A stretch of 64,000 nt of DNA from Octopus vulgaris (taxonomy: Eukaryota). The DNA is taken from assembly GCA_951406725.2 (NCBI GenBank), contig OX597818.1, positions 107,570,001 through 107,634,000 of the forward strand. The letters run 5' to 3'. A program made the translations under genes and the position numbers. The notes beneath the pieces are model-generated. The model did no database searches and had not been told where the DNA came from. It saw nothing but the letters and a program-made list of their open reading frames with translations. Of the stretch, positions 1 to 64,000 are shown one piece after another (position 1 is the first letter of the stretch; the number at the start of each line of letters is the position of its first letter).

Positions 1-73
1 TTAAGGACAAAAATATGTTGTGGTATTTAGTCGTGACTTTTTTATATTCTGAGTTCAAGTCCCAGTAAAATAA

Positions 74-600
74 TTGTTCATATTCAGTCACATCATGGCC
101 AATATGAAGAGTAATGGAGATAAGCTATCACCTTGGAATACTCTACGTTTGATGTTCATTTTTCTGAGTTTTTGTTTTCTTCCAATCAACTCAGTATCCC
201 AACGTTTCTTACTTTCATTAAGCATTTTCTCCCTGTTCTTTGCCATTCCAATCCTTTTCATCGTTTTACTTATTCAAATGTGTGGTACCATGCCATATGC
301 TCTTTTTGTAATCTAGCCATGCCTCATTCAGTCCCGTCAGTCTGCGTCTACAATTTCTTATTATCCTTTTATCAACTAATAAGGGATCTTTTGTTGCCCT
401 ACTTTGTTTCCTGCATCCCTTCTGTTCTTCTGCAAGTAGACTTGCCAAATGACTGTAGAACTCTTCCACCAAGACACAGCTCATAAGCTTCTGCATTAGT
501 GGCAAACAGGTTATAGGTTGAAAATTTGATGCTAAGTTTGCTTTCAAGGGATCCTTGAGGCATAGCAGCATTTGTCCACTTGTCATCCAGGTGGGAATGT
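74..600 (-). mobile_element. Decayed reverse transcriptase fragment of an R4/Dong (REL-endonuclease) non-LTR retrotransposon
   Basis: ORF 266..586 reads NFQPITCLP..EEQKGCRKQSRATKDPLLVDK..AWLDYKK. After a frameshift it continues as AYGMVPH..VFQGDSLSPLLF, matching conserved R4/NeSL-type RT motifs. Confidence 0.85.
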
Positions 601-944
601 GACCTTATTAAAATGGGAAGTGGACTGACAAAATTATTTGAGCATCAGACAAAATGCCTTGTGGCATTTGTTTTGTATCTTTACATCATGAGTTTAAATT
701 CCCTCAGCATTAACTCTGCCTTTTATTCCTTTTGATTCAAGAAAATAAATTATCAATCCTGTACAAATTCTTCCTCCAGATTTTTGGCTTTCTGCGAAAG
801 CTAGAAACGTTTATTACCATTAAAATCCCTCTGGAATGGATTAAATAAGGTACCAATCAAGTGCAGTGGTAGATTTAATCAACTAACCTTTTCACAAGCA
901 ATGTACATGTGTAAGAAATTATTATTATTATTATTATTATTATT

Positions 945-1386
945 GAGTGAGAGAGCAGTGCATGCCATCAAAGTGACACTGGGGTAAAATATACGAAGCC
1001 CAATATACCCATCATGACTACCCGTCTGATAAAGGTACACCAGGCACATGCATCACAACCATATGTGCACGACATGGTGATCTCATATCAAAATAAACAG
1101 CACATGACCTTGCAGGTGGGGCCCAGTTAGAATTTCCTTCAGGTTGAGTAGCCCATCCTGCTCAAAAGGTCCCTGAATAAGGGTTGTTTAAGGATGTTGA
1201 AAGAACCACCCATGTTTCCAGAGGTGAATTATTCAAACCCCAAAGAATCCCCCTCAACACATGGCCATGATGCTCCCCCACTACTTCTGCTCGTGATCAG
1301 AGATGCACATATCGTCAGCCACTAAGGGACATGCTTAACTGGTTAAGGTCAAACAACTGACATGCAAATCTGTGGTATTGAGCAGA

Positions 1387-1388
<2 letters not shown>
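945..1388. repeat. Unclassified ~440-bp interspersed element between (TTA)n tracts
   Basis: Higher-GC, non-simple block bounded on both sides by (TTA)n; no ORF recognised. Confidence 0.4.
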
Positions 1389-1429
<41 letters not shown>

Positions 1430-1431
<2 letters not shown>

Positions 1432-1970
1432 GCCTTTGCACAGCTTCTAACGCTGGAGATGTACTACACTGTCAGCTGTTCACTATCAGTGAACTAAGGC
1501 AACACCTCTTATATTTCGAACACGTTACGGAGTATTCGAGCGGTTCCAAGCAGTGCTGTTTTCTGTAAGTCCTCCACCCTCATTGCAGCCCCTATTTGTT
1601 CCATGTACTTCTTGAGATTTTTGCTCACTGTTCCCAGGGCTCTGACAATTACTGGTATCACTACTACCTTTTGCATCGACCACAACTGTTTAACTTCCCA
1701 AGCTAACCTGTCATATCGCTCGGCTTTTCTTTCTTCCTTATCGCATACCTTGTCGTCAGCTGCGCACGCTATATCTATGATTCAGCATAGTTTGCGTTCT
1801 TTCTCAATTAACACTATATCTGGCTCCCTATTCTCTATCTCATGGTCGCACTGAATCATAAAATCCCATAGGATCTTTCCATTTCTATTTTCAACGATGC
1901 CTTCAGTTTGTGGTCGTACCAATTTTTTGTTCTGTCAAGTCCATACTTGTTGCAAAGTCATGGCGTCTCT
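1430..1970 (-). mobile_element. 5'-truncated R4/Dong-like retrotransposon 3' end (REL endonuclease plus 3' UTR) in (TAA)n
   Basis: Minus strand translates as KILWDFMIQCDHEIENREPDIVLIEKE..IIDIAC..EKAERYDRL..PVIVRALGTV..LQKTALLGTARILR (PD..D REL domain). Flanked by (TTA)n at ~1388-1430 and ~1971-2042. Confidence 0.85.
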
Positions 1971-1972
1971 TA

Positions 1973-2044
<72 letters not shown>

Positions 2045-2224
2045 AAAAAGGGTAGTGGATTGGCAGATTTTAAACATTGAATAAAATGTCTTATATTATT
2101 CATGGTTGTTGGTATTGTGATTGTGAAATTATACAATCGTTAATTACTGGGGTCGATGGCATCAATTAAGCCTCTCATCAATTAAGCACTTGTGCCTAAA
2201 TTAGAAACAATTATTACAATTACT

Positions 2225-2430
2225 GATTTCAAATTTTGGCAGAAGGCCAGCCATTTCAGGGTCGGGGAGTAAGTTGATTAGATTGACCCTAGTATCTTTA
2301 TTTTATCAACTCAGAAAGTACGAAAGGCAAGATGGATTTTGGTGGAGTTTGAACTCAGGACGTAAAGACAAATGAAATGCTGCTATTTTGGCTGGTGTTC
2401 TAATGATTCTGCCAGCTCACTGCCCTTAAC
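2225..2430 (-). mobile_element. SINE family A copy (GAGCTGGCAGAA head, CTGAGTTCAAA B-box-like motif)
   Basis: Similar to younger copies at 37395-37620 and 63806-64000. Confidence 0.7.
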
Positions 2431-3196
2431 GATTATTAGAATAATCAAGGCTTTACAAAGTGCAGTGAAGGAGTAAGAATGGTTGAAAATGGATAGAAAC
2501 ATTAGTTATGACCCTGTAAATTCTGAATTTAACTCATACTTGCTTTGTGAGTCTCTTTCTTGCTTTCAAGCTCTATAGCACTAGTCAAGTACTAAGGTTT
2601 ATATTATTGACTACATCTTCCTAAAAGCTTTGTGTTATTGTGTCTTTGCCAGAGATCATTCACAGATGACTAAGCAAAAATGCTGAAGAACTTCAACTGA
2701 ATTTCATTTTGAACTGACAGAATGTTTGGCTTTCAACTCACATTAAAAACCTTTCATCAAAGTCACTGAGTAAGAATTGAAAAACTTTGGAAACGAATAA
2801 TGTTCCAGGCATGTGTGAATATTGGCAGCAGTAAAAATATCTAAAATCCATGAATTAATGCAAGGAATTCATAGAGAAAATTAATGATTGATGATTATCA
2901 CTGAAATAATTATGGTATTAAAATTACAATTTGCTAATTATGGTTATTCGAAGGTGTATACCTGTGTATGGACACATATTTCGAGAAGACAATGCATGAT
3001 AATACATTATCAACAGACATTGCAGTGTGGAACAAGAGACTACAAGAATGCTGGCGATCGTCTAAGCCAACAATTAATATGTATAACTGTTTACAAAGTG
3101 GAATAACTTAATAAGGTATTAAGGCATTGGATAGAAAAGAAATGCTTTGCGAAGGGCCAGTCTGTGTTTGCCAGTATATACATACAGATGTATATG

Positions 3197-3272
<76 letters not shown>

Positions 3273-3278
<6 letters not shown>

Positions 3279-3737
3279 GTCAGCCCATAGATAACGTGGT
3301 TTTTTTCAATTGCATAAACTAAAAGTCAGAGGGGGATAGGATAAACTACCTGCATCAACTTGCTATAAAAGCAGGTAGTAATTTTACCTTGTACTTATTC
3401 TTAGTACAAGTTTTAAAGAGTGCAGTTCTATTTTAATAGTTATTTTTTCAAAACGTAATAGAAAGTGTGAGGAATATTAGTGCAGTATATGGGGATCGGA
3501 CAATAAGTATAAGCCAGTGTCAGTGGTGGTTTCAGAAATTCTGAGCCAAAAGCTACTGCCTAGAAGATGAGCTTCATCCTGGATGATCTGTAGAGCTTGA
3601 CGAGGACATCCTGCAAACCCTGGTGGAACAAAATCCCATCATAACGGTTGAGGAACTAGTAGAGAAGCTTGGATTTCATCATTCGACCATTAATTGACAC
3701 TTGCGTGCTATCAGAAAAGTCAGCAAATTGGGTCAAT
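3273..3737 (+). mobile_element. Mariner (Tc1/mariner) 5' fragment with pseudogenised transposase N-terminus
   Basis: Begins TATTGGGTCAGCCCA at the end of (TA)n. 3461-3736 translates ESVRNISAVYGDRTISISQCQWWFQKF*AKSYCLEDELHPG*SVELDEDILQTLVEQNPIITVEELVEKLGFHHSTIN*HLRAIRKVSKLGQ (mariner HTH region ending just before WVPH). Stops are TGA, consistent with CGA decay. Confidence 0.85.
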
Positions 3738-6622
3738 TCAATACATGAATTTTTAAAACTACTATCATGAAGGATTAATTTAATTCAATTTATTTTCTCT
3801 TGTCTTTTCATGATTAAATTGGTTTAAACAATTGAAACAAGTAGCATATTTTGATAAAAATGGGAATATTTTTCATTATTAATGATAATGTTCTTAAAGC
3901 ATTTTATACTATTTTTTTAGTACATATATACTTGAGTAGTTCTGTAACTCACAGATCAAATTTATGTAAAGGATGGAGTAACCAAACAGCAGTACATTGC
4001 AGGAAATGTGAATGAGTGTGATGTTGTCTTCTATGAAACAGTGTAAATGTTGGAGTTTCAATCAGTAGCCTCTTCCTTTTTTATATTCTAGTCAAGTGTA
4101 TGCAATTTTTAATGTCGATAAAGCATAATGGCTTAAAAGCAACGCATGATCATCAGTTGTAAAATTACTACAGTTATTGCCATATACCACTGCTCAATTG
4201 TAATATTGCTCTATATATCTGTTTAACTGGTGTTTAAACAGACATGAAATATCTCCATTCAAGATGGTGGTATGTGATTTGAAAAGGTTTATTTTGACAA
4301 TTAGTGAAAGAAAAATATTCTACCAATATTTAGGAACAATTCTTGTCCAAAATGAAGAAGTGGTGTAGGCAGTAACTTAATAGAGCAAACTTGATTTTAA
4401 AAGGGATACACAAAAAAATGCAATGGCAGATTGAAAGTGAGGTGTATTTTCAAATCCACAACATGTAGAGGAATAACAGCTGGTGCTGACATGAACAAAT
4501 AATGTCCATGGTTCATTCAGTCATGTCAGTGACATAACTTGTATTCTAGTAAGGACATAAGAACAACTGGAGTAAGTAAGCAAAGAATGGAAGAATTTCA
4601 GTGAAGAGTTATCTCCATTGACTACAAATGGTTTTTCTGTGTCCAAAGACGAATGAATCAGGGGTGAAAATTGCAGTTCTATACAGATGTATGACTTGGT
4701 GTTCAGAGCACAGCAGAACAACTGAAGACGAGGAATAAATGTGATCTACCAGATGTCTAATGGTAATTTGAATGAAATGCAATGTCGGAACTGTGAAAAT
4801 AGATTTTTTGCATCACATTTGATGGTGATAGTCATAATGATGGTGGTGGTGGCGGTGGCAGCGGCGGTGGTGGTGGTGGTGGTCATCATGACAATTGTCT
4901 ATTCTTAGTGTTCTGTTAGTGATTTTCAGTAGTTTTCACATGAATGTGTGTGTGTGTGTATGTGAAAAATATTGTTGGTTATCTAAATTTGATTATTCCT
5001 ATTTCAAAGACATCATTAAGAAAACTTCTTTAATCTTCTAGACTTTAATTACTCTAAGATAATGCCATGTTTAACATTGTTTTATCCTTGGTATACCTGT
5101 AATGGTATCTTAAATATCGGTTTCTCGATTGGAAAACAACAGTAGCAAAAATAAAAAGAATAATAATCAATGTTATAAACAGAATGAAACTGCTTTTACA
5201 CTTTCAACAAAATATGAACAGTAGAGCTTCTGTATTTTGATAATACATAGCCCAGTATTTTGTTAGTTTAGCATATCAATTATCTGGCTTTCTGACCACT
5301 GATTATCTGACACCTAACAGGAAAATAATAGCTTCAAACAGTCACTACGTGCCAATCTTAATCATCTATATGCCGCAATATTATTACTGCCATTTTTTCT
5401 GAAAATGAGTTCTAACATTGTATTCCTAATAAAATAGAGGAAATAAAATTGAAGTGTAGACAGGAATGTCGTAAAGTCCCTCCAGACAAAGGCAAACTTA
5501 TTAGATAGCATAGCCTCTGTATATTGGAAGAAGATTAGTCTAAAATTGAGCAATTTTGTATGTTGAGAAAATATTGACCAAAAGTACGGAGGTGATTTTA
5601 CAGTCAGCAGGCTTCCGCTTGCTAATTTGACCTGACACAAACCTGAAGTAATTGTTAAACAAGTAAGAAGCAATAAACTGCAGTTGTTGGATCAACCTCG
5701 AGAGAAATCTTCAATCCTTCACTCAGTTTGAGTATATCATATTTGATAATTTCTCTAGCTGATGGCTGTTGGGGAAGCATAATTTTGAGTGGTTTTACTG
5801 TTACACAATTAGGGAACAAATGCCTTGATGCCACTGCTAATGGTTTGTCTTATTTTACAGTGAATTCATCACCGTATAACTATCTATGCAAGTTTTATGA
5901 TTTGGCTGTTGCATGACTCACAATTTACTAATTGTATATCAGTCAAAGAAATGTTTTCACCAATTCTTCAAATAATCAAGTGATTGCAGAGGTGGAATTC
6001 CAACCAGAGGTAAAAAAAAATGATAACATGTCTTTATTGTCCTTCAGCACTTGGAATTTCTTTCAGTAATGAGAATGAACAACTTAATTAAAGGGTCTTG
6101 TAACCATCGGTATGCTTCCCGTTTTTGAAGCCATGTCTGGGAAGAACATTCTGATATTCAATCAGGATTTACAAGAACCTTGTTTCAAATTTCAATATTG
6201 TTAAATTATCAAATGATTTTATCTCAAAAGCAAATATCCCTGTATTCAAAGGAGTGCAATGCCAAAAGATTAAAGGTGGCATTACTTAGAATAGTTGCAT
6301 CCATTAAAAAATGGCAGTAACCACTTTATTATAACATTGAGGCATGTGAATGTTTGCATATATATGTGTGCAAGTGCATGCAGCTGCATGCATGTGTACG
6401 TGTGTATATGTAATATGCATAAAACATGTATGGTATTCAATGCTTTATAGAACATACACACATTTTTTAAAATGCTAAAATAATTACATAACACGTTTAG
6501 ATACATCATACAATATTCCACTTCACTTCATCAGTGTCCTGCAATAAATACAACTGTTATGTAATTATTTTTGCATTTTACTTAAGTTTGTGTGGCTTTA
6601 TAGCATTAAACACCTGTTTCTG

Positions 6623-6787
<165 letters not shown>

Positions 6788-7795
6788 CAAATTCCACCGA
6801 GGTCAACTTTGCTTTTTTATCTTTTCAGAGTTGATGAAATAAGTACCAGTTGAGTACTGGGGTCAATATAATCGACTATCCCCCTCCCATAAATTTTTAG
6901 GCCTTTTGCCTACAACAGAAAGGACTTATTATTATTATTATTATTAATATTAGTTAATATATAAAGGATTGAGGTAACTCCTCCTGAAGATATAGAGTCA
7001 AAATTAAAAGAAGAATGCCATTGTTATCTAGTGAAGTGGGTATTGGCCACTTTCAGATGGTGCTTTTCATGTGCCACTGGCACGTGTCCAAACCATTTCA
7101 TCAGACATCTATGGATAAAACCAGGTATACTGAACTGCAAGAAATTCAACTCAGCATTCCAAGAAGGATGTTTAGAAAAAAATTGGTTTTCCTAAGTCTA
7201 TTAATTGAGCAATGGATTTCTTTAAGATCCAACCAATCAACAGCATTGTCAGCCAAGATCTATAGCAGCTGGGATATTCACAAAAGAGTTAGTCTAATAT
7301 TTGTTCAATAAATAACTTTTTTGGGGGCCAAGAATTTTATTAATGACATCTATTGCAATAAATTATTCAGCTGTCAACTGAACAATGGTTAAATCTCTTT
7401 CTTCTCAGCATTGGAGAAACAAAGTGAAACTAAACGTTCCACTCTCATCCCAAACACACTTTCCCCCAACAACATCTTCATTCCTTACCAATGACACTAT
7501 TACATTGCTTCCCATAATTTCCATAACCTTGTCCAACAGATTTTAATACTTCTGTAGTTTCCTCACTCTAGTGTACTTCCTTTGGATTTGGAACACTTAA
7601 AGAAGCAACTGGTATATGTCGGTCCTTCGATATCATGCTCCCTTCTATACTCCCTGATTTACAACAAGGGTGACTGGCCCTTTTCCACTCTGCCAAACAA
7701 TTTAAGTATCCCAGCTGTGAATCCTGATTGACTGAACATCTTCCCTGCCATCCTCTTTCCCTTCATAACCTTGACTGCTCTCTCTCCCCCTCACC

Positions 7796-7835
<40 letters not shown>

Positions 7836-7944
7836 ATATGTATATATAAATGCATATACATGTATATATGAGCATATATATGTGAGCGTGTATATGTCAG
7901 TTTCTCTGTTTTCTGTTTCTCAATGAAAAGTAATAAATAATAAT

Positions 7945-8265
7945 ATCCCAGATCTAGGAATGTGAATCTCGCATCTTTGGTCTTTTCCCTGATACACTGG
8001 ATAAAACCAGGGAACTTGGATGCTGACATCCCTTTAAGATGATTTATATCCTTAGGAGTTCTCACCTAAACAGCAAGGTTGACTTGGCCTGCAGATGTGC
8101 TCCTGGATTCTGAGAACTTTCCGGTCTAAAGATGCCTATATATTCATCCTTCTCTACTCTGTTTTTGCCCCTTGAGTACTGTTGCCCACTGTGGTCCCCC
8201 CATATGAAGTAACTCATTATGAAAGTAGAAGTACACCAGAGGTCAATAACAAGAAAGATAGACAT
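7945..8265 (+). mobile_element. CR1-group LINE ORF2 C-terminal fragment (5' part)
   Basis: DLGM near 7950, then WILRTFRSKDAYIFILLYS..LEYCCPLWSPH..KVEVHQRSITRKI, typical post-RT motifs of the CR1/L2 group. Confidence 0.75.
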
Positions 8266-8740
8266 AATAAAAAATAATAATAATGAAATTATTGTATACA
8301 GTGCTCAGGTGCACCACAACTTGTCAAAAGTGCATGTAAAGCATATGCAGTAATGTACAAATGTCTGGGAAGTGAACAGTGTATGAGTCAGATACATGCT
8401 TGCATGTGTAAGGAGGGGAGAAAATCAGGTGTAGTGTTGGCGAATCTCAGGAAGCATGGAAGTTTTGAAGGATGCAATGCTCTGACAACTAACAACTGAT
8501 GCCAGCAGTTTGTTACATACTTCATCAACTCTTAGCGTGAAAAAATGTTTCCAAAAGTCATGGGAGCTGTGCTGTTTTCTGACTTTGTAAACATGTCCAC
8601 AGGTGTTAGACAGACGGAGTTTAAAAAGGTGCTCAGAGTTATTGTTTGTAAGATGGTTAATAATTTTATGGGTGTCTGCCAAGTCAGCTGCCAGACGTCG
8701 GAGTTTCAATGTATCCATGCCTTGGGAAGTAAGGTGTTCA
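8266..8740 (-). mobile_element. CR1-like LINE 3' end nested in the plus-strand LINE
   Basis: ORF 8425..8769: TLKLRRLAADL..KII..F....TCGHVYK..FFTLRV..NKL..VV..FK (CR1 ORF2 C-terminus). A TTA-type tail lies at ~8266-8284. Confidence 0.85.
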
Positions 8741-9240
8741 GCATGAAAGGCATTGATTATTTGGATCAACTAAAAAAAAACTCAATCTCTACTCTCTCCA
8801 ACACTGCAGGGAGCACTACATCATTTGTATGATGCGGAAAATATTTCATCAATATTGCACAAATGATGTTGGCATCAATTTTAAAATCCATCCAAGTCTT
8901 GGCCCCTGTGCTATCTGCCCACTACAAAAATTGAACTTGGTACACATAGCAACATTATGTCACAATTACTTTACCTCAGCTGGTCCAGCTCTCTTTAATG
9001 CCATACCAAAATATGTCCAAATGGAAACGGATCCCATAAAATTCAAATGTTCACTGGACTAATTTTAAAAAATCCTGGACGAACCTCTTACACCCAGATA
9101 TATCTCCAACAATAACAACTCTTTGCTAGAGGGGGCCATGGTGCCGCATACATGACTAAAAGACTCCACCAGGTTGTGCTATTGAGTTAGACAAGGCTTG
9201 GGCCTATACTGGCCAAAACCTTTCAAAGTTATCAAAGTAT
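8741..9240 (+). mobile_element. CR1-group LINE ORF2 C-terminus and 3' UTR (continuation of 7945-8265)
   Basis: MKGIDYLDQLKK/LNLYSLQHCREHYIICMMRKI..GPALFNAIP..FKCSLD, followed by a short tandem tail (TCAAAGT twice) at ~9223-9238. Confidence 0.75.
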
Positions 9241-9339
9241 ATACATATATAGTTATAATTTACAATAAAACAAAAGACGAAGACAGGTGTATAAACAACA
9301 AACAGGTGTATTAGTTTAAAGCTCAGGAAGGTGAGAAAG

Positions 9340-9378
9340 TCTTTCACGTTCCAAGCCTATGCTCTTCAACCGAAAAGA
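9340..9378 (-). ncRNA. Degenerate hammerhead-ribozyme-like motif in a Penelope-type pLTR fragment
   Basis: Minus strand reads UCUUUU CGGUUGA A GAGC auag GCUU GGAAC GUG AAAGA. Stems I and II are recognisable but the core is mutated. Confidence 0.35.
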
Positions 9379-9561
9379 ATATGAGCAAATAAACAGACAG
9401 AGAATAAAAAAAAAATTTGAAGCTAGCGAAGCTTCTTTCAGTTTTCATCTACCAAATCCACTCACAAGCCTTGTGAGTGGATTTGGTAGACGGAAACTGA
9501 AAAAAGCTTTGCTAGCTCCAAAAGTTATTTTTATTCTCTGTCTGTTTATTTCCTCATATTC
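9377..9561. repeat. Fold-back palindrome, ~92-bp arms, 1-nt spacer
   Basis: GAATATGAGCAAATAAACAGACAGAGAATAA..CACTCACAAG c CTTGTGAGTG..TTATTCTCTGTCTGTTTATTTCCTCATATTC. Confidence 0.9.
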
Positions 9562-9564
9562 CTT

Positions 9565-10185
9565 CTATAGTAGAAGACACTTGCCCAAGGTGCCATGCAG
9601 TGGGACTGAACTTGGAACCTTGTGGTTGATTTTTAGTTCTATCATTTATCAAAAAACTATACACAAACACACAAACATATAATGGGCTTCTTTCAGTTTC
9701 CATCTACCAGATTCACTCACAAGGCTTTGGTCAGCCTGAGGCTATAGTAGAAGACACTTGCCCAAGGTGCCACGCAGTGGGACTGAACTTGGAACCATGT
9801 TGTTGGCTTTTAGTTCTATTATTTATCAAAAAACTATACACAGACACACACACATATAATGAGCTTCTTTCAGTTTCCGTCTACCAGATCCACTCACTAG
9901 GCTTTGCTCAGTCTGAGGTTACAGTAGAAGACACTTGTCCAGGGTGCCATGCAGTGGGACTGAACTTGGAACCATGTGGTTGGCTTTTAGTTCTATTATT
10001 TATCAAGAAGACTATACACAGACACACACACATATAATGGGCTTCTTTCAGTTTCCGTCTACCAGATCCACTCACTAGGCTTTGCTCAGTCTGAGGTTAT
10101 AGTAGAAGACACTTGTCCAAGGTGCCATGCAGTGGGACTGAACTTGGGACCATGTGGTTAGGAAGTAAGGTTCTTATCACACTGC

Positions 10186-10188
<3 letters not shown>
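9565..10188 (-). mobile_element. Tandem array (~177-180 bp period) of SINE family B 5' halves with a shared linker
   Basis: TTTTAGTTCTAT recurs at ~9631, ~9808 and ~9985, each with GTAGAAGACACTTG..GGGACTGAACTTGG. Confidence 0.85.
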
Positions 10189-10225
<37 letters not shown>

Positions 10226-10570
10226 CACACACACACACACACACACATGAATGTACGTACCCTCGTTTTGATGTTGTGTGTTCTTTCTAAATTAGCATCA
10301 CAGTCATACAAACGACATTGTCCATTGCTGCTCTTTTGACCACGAGTAAATATTATTTTGCCAGGAAATGGAGAATTGGTGATAGGAAGAGCATCTTGCT
10401 GTTGACAATCTACCTCAACAAATTCCATGTGATCCAAGCATGCAAGGAAAAGTGCCTGTCAAATGATGATGATGATGATGATACACACGCACTTGTATAT
10501 ATACATATTTGATATGACTTACAGTTCGGTGTGTGGTAAAGCAAACTTTTTTGCTGAACCCTAATTATAT

Positions 10571-10835
<265 letters not shown>

Positions 10836-11294
10836 ATCTCTAGATGCATTATTATATCATATATTATTATATTTTTAATTGACAGAAATGAGAGATGGAC
10901 TCAAGAGCTGATAGCTTCCTGCATGCCACTTATCAATGAAATAGAAAAATATATATATATTCCTCCTTTGGGTTTTATTTAATCATGATTGCACTACCAA
11001 AGCTCTGTGCGTGTGCGTGTGCGTGTGTGTATGTGGTGTATACTTCACGTATCTTTCCTTGTGGCATAGATATACGGTATCAATGCATGCTGTAAGAAGT
11101 TACTAAGACAATTGGCATCAGAAGGTCCTCCAGCCATAAGACACTGCTTCAAAATATTCCATTCAGCAGGGAATTATAAAAGTGTGTGTGCATGTCTAGG
11201 TGTGTGTGTGTAAATACAATAAGATATTATAATATATTAATATATTAAAAATATACCACATATAACCATGCCAACATGGAAGGTAGATGTTAAT

Positions 11295-11332
<38 letters not shown>

Positions 11333-13188
11333 ATAATATAGGTGGCTCATTAGCAATTAAAGCCTATAGGTAAGTTGATAAACAAGGGTACAAATTAGTC
11401 CTGGCAATTGCTAGAAATCATGGAAAGGTGCTTTAGCTCACTTCCCACTTTCCGTCAATTCATGAGGTTAGTGCTCTGTGTAGCTATTTCAAGTAGTTCT
11501 GACTCTTATTTCTAGCAATCGCTGATACCTCTTGGCAACTGCACTGGGTCCATCTGTTGTCTGTGAATCTTGCTACATCGTTGGTCAGTGGAACTTGAGC
11601 TTTCAATACAATCACTTCAGGATGAACAAAATACCTGTCATGAGTAACAAAATCCAGGTGTATAAAAAAAATTTGGATTTGATGTGACTTACAACATAGA
11701 AATTATTTCACCAACGAAATAAAAGAATCTCAGAAAATACATGATACCAACTGAAAGAAACTTGAATAACGAATTGTTTCCATTTTCTTTTGATTTCCAT
11801 TCTGCCTGCTTTAAAAATGTTCATTGTAGAAACACAGCAGTTTTGAAAGCATATAATAGGTTCCAGATATATGTGAAATGTGAACAATTACAATTACCAG
11901 TTAAGTATCAGTTTACTTGGTGCATGAATAATTAAAGAATTTTGTTCAGGTCAGCAAGGGAATTGCAAAATCTGATTGAAATAGCAGTCAATGCTACCTC
12001 AAATCACATCATACCAGCTTGAAAAAAGGAAGGCCACATTCCGTATTTTCAACTTAGACAACACACCATGATCACCATGTCTGTAAAAAGAGAAACCAGA
12101 TAGTCAAAGTTGAAATAGCTTTCATTATTATAGCTGGGCTGCCCTGAGGCAAAACAAGAACCACTACATTCTACGAGTACCGTTGGGATTTGATTAAAAT
12201 CCATTTTTTGTCATCTATATTAATTTTTCTATTTGTTTCTTACCCAATTACGAATCAAGAAATGTACAGGCTTCAGGAAATGGGATTTTGCAATCCTCAT
12301 GTGTCTTTTGAAGATAGTGTTTATTAAGGGAGCAAATGAAGTGAAAACACTTCAAGCACCAACCGAAACTAGGTAATGTTATCAACACATGGAGATGGAG
12401 GGAGTTCATGGTTTTGCTACAGAACAAATACCTTCGTTGTAATATTTTCCATATTAAACTCAACCAATATCTATTGCAATCCCTTGAATCATGTATAAAG
12501 GTGCAGCATCTTCATATTCTGCGAGAAATATCTTCTGGCATCACTGAGGTAAAAGTAATTATCATATCAGTTTATATATTCATTATTATTGTGTCGAAAA
12601 AGCAAAATATAATATTCTACCAAATATTTAGCTGCCAAGCATTGAATCTTCAGTGTACCAGCAGTTTAGGCTTGGTAGTAAAAGAAAGACTGCATAAAAA
12701 AAACAAAAACAATGATAAAACAGAAGGAAACCACTTGCATAAGTTATCCATTGATGGTGAAAAAAATGCAAGAAAAAGTCTAATTCATTTATCTGGCAGC
12801 ATATTAAGAATAAAATGTGCATTGTTGTTATATAAGGAAAAAAATCATAAGAATTATATTTTGGTATTGCTATGTAATTGTTTCAGTTCAACAAATTCAT
12901 TAAGATGCAAAAGAAATTGGTTTGAAATCCATCCCAAAACAGTCAGTTTGCCAGGAGAAACAATCTTCAAATTTCTTTCAACTGAAAACTCATCTTTGAA
13001 GGTATTTATTTTTCTCAATCTCATATTGATATAATCAACATCATGTGTAGATGTGTGCATGCATGTATGCACACATTTGTGCATATGCGCCTGCATGTGT
13101 CAGTAAACATATTTTATTTTGATTGTTTACTCTCAGTTGCTTTTTCTTTTGTTTTCTTCTTTCTTTGCTCTGTCTTATTTTGATTATC

Positions 13189-13247
<59 letters not shown>

Positions 13248-13954
13248 AAATGAAAATAATAATAACAATAATAATAATATATGTATATATGTTTATGCAT
13301 ATGCATGTGTCTGTATGTATGTGTTGTTGTGTGTGTGTGTTGGTTTTTCAAAAAATTATTTGGCTTTGAAGACTTTTTTTATTTGGATTCTACATTCCTT
13401 GACTACTATTGCTTCTGTGGTTTTATTTTTTCCTTCGCTTTTTGGGTTTTTTTTTTATATCATCTCATGAGCCATCTTAATTTTCATTTTCATTTTTGGA
13501 ACTATGACTGATTGAAAGATCTTAAGAAAAAAAGGCTGCGCATCTTTTTTCCATTAACTCACAGCAGTTGTTACAGAATTGTATTATTTCCTTCAGAATG
13601 ATTTTATGAACAAGCTATTTGTCTATATGTCCACATGCAATATCAAAGAACCTCATACCCAAACAAGATTATATGGAAATGCTCTCTCACACATCTCTCT
13701 CTTACTCAACTCTCTCTCTCTCTCTCAACACCCTCCCACTCAGCTCTCTCTCTCTCTCTCTCTCTCCTTTGTTCTCTCTTCTCCTCTCTCTTTCTCTAAC
13801 TCGTTCTGTTTATGTATTTGTTTTTTTGTATTTTAATTTCCTCGTAAACCTGCCTCACAAACTGCAAAGCTAAATACTTTATGTAACACATGCAGACGAT
13901 TGATTTTGCATGTAGTACAGCAAAACACCAATTTCTAGTTCACTGGCTGCTTAC

Positions 13955-14085
13955 CTCTCCTACGAGAGTACTCCAGAGAATTCCTGAGTAACTTGTCTGC
14001 TTTACTGGTTAATTGTTTCAAAAGAGAACCAAGTGAATTTGAGTCCACTTCTCCTAAATGGTTAGAAAGGTGCAGACGACACTGT
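13955..14085 (-). CDS. Candidate 131-nt internal exon of an unidentified host gene
   Basis: tttcag|A CAG TGT..AGA G|gtaagc with open frame [43 protein letters not shown]. No homology recognised. Confidence 0.4.
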
Positions 14086-14272
14086 CTGAAATATTCAGTT
14101 TGTATTCATATCTGCTTCTCCATCTACAAACCAATTTATCTGTCTATCTGTATGGTTGTCAGTCTCTTTGCCAATTAATTCTCTCTCTCTCTCTCTCTCT
14201 CTGTATATATATATATATATATATATATGTGTATGTGTGTGTGTGTGTGTGTATGCATATATTTGTATATAC

Positions 14273-14320
<48 letters not shown>

Positions 14321-14782
14321 GTATGTATATATATATACATGCATATATATATATATACATATATATATATACATACATATACATATTCATATATATATAT
14401 GAGTATATATGTATATATATATATATATATCAATATATATGTATGCATATACATATATACATATATATATATATGCGTGTGTGTGTATGTGTGTGAGTGT
14501 ATACATGTGTGCATGTATATTGTTTTTAAATGTAGGACTTGAAATAGATAAAGTTATAAAAAATACCATGTAAATGTTAGATTAAAAACCCTTTTTGATA
14601 CACATAAATGAAAAGCTCCCCATGGGACATGAACCCACATATTCTGTAAACATAATGGGTATTCTGTCATTTACATGCTATTATTTATAGTTTTATCTAC
14701 TTCCAGTTCTACCATTAAAAATGAATTATTTCATGCCCTCTCAAGGTTTCCCATTTCATATGCTCAAAAACAACATATACAT

Positions 14783-14896
<114 letters not shown>

Positions 14897-14914
14897 GTAT
14901 ATATGTATATATAA

Positions 14915-15255
14915 AGAGCAAAGATCCCTTTCAGTCATGAATGACCACGAGATTGCACCTAGCAGTTCTCCTCCCAGGTACATGTCTAGGCAAATTTGTT
15001 TATGGAAGACCAGCAGTCACCCATGCATTCCAGCCTCCCTACTTCATGCCACTGATGTTATCCTAGGGAAAGGCAAAGGGGCCAATACAGCTTGGCACCA
15101 GTGATGTCACAACTCATTTCTACAGCTGAGTGAACTGGAGCAACATGAAATAAAGTATCTTGCTCAAGAAAACCAGACACAGCCTGGTCTGGGAATCAAA
15201 CTTACAACCTCGTAATTGTGAGTCCAATGTTCTAACCACTGAGCTATGTGCCTTC

Positions 15256-15258
<3 letters not shown>
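14915..15258 (-). mobile_element. tRNA-derived SINE family D
   Basis: Minus strand has the A box TAGCTCAGTGG, a degenerate B box and the TTGAGCAAGATACTTTATTTCATGTTGCTCCAG core. Related copies at ~17330-17640 and ~58955-59165. Confidence 0.7.
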
Positions 15259-15325
<67 letters not shown>

Positions 15326-15419
15326 TGTGTGTGTATGTGTATGTGTGTGTTTGCACTCACACGAGTGCATCTGTGTATAAAATGACATCTGGCTATAATT
15401 AGTATTTGAATAGAAATAT

Positions 15420-15632
15420 TGGTTTCAAATTTTGGCAGAAGGTCAGTAAGTTTGAGGGGAGGGGCTAAGTCGATTACATCGACACCAGTGCATAACTGGT
15501 ACTTATTTTTTTTGATTTCAAAAAGATGAAAGGCAAAGTCAACTTTGGTGGAATTTGAACTCAGAACACACAGAAGGATGGAATGCCACAATGCCTTTTT
15601 ACCTGTCATGCTAATGATTCTGCCAGCTTGCA
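15420..15632 (-). mobile_element. SINE family A copy
   Basis: GATGAAAGGCAAAGTCAAC..GGAATTTGAACTCAGAA motif. Confidence 0.75.
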
Positions 15633-16407
15633 AAACTATTAAGCTTATAAAAATATAACATAAGGTTAATTTTCCATTGAGTACATTCAAGACTTTTATT
15701 CAAATCACCAAATTAATTAATCTTAATTCTTTATAACATAAACTTCCATCAGTACAAACCAAACTCTTCTTATCCAATGAATCAAATCTCCATCGTGTAA
15801 GTTAAATATAAATAAATAAAACTGTCCGTTACATAAGTTAAATATAAAATTCCAAACACTCTACAGCAGAAATGTGATGCTTGCCTTTCTATAAAGCAAA
15901 ACAAATGCAAAACGAAATTAAAGAAAACAGGACCAAACACTGTAGAGGGATGATTTCCAAGCATTTTGATTCTAAGTCATTTTATGAAATATCATGATGC
16001 TACCACACTGCAAAAAGTGACAAACAAAACTATCTCAGAAAACAAAATATGTTTTGTAATAATCTCATATCTGTCATAGCAAAGTCAATAACTTAAGCAT
16101 AAAACTTTGCAGCTTGATTAGATTTCAGAGATTTTTTTTTTAACAGTCAGCTTAATTGAAAATTTTCTAATTTTCCCATAGGTTTTAATTAATTTTAATT
16201 AATTGAATAATAAAACACATCTCTTACTATTTGTTTTGTTTATTTATATATTGGCACTATTAAACTATTTGCCAATTTTTTGAATTGGAAGACAGATCCA
16301 TATCTCTAATGAATCTTGCAATTTGATTGACAGGTGAAGAAACCATTTTTTTCTTTCACTACTGAATCCTTGAAATTCCATACATGTGTGTGAGAAAATA
16401 TTCTTAC

Positions 16408-16440
16408 CAATAATGTTTAGTGAAAGACCAAAACTGTGAG
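16408..16440 (-). CDS. Weak candidate 33-nt exon
   Basis: tttatag|CTCACAG..ATTATTG|gtaaga with canonical splice sites. Confidence 0.2.
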
Positions 16441-17901
16441 CTATAAACATTTAACAAAATGTCTACAATTGTTTCAAGTAAAATTATGGATTTATTTATT
16501 TCAAGTGGCATTAGGATTAAAAGTTATTGCCAGGTACGATGCCATACCATTAGAATTATATTCATCATAATGACAATCATGAGATTCAGAAAGATATCAA
16601 CTGTAATGACATCACAAGTGATGCCAGTCATAATCGTTAGGATAAATCTATCTTGTGTCCTAAATTTCTTAATCAGAATTAAGATGAATTAATTCTATAT
16701 TAAAAACCAGTTGTAGTCGTCATCATCATCATCATTTAATGACTGTTTTCCATTACAGGCGAGGACTGTACAATTTGACAGGAGCTGGCAAGGCCAGGAG
16801 CCACATCAGGTTCCACTTGTCTATTTTGGAAATGGTTTCTTTGGCTGGCTGATGCCCTTCCAAATGCCAACCACTTTACAGAGTGTATTGAGTGATTTTT
16901 ATGAAACACCTACATAAGTGTTTTTTGTTGTTTTTTTTTTACATGATAGTTTTAGTATTTTTGTAAAACAAGTTTAGAGTCATAAAAGCTCAAGAGAATA
17001 TTAGATATGAGTCTACTGAAGAGTCAGATTTTTATAATATTTGAGTCTTGTCAGGTAGATCAGCATATCCCCTTTTAAGGATTTCAATGGCAATAACCCA
17101 AATCAAATCACTTATAAAAACAAGTGCAAATCAATGTTTGTTCAAGAGCAAAACCAGATTTAGTTTCTCTTAGAGCATTTATTAATTTTTATGTACCAAA
17201 ATTCACAGCATTAAACAATTTTTAGAATATTTTGCTAACTTTTCCTAACATAAACTATTCAGCTCTTATGTGTTTGATTCCAACATTTTCGTTGGACAGT
17301 TCAGTTATACGGAATTGTAAGCTGACTCTTTGTCCGTTACGACAACGATTGTTCTGGTTGATACAATCAATGGAACTGCTTGTGAAATTAACATGCAAGT
17401 GGCTGAGCAATCTACAGACACATGTACCCTTAATGTAGTTCTCAAGGTTGAGTTAGCATGGCACAGATTGTGACAAGGCTGGCCCCTTTGAGTTACTAGT
17501 ACAACTTATTTTTGCCAGCTGAATGGAGTGGAGAGCAACGTGAAATAAAGTGTTTTTCTGAAGGACACAATACACCATCAAGAATTGAACCAACAACGTC
17601 ACGACCATGAGTGGAACAGCCTTACCACTAAGCCATGCACCTTTACAATACAGAGGTGTAAATGTTTTTAAAATGCCCAAATGTTGAAGGACTTATGATA
17701 ATGCTTTTAAATTCTTCCGAAACCACTCACCGATATTTAAGGCCCAAAACCAAAGTCAGTGAATTGAAGGTAAATTTTTCCATTTTGCTGGAATAAAACA
17801 CATCTCAGAGCTTAATAACCAGAAGAACTGAAAAAACTAAGCAAAAACAAAGAAAACAAACAAGATGAAAATAAACAGCAACAACAAGACGAACAAGGAA
17901 C

Positions 17902-18013
17902 CTGACTTTCCAGAGCACCTCTAGCCAAAACTTCAGAGATAACAATGGAAATGTCTTCAGGGCTCAGGATCACACACAGATGAGTAAATATCTCATCTCT
18001 TAACAGGACAAAC
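17902..18013 (-). CDS. Candidate exon of an unidentified gene (donor uncertain, 17902 or 17919)
   Basis: Strong acceptor ttttttttttaccacag|G and open frame FVLLRDEIFTHLCVILSPEDISIVISEVLAR(GALESQ). Confidence 0.3.
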
Positions 18014-18079
18014 CTGTGGTAAAAAAAAAAATTAAAAAGGCATAAAAAATTTATTATGTGATGAACAAAAAATAATTAC

Positions 18080-18660
18080 AGATAAAAGTTTCAGTGGAAA
18101 TAAAAAGGTGAAAAGAGAAAAACAAGACTAAATATAAAGCAACAAAAACAGACATAGAAAAACAATTTCTTCTAAGCAGCAATGAAATCTCTCTTCATGT
18201 AAATAATGAAGAAAATGAAGAGAACAAAGATGAGCTTTGATTCATCACTCTTTGGAAATTAAACAAGCAATTAATTATGCATTTGTGGTGCCAAGGATTC
18301 TCCTAAGAAGTTATAATGACACAAAAGCTGTTCAGTTCAGAATGTAAACAACATTATACTGAACTTAAAAAGAATATGCTCAAAATGTTGGAGTTTTCCT
18401 GTACGAAATGTCTGAAGAAATGCCTACTGGTGCATTCAGTTGCACTTGAACATCATTTTGGGAAATGGTTAAATGAATGAGGTCAAGGTGTATCCTGATT
18501 CAACTCAGCCAGAATCTTTTATCTTTTATTTCCATAAATATATCTTATTTTTTAATTATTGCGTATTCCATGATAGATTTAAAAAATTCATTTCTGTGCA
18601 AATATGTGTGTAGATTTGCACGTACTTGTGAGCATATTTGTGTATATGCATGCTCATTTA
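18080..18660 (+). repeat. Old dispersed repeat, diverged copy of ~58040-58640
   Basis: Collinear shared blocks: AACAATTT..TCTAA.CAG.AATGAAAT, ATTATGCAT, AATGACACAAAAG, GTTCAGAAT.TAAACAACAT, CACTTGAACA, AAAATTCATTTCTGTGCA. Confidence 0.7.
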
Positions 18661-18795
18661 TATGTGTGTGTGTGTGTGTGTGTCTGACTGTATGCATAAA
18701 CATATAGGTGCATATATATTTACACACACACACGCACACGCATTACTATATATACATATGTGTATATGTACATATTTATAAATATATACTCACAC

Positions 18796-18908
<113 letters not shown>

Positions 18909-19086
18909 ATAATAAATATTAGGGAATAAATCCAAATTTACAGGAAAAAAATCAGATTTAGGATTAAATCCAATTTTATAGTAAAATATTATAAAATATT
19001 ATTAGAGACAAAACCACTATTTTACAAAACAAACAAGGAAAGACTTAATCAATACATAAAATTTTAATAAATAGTCAAAAAAACCG

Positions 19087-19129
19087 CCACTACAATTGTT
19101 TCTTGTCTTGATCGACAATCTTCAGGTGG
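19087..19129 (-). ncRNA. Minimal type I hammerhead ribozyme (left arm)
   Basis: Exact reverse complement of 24588-24630. Confidence 0.85.
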
Positions 19130-19563
19130 ACTTCCAATCTAAAATATCAATATTTTAAAATATAAAAATAATAATTTTAAAATAATTAAAGTATGAATGA
19201 AAAAATATAAATATATAATCCATATATAACCTATATATAATCCATATATAATCAATATATAAACAATATATAAACTAAAATAAACCTATCAACAATTAAA
19301 TATAAATATAAAATATAAAATATAAAATATAAAACAAAACAAAAAAATAATAATAATATAATAATAAACTATATATACACCCATACACATATAACTAATT
19401 ATATATAACCATATCTAACTACATACACTAAATCACACACCTATATATATATCCCTATACATACACATAAAAACGTCTAGGCAACTATAAATAAATAAAA
19501 TAGCTAAATACTTCAACACAATACTTATTCATACTCCCACACACACACATACAACCCACATTC

Positions 19564-21230
19564 ACGCTCTAGAAAACGGACATCACTTAAAATTATGAAC
19601 GGAGAAATGGAATAAATGGAATTAAAAATTATATTCACTTGGTAAAACGAACACTACTTAAAAATTATGAATGAAACAATGCAATAAAACAACAGACATC
19701 GCAAATAGACACAAATTACTACGAATTCCTTAACAAACCTACCATGATAAACCAAAACTCATAAAAACATATAATGATAAAATCTCCCTTTACTAAACTC
19801 TATAACATACCTATATAGCAATCCCCCTAACCTAAACATTCACACACAAATACACACACGTAAACCACACACCCACGACATATACAAATACCCACACCAC
19901 TTACACATACCTATACATACATATAAACCTCAACATATACTCCAAAAACCCACTCAACCCCACACAGACAAATAAACACAAAAATTATGAATGGATTCTT
20001 TTATAAAACTACCATGATAAGCTAAAACTCACAAAAACATAAATTATAAAACCTCCCTTTACTAAACACTATAACATACTTATATAGCAATCCCTTTAAC
20101 CTATACATTCACACACAAATACACACACGTAAACCACACACCCATAACAAATACAAACACCCACCCCACCCACACACACCCACAAGTACATATAAGCCCC
20201 AACATATACACCAAACAAAATTACTTTACCAAGGAACTTAACATATGTATAAAAAGTATAACCGCTCTGGAAACGAACATCTTTTAAAACAATGAATGGA
20301 GAAATGGAATAAATGGAATTAAAAATAATATTCACGTGGCAAAACGAACACCACTCAAAAATTATGAATGAAACAATGTAATAAAACAACCAACATCGAA
20401 AATAGACAAATTACCACGAATTCCCTAAAAAAAACCATGATAAACCAAAACTCTTAAAAACATATAACGATAAAATCTCCCTTTGCTAAAACTCTATAAC
20501 AAACCTATATAGCAATCCCCCTAACCTAAACATTCACACACAAATACACACACGTAAACCACAGACCCACGACTTATACAAATACCCACCTCACTCACAC
20601 ATACCTATACTAACTTATAAACCTCAATATACACCAAAAACCCACTCCCTCCCCACACAGACAAATTAACACATACATCCCAAAACCTAAATAACAAACC
20701 CATATACACATTCACACACAAACACACACACACGCAAAACACACACACACAACAGATACATATACTCCCTCACATATACGCATATACATACTCACTAAAC
20801 TCGATATATACAACAATATTTACACACCCACACTCATACAGATAAATAAACTATACAACTAAAAACTCACACACAATCTCATATACATAAACACTCCAAT
20901 GAAAAACAACATTAAATACATCGTAATTAACCAGAATATCAAAAATAACAATATGACATAAGGAGAAATAAAATACATACTTACAAGTCAGTTTCAAATT
21001 ATGAAGTGAAATTAAATTCTTAGCCGTTAAAAAAACCAAACCAAAATTACGTTACCATAGAAATATAACTTATGTATAAAAAGAATACGCGCCATGGAAA
21101 GTAAACGTCATTTAAAATTATGAATGGAGAAATAGAATAAATGGAACTAAAAACTATATCCACGTGGCAAACCAACACTACTTAAAAAAAATTATGAATG
21201 GATTCTTTAATAAAACTACCATGATAAATT
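19564..21230. repeat. Internal nested tandem subrepeats of the palindrome arm (mirrored in the right arm)
   Basis: Block GGAGAAATGGAATAAATGGAA..CAC.TGG.AAA at ~19600, ~20298 and ~21126. Block CCATGATAA..AAAACTC..CTATATAGCAATCCC..CACACACAAATACACACACGTAAACCAC at ~19742, ~20011 and ~20435. Confidence 0.85.
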
Positions 21231-24200
21231 ATTATATACATTTATGAGCTTTAGCTCATCTTAGCAGCTCTAACAAACAACTTGCAGTAACCCAAGTCTA
21301 TTCTCGATGCCTACCTTACTACTACACTATTCCATTCCCAAATCCAAGCAACGCTAGCCCGCCACCCGGTTACAATTCCCAACTCCACCCATTCATTCAC
21401 AATTTCAATGACGTTCGCCTCCACAGCGCTACGTATTAGCCTCAATATATACACCGGTGATTCGCTTTCACATCCGTGCGGATGGGTGAGAGTATACATT
21501 GAGTGTAGTGATGGGGCTCCCTTTACTATACACATTTGTACCTGTGTGGTAGTCTCCATGTGTATATTCACGCACGGGTATAAATGCAGGGGGTACACGC
21601 GCACGACATGTGCGTGTACCCCCTCACATGTACATATGCATGCTAGTTGGGCTCGATATGTGCAACGGTGTAATCGCGCCCGCATACATGCAGATGGGCG
21701 AATTGCACAATCAAAATACGCACACGTGTGTGCGTTCCCTGGCTGTGCAGTTCACCCATCTGGGTGTGAGTGGGTGTAAACGTATTGCTGTGGATGTCGA
21801 CCCACATAGCAATCCCAATATATTCATCCATACATGGACGCACGTGCGTGAAGCACATGCACACAACTAATACGTACAACCCCCCAATACACACTCATAT
21901 ACATACGTATCAAGCTCGACATCCACAGCAATACGTTTACACCCACTCACACCCAGATGGGTGAACTGCACAGCCAGGGAACGCACACACGTGTGCGTAT
22001 TTTGATTGTGCAATTCGCCCATCTGCATGTATGCGGGCGCGATTACACCGTTGCACATATCGAGCCCAACTAGCATGCATATGTACATGTGAGGGGGTAC
22101 ACGCACATGTCGTGCGCGTGTACCCCCTGCATTTATACCTGTGCGTGAATATACACATGGAGACTACCACACAGGTACAAATGTGTATAGTAAAGGGAGC
22201 CCCATCACTACACTCAATGTATACTCTCACCCATCCGCACGGATGTGAAAGCGAATCACCGGTGTATATATTGAGGCTAATACGTAGCGCTGTGGAGGCG
22301 AACGTCGTTGAAATTGTGAATGAATGGGTGGAGTTGGGAATTGTAACCGGGTGGCGGGCTAGCGTTGCTTGGATTTGGGAATGGAATAGTGTAGTAGTAA
22401 GGTAGGCATCGAGAATAGACTTGGGTTACTGCAAGTTGTTTGTTAGAGCTGCTAAGATGAGCTAAAGCTCATAAATGTATATAATAATTTATCATGGTAG
22501 TTTTATTAAAGAATCCATTCATAATTTTTTTTAAGTAGTGTTGGTTTGCCACGTGGATATAGTTTTTAGTTCCATTTATTCTATTTCTCCATTCATAATT
22601 TTAAATGACGTTTACTTTCCATGGCGCGTATTCTTTTTATACATAAGTTATATTTCTATGGTAACGTAATTTTGGTTTGGTTTTTTTTAACGGCTAAGAA
22701 TTTAATTTCACTTCATAATTTGAAACTGACTTGTAAGTATGTATTTTATTTCTCCTTATGTCATATTGTTATTTTTGATATTCTGGTTAATTACGATGTA
22801 TTTAATGTTGTTTTTCATTGGAGTGTTTATGTATATGAGATTGTGTGTGAGTTTTTAGTTGTATAGTTTATTTATCTGTATGAGTGTGGGTGTGTAAATA
22901 TTGTTGTATATATCGAGTTTAGTGAGTATGTATATGCGTATATGTGAGGGAGTATATGTATCTGTTGTGTGTGTGTGTTTTGCGTGTGTGTGTGTTTGTG
23001 TGTGAATGTGTATATGGGTTTGTTATTTAGGTTTTGGGATGTATGTGTTAATTTGTCTGTGTGGGGAGGGAGTGGGTTTTTGGTGTATATTGAGGTTTAT
23101 AAGTTAGTATAGGTATGTGTGAGTGAGGTGGGTATTTGTATAAGTCGTGGGTCTGTGGTTTACGTGTGTGTATTTGTGTGTGAATGTTTAGGTTAGGGGG
23201 ATTGCTATATAGGTTTGTTATAGAGTTTTAGCAAAGGGAGATTTTATCGTTATATGTTTTTAAGAGTTTTGGTTTATCATGGTTTTTTTTAGGGAATTCG
23301 TGGTAATTTGTCTATTTTCGATGTTGGTTGTTTTATTACATTGTTTCATTCATAATTTTTGAGTGGTGTTCGTTTTGCCACGTGAATATTATTTTTAATT
23401 CCATTTATTCCATTTCTCCATTCATTGTTTTAAAAGATGTTCGTTTCCAGAGCGGTTATACTTTTTATACATATGTTAAGTTCCTTGGTAAAGTAATTTT
23501 GTTTGGTGTATATGTTGGGGCTTATATGTACTTGTGGGTGGGTGTGGGTGGGGTGGGTGTTTGTATTTGTTATGGGTGTGTGGTTTACGTGTGTGTATTT
23601 GTGTGTGAATGTATAGGTTAAAGGGATTGCTATATAAGTATGTTATAGTGTTTAGTAAAGGGAGGTTTTATAATTTATGTTTTTGTGAGTTTTAGCTTAT
23701 CATGGTAGTTTTATAAAAGAATCCATTCATAATTTTTGTGTTTATTTGTCTGTGTGGGGTTGAGTGGGTTTTTGGAGTATATGTTGAGGTTTATATGTAT
23801 GTATAGGTATGTGTAAGTGGTGTGGGTATTTGTATATGTCGTGGGTGTGTGGTTTACGTGTGTGTATTTGTGTGTGAATGTTTAGGTTAGGGGGATTGCT
23901 ATATAGGTATGTTATAGAGTTTAGTAAAGGGAGATTTTATCATTATATGTTTTTATGAGTTTTGGTTTATCATGGTAGGTTTGTTAAGGAATTCGTAGTA
24001 ATTTGTGTCTATTTGCGATGTCTGTTGTTTTATTGCATTGTTTCATTCATAATTTTTAAGTAGTGTTCGTTTTACCAAGTGAATATAATTTTTAATTCCA
24101 TTTATTCCATTTCTCCGTTCATAATTTTAAGTGATGTCCGTTTTCTAGAGCGTGAATGTGGGTTGTATGTGTGTGTGTGGGAGTATGAATAAGTATTGTG

Positions 24201-24587
24201 TTGAAGTATTTAGCTATTTTATTTATTTATAGTTGCCTAGACGTTTTTATGTGTATGTATAGGGATATATATATAGGTGTGTGATTTAGTGTATGTAGTT
24301 AGATATGGTTATATATAATTAGTTATATGTGTATGGGTGTATATATAGTTTATTATTATATTATTATTATTTTTTTGTTTTGTTTTATATTTTATATTTT
24401 ATATTTTATATTTATATTTAATTGTTGATAGGTTTATTTTAGTTTATATATTGTTTATATATTGATTATATATGGATTATATATAGGTTATATATGGATT
24501 ATATATTTATATTTTTTCATTCATACTTTAATTATTTTAAAATTATTATTTTTATATTTTAAAATATTGATATTTTAGATTGGAAGT

Positions 24588-24630
24588 CCACCTGAAGATT
24601 GTCGATCAAGACAAGAAACAATTGTAGTGG
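24588..24630 (+). ncRNA. Minimal type I hammerhead ribozyme (right arm)
   Basis: CCAC (stem I) CUGAAGA (core) UUGUC-gaucaa-GACAA (stem II) GAAA C-AAUU-G UA GUGG (stem I'). All catalytic core nucleotides are canonical, predicted cleavage is after GUA (A24626), and the helix III region ACAAUUGU is palindromic. Confidence 0.85.
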
Positions 24631-24727
24631 CGGTTTTTTTGACTATTTATTAAAATTTTATGTATTGATTAAGTCTTTCCTTGTTTGTTTTGTAAAATAG
24701 TGGTTTTGTCTCTAATAATATTTTATG

Positions 24728-24760
<33 letters not shown>

Positions 24761-24959
24761 GTATATGTGTGTACAAATATATATGTAAATATACGTTTAT
24801 ATACACACATGGTGTGTTTCTGTATGTGTGTATATGCAAAAAGCATAAGCAAAAAGATAGTGTGGCACCTTCACCAACCCTCACTTTTCTCTGCCATTTC
24901 ATTGATTTGTTGATATATACAACCCATGGCAAATAAGTTTTTATACTTCTTCACTTTTA

Positions 24960-27125
24960 GCTACAAGAAGTAAAATGCTGGTGTTGCAGCCTGCACAGCA
25001 TAAATTGCCTTAGCTGGACGTAGGCATGTTTCCTTTGTGCCTATCTTGGTCAATGTTGTATCTAGTGTTAGTGTCTCAATGGGCAAAATGAATATGAATA
25101 ATTCATACAATGGTGGCAAAGGATACCAGAAGCTCATGTGATGATCTTCTACCTGGCAGGAAATTCCCACAATGCCAAACAGTCTGGAATAATCTGGACA
25201 AAAGAGGTGAATAAGTTACAGAAAGACTATTGCAGCAAGAGTGACTCTGCAAGAAAGTGATGGCAAAAACATATGCCTGACATCTTGGATGAAAGAGGAA
25301 TTTCTTTTACTAAACAAACAAAGTAGACCAAGTCCTAACAGAAGTGGATAGCTATCAAAAGGCCGAATGGTGTGATTGAATTGGAAGGAAATGGTGAGCT
25401 GAGGGAGAGGGCAATAATGAGTAGAAGGGAGAGGATAATAATGAGGAGAGACATTTTGAAATTGAAACAACCATGAAATGTATGGTGAAATGCATGAAAA
25501 GGAAGAAAATAAAACCAGAATGAAACAAGAATATTGTGAATGTAGAATAAATGTAAGTTAATGGATGAGAAGGTTGTAAGGTGTGCATTTTGAATAGAAT
25601 GGCAGATGGGTTAAGCAGTCAATTCTATCAAGTCGGGGTTTATAGGCAGGTAATACTGAAGTAAAAATGCATCAAAAAGGGAAAAGGTAAATGGCTGTTT
25701 TGAGACAAGTGATCTAAGAGAATGTAACGAGCTATACAAAACTGCAGGTATCATAAGTAGGACACTCCGATAGCATAAAGAAGAGACAAAAAAAAACAAG
25801 AAGAAAACAGAGCCTTAGTAGAAGAGAGATCTTGAAGGTGAAATTAAGGGATTTCAAAGGTTTTGTCTCACTTGAATCAGCATATTAAAATAAGTCAGTT
25901 AAAAAGTAAAATTTATGGGACGGCCAATGACAATGAATAAGATTAAAGAGTAGGGTGTTGAAATAGGAATAAAAAAAGAATGAAAAATAGGATAAGTGCC
26001 AAGAATGGAATGATTCTGTAAGAACAGACTCTTTCCGAATAACAAAATTTAAAAAAAAGACTTTTTCAGAAACTGTAAGGAATAGAACGAGAAGACACTA
26101 TTGCAGATCCTAAAAAAGACGGGAATGGTTTGATGAGGTTTATGAGTGAATAATGTTAAAGTTAATGAAGATGCAGATTGGATTTTGAAGGTAAAAAGAA
26201 AAGGGAAAAAGAAAAGAAGACAAAAAAAAAACTAAATGCAACAGGAGATATGCTTTAAAAACAAGCAAAACAAGATCTCTAATTAGAAATCACCAGGCTC
26301 TGATGGAATGCAAGATTACTGGATAAAGAAAATGAAATCCCTCCATTGGAGAATGGCACAAATGTCTGGCAAAAGTGTTGTCACTAATTCCATCCTTAGA
26401 CTCATCACTTGTCTTCCAATGATGGAGAGACTACTGTTCAGCAAAAATTCCAAATAATTCTACCAATATTTAACAAGAAATAAAAATTGATAAGAATTTA
26501 GGACAAATCTACAGCTGTTATAGCCAGGCTATAGATTTTCCTATTATCATTTTCTACTCTAGGCACAAGGCCCAAAAGGTTTGGGGAAGAGGCCAGTCGA
26601 TTAGATTGAACCCAGTACACAGCTGATATTTAATTTCTAAACCCCGAAAAGATGAAAGGCAAAGTTGAACTCAGTGGAATTCAAACTCAAAATGTAAAGA
26701 CTGACGAAATACTAATTTTTTACTACTCACAAGGGGTTAAATACAGAGAGGACAAACAAGGACAGACAAACGGATTAAGTCGATTATATCGACCCCAGTG
26801 CATAACTGGTACTTATTTAATCGACCCCGAAAGGATGAAAGACAAAGTCGACCTCGGCGGAATTTGAACTCAGAATGTAAAGGCTGACGAAATACCGCTA
26901 AGCATTTGACCTGTCCTGCTAACATTTCTGCCATCTCACAGCCTTAAATTTTCCCATTATCATAGGTGCCCTGGGCTGTGTAATAACAAATCTGCATTGA
27001 GGCTTAGAAATGTTAGGGTTTTAATGAAAGAATGGCACAGACTGATTTGCATTCTCCAAATACATCAGATGAACAGTGGGATCTTGTAAAATATTTCAGG
27101 GATTCATTATTTGAGGTTCCTTGAT
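24960..27125 (+). mobile_element. Highly decayed, internally deleted R4/Dong-like retrotransposon interrupted by SINEs
   Basis: KSPGSDGMQDYWIKKMKSLHWRMAQM at ~26287-26365 (pre-RT motif) and PIIIGALG at ~26954 (REL C-terminus). The 5' boundary is uncertain. Confidence 0.55.
26551..26947 (-). mobile_element. Composite (double) SINE family A insertion with a 16-bp target-site duplication
   Basis: ATTTTCCTATTATCAT (26535-26550) and ATTTTCCCATTATCAT (26948-26963) flank two SINE units. Confidence 0.8.
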
Positions 27126-27416
27126 GAACATTTGAACACAATCACACATACATATGAATGTACACACACACATAAACAATAATGAAATGTGTGTTCTATT
27201 ATGACATGCCCACCCACAAATGCAAGGTTCATCCATACACATACAAGCTCACATGCATATATGCATACATCATCACATTCAGGAGGCCACAAGCTCTCAA
27301 GAGTTGGCTTTACAAACAGAAAAGGTGCTTGCTACTCTTTTAGAGACTAGCTTGAATACAGCAATGGAACAAAATTTAAATAAATCTCAAAGAAACCTAC
27401 ATAGATAAATATATAT

Positions 27417-27842
27417 GGAGTGGCTGTGTGGTAAGAAGTTTGCTTCCCAACCATATTGTTCCTGGTTCAGCCCCACTGAGTGGCACTCTGAGCAAATGTC
27501 TTCTACTATCGTCTCACACTAGCCAAAGCCTTGTGAGTGGATTTGGTAGACAGAAACTGAAAGAAGCCCATCGTGTGTGTATGTGTAAACATATATATTT
27601 ATATATGTGTGTGTGTGTTTTTCTGTCTTTGTTTGTCCCCAACCACCACTTGGCACTCGGTGTTGGTGTGTTTACATCCCTGTAATGTAATGATTCAACA
27701 AAAGAGACTGGTAGAACAAGTAACAGTCTTAAAAAAAATAAGTCCTGGGGTCAATCAATTCGTTCAACTAAAATTCCTTGAGTTGGTGCCCCAGCAAGGC
27801 CACAGTCTAATGACTGAAACAAGTAAACGATAAAAGATAAAA
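27417..27842 (+). mobile_element. tRNA-derived SINE family B
   Basis: GGAGTGGCTGTGTGGTAAG head, GGTTCAG B-box-like motif, internal (TG)n and GACTGAAACAAGTAAA tail. Confidence 0.75.
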
Positions 27843-28394
27843 GATTTACACACACACACATACACACACACACTCACATACACACACACATGCACGCACA
27901 TGCTCGTTCATGCATAATTATTTGTAAAATATTCCTTTGTCGGGCAGAGAAGACAAGCTGTGTTGTAATCCAGTTCATCTTTCCGACAACAACAACAAGA
28001 ACCGAATAGTAACATGCTGCTTGTAATACAGAAGATATTATCACCAGAGTTTGATAATCCTTACTTGTATCAATGTTATCACATGAAGTGCCATATCAGT
28101 TACACAACCTTTCAATAGAATACCATTGTATTATTTATATCGGTGTTATCCAATAATTTGCCTAACATGCCATATGATAAGCATGATATCAGATTTCTGA
28201 GGAACCAGTATCTCATGCTTAGCTTTTTCTAAATTTCAAGAAACTAAGCAAACCGTTTAAGCACAATATTCTGATGTTAAGATTTACTTCTATTTAAACT
28301 AATTCTATATTTACTCAGTCTCATAACACCATTCCACCCATTCGGTATAAGATTTATTTCTAATGAATTATCATTGCATTTAAGTGCTATAACT

Positions 28395-28826
28395 AACTCT
28401 CTTTACTCTTTACTCTTTTACTTGTTTCAGTCATTTGACTGTGGCCATGCTGGAGCACCGCCTTTAATCGAGCAAATCGACCCCGGGACTTATTCTTTTG
28501 TAAGCCCAGTACTTATTCTATCGGTCTCTTTTGCCGAACCGCTAAGTAACGGGGACACACCAGCATCGGTTGTCAAGCAATGCGAGGGGGGGGGACAAAC
28601 ATAGACACACAAACACACACATGCATAGATATATATACATATATACGACGGGCTTCTTTTTTTTCAGTTTCCGTCTACCAAATCCACTCACAAGGCTTTG
28701 GTCGGCCCGAGGCTATAGTAGAAGACACTTGCCCAAGGTGCCACGCAGTGGGACTGAACCCGGAACCATCATCATCGTTTAACGTGGTTCGTAAACAAGC
28801 TACTTACCACACAGCCACTCCTGCGC
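28395..28826 (-). mobile_element. Young full-length SINE family B with TSD CTATAACT
   Basis: CpG-rich copy; CTATAACT at 28387-28394 and 28827-28834. Confidence 0.85.
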
Positions 28827-29281
28827 CTATAACTGTCTGACATTATTGTCAATCAAATGGAAGGATTATTGCTATAATATGCAATACTTCAAGAAACAAA
28901 GGCAAGGAATAATGGATTCTATTGAAAACATAAAAATAGTTGTTTTTGCCGTTTTTTCTTCAATAAATAAATGTTTCTTCATTTATGTCCACAGCTGCAG
29001 GCATGGCTGTGTGGTAAGAAGTTTCCTTCCCAATTGCATGGCTCTGGGTTCAGTCCAACTGTGTGGCATCTTGAGCAAATGTCTTCTACTAAAGTTCTAG
29101 CTAACCAAAACCTTGTGAGTGGGTTTGGTAGATGGAAACTAGAAGAATGTGAATATATATGTTTATATATAATATAGGAAAAAATTTTCAAAAAATTTTA
29201 TCAGTGGCCAGCATATTTAAAAATACCTTTTAAGGTGAAAATTATGAACAACTTATAAATAAGGGCAAAAGAAAAAAATTT

Positions 29282-29613
29282 CTATGCCAAATAATCCGAG
29301 AATAGACTTTAAATTGTCATTAACTACATATAATTAATTCATCACTATATGCATGCAACTTGAAGCAAGCTGACAGAAATTTCTAAAAAATTCCGTTATT
29401 ACCGAATCGGTCTGATTTCTAAGTTAATTCATAAAGAATTTACTGCTGCTGATGAGAAAATTCTTTATGAATTAACTCAGAAATCACACTGATTTTGTAA
29501 TAATGGAATTTTAAAGAAATTTCTGTCAGCTTGCTTCAAGACACATGCTTATAGGGATGAATTATATGTGGTTATTGACGATTTGAAGTCTATTCTCAGC
29601 ATATTTGGCATAG
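29282..29613. repeat. Imperfect fold-back palindrome (~160-bp arms, 16-nt spacer) in a Penelope-like fragment
   Basis: CTATGCCAAATA..CTTGAAGCAAGCTGACAGAAATTTCT..AAGAATTT / AAATTCTT..AGAAATTTCTGTCAGCTTGCTTCAAG..TATTTGGCATAG. Confidence 0.85.
29442..29500 (+). ncRNA. Hammerhead-like motif at the fold-back point
   Basis: CUGAUGA (29449-29455), inner stem AAUUC-uuuau-GAAUU, GAAA (29480-29483), UCA-cac-UGA, then UU. Stem I is degenerate here, but the left-arm variant (CGGUAA) would pair with UUACUG. Confidence 0.45.
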
Positions 29614-29995
29614 GTTAGTAGAGTTAGCGGTTGGAATAACCATCTAAGAGATAAGAATATCCGTTTTTACTACTGGTATACATTACCTATGTTAACCCTG
29701 GGTATGGATATGCAAACCTAGGAGACAGGCAATAACAAAATAAACAACAGTTTATCTGGAATCAAATTTATATTAAGCAGAAAAAGTTTTGCATTAAAAA
29801 AATAATAATCGATGGTAATCAATTTGTTTCTTGATCAAGAATTTTCTCCATTTACTACTTAATTTAAATTTATATATATATATATATATATATATAGTTA
29901 ATCCAAACATGAAAACACAAAGAGAAAAAACACAATGTGAGGACGTGGAACAAATATAGTATTATTGGACGCTCAGGAAGGAAGGGAAGAAGGAG

Positions 29996-30032
29996 TGTTT
30001 TACGTTTTGAGCAGAGCTCTTTGTCAGAAACA
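29996..30032 (-). ncRNA. Degenerate minimal hammerhead in a Penelope-type pLTR fragment (~29890-30105)
   Basis: UGUUU CUGACAA A GAGC-ucu-GCUC AAAAC GUA AAACA. Stems I and II are perfect; both core changes (G8>A, G12>A) are CpG-type transitions. Confidence 0.55.
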
Positions 30033-30104
30033 TAGAAAAAGGAAAGATCCAAAGAAGGGAAGACGAAGGAAAAAAAAATTGCCAACGGTACACACACGGT
30101 CACA

Positions 30105-30443
30105 ATCGTTGCCAGAGCGGCTATCTTGCCTCCGTGCCGGTGACACGTAAAAGACACCATTCGAGAGTGAGCGTTATCAGCATTGCCTTACTGGCACCTG
30201 TGCCAGTGGCATGTGTAAAAAGATTTGAGTGAGGTCGTTGCCAGTACCACCTGACTGGCCCCATACCAGTGGCACGTAAAAAGCATCCATTACACTCTCA
30301 GAGTGGTTGGCATTAGGAAAAGCATCCAACTGTAGAAACACTGCCAGGTCAGACTGGAGCCTGGTGCAGCCATCTGGTTCACCAGCCCTCAGTCAATCGT
30401 CCAACCCATTCTAGCATGGAAAGCGAACGTTAAACGATGATGA
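30105..30443 (+). mobile_element. SINE family C (RTE-like 3' tail ending in (GAT)n)
   Basis: Repeated GTGCC.GTGGCAC..TAAAA units, GGCATTAGGAA..GCATCCA..GTAGAAAC, CAACCCAT..AGCATGGAAAG..CGTTAAACGATGATG. Confidence 0.75.
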
Positions 30444-31624
30444 TATAGGTATGTGTCTGTGTTTGTCCACCACTGCCACCATCCCCACTTGACAACCAGT
30501 GTTAGTATGTCCATCCTCTTGTAACTTAGTGGTTTGGCAAAAAAGACCAACTGAATAAGTACTGGGGCCAGTTTGACTAAATATTCCTCAAGGTGGTGCC
30601 CAAGCATGGCCACAGTCTGATGACTGAAACAAGTGGGAGATAAAAAAAAACCTATACATGGTAGGAGGAGGAAAATGTAACTGCAGATATAAAGACAAGT
30701 TAAAAAATCTATAAAGCAACTAAGAACAACCAATTGACAAAGGGGTGGAGAAGTCCCCACCCAGGTAGGATCCAGACACTACTCTGACCACTTCCAGTTG
30801 TTAGTAATACTATTTGGTCATGAATTTCATTTATGAGAGTTGGTTCAACTAAATGTTTTCAAGGTGGTGCTCCAGAATGGCTATAGTCTAAAAAGCAAAG
30901 CAAATACAAGATAAATGATAATAAAAAAAAAACAATTCGTTTCTCTGCTGGTATCAGCTGGACAAGTATTTGAAGCAATATTGCTAAAAGATGGTGTTTG
31001 AGAGCCTCCAAAGACAATGGACACATCTGCTTCCTTGTGAAACCAGCAAAAAAGAGGTCCTTCACGTGTTTTTCAGATCTATTTCCTTTGTTTTAACCCA
31101 TTCAACCTGTTTGCTCAAGAAAGTTAAAAAATGAGGATAATATTTTTCACAGTAAAAACTCTTGAGTGAATTTGGAATTTATTTTCTGTAATATGTTTAT
31201 CAATCATAATTAGAAATTTAATAATAATTTCTCAGAAAACTAATCTAATAAACTCTTCAAAAACTAGTAAGAAGAAGTGAGAGTTATGCATTTCCTAATA
31301 AAACAGTTCCGAACGACAGCATTCGACTACTTGTAGCCATTATTAATGTTTATGACCAATATCAAGTGGGGACATAATATCAAAATGGATTTTCGTGGAG
31401 GAGCAATAAGCAGTGTCATAAATATATATTCTCTTCTCTATTCTTTCACAGCAAAACCATTGATAATTTCTAGATATTTTATAGATCAGTGTAAAGAGAT
31501 GCGAAGGATTCCATTGCAAGGCTTGAATAAGGATTTGTTGTCCGTGCAGTCTCAATGATTTAATGATGGAATTAATGACAACGTTTCGAAAAAGAGTTGC
31601 CCTTTCAGAAGTGTATTGCAACCT

Positions 31625-31682
31625 CTTCTTCTTCTTCTTCTTCTTCTTCTTCTTCTTCTTCTTCTTCTTCTTCTTCTTCTTC
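31625..31682. repeat. (CTT)n microsatellite
   Basis: Direct inspection. Confidence 0.95.
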
Positions 31683-31810
31683 TCTTTCTTTTACTCCTCT
31701 TCCTCCCCTCCTCCCCTCCTCCTTCTTCTACTCCTCCTCCTCTTCTTCCTTTCTTCTCCTTATTAATCTCCTTCTCCTCTTTCTTTTTTGTCCCCCTTCT
31801 TTTGCACCTA

Positions 31811-31861
<51 letters not shown>

Positions 31862-32329
31862 CAGGCTTATTTCAGTTTCCATTTACCAAATCCACTCACA
31901 AGGCTTTGGTCGGCCTGAGGCTATAGTAGAAGACACTTGCCCAAGGTGCCACACAGTGGAACTGAACCCAGAACTATGCTGTTGGTAAGCAAGCTACTTG
32001 CCGCATCCACTCCTATGCATACATTGTCATATTTACAAATGCAAACATTCAAGCTGTTATGCACAATTATTTCCAAAAATATACAAGTAATATCTACAAA
32101 TACAAAATGGTATTTTTGCAGAAAAATCAGCCTGATGTAGAATATAATAAAGCTTGGCTTTTGAATTACTGAATCAAATGGACAACACAGTTTTTGATTT
32201 CTTTGTTCCATTAAAAAGTTCCAGGTTGATGTGATGCTATGGAAGGAAACACTTGCTTGACATACCCTGCAGAAGGATCGTTCCTGGGACCTCAAAATTG
32301 CGAAAGCTGAGTCTCTCACACATACTATT

Positions 32330-32995
32330 CATTTCAAATTTTGGCACAAGGCCAGAAATTTCGGGGGAGAGAGACAAGTTGATTACATCAACATCCAGTC
32401 CTCAACTGCTACTTATTTTATCGATTGTGAAAGAATGTAAAGCAAAGTCAACCTTGGCAGAATTTGAACTCTGAACATAAAGACAGCTGAAATGATACTA
32501 AGCAACTTGCCCAGCATCCAAGCAGTTCTACCAGCCTTCCATCTTTCTTTGATATATAATATTGATTTTCTTCTCAAATGCAAGCCCAAATATTCTGTTC
32601 TACTCTAGGCACAGTGCCCAAAATTTTTTGGTGAGGGGGCCAGCCAATTAGCTTGACCCCAGTATGCAACTGGAGCTTAATTTATCAACCCCGAAAGGAA
32701 GAAAGGCAAAGTCAACCTCAACAAATTTGAACTCAGGGCTTAAAGACATGAAATACCACTAAGCATTCCGCCTGGCTTGCTAACGTCTCTAGGCAGAAGG
32801 GCTGGAATTTTTGGGGAAGGGGGCCAGTCGATTAGCTCGACCCCAGTATGTAGCAGGTACTTAATTTATCCACCCCAAAAGAATGAAAGGCAAAGTTGAC
32901 CTTGGCAGAATTTGAACACAGAATGTAAAGACAGACGAAATGCCGATACGCCTTCTGCCTGACTTGTTAACGTTTCTGCCAACTGGCCACCTTAA
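32330..32995 (-). mobile_element. Cluster of three SINE family A copies
   Basis: AGCAAAG/GGCAAAG..ATTTGAAC motif recurs at ~32442, ~32705 and ~32889. Confidence 0.75.
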
Positions 32996-34364
32996 TGTAA
33001 GCCCAAATATTGCCAAAAAAATCGTTCCAGTTGATTGGTATGAACATAGTATATTACTGGTACTTATTTTTTAACCCCCACCCCCTTCGCCCCATGTGCT
33101 ATAAAATTAAATGCTATAAAGATTCTAGGAGTGTATTCTGTGCTCATAATTGATAAATCTACAAGTAAATCTATCGATTTTACTTCCTGGTAACCTAAAA
33201 ATATTATGATAACTTATCCCTAGTTAACCAATTTATAATTACACCAATTCTAATTCAAGATTTATTCTACATTTCACTGTTTGTAGTCGAAGCAAGATTC
33301 CACACTGTAAATTTTTCCTGGCCCATCCTTATCCTTTGTGTTTCTCAGTAATTTTTGCCAAATAAGTATCAGCTTCCCTTATCACATTTCCATACGTACA
33401 AAACTGTCACATAAAACAATTTTAGTATAATTCTGCAGTCTTCTAGAACATTTGTAGTGCAGTGAAGTGTAATGAAGTGTAGGGCCTCAGATGCTTTCTC
33501 AGCTCTCTCTGTTCCACACACACTCTCTCTTGCTCTCCTCCTTACTCCCTCTCTCTCTCTTTCCTTCTTCCTCTCTCATATTCATATTATACACTTAATG
33601 GTTTATGCTCAAATCATTCCTCTTCTGTCTCTGCAACTTTTCTGATTCTATTACCCAATGTTTCAACTATCATCGATATTTTATCTTACATACTCTCTTT
33701 CATTCACTCACTCTCTCTCTCTCTCTCTCTCTCACCATATTTAAACCATGCCAGATAGTATCATACTAACAACAACAACAACAACAACTTCTGAGTCATC
33801 ATCACAATTTACTCGACACAATCTCCCTAAAACAGAATCCCCTTAAAAAAAAAAAATAAATAATAATAATAATAATAAGTCTGGCAATATTGCTGACTCT
33901 GGAGCAAAACAAAAGAAGAAAAACTTCAATGCAAAACCAAAACAGTTTATAAATGAATCTTGTAATATTCAGAATGGATTGTAGCTTTAACATCATCGAT
34001 AGAAATGAAATCATTCTAAATATTTTTGCTCAGCATAAGTATGCCACTGCACTACACCGAGATACACTACACAACACTGTCATACACTCTGGTAAATAGT
34101 GGAACACTACATTACTCTGTAATACACTGTGATAAATTGTATTATATTGTAGTACAAAATGGTACACTCTAGTACACTGTATTACACTGCTGTATACAGT
34201 ACTTCACAGTGCAACATTACACTTCATTTAACAGTGGTACACTACATTACACTACATCATACAAGACTGTACTGCACTCCACTGAGGTATACTATATTGT
34301 GTAGGCAAAACGATTGTCATGCTAAATAAAGCTTACAGTACACTCCATCTTCCCTATCAATTAC

Positions 34365-34407
<43 letters not shown>

Positions 34408-34465
34408 AGTTTAGCAAAGTAGCATGAAATGATTGTACTACACTACCTTGGATATCTTTGTTGCT

Positions 34466-34566
<101 letters not shown>

Positions 34567-35844
34567 AGAAGAGAGTGAGAGAAGAAGAGAGTGAGAGAAG
34601 AAGAGAGATTATCAACATCATATATGTATGTGCGTGAATGTGTATCTTTTGTATATCCTACATTAAACGAAAGACGTGAACAAACATAAGAAAGAAAAAG
34701 CTAGTGAAAATCCTTTGTGGCTTTTGCTGCTGGAAATTTAGTGAACCATTCCTTGACTCATTCCTTGACTTTTGTCCCTAAATGTTAACATAAAACACAA
34801 AAATAAGTCAGGAAATTTTGAAACCTGCATTATTTTTCTGAAATAAAACAAGTAGACATTTTTTATTTCCAACTTAACATGGATATCTTATCAGAACATC
34901 AAGTACTGCCTTATTAACCTGAAGAGATCCTCTTATATATAGGCACTCGGTGCATTAAAGCACATGCATAGATCTTAGGCGATAAAAATTGTCTGCCGTG
35001 AGCACCAGAATTCCCATATCCCATGATTTCATTCTACTAGAATTTGTCAGTGGGGAGCATCCGGTCACCACACGCCAGTCAAATCATGCTGCCACGATGT
35101 ATAGAACACCAGCATCTTTTCAGACACTGATGTCACAAATGGTCAGCAGGTTCATTAGAAATTGATTATTAGCAGGGGAAGAAGCATTAATATCAAAGGG
35201 TAATCTTTATATCCAACTTAACGTGGATATCTTGTTTGGAACACCCGTCATTAGTTGTACCATTGTCTCAAGCATCAGTTGCAAGATATATTAATGATTT
35301 TTAAGATTGATACATGTCGCTACATTCAGTGAGAGTGGAACCATTGTTCTTTGGTAGTCAAATCGATTCTGGGGAACTGTAAAGCAAAGTCACCTACAGC
35401 AGGATCTGAACTCATGCAATGTGTAATAAAACCGACTTAATCCAGATAATTCCTTCTCTCTAATTAGCTGCTATGCTGCTTTGCATTGATGTTCTTCAGC
35501 TATAGAATTCTTACATTCACCAAGAGAACAATGTGTCTTATTCAATGAAATAACATAAGTGAGTGTGACTGCTAACACATACATGCATACATGCATACAC
35601 GTATATTCGTATGTGTGTGTGTGTGTGTATATATATATATACATGCATGCGTTTATGCGTGTGGTTTAGTAAATCTAGTTTGCTTAATTTAGGTATACTT
35701 ATCCAAGATGTCGCACACCTGCTTACGTTAACAACAGTTACAAGAACAACTTAAGTAGCAGCTATCATTACTGTGGCAGATTCTTTAATGATTCTGCCAT
35801 TGGTACAGCAACTATCATAATTAAATCAAGAACCACCAACATTG

Positions 35845-35986
35845 ACTGCCGCCACCACCACCACCACCACCACCACCATCGCTACCACCAATGCCTTTAC
35901 GATACCACTTGTACTTGCTGCTGTCATAGTAAATACAAACATTGCCATCAATCATCCTCATCACCATCATCATTATCATCACCACC

Positions 35987-36020
<34 letters not shown>

Positions 36021-36117
36021 TCATCACTGCCATTATCGTCATCATCAATATTGTGGTCATCAGTGCCATACTCCTCACCCCTACCACCACCACAACTGAA
36101 TCAACAACAACAACAGC

Positions 36118-36155
<38 letters not shown>

Positions 36156-36513
36156 CGACAGCAATTCCAGCCATAGCATGTAGTTGCTGTTGTTGCCGTT
36201 ATCTTCATCGGCAACAACAGCCACAAGACCGCCATGACCACCCTCACCAAACATTCCATTCCCCTTCAACTCCAGCATTGCTGCTTGACACTTCCATCAT
36301 CAATTATCCCCAGCACCAGAAAAACAGTCAAAGATGGTGACAGATGCTGGAGGGCATTGAGGAGCTGACAAACGCTGCCATCCCTTTGCGTAGAGAAGAT
36401 GACCTTGGAATTACAAAGCTTACTTGAAGAATGCTTATGAGGCTGTAACTCTGATTACAATGACTCACCTACGCCGATACAGACACGGGTTTTCGAGGAA
36501 AGCAACGATGATG

Positions 36514-36552
<39 letters not shown>

Positions 36553-36555
36553 GTA

Positions 36556-36603
<48 letters not shown>

Positions 36604-36606
36604 GTA

Positions 36607-36672
<66 letters not shown>

Positions 36673-36729
36673 GTAGTAGTAATAATGATAGTAGTAGTAA
36701 TAATAATAGTAGTAGTAATAATAATAATG

Positions 36730-36820
<91 letters not shown>

Positions 36821-36863
36821 TAATAATAATAATAATAATGATGATGATGATAACAACAACAAC

Positions 36864-36918
<55 letters not shown>

Positions 36919-36958
36919 GTAATAATAATAATGATAATAATAATAATAATAGTAATAC
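35845..36958. repeat. Compound trinucleotide microsatellites (CAC/CAT/CAA, then ~450 bp of (TAA)n)
   Basis: Direct inspection; includes unique sequence at ~36160-36505. Confidence 0.9.
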
Positions 36959-37394
36959 AATGCTCATACCATGAAAAGTGGAGACAGAGAAGAAAAAGAC
37001 GCAACTTAAGCCAGCAGCTGAAAGTGTAGCCGCATTGGAAAGTTGTAGAATCTTTGCTGTTTAAATTGCTTCCTTCTGAAAAGATGAACTTGTTGAAGTG
37101 GATGAAGAAGTAGGAACATTTGAACCGGGTCTCAGTTTGCAGAGTCACACATTTCATGAACAGTTTGGCAGAGACATAATGATGATGATGATGATGACGA
37201 TGATGAGAGGCAGAAGAAGAAGTAAAAGTTAGAGCCATCATCATCATCATCATCAAACACTACTAGTTATTTGGTAGAGAGAACGCATTCACTTTTACGT
37301 ACACACAAAACACCACAGATTCATTTAACACAAGAACGAGTGCCTGAAAAGACCAACACACACACACACATGCACACTCACATATACATGTTTC

Positions 37395-37620
37395 TTTTTA
37401 ACCACAAGGGACTACACACAGAAGGGACAAACAAGGACAGACAAACGGATTAAGTTGATTATATCGACCCCAGCGCGTAACTGGTACTTATTTAATCGAC
37501 CCCGAAAGGATGAATGGCAAAGTCGACTTTGGTGGAATTTGAACTCAGAACATAACGGCAGACGAAATACGGCTACGCATTTCGCCCGGCGTGCTAACGG
37601 TTCTGCCAGCTCGCCGCCTT
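37395..37620 (-). mobile_element. Young SINE family A copy
   Basis: Minus strand: GGCGGCGAGCTGGCAGAACCGTTAGCACGCCGGGCG..CTGAGTTCAAATTCC..CATCCTTTCGGGGTCGATTAAATAAGTACCAG. Confidence 0.85.
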
Positions 37621-37830
37621 CACATATACTCACATATATATATATGCACACATAGCCAAACACATATCACCTGTCCACAGTCACTAATGTAATGAATACC
37701 TGTATCAGAGACTTTGTAATGTTATCACTTCTCCCTCAGACATATCCCAGATATCCAACAACTTTCTGTCTGTCTGTCTGTCACTATTTATTTAGTATTA
37801 TCTATCTGTAAATCTAACTACATACATATA

Positions 37831-37912
37831 TATCGTCATCATCTTCATCATCATCATCATCATCATTACCATCATCACCATCATCATCATCATCATCATC
37901 ATCATCCTCATC

Positions 37913-38003
<91 letters not shown>

Positions 38004-38067
38004 CCATCACCACCATCACCATCATCATCATCATCATCCTCATCATCATCATCATCGCCTTCAACAT

Positions 38068-38139
<72 letters not shown>

Positions 38140-38152
38140 CATCTTCATCATC

Positions 38153-38186
<34 letters not shown>

Positions 38187-38241
38187 CCATCACCACCATC
38201 ACCATCATCATCATCATCATCTTCATCATCATCATCATCAT
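37831..38241. repeat. (CAT)n microsatellite, expanded tail of a family C SINE
   Basis: Followed directly by TTTAATGTCCGTTCTCCA. Confidence 0.9.
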
Positions 38242-38952
38242 TTAATGTCCGTTCTCCAAGCTGGCCTAGCTTGGACAGGTTGACAGAAGCTGCCCAACTG
38301 GAGAACTGCCTAGGCTCCTTTTGTCTGTTTCAGCATACCCCCATCTTTGAGCCACTCCATCTTCTCACAGCATCATCTGCTATAGTCATGTCTTCCTCAT
38401 CCCTAAACATCTCCCCCCACACTCTTATAGAACATTTATCTCCTGTCCCTTCTGTACTTCCTGTGTTCCCCCACCCCCTGCCATTCCCTGTAGATAAGCC
38501 CAAATACATCTCCAACACCATCTATTACTCCCCCTCTCTCTATCTGACTATGTCTCGATCTTTCTCACCAACTCTCTCTCTCTCTCTCTCTCACATCTTC
38601 CTTCTCCTTCCTCGTCCTACTCCTCACATGGTCATGTACCTCTTTCATAGTATGGCTGCTCTCTGTCCTCCTGTCATACTCTCACCTCTCCCCTGGCACA
38701 CGCCCACTTTCCTCAGTTCCACTCCCTCTCGCAGCAGAGAGGTCTTCATCTTGTATGATATTTAATAATCGCACTGGTGTTGGTGCCATGCGAAAAGCAC
38801 CCGGTGCCACTCTGTCAAGTGGTTGGTGTTAGGAAGGGCATCCAGCCATAGAAAGCAAGCTGAAACAGACAAATGGAATCTGGTGTGGCGCCTGGTCTTG
38901 CCAGTTCCTGTCAGACTGTTCAAGCCATACCAGCATGGAAGATTCATGTTAA

Positions 38953-39002
<50 letters not shown>

Positions 39003-39738
39003 CATGATCATGATGATGTTGATGATGATGGTGATGATGATGATGATAGTGATGGTAGTGATGATGATGAGGATGATGATGGTGGTGGTGGTGGTGGTGG
39101 TGGTGGTGGTGGTAGTGGTGGTGGTGGTTGTGGTGGTGGTGTTGGTGATGGTGGTGGTGATGTCGATGGTGATAATGATGATAACATATGTATGTAGAAT
39201 GTACATCAGCCACAGAGGCGGTATTAACTCCAAGAGTTAATATTCATCCCCGTTTAAACATGGATGTTTGGTTAGAACAAATTTTATTGCAGAAGACACC
39301 ACGAGAGAAATTCTCTGATACTGGCTTTTGGCACAAAATACATGTTTGTTTACATCGCTAGCAAGGAGATAAAAACATGTGTGCCTTTCGCGCCAAAAGC
39401 CTATATAAGTGTTTCTCCCATGGCATCTGCAGCAGTAAAGTTTGTTTTAGTAACACATCCATGTTTGAATGAGAATAGATATCATCTCTCTATATGTAGG
39501 TTTTTATCAGTCTCCTTATCATTATTATCACCATCATCATCATTGCTTTAACATTGCCTTGCTTGCATGGAGCAGAGGAAATTTGTCAAATCAGATTTTC
39601 TGCAGCTCTTCTTGTCGCCAAACTCACCTATTTCCAGGCAAAATAAATTTTACCCGCCTCATCCTCTGAATATGAACACTTCACAAACTGAACATGCTGT
39701 CATGGAAAGGTGTTAATAAACATACACACACATATGAA

Positions 39739-40070
39739 TCATCATCATCATCATCATCATCATCGTTTAACGTCCGTTCTCCATGCTAGCATGGGTTGGA
39801 CGGTTTGACCGGGGATCTGGGAAGCCAGAAGGCCGCACCCGGCTCCGGTCTTATCTGGCAATGTTTCTACAGCTGGATGCCCTTCCTAACGCCAACCACT
39901 CCGTGAGTGTAGTGGGTGCTTTTTACGTGCCACCTGCACTGGAGCCAGGCGAGGCTGGCATCGGCCACAGTCGGATTGGTGCATTTTACGTGCCACCTCC
40001 ACGGAAGCCAGTTGAGGCGGCACTGGCTTCGGCCACGATTCGGATGGTGCTTTTTATGTGCCACCGATAC
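39739..40070 (-). mobile_element. Young SINE family C copy
   Basis: (CAT)n-CGTTTAACGTCCG..CTACAGCTGGATGCCCTTCCTAACGCCAACCACTCC plus three TTTTA.GTGCCACC units. Other copies at ~16720, ~38770, ~40565, ~42785, ~48035, ~58810 and ~59888. Confidence 0.85.
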
Positions 40071-40078
40071 GGTAATGA

Positions 40079-40349
40079 CTCCATGTGGTGATCTAACCTG
40101 GACCACAAGATTTCAACCAATCAAATCATTTGCTCCCTTTTACTGCATATATAAATTTTGACAAATTTTGACATATATATATATATAGGTGCAGGAGTGG
40201 CTGTGTGGTAAGTAGCTTGCTAACCAACAACATGGTTCCAGGTTCAGTTCTATTGCATGGTACCTTGTGCAAGTGTCTTCTACTATAGCCTCAGGCTGAC
40301 CAAAGCCTTGTGAGTGGATTTGGTAGATGGAAACTGAAAGAAGCCTGTC

Positions 40350-40396
<47 letters not shown>

Positions 40397-41536
40397 TATA
40401 TGTATATGTATGTGTGTGTTTGTGTGTGTGTGTTTGTGTGCCCTTGTTTGTCCCCGTCCGTCGCTGGTGTGTTTATGTCTCTGTAACTTAGTGGCTCACC
40501 AAAAGAGACTGATGGAATAAGTACTAGGCGTGCAGGACTGAACAACAGAAGATGTAATTTTACCCTCGTGCCAGTGGCACATAAAAAGCACCATCGGAAC
40601 ATGGCCAATGCCAGTACTCCACTGATGGCTTCTGTGCCGGTGGCATGTAAAAAGTACCCACTACACTCTCGGAGTGGTTGGCATTAGGAAGGACATCTAG
40701 TTGTAGAAACCTCTGCCAGATCAGATTGGAGCCTGGTGCAGCCACTGGCTCTGCAGACCTCAGTCAAACCATCCAACCCATGCCAGCATGGAAAGCAGAC
40801 GTTAAACGATGATGATGACGATGATGATGATGATGATTTACACAAGAAGATCTGTATTCCACAGCAGAAATATTAAGCTCCCCCTCCCCCCAATGAAGAA
40901 GACTGACCTACCAATTATATTAAAGGTTTATCTCTTTGTGGGCAAAATTGTGGGATGGAATTCTCTCCTCTCTGCCAGTCTGTGTGTCTATGTGAACTAC
41001 CGTCTGTGTTTGCATGTATATTAGTGTGTGTTTGTGTCTATATGTGACACTGAGTCTGTAAATACTGATGTTATTTTCTTTTTCTGTGAGTGTGAATGCA
41101 ATGTTTGAATTGGGAGTGGTCCCTTCTTTGCCAATTGTATGTTTGTGCATGTGTCTTACTCTTTGTGGATGCGAAAGTGATAGTGTAGATATCTATGCTT
41201 CTGGGAGCACACACGAGCCGCCAATAGGTTTGTATGCAATGAGGGTGCATAAACATACTACATAATCAAATTATAGAAACTGGTCTTAGTTTCTTATGTG
41301 AAAAATAGGGTAAAATAAATAAAACTGTCATCAAAGAAAGAAATAGTTTCTGTCTCCGTTCTTTGCTCCTAAGTTAACTGCTTCTTTGAAAGAATTAGTT
41401 TTTGAATAAAATAATCTGCACTGTAAACTATTCACTGTCGTTAATCTCATTTGTCAAAATTTATATATGCAGTAAAAGGGAGCAAATGATTTGATTGGTT
41501 GAAATCTTGTGGTCCAGGTTAGATCACCACATGGAG
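40079..41536. repeat. Perfect 88-bp inverted repeat (40079-40166 / 41449-41536)
   Basis: CTCCATGTGGTGATCTAACC..TATATAAATTTTGACAAAT and its exact reverse complement. Confidence 0.92.
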
Positions 41537-41629
41537 CCATTTCACAATCAACATGATAACAGAAGGAAATTGGAACAGAACAGAAATAATTTCAAAGAAT
41601 ATTATTTTATATAAATACATTGGCATATA

Positions 41630-42236
<607 letters not shown>

Positions 42237-43867
42237 AGGGTAAAATCTACAATGCTGAGGTAGAAAAGCAAACATGGAGCATGTTAGTTTGACACTCAGG
42301 AAATATATATATATATATATATATATATACATGCATACATGTTTATGTATAGAGTTGAGGTGTGTCCTGTTAAGAATGTGTAAGAGTTCAAACAGAGCTC
42401 GTTCACCCTTAGAGTTCCCAAATAGCCGGTAGTATTCTTAAGGTATGCTACCAATTCTAGTCTTAGGTATTCCTCGTGTGTGAAAATAAAAAGTAAAAAG
42501 TAAAAAGAGTCAAAGGAAAGTGTACGGTTAGGGTCAGCTTTAAATCCCGTAGATATGAGGATCTGTATGTATTGAAATATTTGTAGCTCAAGAACTCTAC
42601 ACATTGCTTAGTCTAGGAATTGAAACCGTTGTCTTACCAACATGCTTCTACACAATGACAATTGGGTATGTATCTCCAACCATTGTCTTGGATCATTGAT
42701 CCAATGCAATGGTCGAAGATACATACCCAAGGTACCATTCAATGGAACGGAACCTGGAATCTCTTAGTTGGGAAACAACCTTCGTCATCATCATCATCAT
42801 CATCATCATCATCGTCGTTGTCGTTTAACGTCTGCTTTCCATGCTAGCATGGGTTAGACGATTTGACTGAGGACTGGCGAACCAGATGGCTGCACTAGAC
42901 TCCAATCTGATCTGGCAGTGTTTCTACAGCTGGATGCCCTTCCTAACGCCAACCACTCTGAGAGTGTAGTGGGTGCTTTTACATGTCACCGGCACGGGAG
43001 CCAGTCAGGTGGTACTGGCAATGGCCACATTCAAATGGTGCTTTTTATGTGCCACCTGCACAGGAGCCAGTCCAGCGGCACTGGCAATGACCTCGCTCGA
43101 ATGTTTTTTTCATGTGCCACCAACTCTATTGTTGATAGTATTACTGACCTGTATTTTTTTTTAACTTCATAGCGTTTGCATTTTCTCAGATGAGTTGTAA
43201 TGTTTTATAAAAGTAATAAAATTGATTCAATTATTTATATATTATTGTAAAAGCAAATGTCAGTTGTTGCAAGTGTTTCTGAAAAATGTGTTTGACTTTA
43301 TCACACCATATGAGATAGTAAAAAAAATTATTCCCATCATTAATCACTCTTTAAATTAAATAAATCACTAATTGCAGCAGTAACAATTCAACACCAAAAT
43401 TCAAACCCTATTCTTCCAATGATTCACTGAAGAATGCAATAAAAATCTCCCACAATTGCATTAAGCAATTTATGGCATCAAAAATGTCAGCAGAAATATT
43501 CAAAGCAAAGGCCAACCGTTTCGGAGAAAGATGAACAAAAATAGGCAAAAGTTACGGTGCAAGTGATAATTTGTGGGTCAAAGAGTCAAACAGTTGAAGT
43601 GCTGGTAACGAAGCGTTTTAGTTGCACAGAAGTGACATTTTATTTCAGAACTTGTTCTGTTTAATCTGTAGTATTTCTTTCTGTGATCTTTGAAATGGTA
43701 GCCCATGAATTGTGAGGACCAGTAGTATAATGTGATGACTGTGGCATAATGTGTTCAACTTAAATGAATTATCAATAATCGATAAACAATAATCAATAAG
43801 AAGTAAATGCTACCCCAATAAAAAAAAAACCAATAATAAGAAACATCAACAATAATGGCAATATTAA

Positions 43868-43901
<34 letters not shown>

Positions 43902-44576
43902 GGTGGTGGTGGTGGTGGTGGTGATGATGAGATAAGGCTTTTTTTTTTTTATTATCATGAGGTTGGTGGATGAGGGGACATTACAGGGATAGGTTACACT
44001 ATAAAAGAATAACGAAAGTAACAGTAATAATAAAGCTAATAAATAAGTAGTAGCACAAGAAGGGCAATAAAAACAACAACAACAACAACAGTAGCAGCAG
44101 CAGCAGCAGCAGTAGCAGCGGTGGCAGCAGCAGCAGCAATACTGCTTGACTGCCTGTAATAACAAGTGAACTGAACAAGGCAATTATTGCTGTGTTCACT
44201 TTAAACTTGCCATAGTCTTTGTTCTTCCTTTGATAGATTTATTGATTTGACCTCATTCTTGTTGTTTCCTTAAAGACTGTCAAACGATTGAAAATCTTTG
44301 AGACATTGGTATGAAATTGTAATGAAGTAAATCCATTAGAGAGTAATCTGAGATTCGGAAGTAAGTAATACTGTTCATAAAACAAATTTGTTTTGAGAGA
44401 TGGTGAAAGAGGGATGTTGGCAAGGCTATTCTTACTCTTTTCCATAAAAGTTTTATAAAGATGCCAATTAGTTAACAAATATTAGGAGACACTTACAGAG
44501 GTGCTATCAGGTATGAGGCACGGCCTTTGCTGCTAAGTTAGAGATATATGCATAACAAGTACACAAAGAAGACGTA

Positions 44577-44689
44577 GAAGAAGAAGAAGAAGAAGAAGAA
44601 GAAGAAGAAGAAGAAGAAGAAGAAGAAGAAGAAGAAGAAGAAGAAGAAGAAGAAGAAGAAGAAGAAGAAGAAGAAGAAGAAGAAGAAGA
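44577..44689. repeat. (GAA)n microsatellite
   Basis: Direct inspection. Confidence 0.95.
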
Positions 44690-44962
44690 CATTGTGATCT
44701 GAAATTCATCTTAATTTCTAGGTGCTTAGTTCAAAGTTGATTTTGTAGGAGAAATAAAAGTACATCTTATGGAAACATAATCCACAGGTATTTAGAGTCA
44801 TTGTTGTCATCATCATCATCAGCAGCAGCAGTAGAATCAGAAGTAGCAGCAGCATTTAACATCCATGTTCCATACTGGCAAGAGATGAACATTTTTTACA
44901 TTATTTAGATTATTTACATTATTTACATTTGACTGATATTTGTCCTCATCTTGTTTGTTGTT

Positions 44963-45008
44963 AACACAACGTTTCAGCTGATATACCCTCCAGCCTTCAT
45001 CAGATGCC
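44963..45008 (-). ncRNA. Minimal Penelope-type hammerhead motif
   Basis: GGCAU CUGAUGA A GGCUG-gaggguauau-CAGCU GAAAC GUU GUGUU. Core is intact, helix III region AACGUU is palindromic, stem I is G-U rich. Confidence 0.65.
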
Positions 45009-45055
45009 TTGGGAAAATTTTGAACCTGGGTTCTCATTCCTGAGGTATTTTTCGA

Positions 45056-45120
<65 letters not shown>

Positions 45121-45123
<3 letters not shown>

Positions 45124-45190
45124 GGTGTAGTGGTTAAGATCACAGGCTATTAACCCCAAGAATCTGAGTTCAATTCCAGGCAGTGACCTG
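45121..45190 (+). promoter_or_regulatory. tRNA-like Pol III head (A box and B box)
   Basis: TGGTGTAGTGG at 45123-45133 and GAGTTCAATTCC at 45166-45177 with tRNA-like spacing; not a complete cloverleaf. Confidence 0.6.
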
Positions 45191-45221
45191 AATAATAATA
45201 ATAATGATAATAATAATAATG

Positions 45222-45302
<81 letters not shown>

Positions 45303-45348
45303 TCGAAAAATACCTTAGGAATGTGAACCAGGTTCAAAATTTCCCCAA

Positions 45349-45394
45349 GCCACCTAATGAAGGCTGGAGGGTATATTAGCTGAAGCGTTGTGTT
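45349..45394 (+). ncRNA. Mutated hammerhead copy
   Basis: GCCAC CUAAUGA A GGCUG..UAGCU GAAGC GUU GUGUU; G5>A and A15.1>G changes predict inactivity. Confidence 0.5.
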
Positions 45395-47857
45395 AACAAC
45401 AAACAAGATGAGGACAAATATCCATCGAATGTAAATAATGTAAACAATGTACATAATAACTCATCTCTTAAATATAGAATTACATGAGATGAACAGTCTT
45501 CGCAGGGACTAGATGCTTGTTTTTCTCCATGCAGCTTAAAAGACTATGAACCCAGAGTGGCAGCTTTATGCTGGGAGGTATGAGAGGTAGAAGAGATGTG
45601 GCCAGAGCAGAAGAGGTCTGTTGCTGTAGCAGAGTTACATAACAATTGATATCTTAGAAGAAAAAACTGGAAAGAGATAAAAAATATTGGTGGTGAGGTG
45701 TCAGAGTGAATCCTCAAAATATATGACGAAGAGAAATGAGTGGGAGAGAAGGACCAGCAGTGTAGGTAGGGGAGTTTCTAAAGATTGGGTAGAATTGAAG
45801 GGGAGAGATGTAGTGAATGGTGGATAACCAGAGTACATATAAGTTAGGGAAGATGGGGAGAGTAGGAGATAAAGGACAATGTGGAGCAGCAGAATATTAA
45901 TGATAATGTAGTAGACAGGAGAAAAACGAGAGAGTTGATATATGGTTGGGTAGGTTGGGAAATTGGAGGGGGCAGGGATATGAAAGAGAGATAGTGGTGG
46001 TGGAGGAGGAAAGATAATGTGAAAGTACAGAAGGTGATAAGGGTTGTCAATAAAGATGTGGGTGGGAAATAGTATGATATAATGGTGTAATGCAACTGGC
46101 TAAACAGGGAAATAAAAAGAAGAGTCAACAGAATGAAGAATTTTGTCCTCAGAATCTTCTGATGAGATGAAATTGTCAAGTAAAAGAATTGTTAATTTAG
46201 AAATATTCTTGGTAGACTTGATTCTAAACATACTTTACTCCACCTTTAGCTTCAAGGGAGGATGTGAGGCAAAGTTTATTGTGATGAATTAGTATAGAGA
46301 ATAATATTATTGTGTTGTTGTTGTTGTTGTTCAAATATTTCTGTGCACTTTTCAAATGTCTGAAGCATCGAGACATATGAACAGCTCTCATATCTATCAT
46401 CAGAACGAGTGCTTTCAGCCAAGTAGAAACAATCTTACAAATGCCCTAAACATTCTATTGTATCTCCACCATTTATAATGCATTGCTTGCACTTCTAAAC
46501 AGCCATTTTGCTCTTAGTATATTTTCATATTCCTCTCGTCTGGCTTCTTTTTCTGCACCTCTCTCTCTCTCCCTCCCTCTCTCTCCCCGCCTCTATCTCA
46601 CTTTCTCTCACCATTCTCTCTACGCTTTGAGATAACTGAAATGGAACCAACTTACAAATGGACAGCATTTGTTTCTATTGCCAAATAAGTGTTTTTAGAT
46701 AAGTATAAATCAACTATTGTTCATAAGCCATACACTTTATGTTGTTTCTTGTCTGTAATGTAATACTTCCAGACAAAATTTCTTATTGCCTGTCTCTGCT
46801 GGTTCTACACAAAAATTGATAGCCTCCATTATTAAGTGCTGCACTTCCACTCACCATTTTTCTGGAGAGTGACATATTCCTTTTCCCTTGATATGAAAGT
46901 TATGAATAATCTAGAAACATACTGCAGACCCTATCAGGCAGTAAATGTCTCAGTGGTCAGTGTGCTGTAGACTGGGTTTTCAGCATCCAGATTGTATCAA
47001 TCTTTTATCTGTAGATCAGAAGATTTTCGTTGTCCATTTTATGAAAGGAAAACAAAATTCCAGCAGTGTGGGAGAGCTATAAGTCATCAAAGACAACATT
47101 CAACGACAATAGATGCAGCTTTGAGATTATGAAGAGGAAAATAAAATCTTGACTTGAGTAATTCTGGAATGTCTTCGTGTATTTATTACAGACACAAATT
47201 GATCAATGAGCGTCCTTAAAGAGCTTATTTCATGGACAAAAGCTAACAGTAAGAATCAAATGTTTAATCTTTGTATTCTAGTCAATAGCTCTGTATCATA
47301 AAGAGATAAGTTCTCTGTGAAACTGAGCCTTCAAAATGATTCCTAGATGCCGCCATATCACATAACTTGAGTATCACATCACCTTAATGACATTGAGAAG
47401 TGCTTCAGTGTTATTATGCCAATTGTACTTTCTTCAGTTCATTACTTCTAGGTTTCACTCTCATGTCTTGAAATCTTTACAAGTGTTTACAGGTTTCTGT
47501 TTATGCAAATGTTCTTCATTAAAAAAAAAAGGTTAGAATTGCTAAAAAGACTTTTTATAGATAAATATAATCAAGGAAAGTTTAATGCTTCTGTGTAATC
47601 CAATAGAGAATTGAGCTTTATGAATAAACTCAATATTTGGGGAAAACACCAAAATTTTTATAATCTTGCTATTGTTTTACAAATCTAGCTTTCTTTGTGT
47701 GTTATTCTTGATACGGATGACAGCTAAGATGAGATCATCTCAATACTATTAATGTATGATGAAACTGAGCACAGATTATCAAATCTTGAAAAGATATACT
47801 GTTAGTCCATTGGTTTACTTGTAATGGTAAGAATTTATATTTTGGTGAGGGATTATA

Positions 47858-48368
47858 GGTGCAGGTGTGGCTATGTGGTAAGTAGCTTGCTTACCAGCTA
47901 CATGGTTCTGAGTTCAGTCCTACTGCATGGCACCTTGGGTAAGTGTCTTCTACTATAGCCTCGGGCTGACCAAAGCCTTGTGAGTGAATTTGTTTGATGG
48001 AAACTGAAAGAAGCCTGTTGTATTTGTAATTGTGAGCCCCATGCCGGTAGCACATAAAAACCACCATCTGAACATGGCTGATGCCAGTGCCGCTTTTGCT
48101 GGATTCTGTGCCAGTGCCACGTAAAAAGCACCATCCAATCGTAATTGATACCAGCTCCTCTGGCCCCTGTGCTGGTGGCACGTAAAAAGCACCCACTACA
48201 CTCTCAGAGTGGTTGGCATTAGGAAAGGCATCCAGATGTAGAAACTTTGCCAGATCAGATTGAGGCCTGGTGCAGCTTCCTGGCTTCCCAGACCCCAGTC
48301 GAACCATCCAACCCATGCCAGCATGGAAAACAGACGTTAAACGATGATGATGAGGATGTATGTATGTA

Positions 48369-48417
<49 letters not shown>

Positions 48418-48570
48418 ATGTGTCTGTGTTTGTGTGTCTGTGTTTGTCCCCGTAACATCGCTTGACAAATTACAGAGAATAAGTTATGGGCTCGATTTGT
48501 TTGACTGAAGACGGTGCCCCAGCATGGCTGCAGTCAATTGACTGAAAGAAATAACAGAATAAAAGAATAT
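47858..48570 (+). mobile_element. SINE family B with a family C SINE (~48035-48352) nested inside
   Basis: B head ~47858-48020, then C body ending in GATGATG, then (TG)n and the B tail. Confidence 0.75.
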
Positions 48571-50249
48571 ATGTTGATCTATGATTTGGGTGATGGGATA
48601 TTTCACAGAAGAAACATTTTTTAAGGTGCTGTGGCTATGGTGTCATAGTAGAAATAATTTCTGTCCCCTGCTCAATACTTTGTTTACCTCTTCATTTGCC
48701 AACCTTTCAAACCCCTAAACACATGTTCCTTCTTATCACTCATGCCTCTTGAACTCCTTTGGTCATCATTGGATCCTTCTCTACTCTTCTCACTCTTGCT
48801 GTAATATTCTACCAATGTGATAAAGGATAGAAGAGGATCTCTTTACTTTTCTCTTCAGGGCTTCCAGGATAACTAGCAGAGGATGGCATCGAATGTAGCA
48901 GATCCTTTCTGCAAAAGTCCACCCATCTCTCTTATAATCTCTATTATCCTAGCCCTTTACTATCTTAGGGTATAAACTTAAGGGACCTCATCAGACCTTT
49001 CTGTACCCAGTACATGCTACCTGTACTCCTTGACTAGTTGATACCAACACTCATCTTTTATTCTTACCATTCATCCACTTCTTGCTATCCAATCATTCTC
49101 TCACCGTTTCCTTTCAAGTGCCGGTTAAAATGCACATAGCAGAACTTTGTTAGTGTTGGATGCGAAAGACTCTTTAATCCTGTCGAAGATGTAGCAACTT
49201 CTGAATGTTGATGCCACGGAAAACCCAGGGTGCTCTGTAAGGTGGTTAGTTTGAGGAAAAACATCCGACCAAAGAAACCAAGCTGAAATTTACAAGTGAG
49301 AAATGGTCCCTTACCTCATCTAGTAGAACAGCAAAGTCTCATCCAACCCATGCCAGCACAGAAAGAAGACATAAAGTTACAGCAATGATGTTGATGAATA
49401 TGATGTTGATAATTTACACACATTCACATGCACATATATGTGTGTACGTGTCTATCTACATGCATGTGTGTGTGTGTGTGTTAGTATATTTAATATAGTC
49501 ACATACATTCCCACACTTATATATATTGTTTTTTCCCCTTCCTTTCTAGCCACTTGTATTTCTCTATATTTGTCTCTATATACACAGCGTCACATCTGTC
49601 ACTTTATTTGTCCACTAATATATAGACATATTTAACTATCTATTAGCTCGTCCATCTATATATCATTTCCACATATATAATTTCCCTATACATCAGATAC
49701 AGTCTCTCAAATGATATTTATTTATATGCTAAACACATGTCACTGATATATCACTCACTGATGCATACATTTCCTAAATTACTCCCTGTTGTATATATTT
49801 GGTAGAAGCACTCATTTAGATATTCTTTTATTATGCAATTTCCTTCCATATTCCGTTGCCTTATTAGTCACCGTTTCCCATCTCTACCATGTGATTCTGA
49901 GTGAGACGCCTTTGAATTAACAAGTGTCACTAGAAATGATTCTAGTAGACAGTTGCAAACTAATGGCATCTGACAATATCTCATTCTAAATAGTAGGTAG
50001 AAGAGCTTTAGTTAATTTTTGCTGTTTTTTTTTTTCTTTTTTTCTTTTTATTTATTTCTTTATATGTGTTCTGTGTTTTTGTGGCAGGAATTTCAGATAT
50101 ATATTATTTAGAAAGACCTATATATAGTTTTGAATTTCAGCTAGGGAGCTATTTGGGAAGTGAACCATTCCAAAATACTTTTTGTCATTCATTGATCAAT
50201 ATTTCAGCAGATGTGAGACTATTTCTAACCACTCTAAAATGAATCATGT

Positions 50250-50335
50250 CACCATCATCATCACCACCACCACCACCACCATCACCACCACCACCACCAC
50301 CACCACCACCATCATCGTCATCATCGTCATCATTG

Positions 50336-50377
<42 letters not shown>

Positions 50378-50470
50378 CCACCACCACCACCACCGTCATC
50401 ATCACCACCACCACCACCACCGTCACCACCACCACCGTCACCACCACCACCACCATCATCGTCATCATCG

Positions 50471-50506
<36 letters not shown>

Positions 50507-50672
50507 CCACCACCACCACCATCGTCATCATCACCACCACCACCACCATCGTCATCATCATCATCGTTATCATCATCATCATCGTTATCATCATCGTCAT
50601 CATCATCATCATCATCATTGTCATCATCATCATCATCATCATCATCATCACCACCATCTTCCCCATCATCAT
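50250..50672. repeat. (CAC)n/(CAT)n compound microsatellite
   Basis: Direct inspection. Confidence 0.95.
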
Positions 50673-52929
50673 CTTCCGACCATCATGTAATGTCTGTTTC
50701 TGTGTTGGCATGAGTTGCACAAAAACCTGTCTCTCACCACTTGTAGCCGTCCGTCATCATTTAATATACACAACATCAGAGAAAACAATGTTTATTTCTT
50801 ATTCTCTATACTACAAGCTATTGGTCTTTTTAAAAGCTCTCTTTCTTCTCTTCTTTTGTTTTGGTTCCATGTCTTTTACTACCATCATCTACTTCAGCAA
50901 CTAAAATATAAGGAAAGAGGTCAATAGTAAGTTCCAAATGATAACCCAACAGAGTTTTATTTAAGGTCTTTCCCAGCCCCTTAAAAATAAATAAAGTAAA
51001 GACCAACCCATTGGTTCTGCTTTCAAATTCTCTTCTGTTAACGGTTTTCAATCTATTTTATTATTGCAATTTTTCAATGGCTTGTTCTTCATATTTTCAT
51101 ATTTCAGAACTTTTCAGAACATATTTTTTCCATCAAGGATTAAAAATGTAACATAAATAGAATGGGAATTGATATCTTTTACATTAGTAACCTAATAATA
51201 TATCGACTCAGCAACACTTATTGTAGACCAATAAAATTTATATTTAGAATGGAAGGATATTGAGCAAGAAAAGAGAAACAATGGGGAAATCTATTCTTTG
51301 TAAAGATTAAAAGATGTTCTTTCTTTGAGCTGTGTGTTTTCTTAAATTAAAGCTGGCTTTACTGAGAAAAAGCAATAAGACTTACTTCCAAAAGACTGAA
51401 GGAAACTAAATTGTAATAAAGCATTCAGACCATTAGGATCATCATCATCACCATCACCATCATCATCATCATCATCATCATCATCATTGTCGTCGTTGTC
51501 TACATCATCATCATCACCACACATTCATCATCATCATCACCAAAGTAAGTCTTTTGTTTCAATGTTCTTCTGTGAAATAAAGCAAATGTGTTCAAGATCC
51601 ACACAGACAGACATTGACCTTTTCTTTCACAGCAAAACACAGAAACAAGAGAATTGTCTTCATGTATTCATTGTTACCATAATCTATAAAAGACGTTGAT
51701 ACCATAGAAGTACAACTTCACCCACCAACAGAAAGATTTCATCAATTTCCATGACTTTTCTCGCCCTTATTTAATCCAATTCGATGGCTATTTTACAAAA
51801 TAATTTTGACAGAATTTGGACAGAATCTTCAATTGAGTTCGTCAACAAATTGGTTCCACCATGTAGTATTGTGTTTCGTTAGTCCTACAACCATGTTTAC
51901 TTAAACATAGCAGCAAACAATTTTAAGTGTTTTCTTTTGGCCCCTTTTGTTTGTGTCAGAAAGCTTTTGTTGAAGTCTGTATTTTAATAGAAAAAAACCC
52001 AAAACAATACAGGCCAATGTAGGCCATTGTTTCTTATAAACCAGGAGAGACTGTAGCAGTGTCAGCCGACATCATGTTGGCTATCTTGCCTACATGTTCT
52101 CTCTACGGCCCTCTTATTACAGATATGGCAAAAAGGCCCCAGCACATGTTAGTCATGTCCGAGGTGGGTGCTGAAAAATTCTTGAAGTATTTCGCTAATT
52201 TTCCCCCTTGAACACTTACATGTCCATTCTTGTAAATACGACCAAAACCATGTTCAGACATTATATAATGGAATTGTTATTAGATTTATTAAACGTTTTA
52301 ATGTCTTAGTTTGGAATATTTTATTTTGTTTTGATCTGTGATTATCTCTTTAATCTTCTTAACAGAAATAAAAGACTGTTGATATATTTCTTCATTAGTC
52401 TCATTTAATTCAAGAAACCATCTTATAATTCTCAGTCTTTTTATTGATTGTAACTTTTCAATTGTGTTTAGAAGTAACTTTGAGTAAATACGATTTATTA
52501 TTAAAAAAAAACTCATATTATTTCTTATATTAGAATTTTATTCATTCTCATAGTTTTCTGGTTAAACCTTGCCCTGGTTTATGTCAAACATTGCTGCCTG
52601 CACTGTACCCAAGCAAAATTCATGATGATTCCTGGGAATATTGGTTTCAAATTTTGGCACAAGGCCAGCAATTTCAGGGGAGAAAGTAAATCACTTCTGC
52701 TGAACTTGTACTTATTTCATCTAAAAGGATGAAGTCGACTTTGGTGGATTTTTAATTTGGAATGCAAAAACATGAAATTCCTCTAAGCATTTTGCCCAGG
52801 AAACTAATAATTCTGCCTGCTCACTGCCTTTTTACCAATAATGATAACAACAATAATAATGATGATGATGATAATAATAATAATAAGAAGAAGAAGAAGA
52901 ATATAATAATAATATAATAATAATAATAA

Positions 52930-53320
52930 GCCATGCAGTCTTAATTGAGAAAGAAAGCAAGTGATGCTGGATCATAGATATAGTATACCCAGCTGACAAC
53001 AAGGTATGTGATAATGAAGAAAGAAAAGTCAAGAGATATGACAGGTTAGCTTGGGAGGTTAAGCAGTTGTGGTTGATGGAAAATGTGGTAGTAGTACCAA
53101 TAATTGTCAGAGCCCTGATAACAGCAAGTAAAAAGTTTTAGAAGTACATGGAATAAATAGGGGCTGCGATAAGGGTGGAGCACTTGCAGAAAACAGCACT
53201 GCCTGGAACCGCTCAAATACTCCGGAAGAGTGCTCGAAAAATAAGAGGTGTTCCCTTAGTTCACTGTAGTGAACAGCTGACACTGTAGTACATCTCCAGA
53301 GTTAGAAGCTGTGCAAAGGC
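52930..53320 (+). mobile_element. 5'-truncated R4/Dong-like 3' end, same family as 1430-1970, in (TAA)n
   Basis: VLIEKESK*CWIIDIVYPADNKVCD..RYDRLAWEVKQLW..PIIVRAL..LQKTALPGTAQILR. Ends AGAAGCTGTGCAAAGGC-(AAT)n, as in the copy at 1430. Confidence 0.85.
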
Positions 53321-53385
<65 letters not shown>

Positions 53386-54899
53386 CATTTGTATTGGCCA
53401 TGACGCTGCTCACTATGATACAACAAATAGTTAAAATAGCTTGCAATTTGGGAAATAGTCAGATAAATCATCCCCTTTTCATGGATGATATAAAGGTTTA
53501 TGCACAAACAGAGAAACAACTTGAAAGTCTTGTACATACTATCTGCATTTTCTCAAATGAGGTAAGTATGGAATTTGGGATAGGAAACTGTGCTATATTG
53601 AAAATGAAATGAGGAAGATTTGAAAGAAGCCAGGGAAATGAAATGCTAAATAGGCTAACAATGAGTGTGGTTGAGAAAGGTATAAATACTTGGGGATACT
53701 GGAAGCAGACGAGATAAAAAAAATGAAGAAATGACACAAATTACCAGTAGGGAGTGCATGAGGAGAGTCAGAAATTTAATTCCAGTCAAAACTGAATTCC
53801 AAAAATGTTATTGAAGTAATAATTTCAAGAGCAGTACCCTTAATCAGATATGGAGTTGAAATTATAGGCTGGACCAAAAGCAATATAAAGAAATTTGACA
53901 GAAAAACTAGAAAGTTGTTGATAATGCATGGAACCCACCATCCAAAAGCTGATACCAACCAGTGAATTAAGAACTGGTGATGAAGCACAAAATAGGAGGA
54001 AAGGACAAGAATGACATACGAAGAGAGCACATCAGAAAGATTGAAGAGAAACGTCTGCATGGCCAGTTTTGGAGTGCCACAGAAGACGTAGGTGGAAGAA
54101 GAAATTCTGGGCTTGGTTAAAAAAGAGGGTAATTAAAAAAAATAGAAACAGAGAGCCTAATTGTAGCAGCCTAAGATTAAGTGATAAAAACAAACAACTT
54201 GAGAAAAAATATATATATAGAAAATATGTGTCAGAAAAGTGTTAAGTCTGTGGAACTTGGAATGAGATAGTGGCACACATTGTGACAGAATGCCCAAATT
54301 GGCACTGGAAGAATATAAGAAATGGAGTCACAACCAAGTTGTAAAAATTTTACACTGGGAACTGTGCCAGAAATGGGGATTTGAAACTGGAAACACATGG
54401 TACAATCATCGAGTGAAAAGTGTATTGAAGTTGGAGAAATGCAAGATTTTGTGGGATTTTGCTATTCAAACAGACAAGATATTAGAAAATAATCGACCAG
54501 GTATAATGATCATAGATAAGGAAAAGCGAAGTTGTTTACTTATTGACCAATCATGCCCATCTGATTCCAGAATCATAAAGAAAGAGGAAGAAAAATACGA
54601 TCCCTTAAAGTTTGAAATAGGAAGAATTTGGAGCATGCAAACAGTAATGGTCATACTTATAGAAATTGGTGCCTTGGAAACGGTAAGCCAAGATATAGAC
54701 AAAATGGCTGAGACTGGAATGCTTGGTAAAGCTTCTGCAGAAAGTTTGTCTCTTAAGGGACCGCAAGGATTATCAGGAGTGTTCTAAGCACTGGAAAGAC
54801 TGCCAAAAGTTTGTGGATACCTAAGGTTACAGGTAGTAATCCACTAACCACATAAATCCTACCAGGAATAAGACCGAACCTAAGTCAAACGAAAACAAT
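53386..54899 (+). mobile_element. Decayed R4/Dong-like retrotransposon: RT core, CCHC zinc knuckle and REL endonuclease
   Basis: INHPLFMDDIKVYA..MEFG..CA (53394..53612), YLG, C*VCG..E..AHIVTEC, HNQVVKILHWELC..KILWDFAIQTDK..NNRPGIMIID..LLID (54290..54787); several frameshifts. Confidence 0.88.
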
Positions 54900-55979
54900 A
54901 GTTTCAAATGTTGGCACAAGGCCAGCAATTTCGGAGGAGGGGTAAATTGATTACATCAACTCCAGTGCTCGATTGGTACCTCTTCTACTGACCCTGAAAA
55001 GGATAAAGTACAAAGTCAACTTGAGTGGAATTTGAACTCAGAATAGACAAAATGCCACTCAGCATTTTGCCTGACATGCTAACGAATCTTACAGCTGGCA
55101 AAGAACATTAACTGATGATAAGCTTTATGTTGTAAGAAGTATTAGTGGAGAGCAATGGAGAGTAATGGAGAGTATTAGTGGAGAGGAATTTAACTGAATT
55201 TTTAGCTTTTACTATTTATTTTCATTCACACTTTGCATGTTTATTGTGAAAATAAAAGAACAACAACACTAACATCAACACCATTAACATTTACCAATAT
55301 TTACAGCAACAACACTAACAGACAAATAGAAAAAGAGAAAATAATTATTTCCTAATAATAATAATTTCAATTAAGGATGTCAAATATTGTTGTTGTTGTT
55401 CTTAAGCGGAAAGAAAATAACACTTTCTTTGCAGAGAAAAGAAGCAAATTACAAGAAAAAATTGTAAACTGAAGCAAAAAAAAAAGAAAAAAAACCAGAA
55501 AAACAGCAAGTAATTTTAAATAAACGCAAATGAATAAATATTCACTTTGACCCAAACAAGATTTGAAGAAATTCGGTAATGCTATCAGAACATTACTGCT
55601 TTCAGAAAATATTGTCAGGGCAATGATGAAATCATTACATTTCAAACGAAATTCTCATTAATCGGAGTAGCGGGTAATTTTGATTTCATGTTATCGAGTT
55701 AAGTGGATGAGTCATGAAAGCGAAGTCATTCGGACATGTAACCATAGCAAGCTGGTACAAGTCTGTGCTATAGATTAAATAATTGAAACAGTGGAATCGG
55801 TTTTATTGCGTGAGGAAGAAGGGAAGTCTAACGTTTTCCAGAAGAAACCTTCCTAGTGAAAAGAAAGTGTCAACTGGGAGTAGCAAGGAGGAGGAGGAGG
55901 AGGGTTGGGAAGGTGGGAGGGGGAGGAGAGGAGGGGGAATGTAAGAAGTGTCAGAGAAAGAAGTAACAATGCTCGGAGA

Positions 55980-56014
<35 letters not shown>

Positions 56015-56305
56015 AAGAAAACGACAGCAGATGTGAAAGTGGCTGAAGAGAGAGAGAGAGAGGGAAGAGGAAAATGGGGGAGAAACATTATTCAGACATA
56101 CAACCACATATAAATGTGCATACACACACACACACACACACATGCACATACACACACACACGTATGCACACACATGCACACATACGTGTACACATATGCC
56201 CATTATGCACACCCACACTTGTATGTGTGTGTGGATATATATATATATACATACATATATATATGTATATATATATATACACACACACACTCATATACGT
56301 ATATG

Positions 56306-56339
<34 letters not shown>

Positions 56340-56347
56340 CATATACG

Positions 56348-56378
<31 letters not shown>

Positions 56379-57107
56379 TCATATACGTATATGTATATGT
56401 ATATATACATATATATGTGTGCATGTATGTACATATATATATGTATATATACATATATATATGTGTGTGTACATGTATATATATATGTATATATATGCAT
56501 ACATATACATATAGATGTGTGATTACACATAAATATATGTATGTGTGTGTATGTATAAATGTATACATGTATATATGTGTATGTAAATGCAGGTATATGT
56601 ATGTGTGTGTGTGTGTGAGTGTGTGAGTGAGTGTGTGTGTATGTGCATTGCACTCACGCATAAATATTAGCTAGAAGTAATATAATTGGAATTGTTACTA
56701 ATAACAATAACGAACGTGCTAAGATATATCTTAGATTTTTTGTTTTCCTGAATCACCAAAAAGGATTAAGTAAATATTTCTAAATAGGTAAACCATAACA
56801 TCTCCCTCTACTTTTAGAATTATTCTCTACCATTGCCAGTGAGTGTGTGAACCATTAGGGTGCAATAAAAGAAATATTATTATCATCATTCTCGTTGTTG
56901 TTGTTGATGTTATTGTAGAACACCAGACAAAGTGCTTGATAGCATCCATTCATCTTTACATTCCAGGTTCAAATTCTGTCTAGCTCGACTTTGCCTTTCT
57001 TACTTTTGGGGTTGATAAAATAAGTAATCAACTTAAACCCTTCCCACAAATTTCAGGTGTTGTGCTTTGAGTAGAAAGGATTATTTTTATTATTATTATC
57101 ATTATCA

Positions 57108-57678
57108 GGAGTGGCTGTCTGGTAAGTAGCTTGCTTACCAGCCACATGGTTCCGGGTTCATTCCCACTACATGGCATCTTGGGCAAGTGTCTTCTACTAT
57201 AACCTCAGACTGAGCAAAGCCTAGTGAGTGGATCTGGTAGATGGAAACTGAAAGAAGCCCATTATATGTTTGTTTGTCTGTGTATAGTTTATTGATAAAT
57301 AATAGAACTAAAAGCCAACCACATGGTTCCAAGTTCAGTCCCACTGCATGGCACCTTGGGCAAGTGTCTTCTGCTATAGCCTCAGGCCGACCAAAGTCTT
57401 GTGAGTGGATTTGGTAGACAGAAACTGCAAGAAGCCCATCGTATATATGTATATATATGTATGTGTGTATATGTTTGTGTGTCCATGTTTGTCACCCCAC
57501 CATTGCTTGACAACCGATGGTGGTGTGTTTACATTCCTGTAACTTAGTGGTTCAGCAAAAGAGACTGATAGAATAAGTACTAGGCTTACAAAGAATAAGT
57601 CCTGGGGTTGATTTACTCGACTAAAGGTGGTGCTCCAGCATGTCCACAGTCAAATGACTGAAACAAGTAAAAGAGAGT
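57108..57678 (+). mobile_element. Dimeric SINE family B (5' half, linker, then near-full copy)
   Basis: Same linker (TATAGTTT..TTGATAAATAATAGAACTAAAA) as the 9565-10188 array; ORFs 9777..10037 and 57135..57344 are nearly identical. Confidence 0.85.
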
Positions 57679-58039
57679 ATCATCATTATTAGCTTCAGTA
57701 CAAAGGATGCTGTAAGCTTTTGACAAAATCTTCCCTTTTCCACCTTTTGGGATTCTTCTTTGCTTAATTGGCATTGATTAATTTGAGGTTGAGCTCACCA
57801 ACTGATTCTGGATATATTTGTTTTTACATAGCGAGACCCCCAATTGCAATGTCTGACATTTAAAATTTATCCAAAGTTAGGAAATCCTAACTTTATGCTA
57901 AAGAAGATGGAGGTGAAGGATTCCATAATAATGTTAGAAGAGAGTAAGAGAGTGAAAAATGAGACAACAAAGAAAATGAAATGAAAAAATAATTACTGAT
58001 GAAAATTCTCAAATGTCCAGGGAAAATATGAAAAGCAAA

Positions 58040-58640
58040 AAGAGATAAAAATTACAGAAAAAGAAAACTCAACATAAAATAACAAAAACAGAAGAGGAAC
58101 AATTTTTTCTAAACAGAAATGAAATCCCTTCAAAGGAAAATAACAAAAAAAAAAAATTAAAAACCTTAAGAGGCTGAAGATAAATGAAGATTGATTGTTT
58201 TTCAAAAAATCAAACAAACAGAAAATAGGCAAAATTATGCATCTTTGATGCCACAAAATTTCTGCAGAAGTATCAATGACACAAAAAGATTTAGGTTCAG
58301 AATATAAACAACATGATAAAGATAGCCTGTTTGTAAAATTAAAATCAGGTCATTTTACTGAATTTAAAAGAAAGTACTATCAAGCTGATAGTGTTTTACA
58401 ACATCGGATACCTTTAAAATGGTCACTTGAACACAATTTGAGAAACGGCTAAGCAGATAGATATGTTGTGTACCTAACTCAACCCAACCAGAAAAATCTC
58501 TGTGTTTTATTTCCTTTGTTTCTTGTTTTAATTATTTTGTTTTATTGTACTTTTAAAAAATTCATTTCTGTGCAGATATGTGCATATATGTTTTCCCATG
58601 TGTGCATATTTATTCCAATAAATATATCTATGTACACACG
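58040..58640 (+). repeat. Old dispersed repeat, diverged copy of ~18080-18660
   Basis: Collinear blocks; both copies give TYLHRNEFFKS on the minus strand in the ORF track. Confidence 0.7.
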
Positions 58641-61484
58641 TGTGTATATGTATGCATACATGGGTGTGTGATAAATGTGTAGGCACATGTGCATGTGTGC
58701 GTAATTGCTTCCACACTCTGTGATGTTCTTTCTTTGTGGCCCCCAGGAAATATTTCAATTTTTTGTCACTTTTTGAGACCCCGGGGCTAATAAGAACAAG
58801 ACTTTGATCCATCATCATCATCAACATCATCATCATTTAACGTCCGCTTTCCATGCTGGCATGGGTTGGACGGTTTAACTGAGGACTGGAAAGCCAAGAG
58901 GCTGCACCAGGCTCCAATCTGATTCGACAAGGTTTCTACAGCTGGATGCCCCTCTCCACACCACTGATGTTATCCAAAGGAAAGGCAAAGGCCATGATAC
59001 AGCTTGGCACCAGTAACATTGCAACTCGTTTCTACAGCTGAGTGAACTGGAGCAACTTGAAATAAAGTGTCTTGCTCAAGAACACAACACACAGCCCAGT
59101 CCGGGAATGAAACTAACAACCTCATGGTAGTGAGCCTGATACTCTAACCATTGAGCCATGCACATTCACTGATAGCAATTACCATATGTATATAAGAATG
59201 ACATGAACAACAGTAGGAATCTTCTAACCCTTCTACACACAGACTTGCACCAAGTATTGAGTTCTTTTGATTTCATGCCAATAAAAATAAGATTGAAACA
59301 GATGAACGGCGCATAAGAATTATTATATATTTGAAAGAATTTAAGTGGAAATGGTGTCATGACACATATCAGAACAATGGCGGTGGAATATTTGTAAACA
59401 TTCTTAGAGCTCTACAGGAATAATATGTTTCTTAATTGTTTGTTTATAGAATTGATTTGCTGTTCGTAAATTAAAACAATAATCTTTATTGCTTTTTATA
59501 ATATAAAGTATTTTGTTTTAATCTCCATCGATTTACTGTTCTCTGCGTTGATTATTTTACAATTTAATTTCAGATAAATTCATCACGGAAAGGTAGACAT
59601 AAAAGGTAAGTGGATGCAATAAGGTATTCAAAGAATGAAAATATTTCATGATGGAAATACTTTGGAATTAATTTCATACATTCATATCAAACATTGATAA
59701 CAGTTTTCAAGGTTTGCTGTTATTTATTCAAAGAATTCAGATTTTTCTTCTTATTCCGAACCACCATTGATTAAAGATTCGGCAGTTCAGTAAAGCTGTT
59801 ATTACTAGTTTATATATATTACATACACACACACACATAAATATATAAAATATAAATTATTATTACTATATATGTATATATATATATCATCATCATCATC
59901 ATCATCATCATCGTTTCATGTCTGCTTTCCATGCTAGCATGGGTTGGAAGATTTGTCTGAGGGCTATCAAACCAGATGGCTGAACCAGGCTTCAATCTTG
60001 ATCTGGCAGAGTTTCTACAGCTGGATGCTCTTCCTAACACCAACCACCCCAAGAGTGTAGTGGGTGCTTTTTACATGCCAGTCAGGCGGTACTGGCAACG
60101 ACCTCGCTCGAATCTTTTACACATGCCACCAGCACAGGTGCCTGTAAGGTGATGCAGGTAACAATCACGCTTGAATGGTGCCTTTTACGTTCCACTGGCA
60201 CATACTATATATATATATATATATATATATATTCTTTGCGCCATACTCTTTGCATCCGTCTATCCTCAACTGTGTCAGGAACTGACAAACCCATTCATCT
60301 CTCCAATCCATCTCCCTCTTGGAACTAGTCCATGATGGAGAGAAGATGTAGAGGATGTTGCCTGCTGAAGAGCAGTGAGTACGGATGGAGGAAAGAAAAC
60401 AGGGAAGAGATAGAGATGAGCACTTGAACAAACCAGTACATCCCCCATATCCCCCTCCCTCTCCCTCTCTCTTTTGATACACATACACACACACACACAC
60501 ACACACGCACACATGGCATAGTTGTGGACTTCAGAAATATACTTCCCAGTCACGCAGTTTTTGCTTCAGCCTCCAGACCATAATACAAGCAGTGCTGTCC
60601 ATTTTCATTCTTCCTTGTCTGGTGATGGAGAAATGTTACTTTGCTTGGGAACAGGTGAGGGTTATTGACAGAAAGGGCAACCAGTTTTTATTTAACAAAA
60701 TGCTTCAGTAAATTCACTCCAACCCATGTAAGCATGGAAAAGAGAAGACCAAACCAACAAGGATGGTATGCACAGTCTTTCTCCTTTCTGATCCATTGTC
60801 CCCTTTTTTTATTGCATTGCGTTCTTCATTATATATTCCCTACCACCATCACTATCACTACCACTGCCACCTCCATCACCCCACCACTATCACCTCCATT
60901 ACCAGCATTATCACCACCACCACCCAGTGTAATTAAATTTCCATTGATGCCTATGTGTCCAACAGGGTAGTAATGCTTTGCTTATTTTCCTTTCATTATA
61001 TTTATTCTTTGAATGTCTTTGGTGAATCTTTTGGTACCAGAGTGAAATGCATTATTCTCCAAGAAGAAGCATTTCTATTTTTCCAAAGCATCTTCCCCTG
61101 CTTTTCCTGATATGATTTATTTAAGCTTCACTTTTGCTTCAAGAACATTTTTTCCTATATCAATAGTTTTTGCTTTCTGAGGCCTTTTTCTTTCTCGCAT
61201 TAAACCCATTTTTTCCCTTTCACTTTCTATTGATAAGTCTTCCCTTTTCTTTTACACGATTTTCTGGAATATCTTGCCATTTTTTGAATGGAATTTGGAT
61301 GAACATCTGATTTTGTTAAGATCAAATCCAGTTTCCCTCAATACTATCGCTTTTACAGAACAGCCCAGTTCATTTAGTCTGATAATATTTGGACTGTTTC
61401 CATGAACAGAATTTCATGCAGGGCCCTCAGAAACATAAGAACATCTGAAAAATGTCTCTTGCAGTATTTCTTCAGGTTCAAAGA

Positions 61485-61865
61485 GGACAAGCTGGCAGAA
61501 AAGTTAACACGCTGGGTGAAATGCTTAGCGATGTTTCATTTGTCTTTATGTTCTGAGTTCAAATTCCACCAAGGTCAACTTTGCCTTTCATCCTTTTGGG
61601 GTCGATAAATTAAGTACCAGTTGCATGCCAGGATCGATCTAATCGACTGGTTCCCTCCCCCAAAATTGTGGGCCTTATACCTAGAGTAGAAAAGCGTATT
61701 TCTTCTGGTTCTTTACATTTAAAGTTCAAATCTCACCAAAGTCAGCTTGGTCTTTTCACCTACTGGGGCTGATAAAATAAAGCAACCAGCTAAGTACTGA
61801 GGTTGATGAAATTGGTTGAACTCTACTCCAGGAAGTTTTCAGTCTTGCACCTAAATTAGAAACGT
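61485..61865 (+). mobile_element. Two SINE family A copies
   Basis: GCTGGCAGAA..CTGAGTTCAAATTCC..CTTTGCCTTTCATCC..AAGTACCAG. Confidence 0.75.
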
Positions 61866-62352
61866 TCTCTGACGTTTCTAAGTGAAAGCGAGGATGGAGA
61901 GAGAATTATCTTGATGAACTTATGAAAAGATGGGTGACTGTAGCAAAAATGGTGAGGGTGAATAGCCCTTCCCTAAATATGCACCTGCAGATTGGAGAAC
62001 ACGAGAGAGGTCTCGAACTTTTAGTGGTCAGGGTAATCCTGGCCCTAGCTGGAGTTCCTTGATTGGCCCCAGCTGGAGTTCCTTCAGTGTCAGGAGAACT
62101 GCATCGTTCATGTTATCTCATACTTTGTATACCTTTCTTTTATTCTTTTACTTGTTTCAGTCATTTGACTGCAGCCATGCTGGAGCACCACCTTAATGGG
62201 TTTTAGTCAAAAAATTGACCGCAGCATGTATTCTTTGTAAGCCTACTATTTATTTCATCAGTTGCTTTTGCTGAACTACTATGTTACGGGGAGATAAACA
62301 CATCAGCATCGGTTTTCAAGTGCTGGTTGGGAGACAAACACAGACATACACA

Positions 62353-62391
<39 letters not shown>

Positions 62392-62490
62392 TGACTATTG
62401 AATAATTGTAACATATTATTTTATAGATAAATTTCCTCTATTTACATAATATTGAGGTCTCTTTCTTTCTTTTGCTATCTTACCGTTTTT

Positions 62491-62542
<52 letters not shown>

Positions 62543-62588
62543 TGTATGTATATATATATATACATATACATATATATATATATGTATG

Positions 62589-62651
<63 letters not shown>

Positions 62652-62696
62652 GTGTGTGTATATATGTATATATGTACATATATATATATGTATATA

Positions 62697-63797
62697 TCTC
62701 TATATATATAAAACTGAGAATGTGTGTTTGTCTGTCTGTCTGTCTGTGTGTTTCCCTAAAACTTGAGAATTACACAACCAATTTCATTAAAATTTTACGC
62801 ATGCCTTACTTAGGGTCCATGTAGTTTCATGGGACAAAAAAAATGTTCAACTTCTTGCCTAGAGCGAGCCCATAGCAATATCATATCTTCTCCACTATTT
62901 CAGTATTACGTGTTAAAAGTGTAACAAAAACATTTCTCTATTTTATGTCAGATACTTTCACTTTAACAATAAAAATGATAATAACAATTGAATTATATGT
63001 AGTAAGTAATAATTAAAATCAAACTAAAGTATAATATAATCGTAACATCACAAAAGTAAAAATAGCAATTGGTATAAAATTGCATCAATGACTTGAACTT
63101 GAATAAGTGGTTTCACATGAATGGGAATAAATAAAAAATAAAATTAAGGCGCAGAAATGGAATAGTCCATTAGATTAAAGAAAAGACTATTGTCTATAAA
63201 GTATACAATGTAGAGAAAAAAAAAAGATTTGAACACCTGAAGGAAAGCACCATCGAAATGTGTCTTGGTGCAACTATGAAAGATATCAAGTATCTAACTA
63301 GAGGCGGTAAATTCGCCACAATAGAAGCAAGGTTCGAGTCAACGGGGCGTGCAAGGGAGTACTCGACTCGAACCTTGCAAAGTGGAAATATTTTATTTTA
63401 TTTTATATCTGTGACGTAGGACGTCCCGGATAATATTAAAAATGTCCCCCCAGAATGTCAAGTTGAGTCAAGTTGTCACTAGAGTTTGAGAGTGACTTCT
63501 AAGCAGGTTTCATTGCATCACAGGGGTCAAATATGTTGGTAGTGATATTAAGCCTGGTCAGCTGTCAACTTTGTGCAACACAACTAAAATGCTGTCAGGA
63601 GTGCAGAGGTGACCCACACCATGTTGTCCGGTGGGGCCCGGGGGGGGGGTAATCCGATGATCACTGATATTCACAAGGCTACACTAGAGCTGTAATCCCT
63701 CCCCCACCACACACAGACACTCAGGAAGCAGAATGAAAGATCAGTCAGACTGATGGTACAAAGCAAATGGTCTACTTGCTACACACGGGGTAATAGA
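62697..63797 (+). mobile_element. Non-autonomous Helitron/DINE-1-like element (3' end uncertain)
   Basis: Begins TCTCTATATATATAAAA, then (GTCT)n, then AAAACTTGAGAATTACACAACCAATTTCA, an architecture typical of non-autonomous Helitrons. Confidence 0.55.
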
Positions 63798-63805
63798 AGC
63801 CATTA

Positions 63806-64000
63806 AGGGGGAGAGCTGGCAGAAACGTTAGCACACCAGGTGAAATGCTTAGTGGTATTTCGTCTGCCGTTACGTTCTGAGTTCAAATTCCGCTGAGGTC
63901 GACTTTGCCTTTCATCCTTTCGGGGTCGATGAAATAAGTACCAGTTACGCACTAGGGTTGATCTAATCGACTTAATCCGTTTGTCTGTCCATGTTTTGCC
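63806..64000 (+). mobile_element. Young SINE family A copy cut by the window end
   Basis: GAGCTGGCAGAAACGTTAGCAC..CTGAGTTCAAATTCCGC..CATCCTTTCGGGGTCGAT..AAGTACCAG. Confidence 0.85.

Follow-up and report, generated by a model that had tools for sequence, protein, structure and literature searches.

A young Hydra-clade Penelope-like element inserted head-to-head in the Octopus vulgaris genome, with a hypermutated center that points to ADAR editing of earlier hairpins

We analyzed a window of 64,000 nucleotides from Octopus vulgaris (the whole stretch of DNA under study, on contig OX597818.1) and found that its long palindrome, as read from sequence, is composed of two copies of the 3′ end, each truncated on its 5′ side, of a Hydra-clade Penelope-like element (PLE) that is young and high in copy number. 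We favor, with a probability of about 0.75, a head-to-head insertion in (TA)n, likely generated by reverse transcription primed from both cut ends of the target, together with a GC-rich center that was hypermutated, likely by ADAR acting on earlier hairpins. The analysis establishes the family identity, the inverted architecture, the pairing of a tailed with a short end, the private alleles shared by the arms, and the mutation spectrum with its polarity.

Self-BLAST pairs positions 18991–21800 with 24726–21916 across 2811 columns at 99.858% identity, with a gap of 115 bp between the arms. Their mismatches comprise three substitutions (20176/23541, 21409/22307 and 21576/22140) and one indel (21029/22688), bearing out the preliminary description of a near-perfect palindrome with about four differences around a 115-bp spacer. 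Its placement in (TA)n likewise holds, with TA arrays on both sides. The locus is laid out as follows:

18747..18904, no strand: left (TA)n-rich target array (TRF array 18747–18919 and sequence)
18905..18990, minus strand: PLE tail of ~85 nt, the distal 3′ end, on the left arm only (match to reference unit)
18991..21800, minus strand: left arm, tailed end, 5′-truncated 3′ UTR of a Hydra-clade PLE (self-BLAST)
19087..19129, minus strand: left minimal type I hammerhead (motif scan; coordinates mirrored from the right copy; predicted cut after 19091)
21800..21801, no strand: head-to-head junction with 1-nt microhomology
21801..21915, plus strand: spacer, native element sequence and part of segment B, continuous with the right arm
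21916..24726, plus strand: right arm, short tail-less end, 5′-truncated 3′ UTR with repeated G/T-rich modules
24588..24630, plus strand: right minimal type I hammerhead (motif scan; predicted cut after 24626)
24727..24803, no strand: right (TA)n-rich target array (TA array)

The extra left bases at 18905–18990 match the tail of the PLE family as far as position 6918 of the reference unit, where most copies also end; this tail is the start of the 5′ UTR of the next unit. The left arm extends 5′ to reference position 3503. We rejected the spacer as a loop of foreign sequence because in other copies it continues straight into the right arm, of which it is the additional 5′ reach (reference 3388–3502). 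As described earlier, the window element lacks an RT or GIY-YIG ORF: its longest stop-free frame is 162 aa, and the six element frames put to Pfam gave no match. Host gene context was not found in the 85 of 117 candidate window frames scanned (the 146–162-aa core frames and 79 other window frames), with no Pfam match above the cut-off.

Searching the entire window for CUGANGA...GAAA on both strands recovered exactly two hammerhead cores, at 19125 (minus) and 24592 (plus). The left one shows a CCAC/GUGG stem I, a 5-bp stem II and a palindromic ACAAUUGU stem III, the same anatomy as tabulated for Hydra PLE hammerheads (PMC8557442). The right predicted cleavage site is 100 nt from the right end, in agreement with the earlier placement of a ribozyme about 100 bp from each end. 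That the ribozymes are intact stands as a statement about their sequence, which is the commonest variant (68 motif matches); cleavage is predicted. Stem II and the palindromic stem III have undergone paired changes in older subfamilies, and the motif scan, family conservation and covariation together identify a canonical hammerhead in the pLTR, as in the Hydra clade. An Rfam search at E ≤ 1 did not report the hammerheads and returned only microsatellite-driven miRNA matches.

The terminus of the window element yielded 1596 first-look candidates, and all 40 copies scored were at 98–100%. In other genomic copies, the arms continue at 96–99% identity into a unit with an ORF of 839–840 aa upstream of the spacer sequence. 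The 839-aa ORF of one such locus (L048), aligned with 13 homologues, has an RT-like GLYRDD and a C-terminal AVYIG...R..QH, so that motif reading in these other copies gives a single ORF with an RT followed by a C-terminal GIY-YIG endonuclease (EN); searches of Pfam and of PDB sequences returned no RT or EN match for it. The ORF further displays the Hydra-clade signatures, namely SDKT (DKG modified to DKT), the CxCX5C linker (CTCRDKSNC), CxxC (CYLC) and CxH (CRH), and has an N-terminal RIKWK (KWK) where most homologues have RWK/RWR in the same column. One homologue (P0005, E = 7e-105) reads, in a comparison by eye, nearly as Hydra-2_Amil. Consistent with (TA)n insertion, practically all of the free 3′ ends listed are followed by TA or a TA-rich stretch. 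The young-subfamily unit spans ~6.3–6.8 kb with a modular 3′ UTR of 3.7–4.2 kb, and older subfamilies reaching the 3′ end have units of about 5.0–6.2 kb; the descriptive, non-diagnostic Hydra trait of being generally <3 kb does not apply. Contigs of four short-read runs from three studies contain the family in its native order.

The earlier view of a very young, PLE-related element holds. It is, though, not the stand-alone non-coding ribozyme retroelement then proposed: it represents the 3′ UTR of an autonomous element of the Hydra clade, whose ~840-aa ORF is found elsewhere, and it is not a complete unit, as both arms are 5′-truncated. The preliminary description had also called for a search of other copies for an autonomous Penelope ORF and for palindromy, and both were found. 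Naiad/Chlamys PLEs, defined by an N-terminal EN and no canonical hammerhead (PMC8557442), were rejected as the source because the family found here has a C-terminal EN and carries a hammerhead.

Two-ended inverted insertions occur at 33 of the 52 other loci, a share that depends on the query (4/14 among loci found without the tail versus 29/38 found with it). All 34 two-ended loci, the window included, combine one tailed and one short end, both in TA. The arm reaching further 5′ is split 15:19 (p = 0.61, 34 loci), with the tail-less arm going further in 15. The lengths of the two arms show no correlation (rho 0.14, p = 0.42), and the near-symmetry of the window arms is expected from chance truncation about 1–5% of the time. 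The window arms differ in 3 of 2743 columns, as against 0.69% to the nearest other copy, and have eight private alleles in common. Across pooled inverted pairs, divergence is 0.47% between arms and 1.11% to the nearest other copy (mean median, L033 included), with the arms being closer to each other than to that copy in only 12 of 30 pairs (two ties); the 3.8% arm difference at L033 was considered as editing and rejected as paralog misalignment. At L045 and L053 an identical deletion is present in both arms of each locus, whereas the arms of L042 are mosaic, indicating that template switching or conversion also occurs. Junction microhomology is common among the dimers. The inverted form has already been described for PLEs; the entry for Penelope-13_HM lists an inverted, 5′-truncated copy with hammerheads on both strands (PMC8557442).

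We propose that the GIY-YIG endonuclease would cut both strands of (TA)n, with one target 3′-OH priming at the distal start to give the tail and the other priming ~85 nt upstream to give the short end. Both primings would use RNA of one source locus, and the two cDNAs, truncated independently, would become joined end to end. In the in vitro study of a Poseidon PLE (PMC11167929), both strands are cut and extended, and the tail is delimited by two start sites of reverse transcription.

The preliminary description had envisaged a snap-back dimer, in which a single cDNA folds back and copies itself into the second arm. The near-identical arms with their shared private alleles, the frequent junction microhomology, and a nearly spacer-free fossil junction between segments B and C (below) would all fit such an event. 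However, a fold-back copy cannot gain a tail that is absent from its template, and the spacer belongs to the tail-less arm of the window, an arrangement that favors priming from both ends of the target over snap-back. The 15 loci with a further-reaching tail-less arm largely refute it for those cases, and at L069 the inverted arm has the alleles of the upstream tandem unit without the deletion of the downstream unit. Snap-back is therefore quite unlikely, and the window element, with its tail on the arm lacking the spacer, was probably not formed that way. An assembly or read chimera deserves consideration because near-perfect palindromes are a known long-read artifact; the absence of the window junction from the contigs of the four short-read runs is no evidence here, as such contigs drop rare variants. 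Yet the left and right flanks differ, the ends coincide with the two discrete termini of the family, the arms differ at four sites, the spacer is native sequence, and the same asymmetric architecture recurs at 33 other loci, making a fold-back artifact very improbable. Least probable of all is an independent non-autonomous retrozyme with a palindromic unit of its own. The copy does lack an ORF and bears hammerheads at both ends, and an origin of retrozymes from PLE pLTRs has been proposed (bioRxiv 10.64898/2026.07.22.740005), but the window junction is found at none of the 52 other loci and the arms run into the ORF-bearing unit elsewhere; on the latter ground, a non-LTR retrozyme without a coding parent was rejected.

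The center of the element is a GC-rich core of ~1 kb that is absent from older subfamilies and was assembled from inverted junctions formed earlier by the UTR of the element itself. Its segments in the window are:

21228..21429, minus strand: mirror of hypermutated segment D
21503..21725, minus strand: mirror of hypermutated segment C
21801..21990, plus strand: segment B (part present), inverted UTR module, one arm of a fossil palindrome centered at 21990/21991; in window letters T>C 12/33, A>G 16/76
21991..22213, plus strand: segment C, direct UTR module, the other fossil-palindrome arm
22287..22488, plus strand: segment D, inverted UTR module

An A>G/T>C bias was noticed by eye before the statistical testing reported here. 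Segment C shows T>C at 49/101 T versus A>G at 1–2/44 (p = 5e-8), and segment B T>C at 25/57 versus A>G at 14/131 (p = 9e-7); in segment D, based on three alignments only, it is A>G that predominates (about 34–37/85 A versus T>C 0–1/47, p = 3e-8). The control segment E has 3/64 and 0/125, the ORF 6/1041 and 6/873 (about 0.6%), and the remaining UTR T>C at 12/1225; strand asymmetry was looked for in segment A and not found (p = 1.0). Segment E, the expected partner of D, shows very few changes (2/26 A in the proximal portion). Against the older module, segment C aligns without gaps over 199 nt with 42/91 T>C and 22 other changes, scoring 0.90 relative to a background of 0.38 ± 0.06. The changed letters are near-fixed in young arms (1256/1326 letters in C and 984/996 in D), and recent private core mutations go the opposite way (C>T, G>A).

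The direction of change is consistent across tests: T>C is 0.40–0.47 against all three tiers of homologous modules (control 0.02), sister arms B and C each retain the old letter where the other changed (34 and 17 columns versus 5 and 1), and the young clade is nested within the ORF tree on a branch of 0.015. By these tests, we rejected the opposite direction, in which older copies would have lost C or undergone CpG decay. For segment B, comparing paralogs in pairs is confounded when the changes are read in the orientation of the module, control A>G there amounting to 0.33–0.47 already; its case rests on the orthologue and sister-arm tests. The rates by 5′ neighbor are U 0.39, A 0.38, C 0.20 and G 0.10 (U/A versus C/G p = 1e-5). 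G at −1 is depleted (3/30 versus 122/372, p = 0.008), upstream G depletion being the ADAR motif in every metazoan tested, octopus among them (PMC5625713). The changes show no CpG linkage; neither a 3′-G preference (5/15 versus 125/387, p = 1) nor the downstream-A enrichment of invertebrates (rates C 0.36, A 0.33, G 0.33, T 0.29) was seen. The core displays the strand-asymmetric, clustered A>G in duplex-forming sequence that characterizes ADAR hyper-editing. A preference of ADAR for A opposite C in a second round was weak (11/45 versus 5/43) and was dropped. No present-day dimer arm was found to be freshly hyper-edited, and when 17 older loci, the window and young loci were searched for another hyper-edited inversion of independent origin, only the core itself was recovered inside elements. 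Matches outside the element in that search were read as microsatellite-type without individual inspection.

Most likely, judging from these mutation patterns, ADAR hyper-edited the hairpin transcripts of earlier dimers, and reverse transcription then made the edits heritable. In an ancestor of the young subfamily, read-through dimer transcripts would have folded into long hairpins, been hyper-edited at about 40–50% of A, and then been reverse-transcribed. The ~1-kb core would have arisen as two or more of these junctions, B/C in one orientation and D in the opposite one, were built into the 3′ UTR, and it would be carried by young copies reaching that region. The link to dsRNA and ADAR drawn earlier is plausible, and the element's center does bear an ADAR-like signature. 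The T>C/A>G excess might instead stem from RT misincorporation of dG opposite rU when dNTPs are imbalanced, from conversion between the arms that favors GC, or from selection for a stable structure: B and C are both T>C on the present sense strand, as dG:rU wobble would produce, the core folds strongly (z = −5.6), and the 3′ neighbor preference is missing. But the changes are limited to segments at inverted junctions, involve a single transition type per strand, and favor 5′ U equally with 5′ A while disfavoring G. GC-biased conversion is expected to be strand-symmetric, with A>C/T>G too. Further, the A>G of D requires the opposite polarity, and T>C on both hairpin arms disrupts pairs instead of strengthening them. 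We accordingly regard such non-ADAR processes as unlikely.

Beyond this, we lean toward a self-feeding loop, in which integration makes palindromes, germline ADAR hyper-edits their hairpins, and the edited RNA is copied into the 3′ UTR, founding an expanding subfamily; the GC/CpG-richer structured core may have given the subfamily a new promoter or RNA structure. If the loop is true, this would be a documented case of A-to-I editing turned into heritable DNA and shaping a transposon subfamily. If the ADAR reading holds, the core would preserve, in amplified DNA copies, a trace of germline hyper-editing to which a date could be put, making it testable, in a host lineage known for extreme RNA editing, whether ADAR editing drives retrotransposon subfamily evolution; a 2016 review considered its role in Alu subfamily evolution not yet determined (PMC4982230). 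The strict tail/short pairing allows the origin of inverted PLE ends to be tested on genomic data and links the two in vitro RT start sites with the two target ends. The family likely contributes many kilobase-scale palindromes, a source of both dsRNA and assembly trouble.

Among known systems, LINE-1 twin priming uses two primers at one target site to yield an inversion joined by microhomology. There, the second primer is internal and nothing is duplicated, whereas in the window family both start at the 3′ end, which is consequently duplicated. Poseidon PAc of Anolis (Frangieh et al. 2024, PMC11167929) resembles our system in its AT-rich target, the cutting and extension of both strands and two RT starts that delimit the tail, but belongs to another clade and has RT starts within the ORF, those of the window family being upstream of the ATG; in the available excerpts, the study does not deal with inverted dimers or with the pairing of a tailed and a short end. 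Non-LTR retrozymes share the type I hammerhead and a non-coding copy, but are described as tandem non-autonomous units (bioRxiv 10.64898/2026.07.22.740005), unlike this inverted truncated copy of a coding element.

With the Hydra-clade PLEs (Penelope-13_HM, Hydra-1_Obim, Hydra-2_Amil; Craig et al. 2021, PMC8557442), the family shares the single ORF with C-terminal GIY-YIG, DKT, CxCX5C and CxxC/CxH, the canonical hammerhead near the 3′ end and the (TA)n target. In contrast, its unit is more than double the 1.1–3.05 kb of the 27 Hydra families listed, and its ~85-nt tail compares with Hydra-clade tails of 30–40 (PMC8557442). It also differs from known Hydra-clade PLEs in the Asn-rich insertion of its ORF and in the hypermutated core, and from Hydra-1_Obim, by eye, in both hammerhead and protein.

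A>G hypermutation of viral genomes is known, including avian retrovirus cases, as is APOBEC DNA editing of retrotransposons. ADAR hyper-editing of inverted repeats (PMC4365171, PMC5625713) leaves, as here, clusters of transitions on one strand of sequence able to form duplexes, with a deficit of upstream G. Unlike these known ADAR, viral and APOBEC cases, the changes in the window family are in germline DNA, fixed and amplified within an active non-viral retroelement.

Over 2811 columns, the arms of the palindrome (18991-21800 and 21916-24726) show 99.858% identity, differing by 3 substitutions and 1 indel; TA arrays border the palindrome on the left and right. Scanning both strands of the whole 64-kb window revealed just 2 hammerhead cores, with the anatomy CCAC-CUGAAGA-UUGUC/GACAA-GAA-ACAAUUGU-A^GUGG and placed 100 nt from the tail-less (short) end of the element, and no RT or endonuclease frames were found inside the window element. 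The preliminary description of a near-perfect palindrome with two hammerheads, TA flanks and no such frame is borne out. Its reading as a new non-coding snap-back retrozyme is unsupported: the palindrome is a known insertion form of Penelope-like elements (PLEs), here of an oversized Hydra-clade family.

Features of the window
9566-10159: tandem repeat with a 177-bp unit in 3.4 copies
19125, minus strand: hammerhead core
24592, plus strand: hammerhead core
53289-53609 and 54266-54784, plus strand: degraded LINE-like remnants

A dispersed repeat akin to the 177-bp unit also occurs at 28413-28769, at 57111-57675 and at further sites. The LINE-like remnants gave a weak RVT_1 match (E=0.006, below cut-off) and a frame resembling the end of a restriction-like endonuclease.

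A first-look search of its own 2.8-Gb genome with the left terminus gave 1596 candidates, of which the 40 scored are all 98-100% identical. We examined 52 other insertions, 38 loci recovered with a tail-containing query and 14 new ones with a tail-less query. Other copies run past the "spacer" sequence to an ORF of 839-840 aa ending ~730 bp upstream of it, with the motifs KWK for RWK, DKT, CxCX5C, C-terminal YIG, CxxC and CxH. Together with the hammerhead and insertion into (TA)n, these motifs agree with the definition of the Hydra clade in PMC8557442, and the hit P0005 is, judged by eye, nearly the same as Hydra-2_Amil of its supplement. By sequence, the family is almost certainly a Hydra-clade PLE, and may itself already be deposited in Repbase. 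The 27 published Hydra families listed in the supplement of PMC8557442 measure 1.1-3.05 kb, whereas the present one is oversized.

Features of the reference unit (locus L059)
139-2659: ORF
6695: hammerhead
6829: short end
6918: tail end

A 512-bp 3' UTR insert of this unit (5330-5841) is present in L050, L052, L059 and L064 and missing from most copies and the window; since it matches older subfamilies, the copies without it probably show the derived state. The L048 ORF carries an Asn-rich low-complexity insertion (~residues 480-590) between the RT thumb and linker, which most homologues lack. Flanks of family loci contain frames that we take to be Tc1/mariner-like transposases (L041, oriented 1354-2406, 351 aa; L055), an RTE-like RT (L065, 590 aa) and an APE-like endonuclease (L044). 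At L033, the copy adjoins an exon-like frame (oriented 3814-4365) that resembles part of a Cys-loop ligand-gated ion channel, so the palindrome there may lie in an intron.

Sequence comparison across subfamilies showed stem I and the hammerhead core to be kept, whereas stem II varies by paired changes and stem III by a double change that leaves it palindromic. This variation fits the minimal PLE hammerheads, thought to work as low-activity dimers (PMC4209133). Folding of the 47-nt monomer is no stronger than that of shuffled sequences (z=-0.5). A read-through RNA would have only one of the predicted hammerheads in sense, base-paired to the other arm.

Other copies are not all single-armed: of the 52 other loci, 33 carry two ends joined head to head (29/38 from the tail query, 4/14 from the tail-less query). 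All 34 two-ended loci, window included, pair a tail end with a short end, although the query preselected the tail end in the tail-query sample, so that the test there is whether the partner is ever tailed, and it never is. In 15 of these loci it is the short-end arm that extends further 5', in the other 19 the tail arm; the lengths of the two arms of a locus are uncorrelated. Randomly paired arms give a spacer <=116 bp in 5% of cases, and in 1% with arms >=2 kb as well, while the L101 spacer is 11 bp; thus, the window palindrome is an extreme to be expected when the process is common.

Overlaps at the junctions span 0-3 nt in 18 of 35 cases, the remainder including some longer overlaps and short insertions. 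The window arms have 8 private alleles in common and mismatch at 3/2743 columns, against a 0.69% difference from the nearest other copy; across loci this same-source signal is weaker, the within-locus arm distance being below that to the nearest other copy in only 12/30 pairs. L045 (5973-6568) and L053 (5225-6622) each carry one deletion that is present in both arms. L067 is also internally deleted, and its breakpoint at 6568, common with L045, hints at a mobile deleted source copy. L042 (G000:C4 ~22.481-22.491 Mb) is a mosaic, its arms differing at 19 sites over reference 2785-4652 and being nearly identical distal to 4652, with 3 shared private alleles. At L117+L069+L048 (G000:C3 ~63.968-63.983 Mb), an inverted arm accompanies a tandem pair; its ORF-region private alleles are those of the downstream unit, without that unit's 3439-3732 deletion, and its 3' UTR alleles those of the upstream unit. 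This suggests either strand transfer from one UTR copy to the other within a tandem RNA, or a pair of conversion tracts.

For a Poseidon PLE (PMC11167929), both strands of AT-rich DNA are cut and extended, and two RT start sites define the tail. We infer that, at the symmetric (TA)n target, either cut end would prime a cDNA of its own, one per start site, both templated by RNA of one source locus, and the two truncated cDNAs would then be end-joined head to head. We consider such twin 3' priming the likely origin of the dimer. Snap-back, in which one cDNA folds back on itself, is not supported: it is unable to account for a tail carried by the shorter arm, the arrangement seen in the window and at 14 further loci. 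We found no precedent for twin priming in PLEs in the largely open-access literature, at the level of titles and passages. Inverted 5'-truncated copies and one-sided tails are already known in PLEs, Hydra Penelope-13_HM among them (PMC8557442).

The part worth following is the fixed, ADAR-like hypermutation at the palindrome centre. In this GC-rich core, UTR modules of the element itself alternate in orientation, A(-) B(-) C(+) D(-) E(+), and a fossil palindrome has its centre at window 21990/21991. The core is absent from older copies whose sequence spans the 3' UTR. Seventeen older copies with 85-95% ORF identity served as outgroups, and the young clade nests among them. Scored against the majority letter at each column of the homologous modules, segment C shows T>C at 49/101 and A>G at 2/44, and segment D A>G at 34/85 and T>C at 0/47 (49/101 and 37/85 with the window's own letters). 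The T>C and A>G counts are 25/57 and 14/131 in B, 4/27 and 12/74 in A, where the asymmetry is absent, and 0/125 and 3/64 in E. Against L131, segment C aligns gapless over 199 nt with T>C at 42/91, far above every other register. Polarity was set by three tiers of modules and sister arms; the changes are almost fixed in young copies, and later private mutations in the core run in the opposite direction.

With a transition-blind alignment choice, A>G and T>C are 56/263 and 76/199 in the core, 46/646 and 12/1225 in other UTR, and 6/1041 and 6/873 in the ORF. The mild sense-strand A>G excess in direct 3' UTR modules outside the core may reflect noise from low-complexity sequence or a lighter degree of editing, given that G>A occurs at a similar rate (29/499).

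ADAR hyper-editing has a ceiling of ~50% of A and a 5'-neighbour order of U>A>C>G. On the opposite strand, B+C read as first an antisense and then a sense arm, each with A>G at 44-48% of A, as would be expected from hyper-editing one long hairpin. Change rates by 5' neighbour are U 0.39, A 0.38, C 0.20 and G 0.10; no 3'-neighbour preference was seen among core changes, and CpG contexts changed less often. We put the probability of an ADAR origin of the core hypermutation, as read from these patterns, at about 0.8. The largely open-access literature, at the level of titles and passages, yielded no precedent for ADAR changes fixed in a retroelement. In PMC5625713, the octopus hyper-editing signal is among the two strongest of the species compared, and upstream G depletion is the ADAR motif common to metazoans; the core changes are likewise rarest after G.

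Follow-up and report, generated by a model that had tools for sequence, protein, structure and literature searches.

Does the hammerhead motif in this Octopus vulgaris locus need a second RNA molecule as its partner, as the initial annotation had proposed, or does it belong to a larger element that could supply a partner on the same strand? Our analysis of the window (the whole stretch of 64,000 nucleotides) suggested that the motif is most probably the pLTR hammerhead of a young Hydra-clade Penelope-like element (PLE); its predicted cleavage is weak and depends on a dimer, which most likely forms in cis. The letters of the motif are, in order, CCAC, CTGAAGA, TTGTC, GATCAA, GACAA, GAAA, C, AATT, G, TA and GTGG, which give a helix I (CCAC/GUGG), a core (CUGAAGA and GAAA), a 4-bp helix II and a palindromic helix III (ACAAUUGU). 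The core CUGANGA, GAAA and NUH and the open-ended helix I are those of a type I hammerhead, and the helix III sequence, ACAATTGT, is self-complementary. The pattern of helix I, core and cleavage triplet matched the genome 3,066 times and the reversed control 0 times, and the motif is thus beyond chance.

Core positions are numbered here by the standard scheme. The initial annotation had described the hammerhead as fully canonical, which holds for the core bases; position 10.1/11.1, however, is U/A instead of the G-C pair that was termed highly conserved by Cervera 2014 (PMC4209133). The Hydra-clade hammerheads in File S2 of PMC8557442 mostly lack G10.1-C11.1 too. For comparison, 21 subfamily variants were chosen from 62 distinct hammerhead forms. 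Since 10.1/11.1 is U/A in the window and unpaired in 13 of these variants, the conserved helix II is taken as 4 bp (UGUC/GACA). The catalytic core and helices I and II are invariant in all 21, with the exception of H17, and N7 and loop II differ among them. Of the stem covariation on which the initial annotation had made its reading depend, part was found: the palindrome covaries across subfamilies (ACAAUUGU, ACGAUUGU and ACGAUCGU), whereas helices I and II never vary and therefore carry none. Over the whole structure the covariation signal is weak, its score being reached by 10 of 500 shuffles, with helices I and II 100% paired and invariant and one two-sided change in the palindrome. A distal helix Ib (AUYG/CGRU, past a 5-nt bulge) is weakly indicated by 90.5% paired cells and one two-sided pair. 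The Rfam search that had been put forward as a check gave no support, as no hammerhead family matched at the gathering score in the whole window or at E<=10 within 24400-24760. The lone 43-mer does not fold better than its shuffles (z -0.48). Among older subfamilies, and in the sister family of 43% identity (L104-L108 and L117-L135), the search turned up no usable family ribozymes other than two degraded ones in L107.

Each hammerhead lies 100 nt inward from one end of an inverted repeat (Table 1), and the second copy that the initial annotation had placed on the opposite strand is confirmed. Relative to the full-length copy L081, the right arm begins ~740 nt past the ORF stop, so that the locus consists of two front-truncated copies arranged head to head. 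This arm ends in (TA)n, 100 nt past the cut site. Comparison of the two arms revealed 3 substitutions and 1 indel in 2.8 kb (99.86% identity). Neither arm has an ORF, and both share 96% identity with the 3' part of copies that bear one. The tail of the left arm likely marks a second reverse-transcription start. The same tail is predicted to fold into a 13-bp hairpin on the minus strand, a candidate protein-binding site, and the right arm carries a private variant at position 24692.

Table 1. Positions of the hammerheads, arms, exons and introns of the locus within the window.
Feature	Position	Strand	Remarks
Type I hammerhead motif	24588..24630	+	predicted cut between A24626 and G24627
Mirror hammerhead, left arm	19087..19129	-	identical copy; predicted cut between A19091 and G19090
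Right arm, 5'-truncated 3' part of the putative Hydra-clade element	21801..24726	+	no ORF
Left arm, second 5'-truncated copy	18991..21800	-	115 nt shorter at its 5' end
Tail, 83 nt, left arm only	18908..18990	-	5' UTR continuing toward the ORF start
Exon 1, 23 nt	22710..22732	+	inferred transcription start A22710, initiator-like TCACTTC
GT-AG intron, 1,846 nt	22733..24578	+	retained in the window; acceptor AG 9 nt before helix I
Mirror exon 1, left arm	20985..21007	-	mirror of 22710-22732
Mirror intron, left arm	19139..20984	-	left arm

The parent element and its intron were both overlooked in the initial annotation. The element end is a young repeat with 1,291 candidates, and identity was 99-100% among the 40 of these that were scored. 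Open reading frames of 837-851 aa are present in 7 of 21 long copies, and the frame encoding a reverse transcriptase (RT) and an endonuclease is 840 aa long. Full-length copies run in the order start site, exon 1, intron, first ribozyme (HHR1), UTR (287 nt) and ORF, and past the 840-aa RT/GIY-YIG frame they continue with a long 3' region, a copy of the start site, the intron and a second ribozyme (HHR2). Ribozymes thus lie in pLTRs around the PLE frame, an arrangement seen in 17 of the 21 long copies. The RT domain is followed by a C-terminal GIY-YIG endonuclease within one ORF, as in the Hydra clade. The protein carries the motifs DKT, RxxWKA, GLYRDD, CxCx5C, a C-terminal YIG, CxxC and CRH (instances are RIKWKA, SDKT, CTCRDKSNC, CYLC and CRH), and these motifs are common to its 20 database relatives, 13 of which were aligned. 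The RWK motif, the change of DKG to DKT, insertion into (TA)n, the inverted truncated copy and the tail are all Hydra-clade traits, and CCHH is absent from the protein by eye in the alignment. The element protein is 35% identical to P0006, and P0006 in turn, compared by eye, is a near match to Hydra-2_Amil from the Craig et al. 2021 supplement (PMC8557442). On the basis of these motifs and of the match to P0006/Hydra-2_Amil, the element is almost certainly a Hydra-clade PLE, a placement made from the motifs and a pairwise match. Its ribozyme spacing (6,310 nt in L081) exceeds the length of <3 kb that is typical of, and not diagnostic for, the clade. Neither the element protein nor four other proteins gave a match in Pfam.

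Two further features of the coding sequences were observed. Residues ~490-600 of P0001 (L039:4056-6578) form an Asn-rich in-frame stretch, absent or much shorter in the 13 aligned relatives, which recalls the N-rich inserts described for Adineta Penelope ORFs (PMC3846280). A second Hydra-like family (L117:1962-4847 and L118:5174-8053) has open frames of ~960 aa, 43% identical at the N-terminus, and descriptors found no hammerhead in it within the 10 kb taken.

The initial annotation had proposed that this palindromic type I ribozyme pairs as a dimer, and structure prediction agrees. Helix III of the monomer has only 2 bp and a predicted pairing probability of 0.03, while two minimal copies co-fold as a double hammerhead at -22.0 kcal/mol (versus 2 x -6.5 kcal/mol), with intermolecular helix I and III probabilities of 0.91-0.99. 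In longer context, the helix I probability is 0.00-0.15 for the monomer and 0.00-0.35 for dimers with flanks, in which the hammerhead fold is weakened. Among the 21 variants, palindrome pair 3/6 is AU in 14, GU in 4 and GC in 3. This pair cannot form in the monomer across a 2-nt loop, and the compensatory series therefore supports the dimer. Taken with the predicted folds, it makes a dimeric hammerhead highly probable.

The location of the partner is a separate matter. Analysis of the long copies indicated that 17 of 21 carry a second ribozyme on the same strand within the 10 kb taken, with a unit of ~6.3 kb; these copies were selected as the best matches to the ribozyme-ORF junction, so the fraction is not a genome-wide rate. 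Pairing in cis is therefore open to the element family, and we lean towards cis over trans, across a span of ~6.3 kb. The initial annotation was right that a single-arm transcript of this locus holds one sense ribozyme. Its conclusion that dimerisation must occur in trans is not supported, because 17 of the 21 long copies have two ribozymes on one strand and the window holds a truncated insertion product; the argument holds only for transcripts of the truncated window locus. Outward transcripts from the locus are possible, as both arms keep the start site.

To map the 5' ends of genomic copies, we located breakpoints in 85 copies, obtained from the first 100 of the 1,143 listed. Of these breakpoints, 49 lie at 24550-24587, nearly all at 24579-24584, and most of the copies continue upstream as 22710-22732, which defines the GT-AG intron of Table 1. 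Exact junctions counted genome-wide gave 465 spliced and 430 unspliced copies, with 0 for controls. About half of the end copies lack the intron exactly, and the element was therefore likely copied from its own spliced, forward-strand message. Of 48 spliced copies, 4 use an alternative donor 4 nt further on, at 22737; sister subfamilies keep the intron, and their donor is the one at 22737. None of the 48 spliced copies extends past 22710, and these mini-copies are 170-250 bp long and stop at the start site. All five spliced copies that reach 22710 carry an extra G where the genome has C. An extra 5' G is the usual trace of cap copying, and this G is likely the cap. We infer that transcription by RNA polymerase II begins at A22710, with capping of the RNA; a sense, capped RNA template is very likely. 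Separately, exon 1 was considered as completing helix I after splicing (GAAACUG/CGGUUUU), a pairing that folding disfavours and that sister subfamilies do not keep, and the idea was rejected. The sole upstream ATG of the spliced leader opens a two-codon ORF at 24660-24668, 3' of the ribozyme.

The 3' ends of genomic copies fall in (TA)n at one of two fixed positions, 100 or ~183 nt past the cut site, namely at 24726 or after a further 83-nt tail. Pairs of copies were counted over the range fully covered by the spliced list (80 sites) and the unspliced list (100 sites). The 47 head-to-head pairs comprise 26 with both arms unspliced, 21 with both arms spliced and 0 mixed, and a same-strand tandem makes up 1 of 48 close neighbour pairs and spans 6 kb. 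In 21 of 23 distinct pairs (one locus had been entered twice, giving 24 rows), just one of the two arms bears the tail.

Traces of cleavage were read from the breakpoints of the first 100 of the 1,389 listed copies anchored at their 3' end. Splice-junction breaks account for 46 of them, and 22 break further upstream, 7 in 24645-24662 and 10 later. A break in 24627-24644 occurs in 13 copies, versus 2 in 24588-24626, one of the two being L114, whose break at 24626 overlaps the cut site by one base. The nominal p of 0.001 is too favourable, because paired arms are non-independent and the 13 include a deletion (L294). Five clean junctions fall exactly at G24627, and the exact-site junction pattern gave 4 matches, versus 0 and 0 at two control offsets. 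The copy L114 begins at the cut site, bears an ORF and keeps HHR2. Partial cleavage by the hammerhead in vivo is somewhat more probable than not, although the pile-up could be RT stalling at the foot of the structure; the ribozyme would cut only a fraction of the templates, on the order of one in six.

A replication route that would account for these copies may be outlined as follows. A capped transcript would start in the upstream repeat, with HHR1 close to its 5' end and, 6.3 kb further on, HHR2, and splicing would be confined to the cap-proximal copy of the intron. The element protein would nick (TA)n and prime reverse transcription internally, at two sites immediately 3' of a ribozyme, and one priming per DNA strand would give head-to-head arms with the tail on one. 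Priming in the 5' repeat would run to the cap and yield dead, spliced mini-copies, while priming in the unspliced 3' repeat would yield long, intron-keeping copies such as the one in the window. Because priming in the 3' repeat keeps the intron, intron inheritance would be explained. Ribozyme cleavage would not be needed for insertion; for PAc in vitro, internal RT starts that define the tail, priming at two sites 3' of the ribozyme on one target strand each, and insertion without cleavage have been described (PMC11167929). That the copies record such a PLE cycle in all its parts, with sense capped templates, cap-proximal splicing, one RNA primed twice and a dimer-dependent cleavage of a minority, we consider to have an even chance.

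Several other readings bear on the ribozyme itself. If the locus were transcribed outward from both arms, identical RNAs could pair in trans through the palindrome and cleave. Start site, exon 1, intron and ribozyme are indeed present in both arms, two spliced leaders co-fold with a palindrome pairing of 0.68-0.74, and the genome holds thousands of solo copies. Full-length copies, however, offer a partner in cis, spliced leaders were mostly copied uncut, and the layout is that of an ordinary insertion product as described in PMC8557442, which leaves outward transcription with trans cleavage unlikely. More plausible, yet still the less probable reading, is that in vivo the motif cleaves seldom or not at all and acts as a structural or RNA-dimerisation signal, the truncations being due to RT stalling. 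At least 68 of the 100 listed copies pass the ribozyme, so templates are mostly intact, and the fold is weak in context; published results point the same way, with minimal hammerheads (min-HHRs) of PLEs cleaving poorly in vitro (PMC4209133) and hammerhead mutants still inserting (PMC11167929). A signal that does not cut accords poorly with a core that is invariant in the 21 subfamily variants while adjacent positions drift, and with clean junctions at G24627 that are lacking at the two control offsets.

Other readings concern the origin of the copies. Self-priming on an antisense transcript, a hypothesis found in PMC3846280, predicts unspliced head-to-head copies such as those of the window, but 21 of the 47 head-to-head pairs are spliced at the sense GT-AG in both arms, spliced copies end at the sense start and bear an additional G there, and spliced and unspliced copies have the same two 3' ends. 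Sense splicing, the sense start and the common 3' ends thus allow one sense mechanism to cover both classes of copies, and antisense self-priming appears quite improbable, although no observation speaks against it for unspliced copies taken alone. The absence of an ORF from the window and the SINE-like spliced mini-copies of 170-250 bp might recall a non-autonomous retrozyme, and the metazoan non-LTR retrozymes (bioRxiv 10.64898/2026.07.22.740005; PMC7229834), as described, resemble the octopus ribozyme in being type I, dimer-requiring and PLE-related. The octopus element, unlike them, shows no short, tandem, non-coding monomers each with a hammerhead and derives directly from an ORF-bearing element. 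The 96% identity of the arms to the 3' part of ORF-bearing copies refutes the retrozyme reading for the window, same-strand tandems are limited to the single 6-kb pair, and the mini-copies lack the upstream promoter region and the intron; for the element as a whole this reading is very improbable. It is equally hard to credit that the 5.8-kb palindrome is an assembly artefact from a fold-back long read, which the near-identity of the arms (99.86%) might suggest: the arms show four differences, a 115-nt central offset and a tail on one arm only, and the listed part of the genome holds 47 similar pairs with equal asymmetry.

Comparison with known systems revealed the closest likeness to the Hydra clade (Hydra-2_Amil, Hydra-1_Obim and Penelope-13_HM; PMC8557442), as far as it is described there. 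The octopus element shares its RWK-type motif, DKT, CxCx5C linker, C-terminal GIY-YIG with CxxC and CxH, (TA)n target and inverted, 5'-truncated copy with a one-arm tail, and File S2 of that study shows the hammerhead ~100 nt from the 3' end and an extra base on each side of helix II. The octopus element differs in its unit of ~6.3 kb (1.1-3.0 kb in the 27 Hydra families listed there), its tail of 83 nt (versus 30-40), its N-rich ORF insert, unlike those families, and its 1.85-kb repeat intron, none being noted for Hydra in PMC8557442. Its protein start differs from that of Hydra-1_Obim, and it is therefore another family. The minimal hammerheads of metazoan PLEs in PMC4209133 likewise combine a short helix I, a palindromic helix III and a predicted dimer with low expected activity, and they also occur as opposite-strand pairs and as solo copies from truncated elements; their helix II is 7-8 bp, compared with 4 bp and no G10.1-C11.1 pair in the octopus hammerhead, and the octopus copies, unlike them, record spliced and probably cleaved templates.

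The end of the Drosophila virilis intron adjoins helix I (PMC4209133), as it does in the octopus element. According to Schostak et al. 2008 (PMC2377424), the D. virilis Penelope also has an internal initiator start in the pLTR, a short first exon, an intron before the ORF and spliced transcripts. Its intron is 75 bp, versus 1,846 bp here, and its genomic copies are said to keep the intron, in contrast to the octopus end copies, about half of which are spliced. The Poseidon element PAc of Anolis (Frangieh et al. 2024, PMC11167929) has two internal RT starts downstream of the hammerhead and uncut RNA as the main template, like the octopus element. PAc belongs to a different clade, and its ribozyme overlaps the ORF start, while the octopus ribozyme lies ~270 nt upstream; no RNA ends at the cut site are reported for PAc in that study, whereas some octopus genomic copies start there.

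The ribozyme itself is an expected part of a Hydra-clade element. Dimeric PLE hammerheads, opposite-strand pairs, inverted copies, tails and a pLTR intron beside helix I are published, and the origin of the opposite-strand layout in the insertion mechanism is already in print for PLEs (PMC4209133 and PMC8557442). Neither spliced, cap-marked genomic PLE copies nor the concordance of splice state between arms was found in the literature searched, on which subscription papers and supplements may bear. Section 15 of PMC8557442 and related papers leave intron keeping, head-to-head formation and hammerhead action in vivo as open points, and an antisense template has been proposed for PLEs in PMC3846280. 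In a young, high-copy family, counts of genomic copies offer a test of each of these three points. Here they speak for a sense, capped, mostly uncut template, for position-dependent splicing and for partial cleavage, which, if true, would explain PLE intron retention without an antisense template. The intact protein and the defined RNA sites also provide material with which a Hydra element could be studied in vitro for the first time.

Additional features were observed in and around the locus. The right arm contains internal direct repeats of 190-420 bp with 80-89% identity (23044-23454, 23737-24152, 22495-22681 and 23325-23507); the intron is enlarged by duplication, and repeat units are lost or gained in some full-length copies. 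A host transcript across 18916-24726 would form a near-perfect 2.8-kb hairpin, a likely substrate for editing or small RNAs. A polypyrimidine tract followed by CAG at ~18012-18035 (minus strand) could be a host splice acceptor, and no host exon was recognised near the insertion. Elsewhere in the window, there is a 177-bp tandem repeat at 9566-10159, and fragments at 269-604, 1512-1781 and 54266-54784 resemble LINE reverse transcriptase or endonuclease frames. In other loci, L107:7695-8778 (minus strand) holds four tandem units of ~361 bp, each with a variant-core hammerhead-like motif, in a retrozyme-like arrangement. Unrelated hammerheads of other families lie at L104:1035 (-), L131:290 (-) and L119:8304 (+), and the L104 hammerhead combines G10.1-C11.1 with a perfect 8-nt palindrome.
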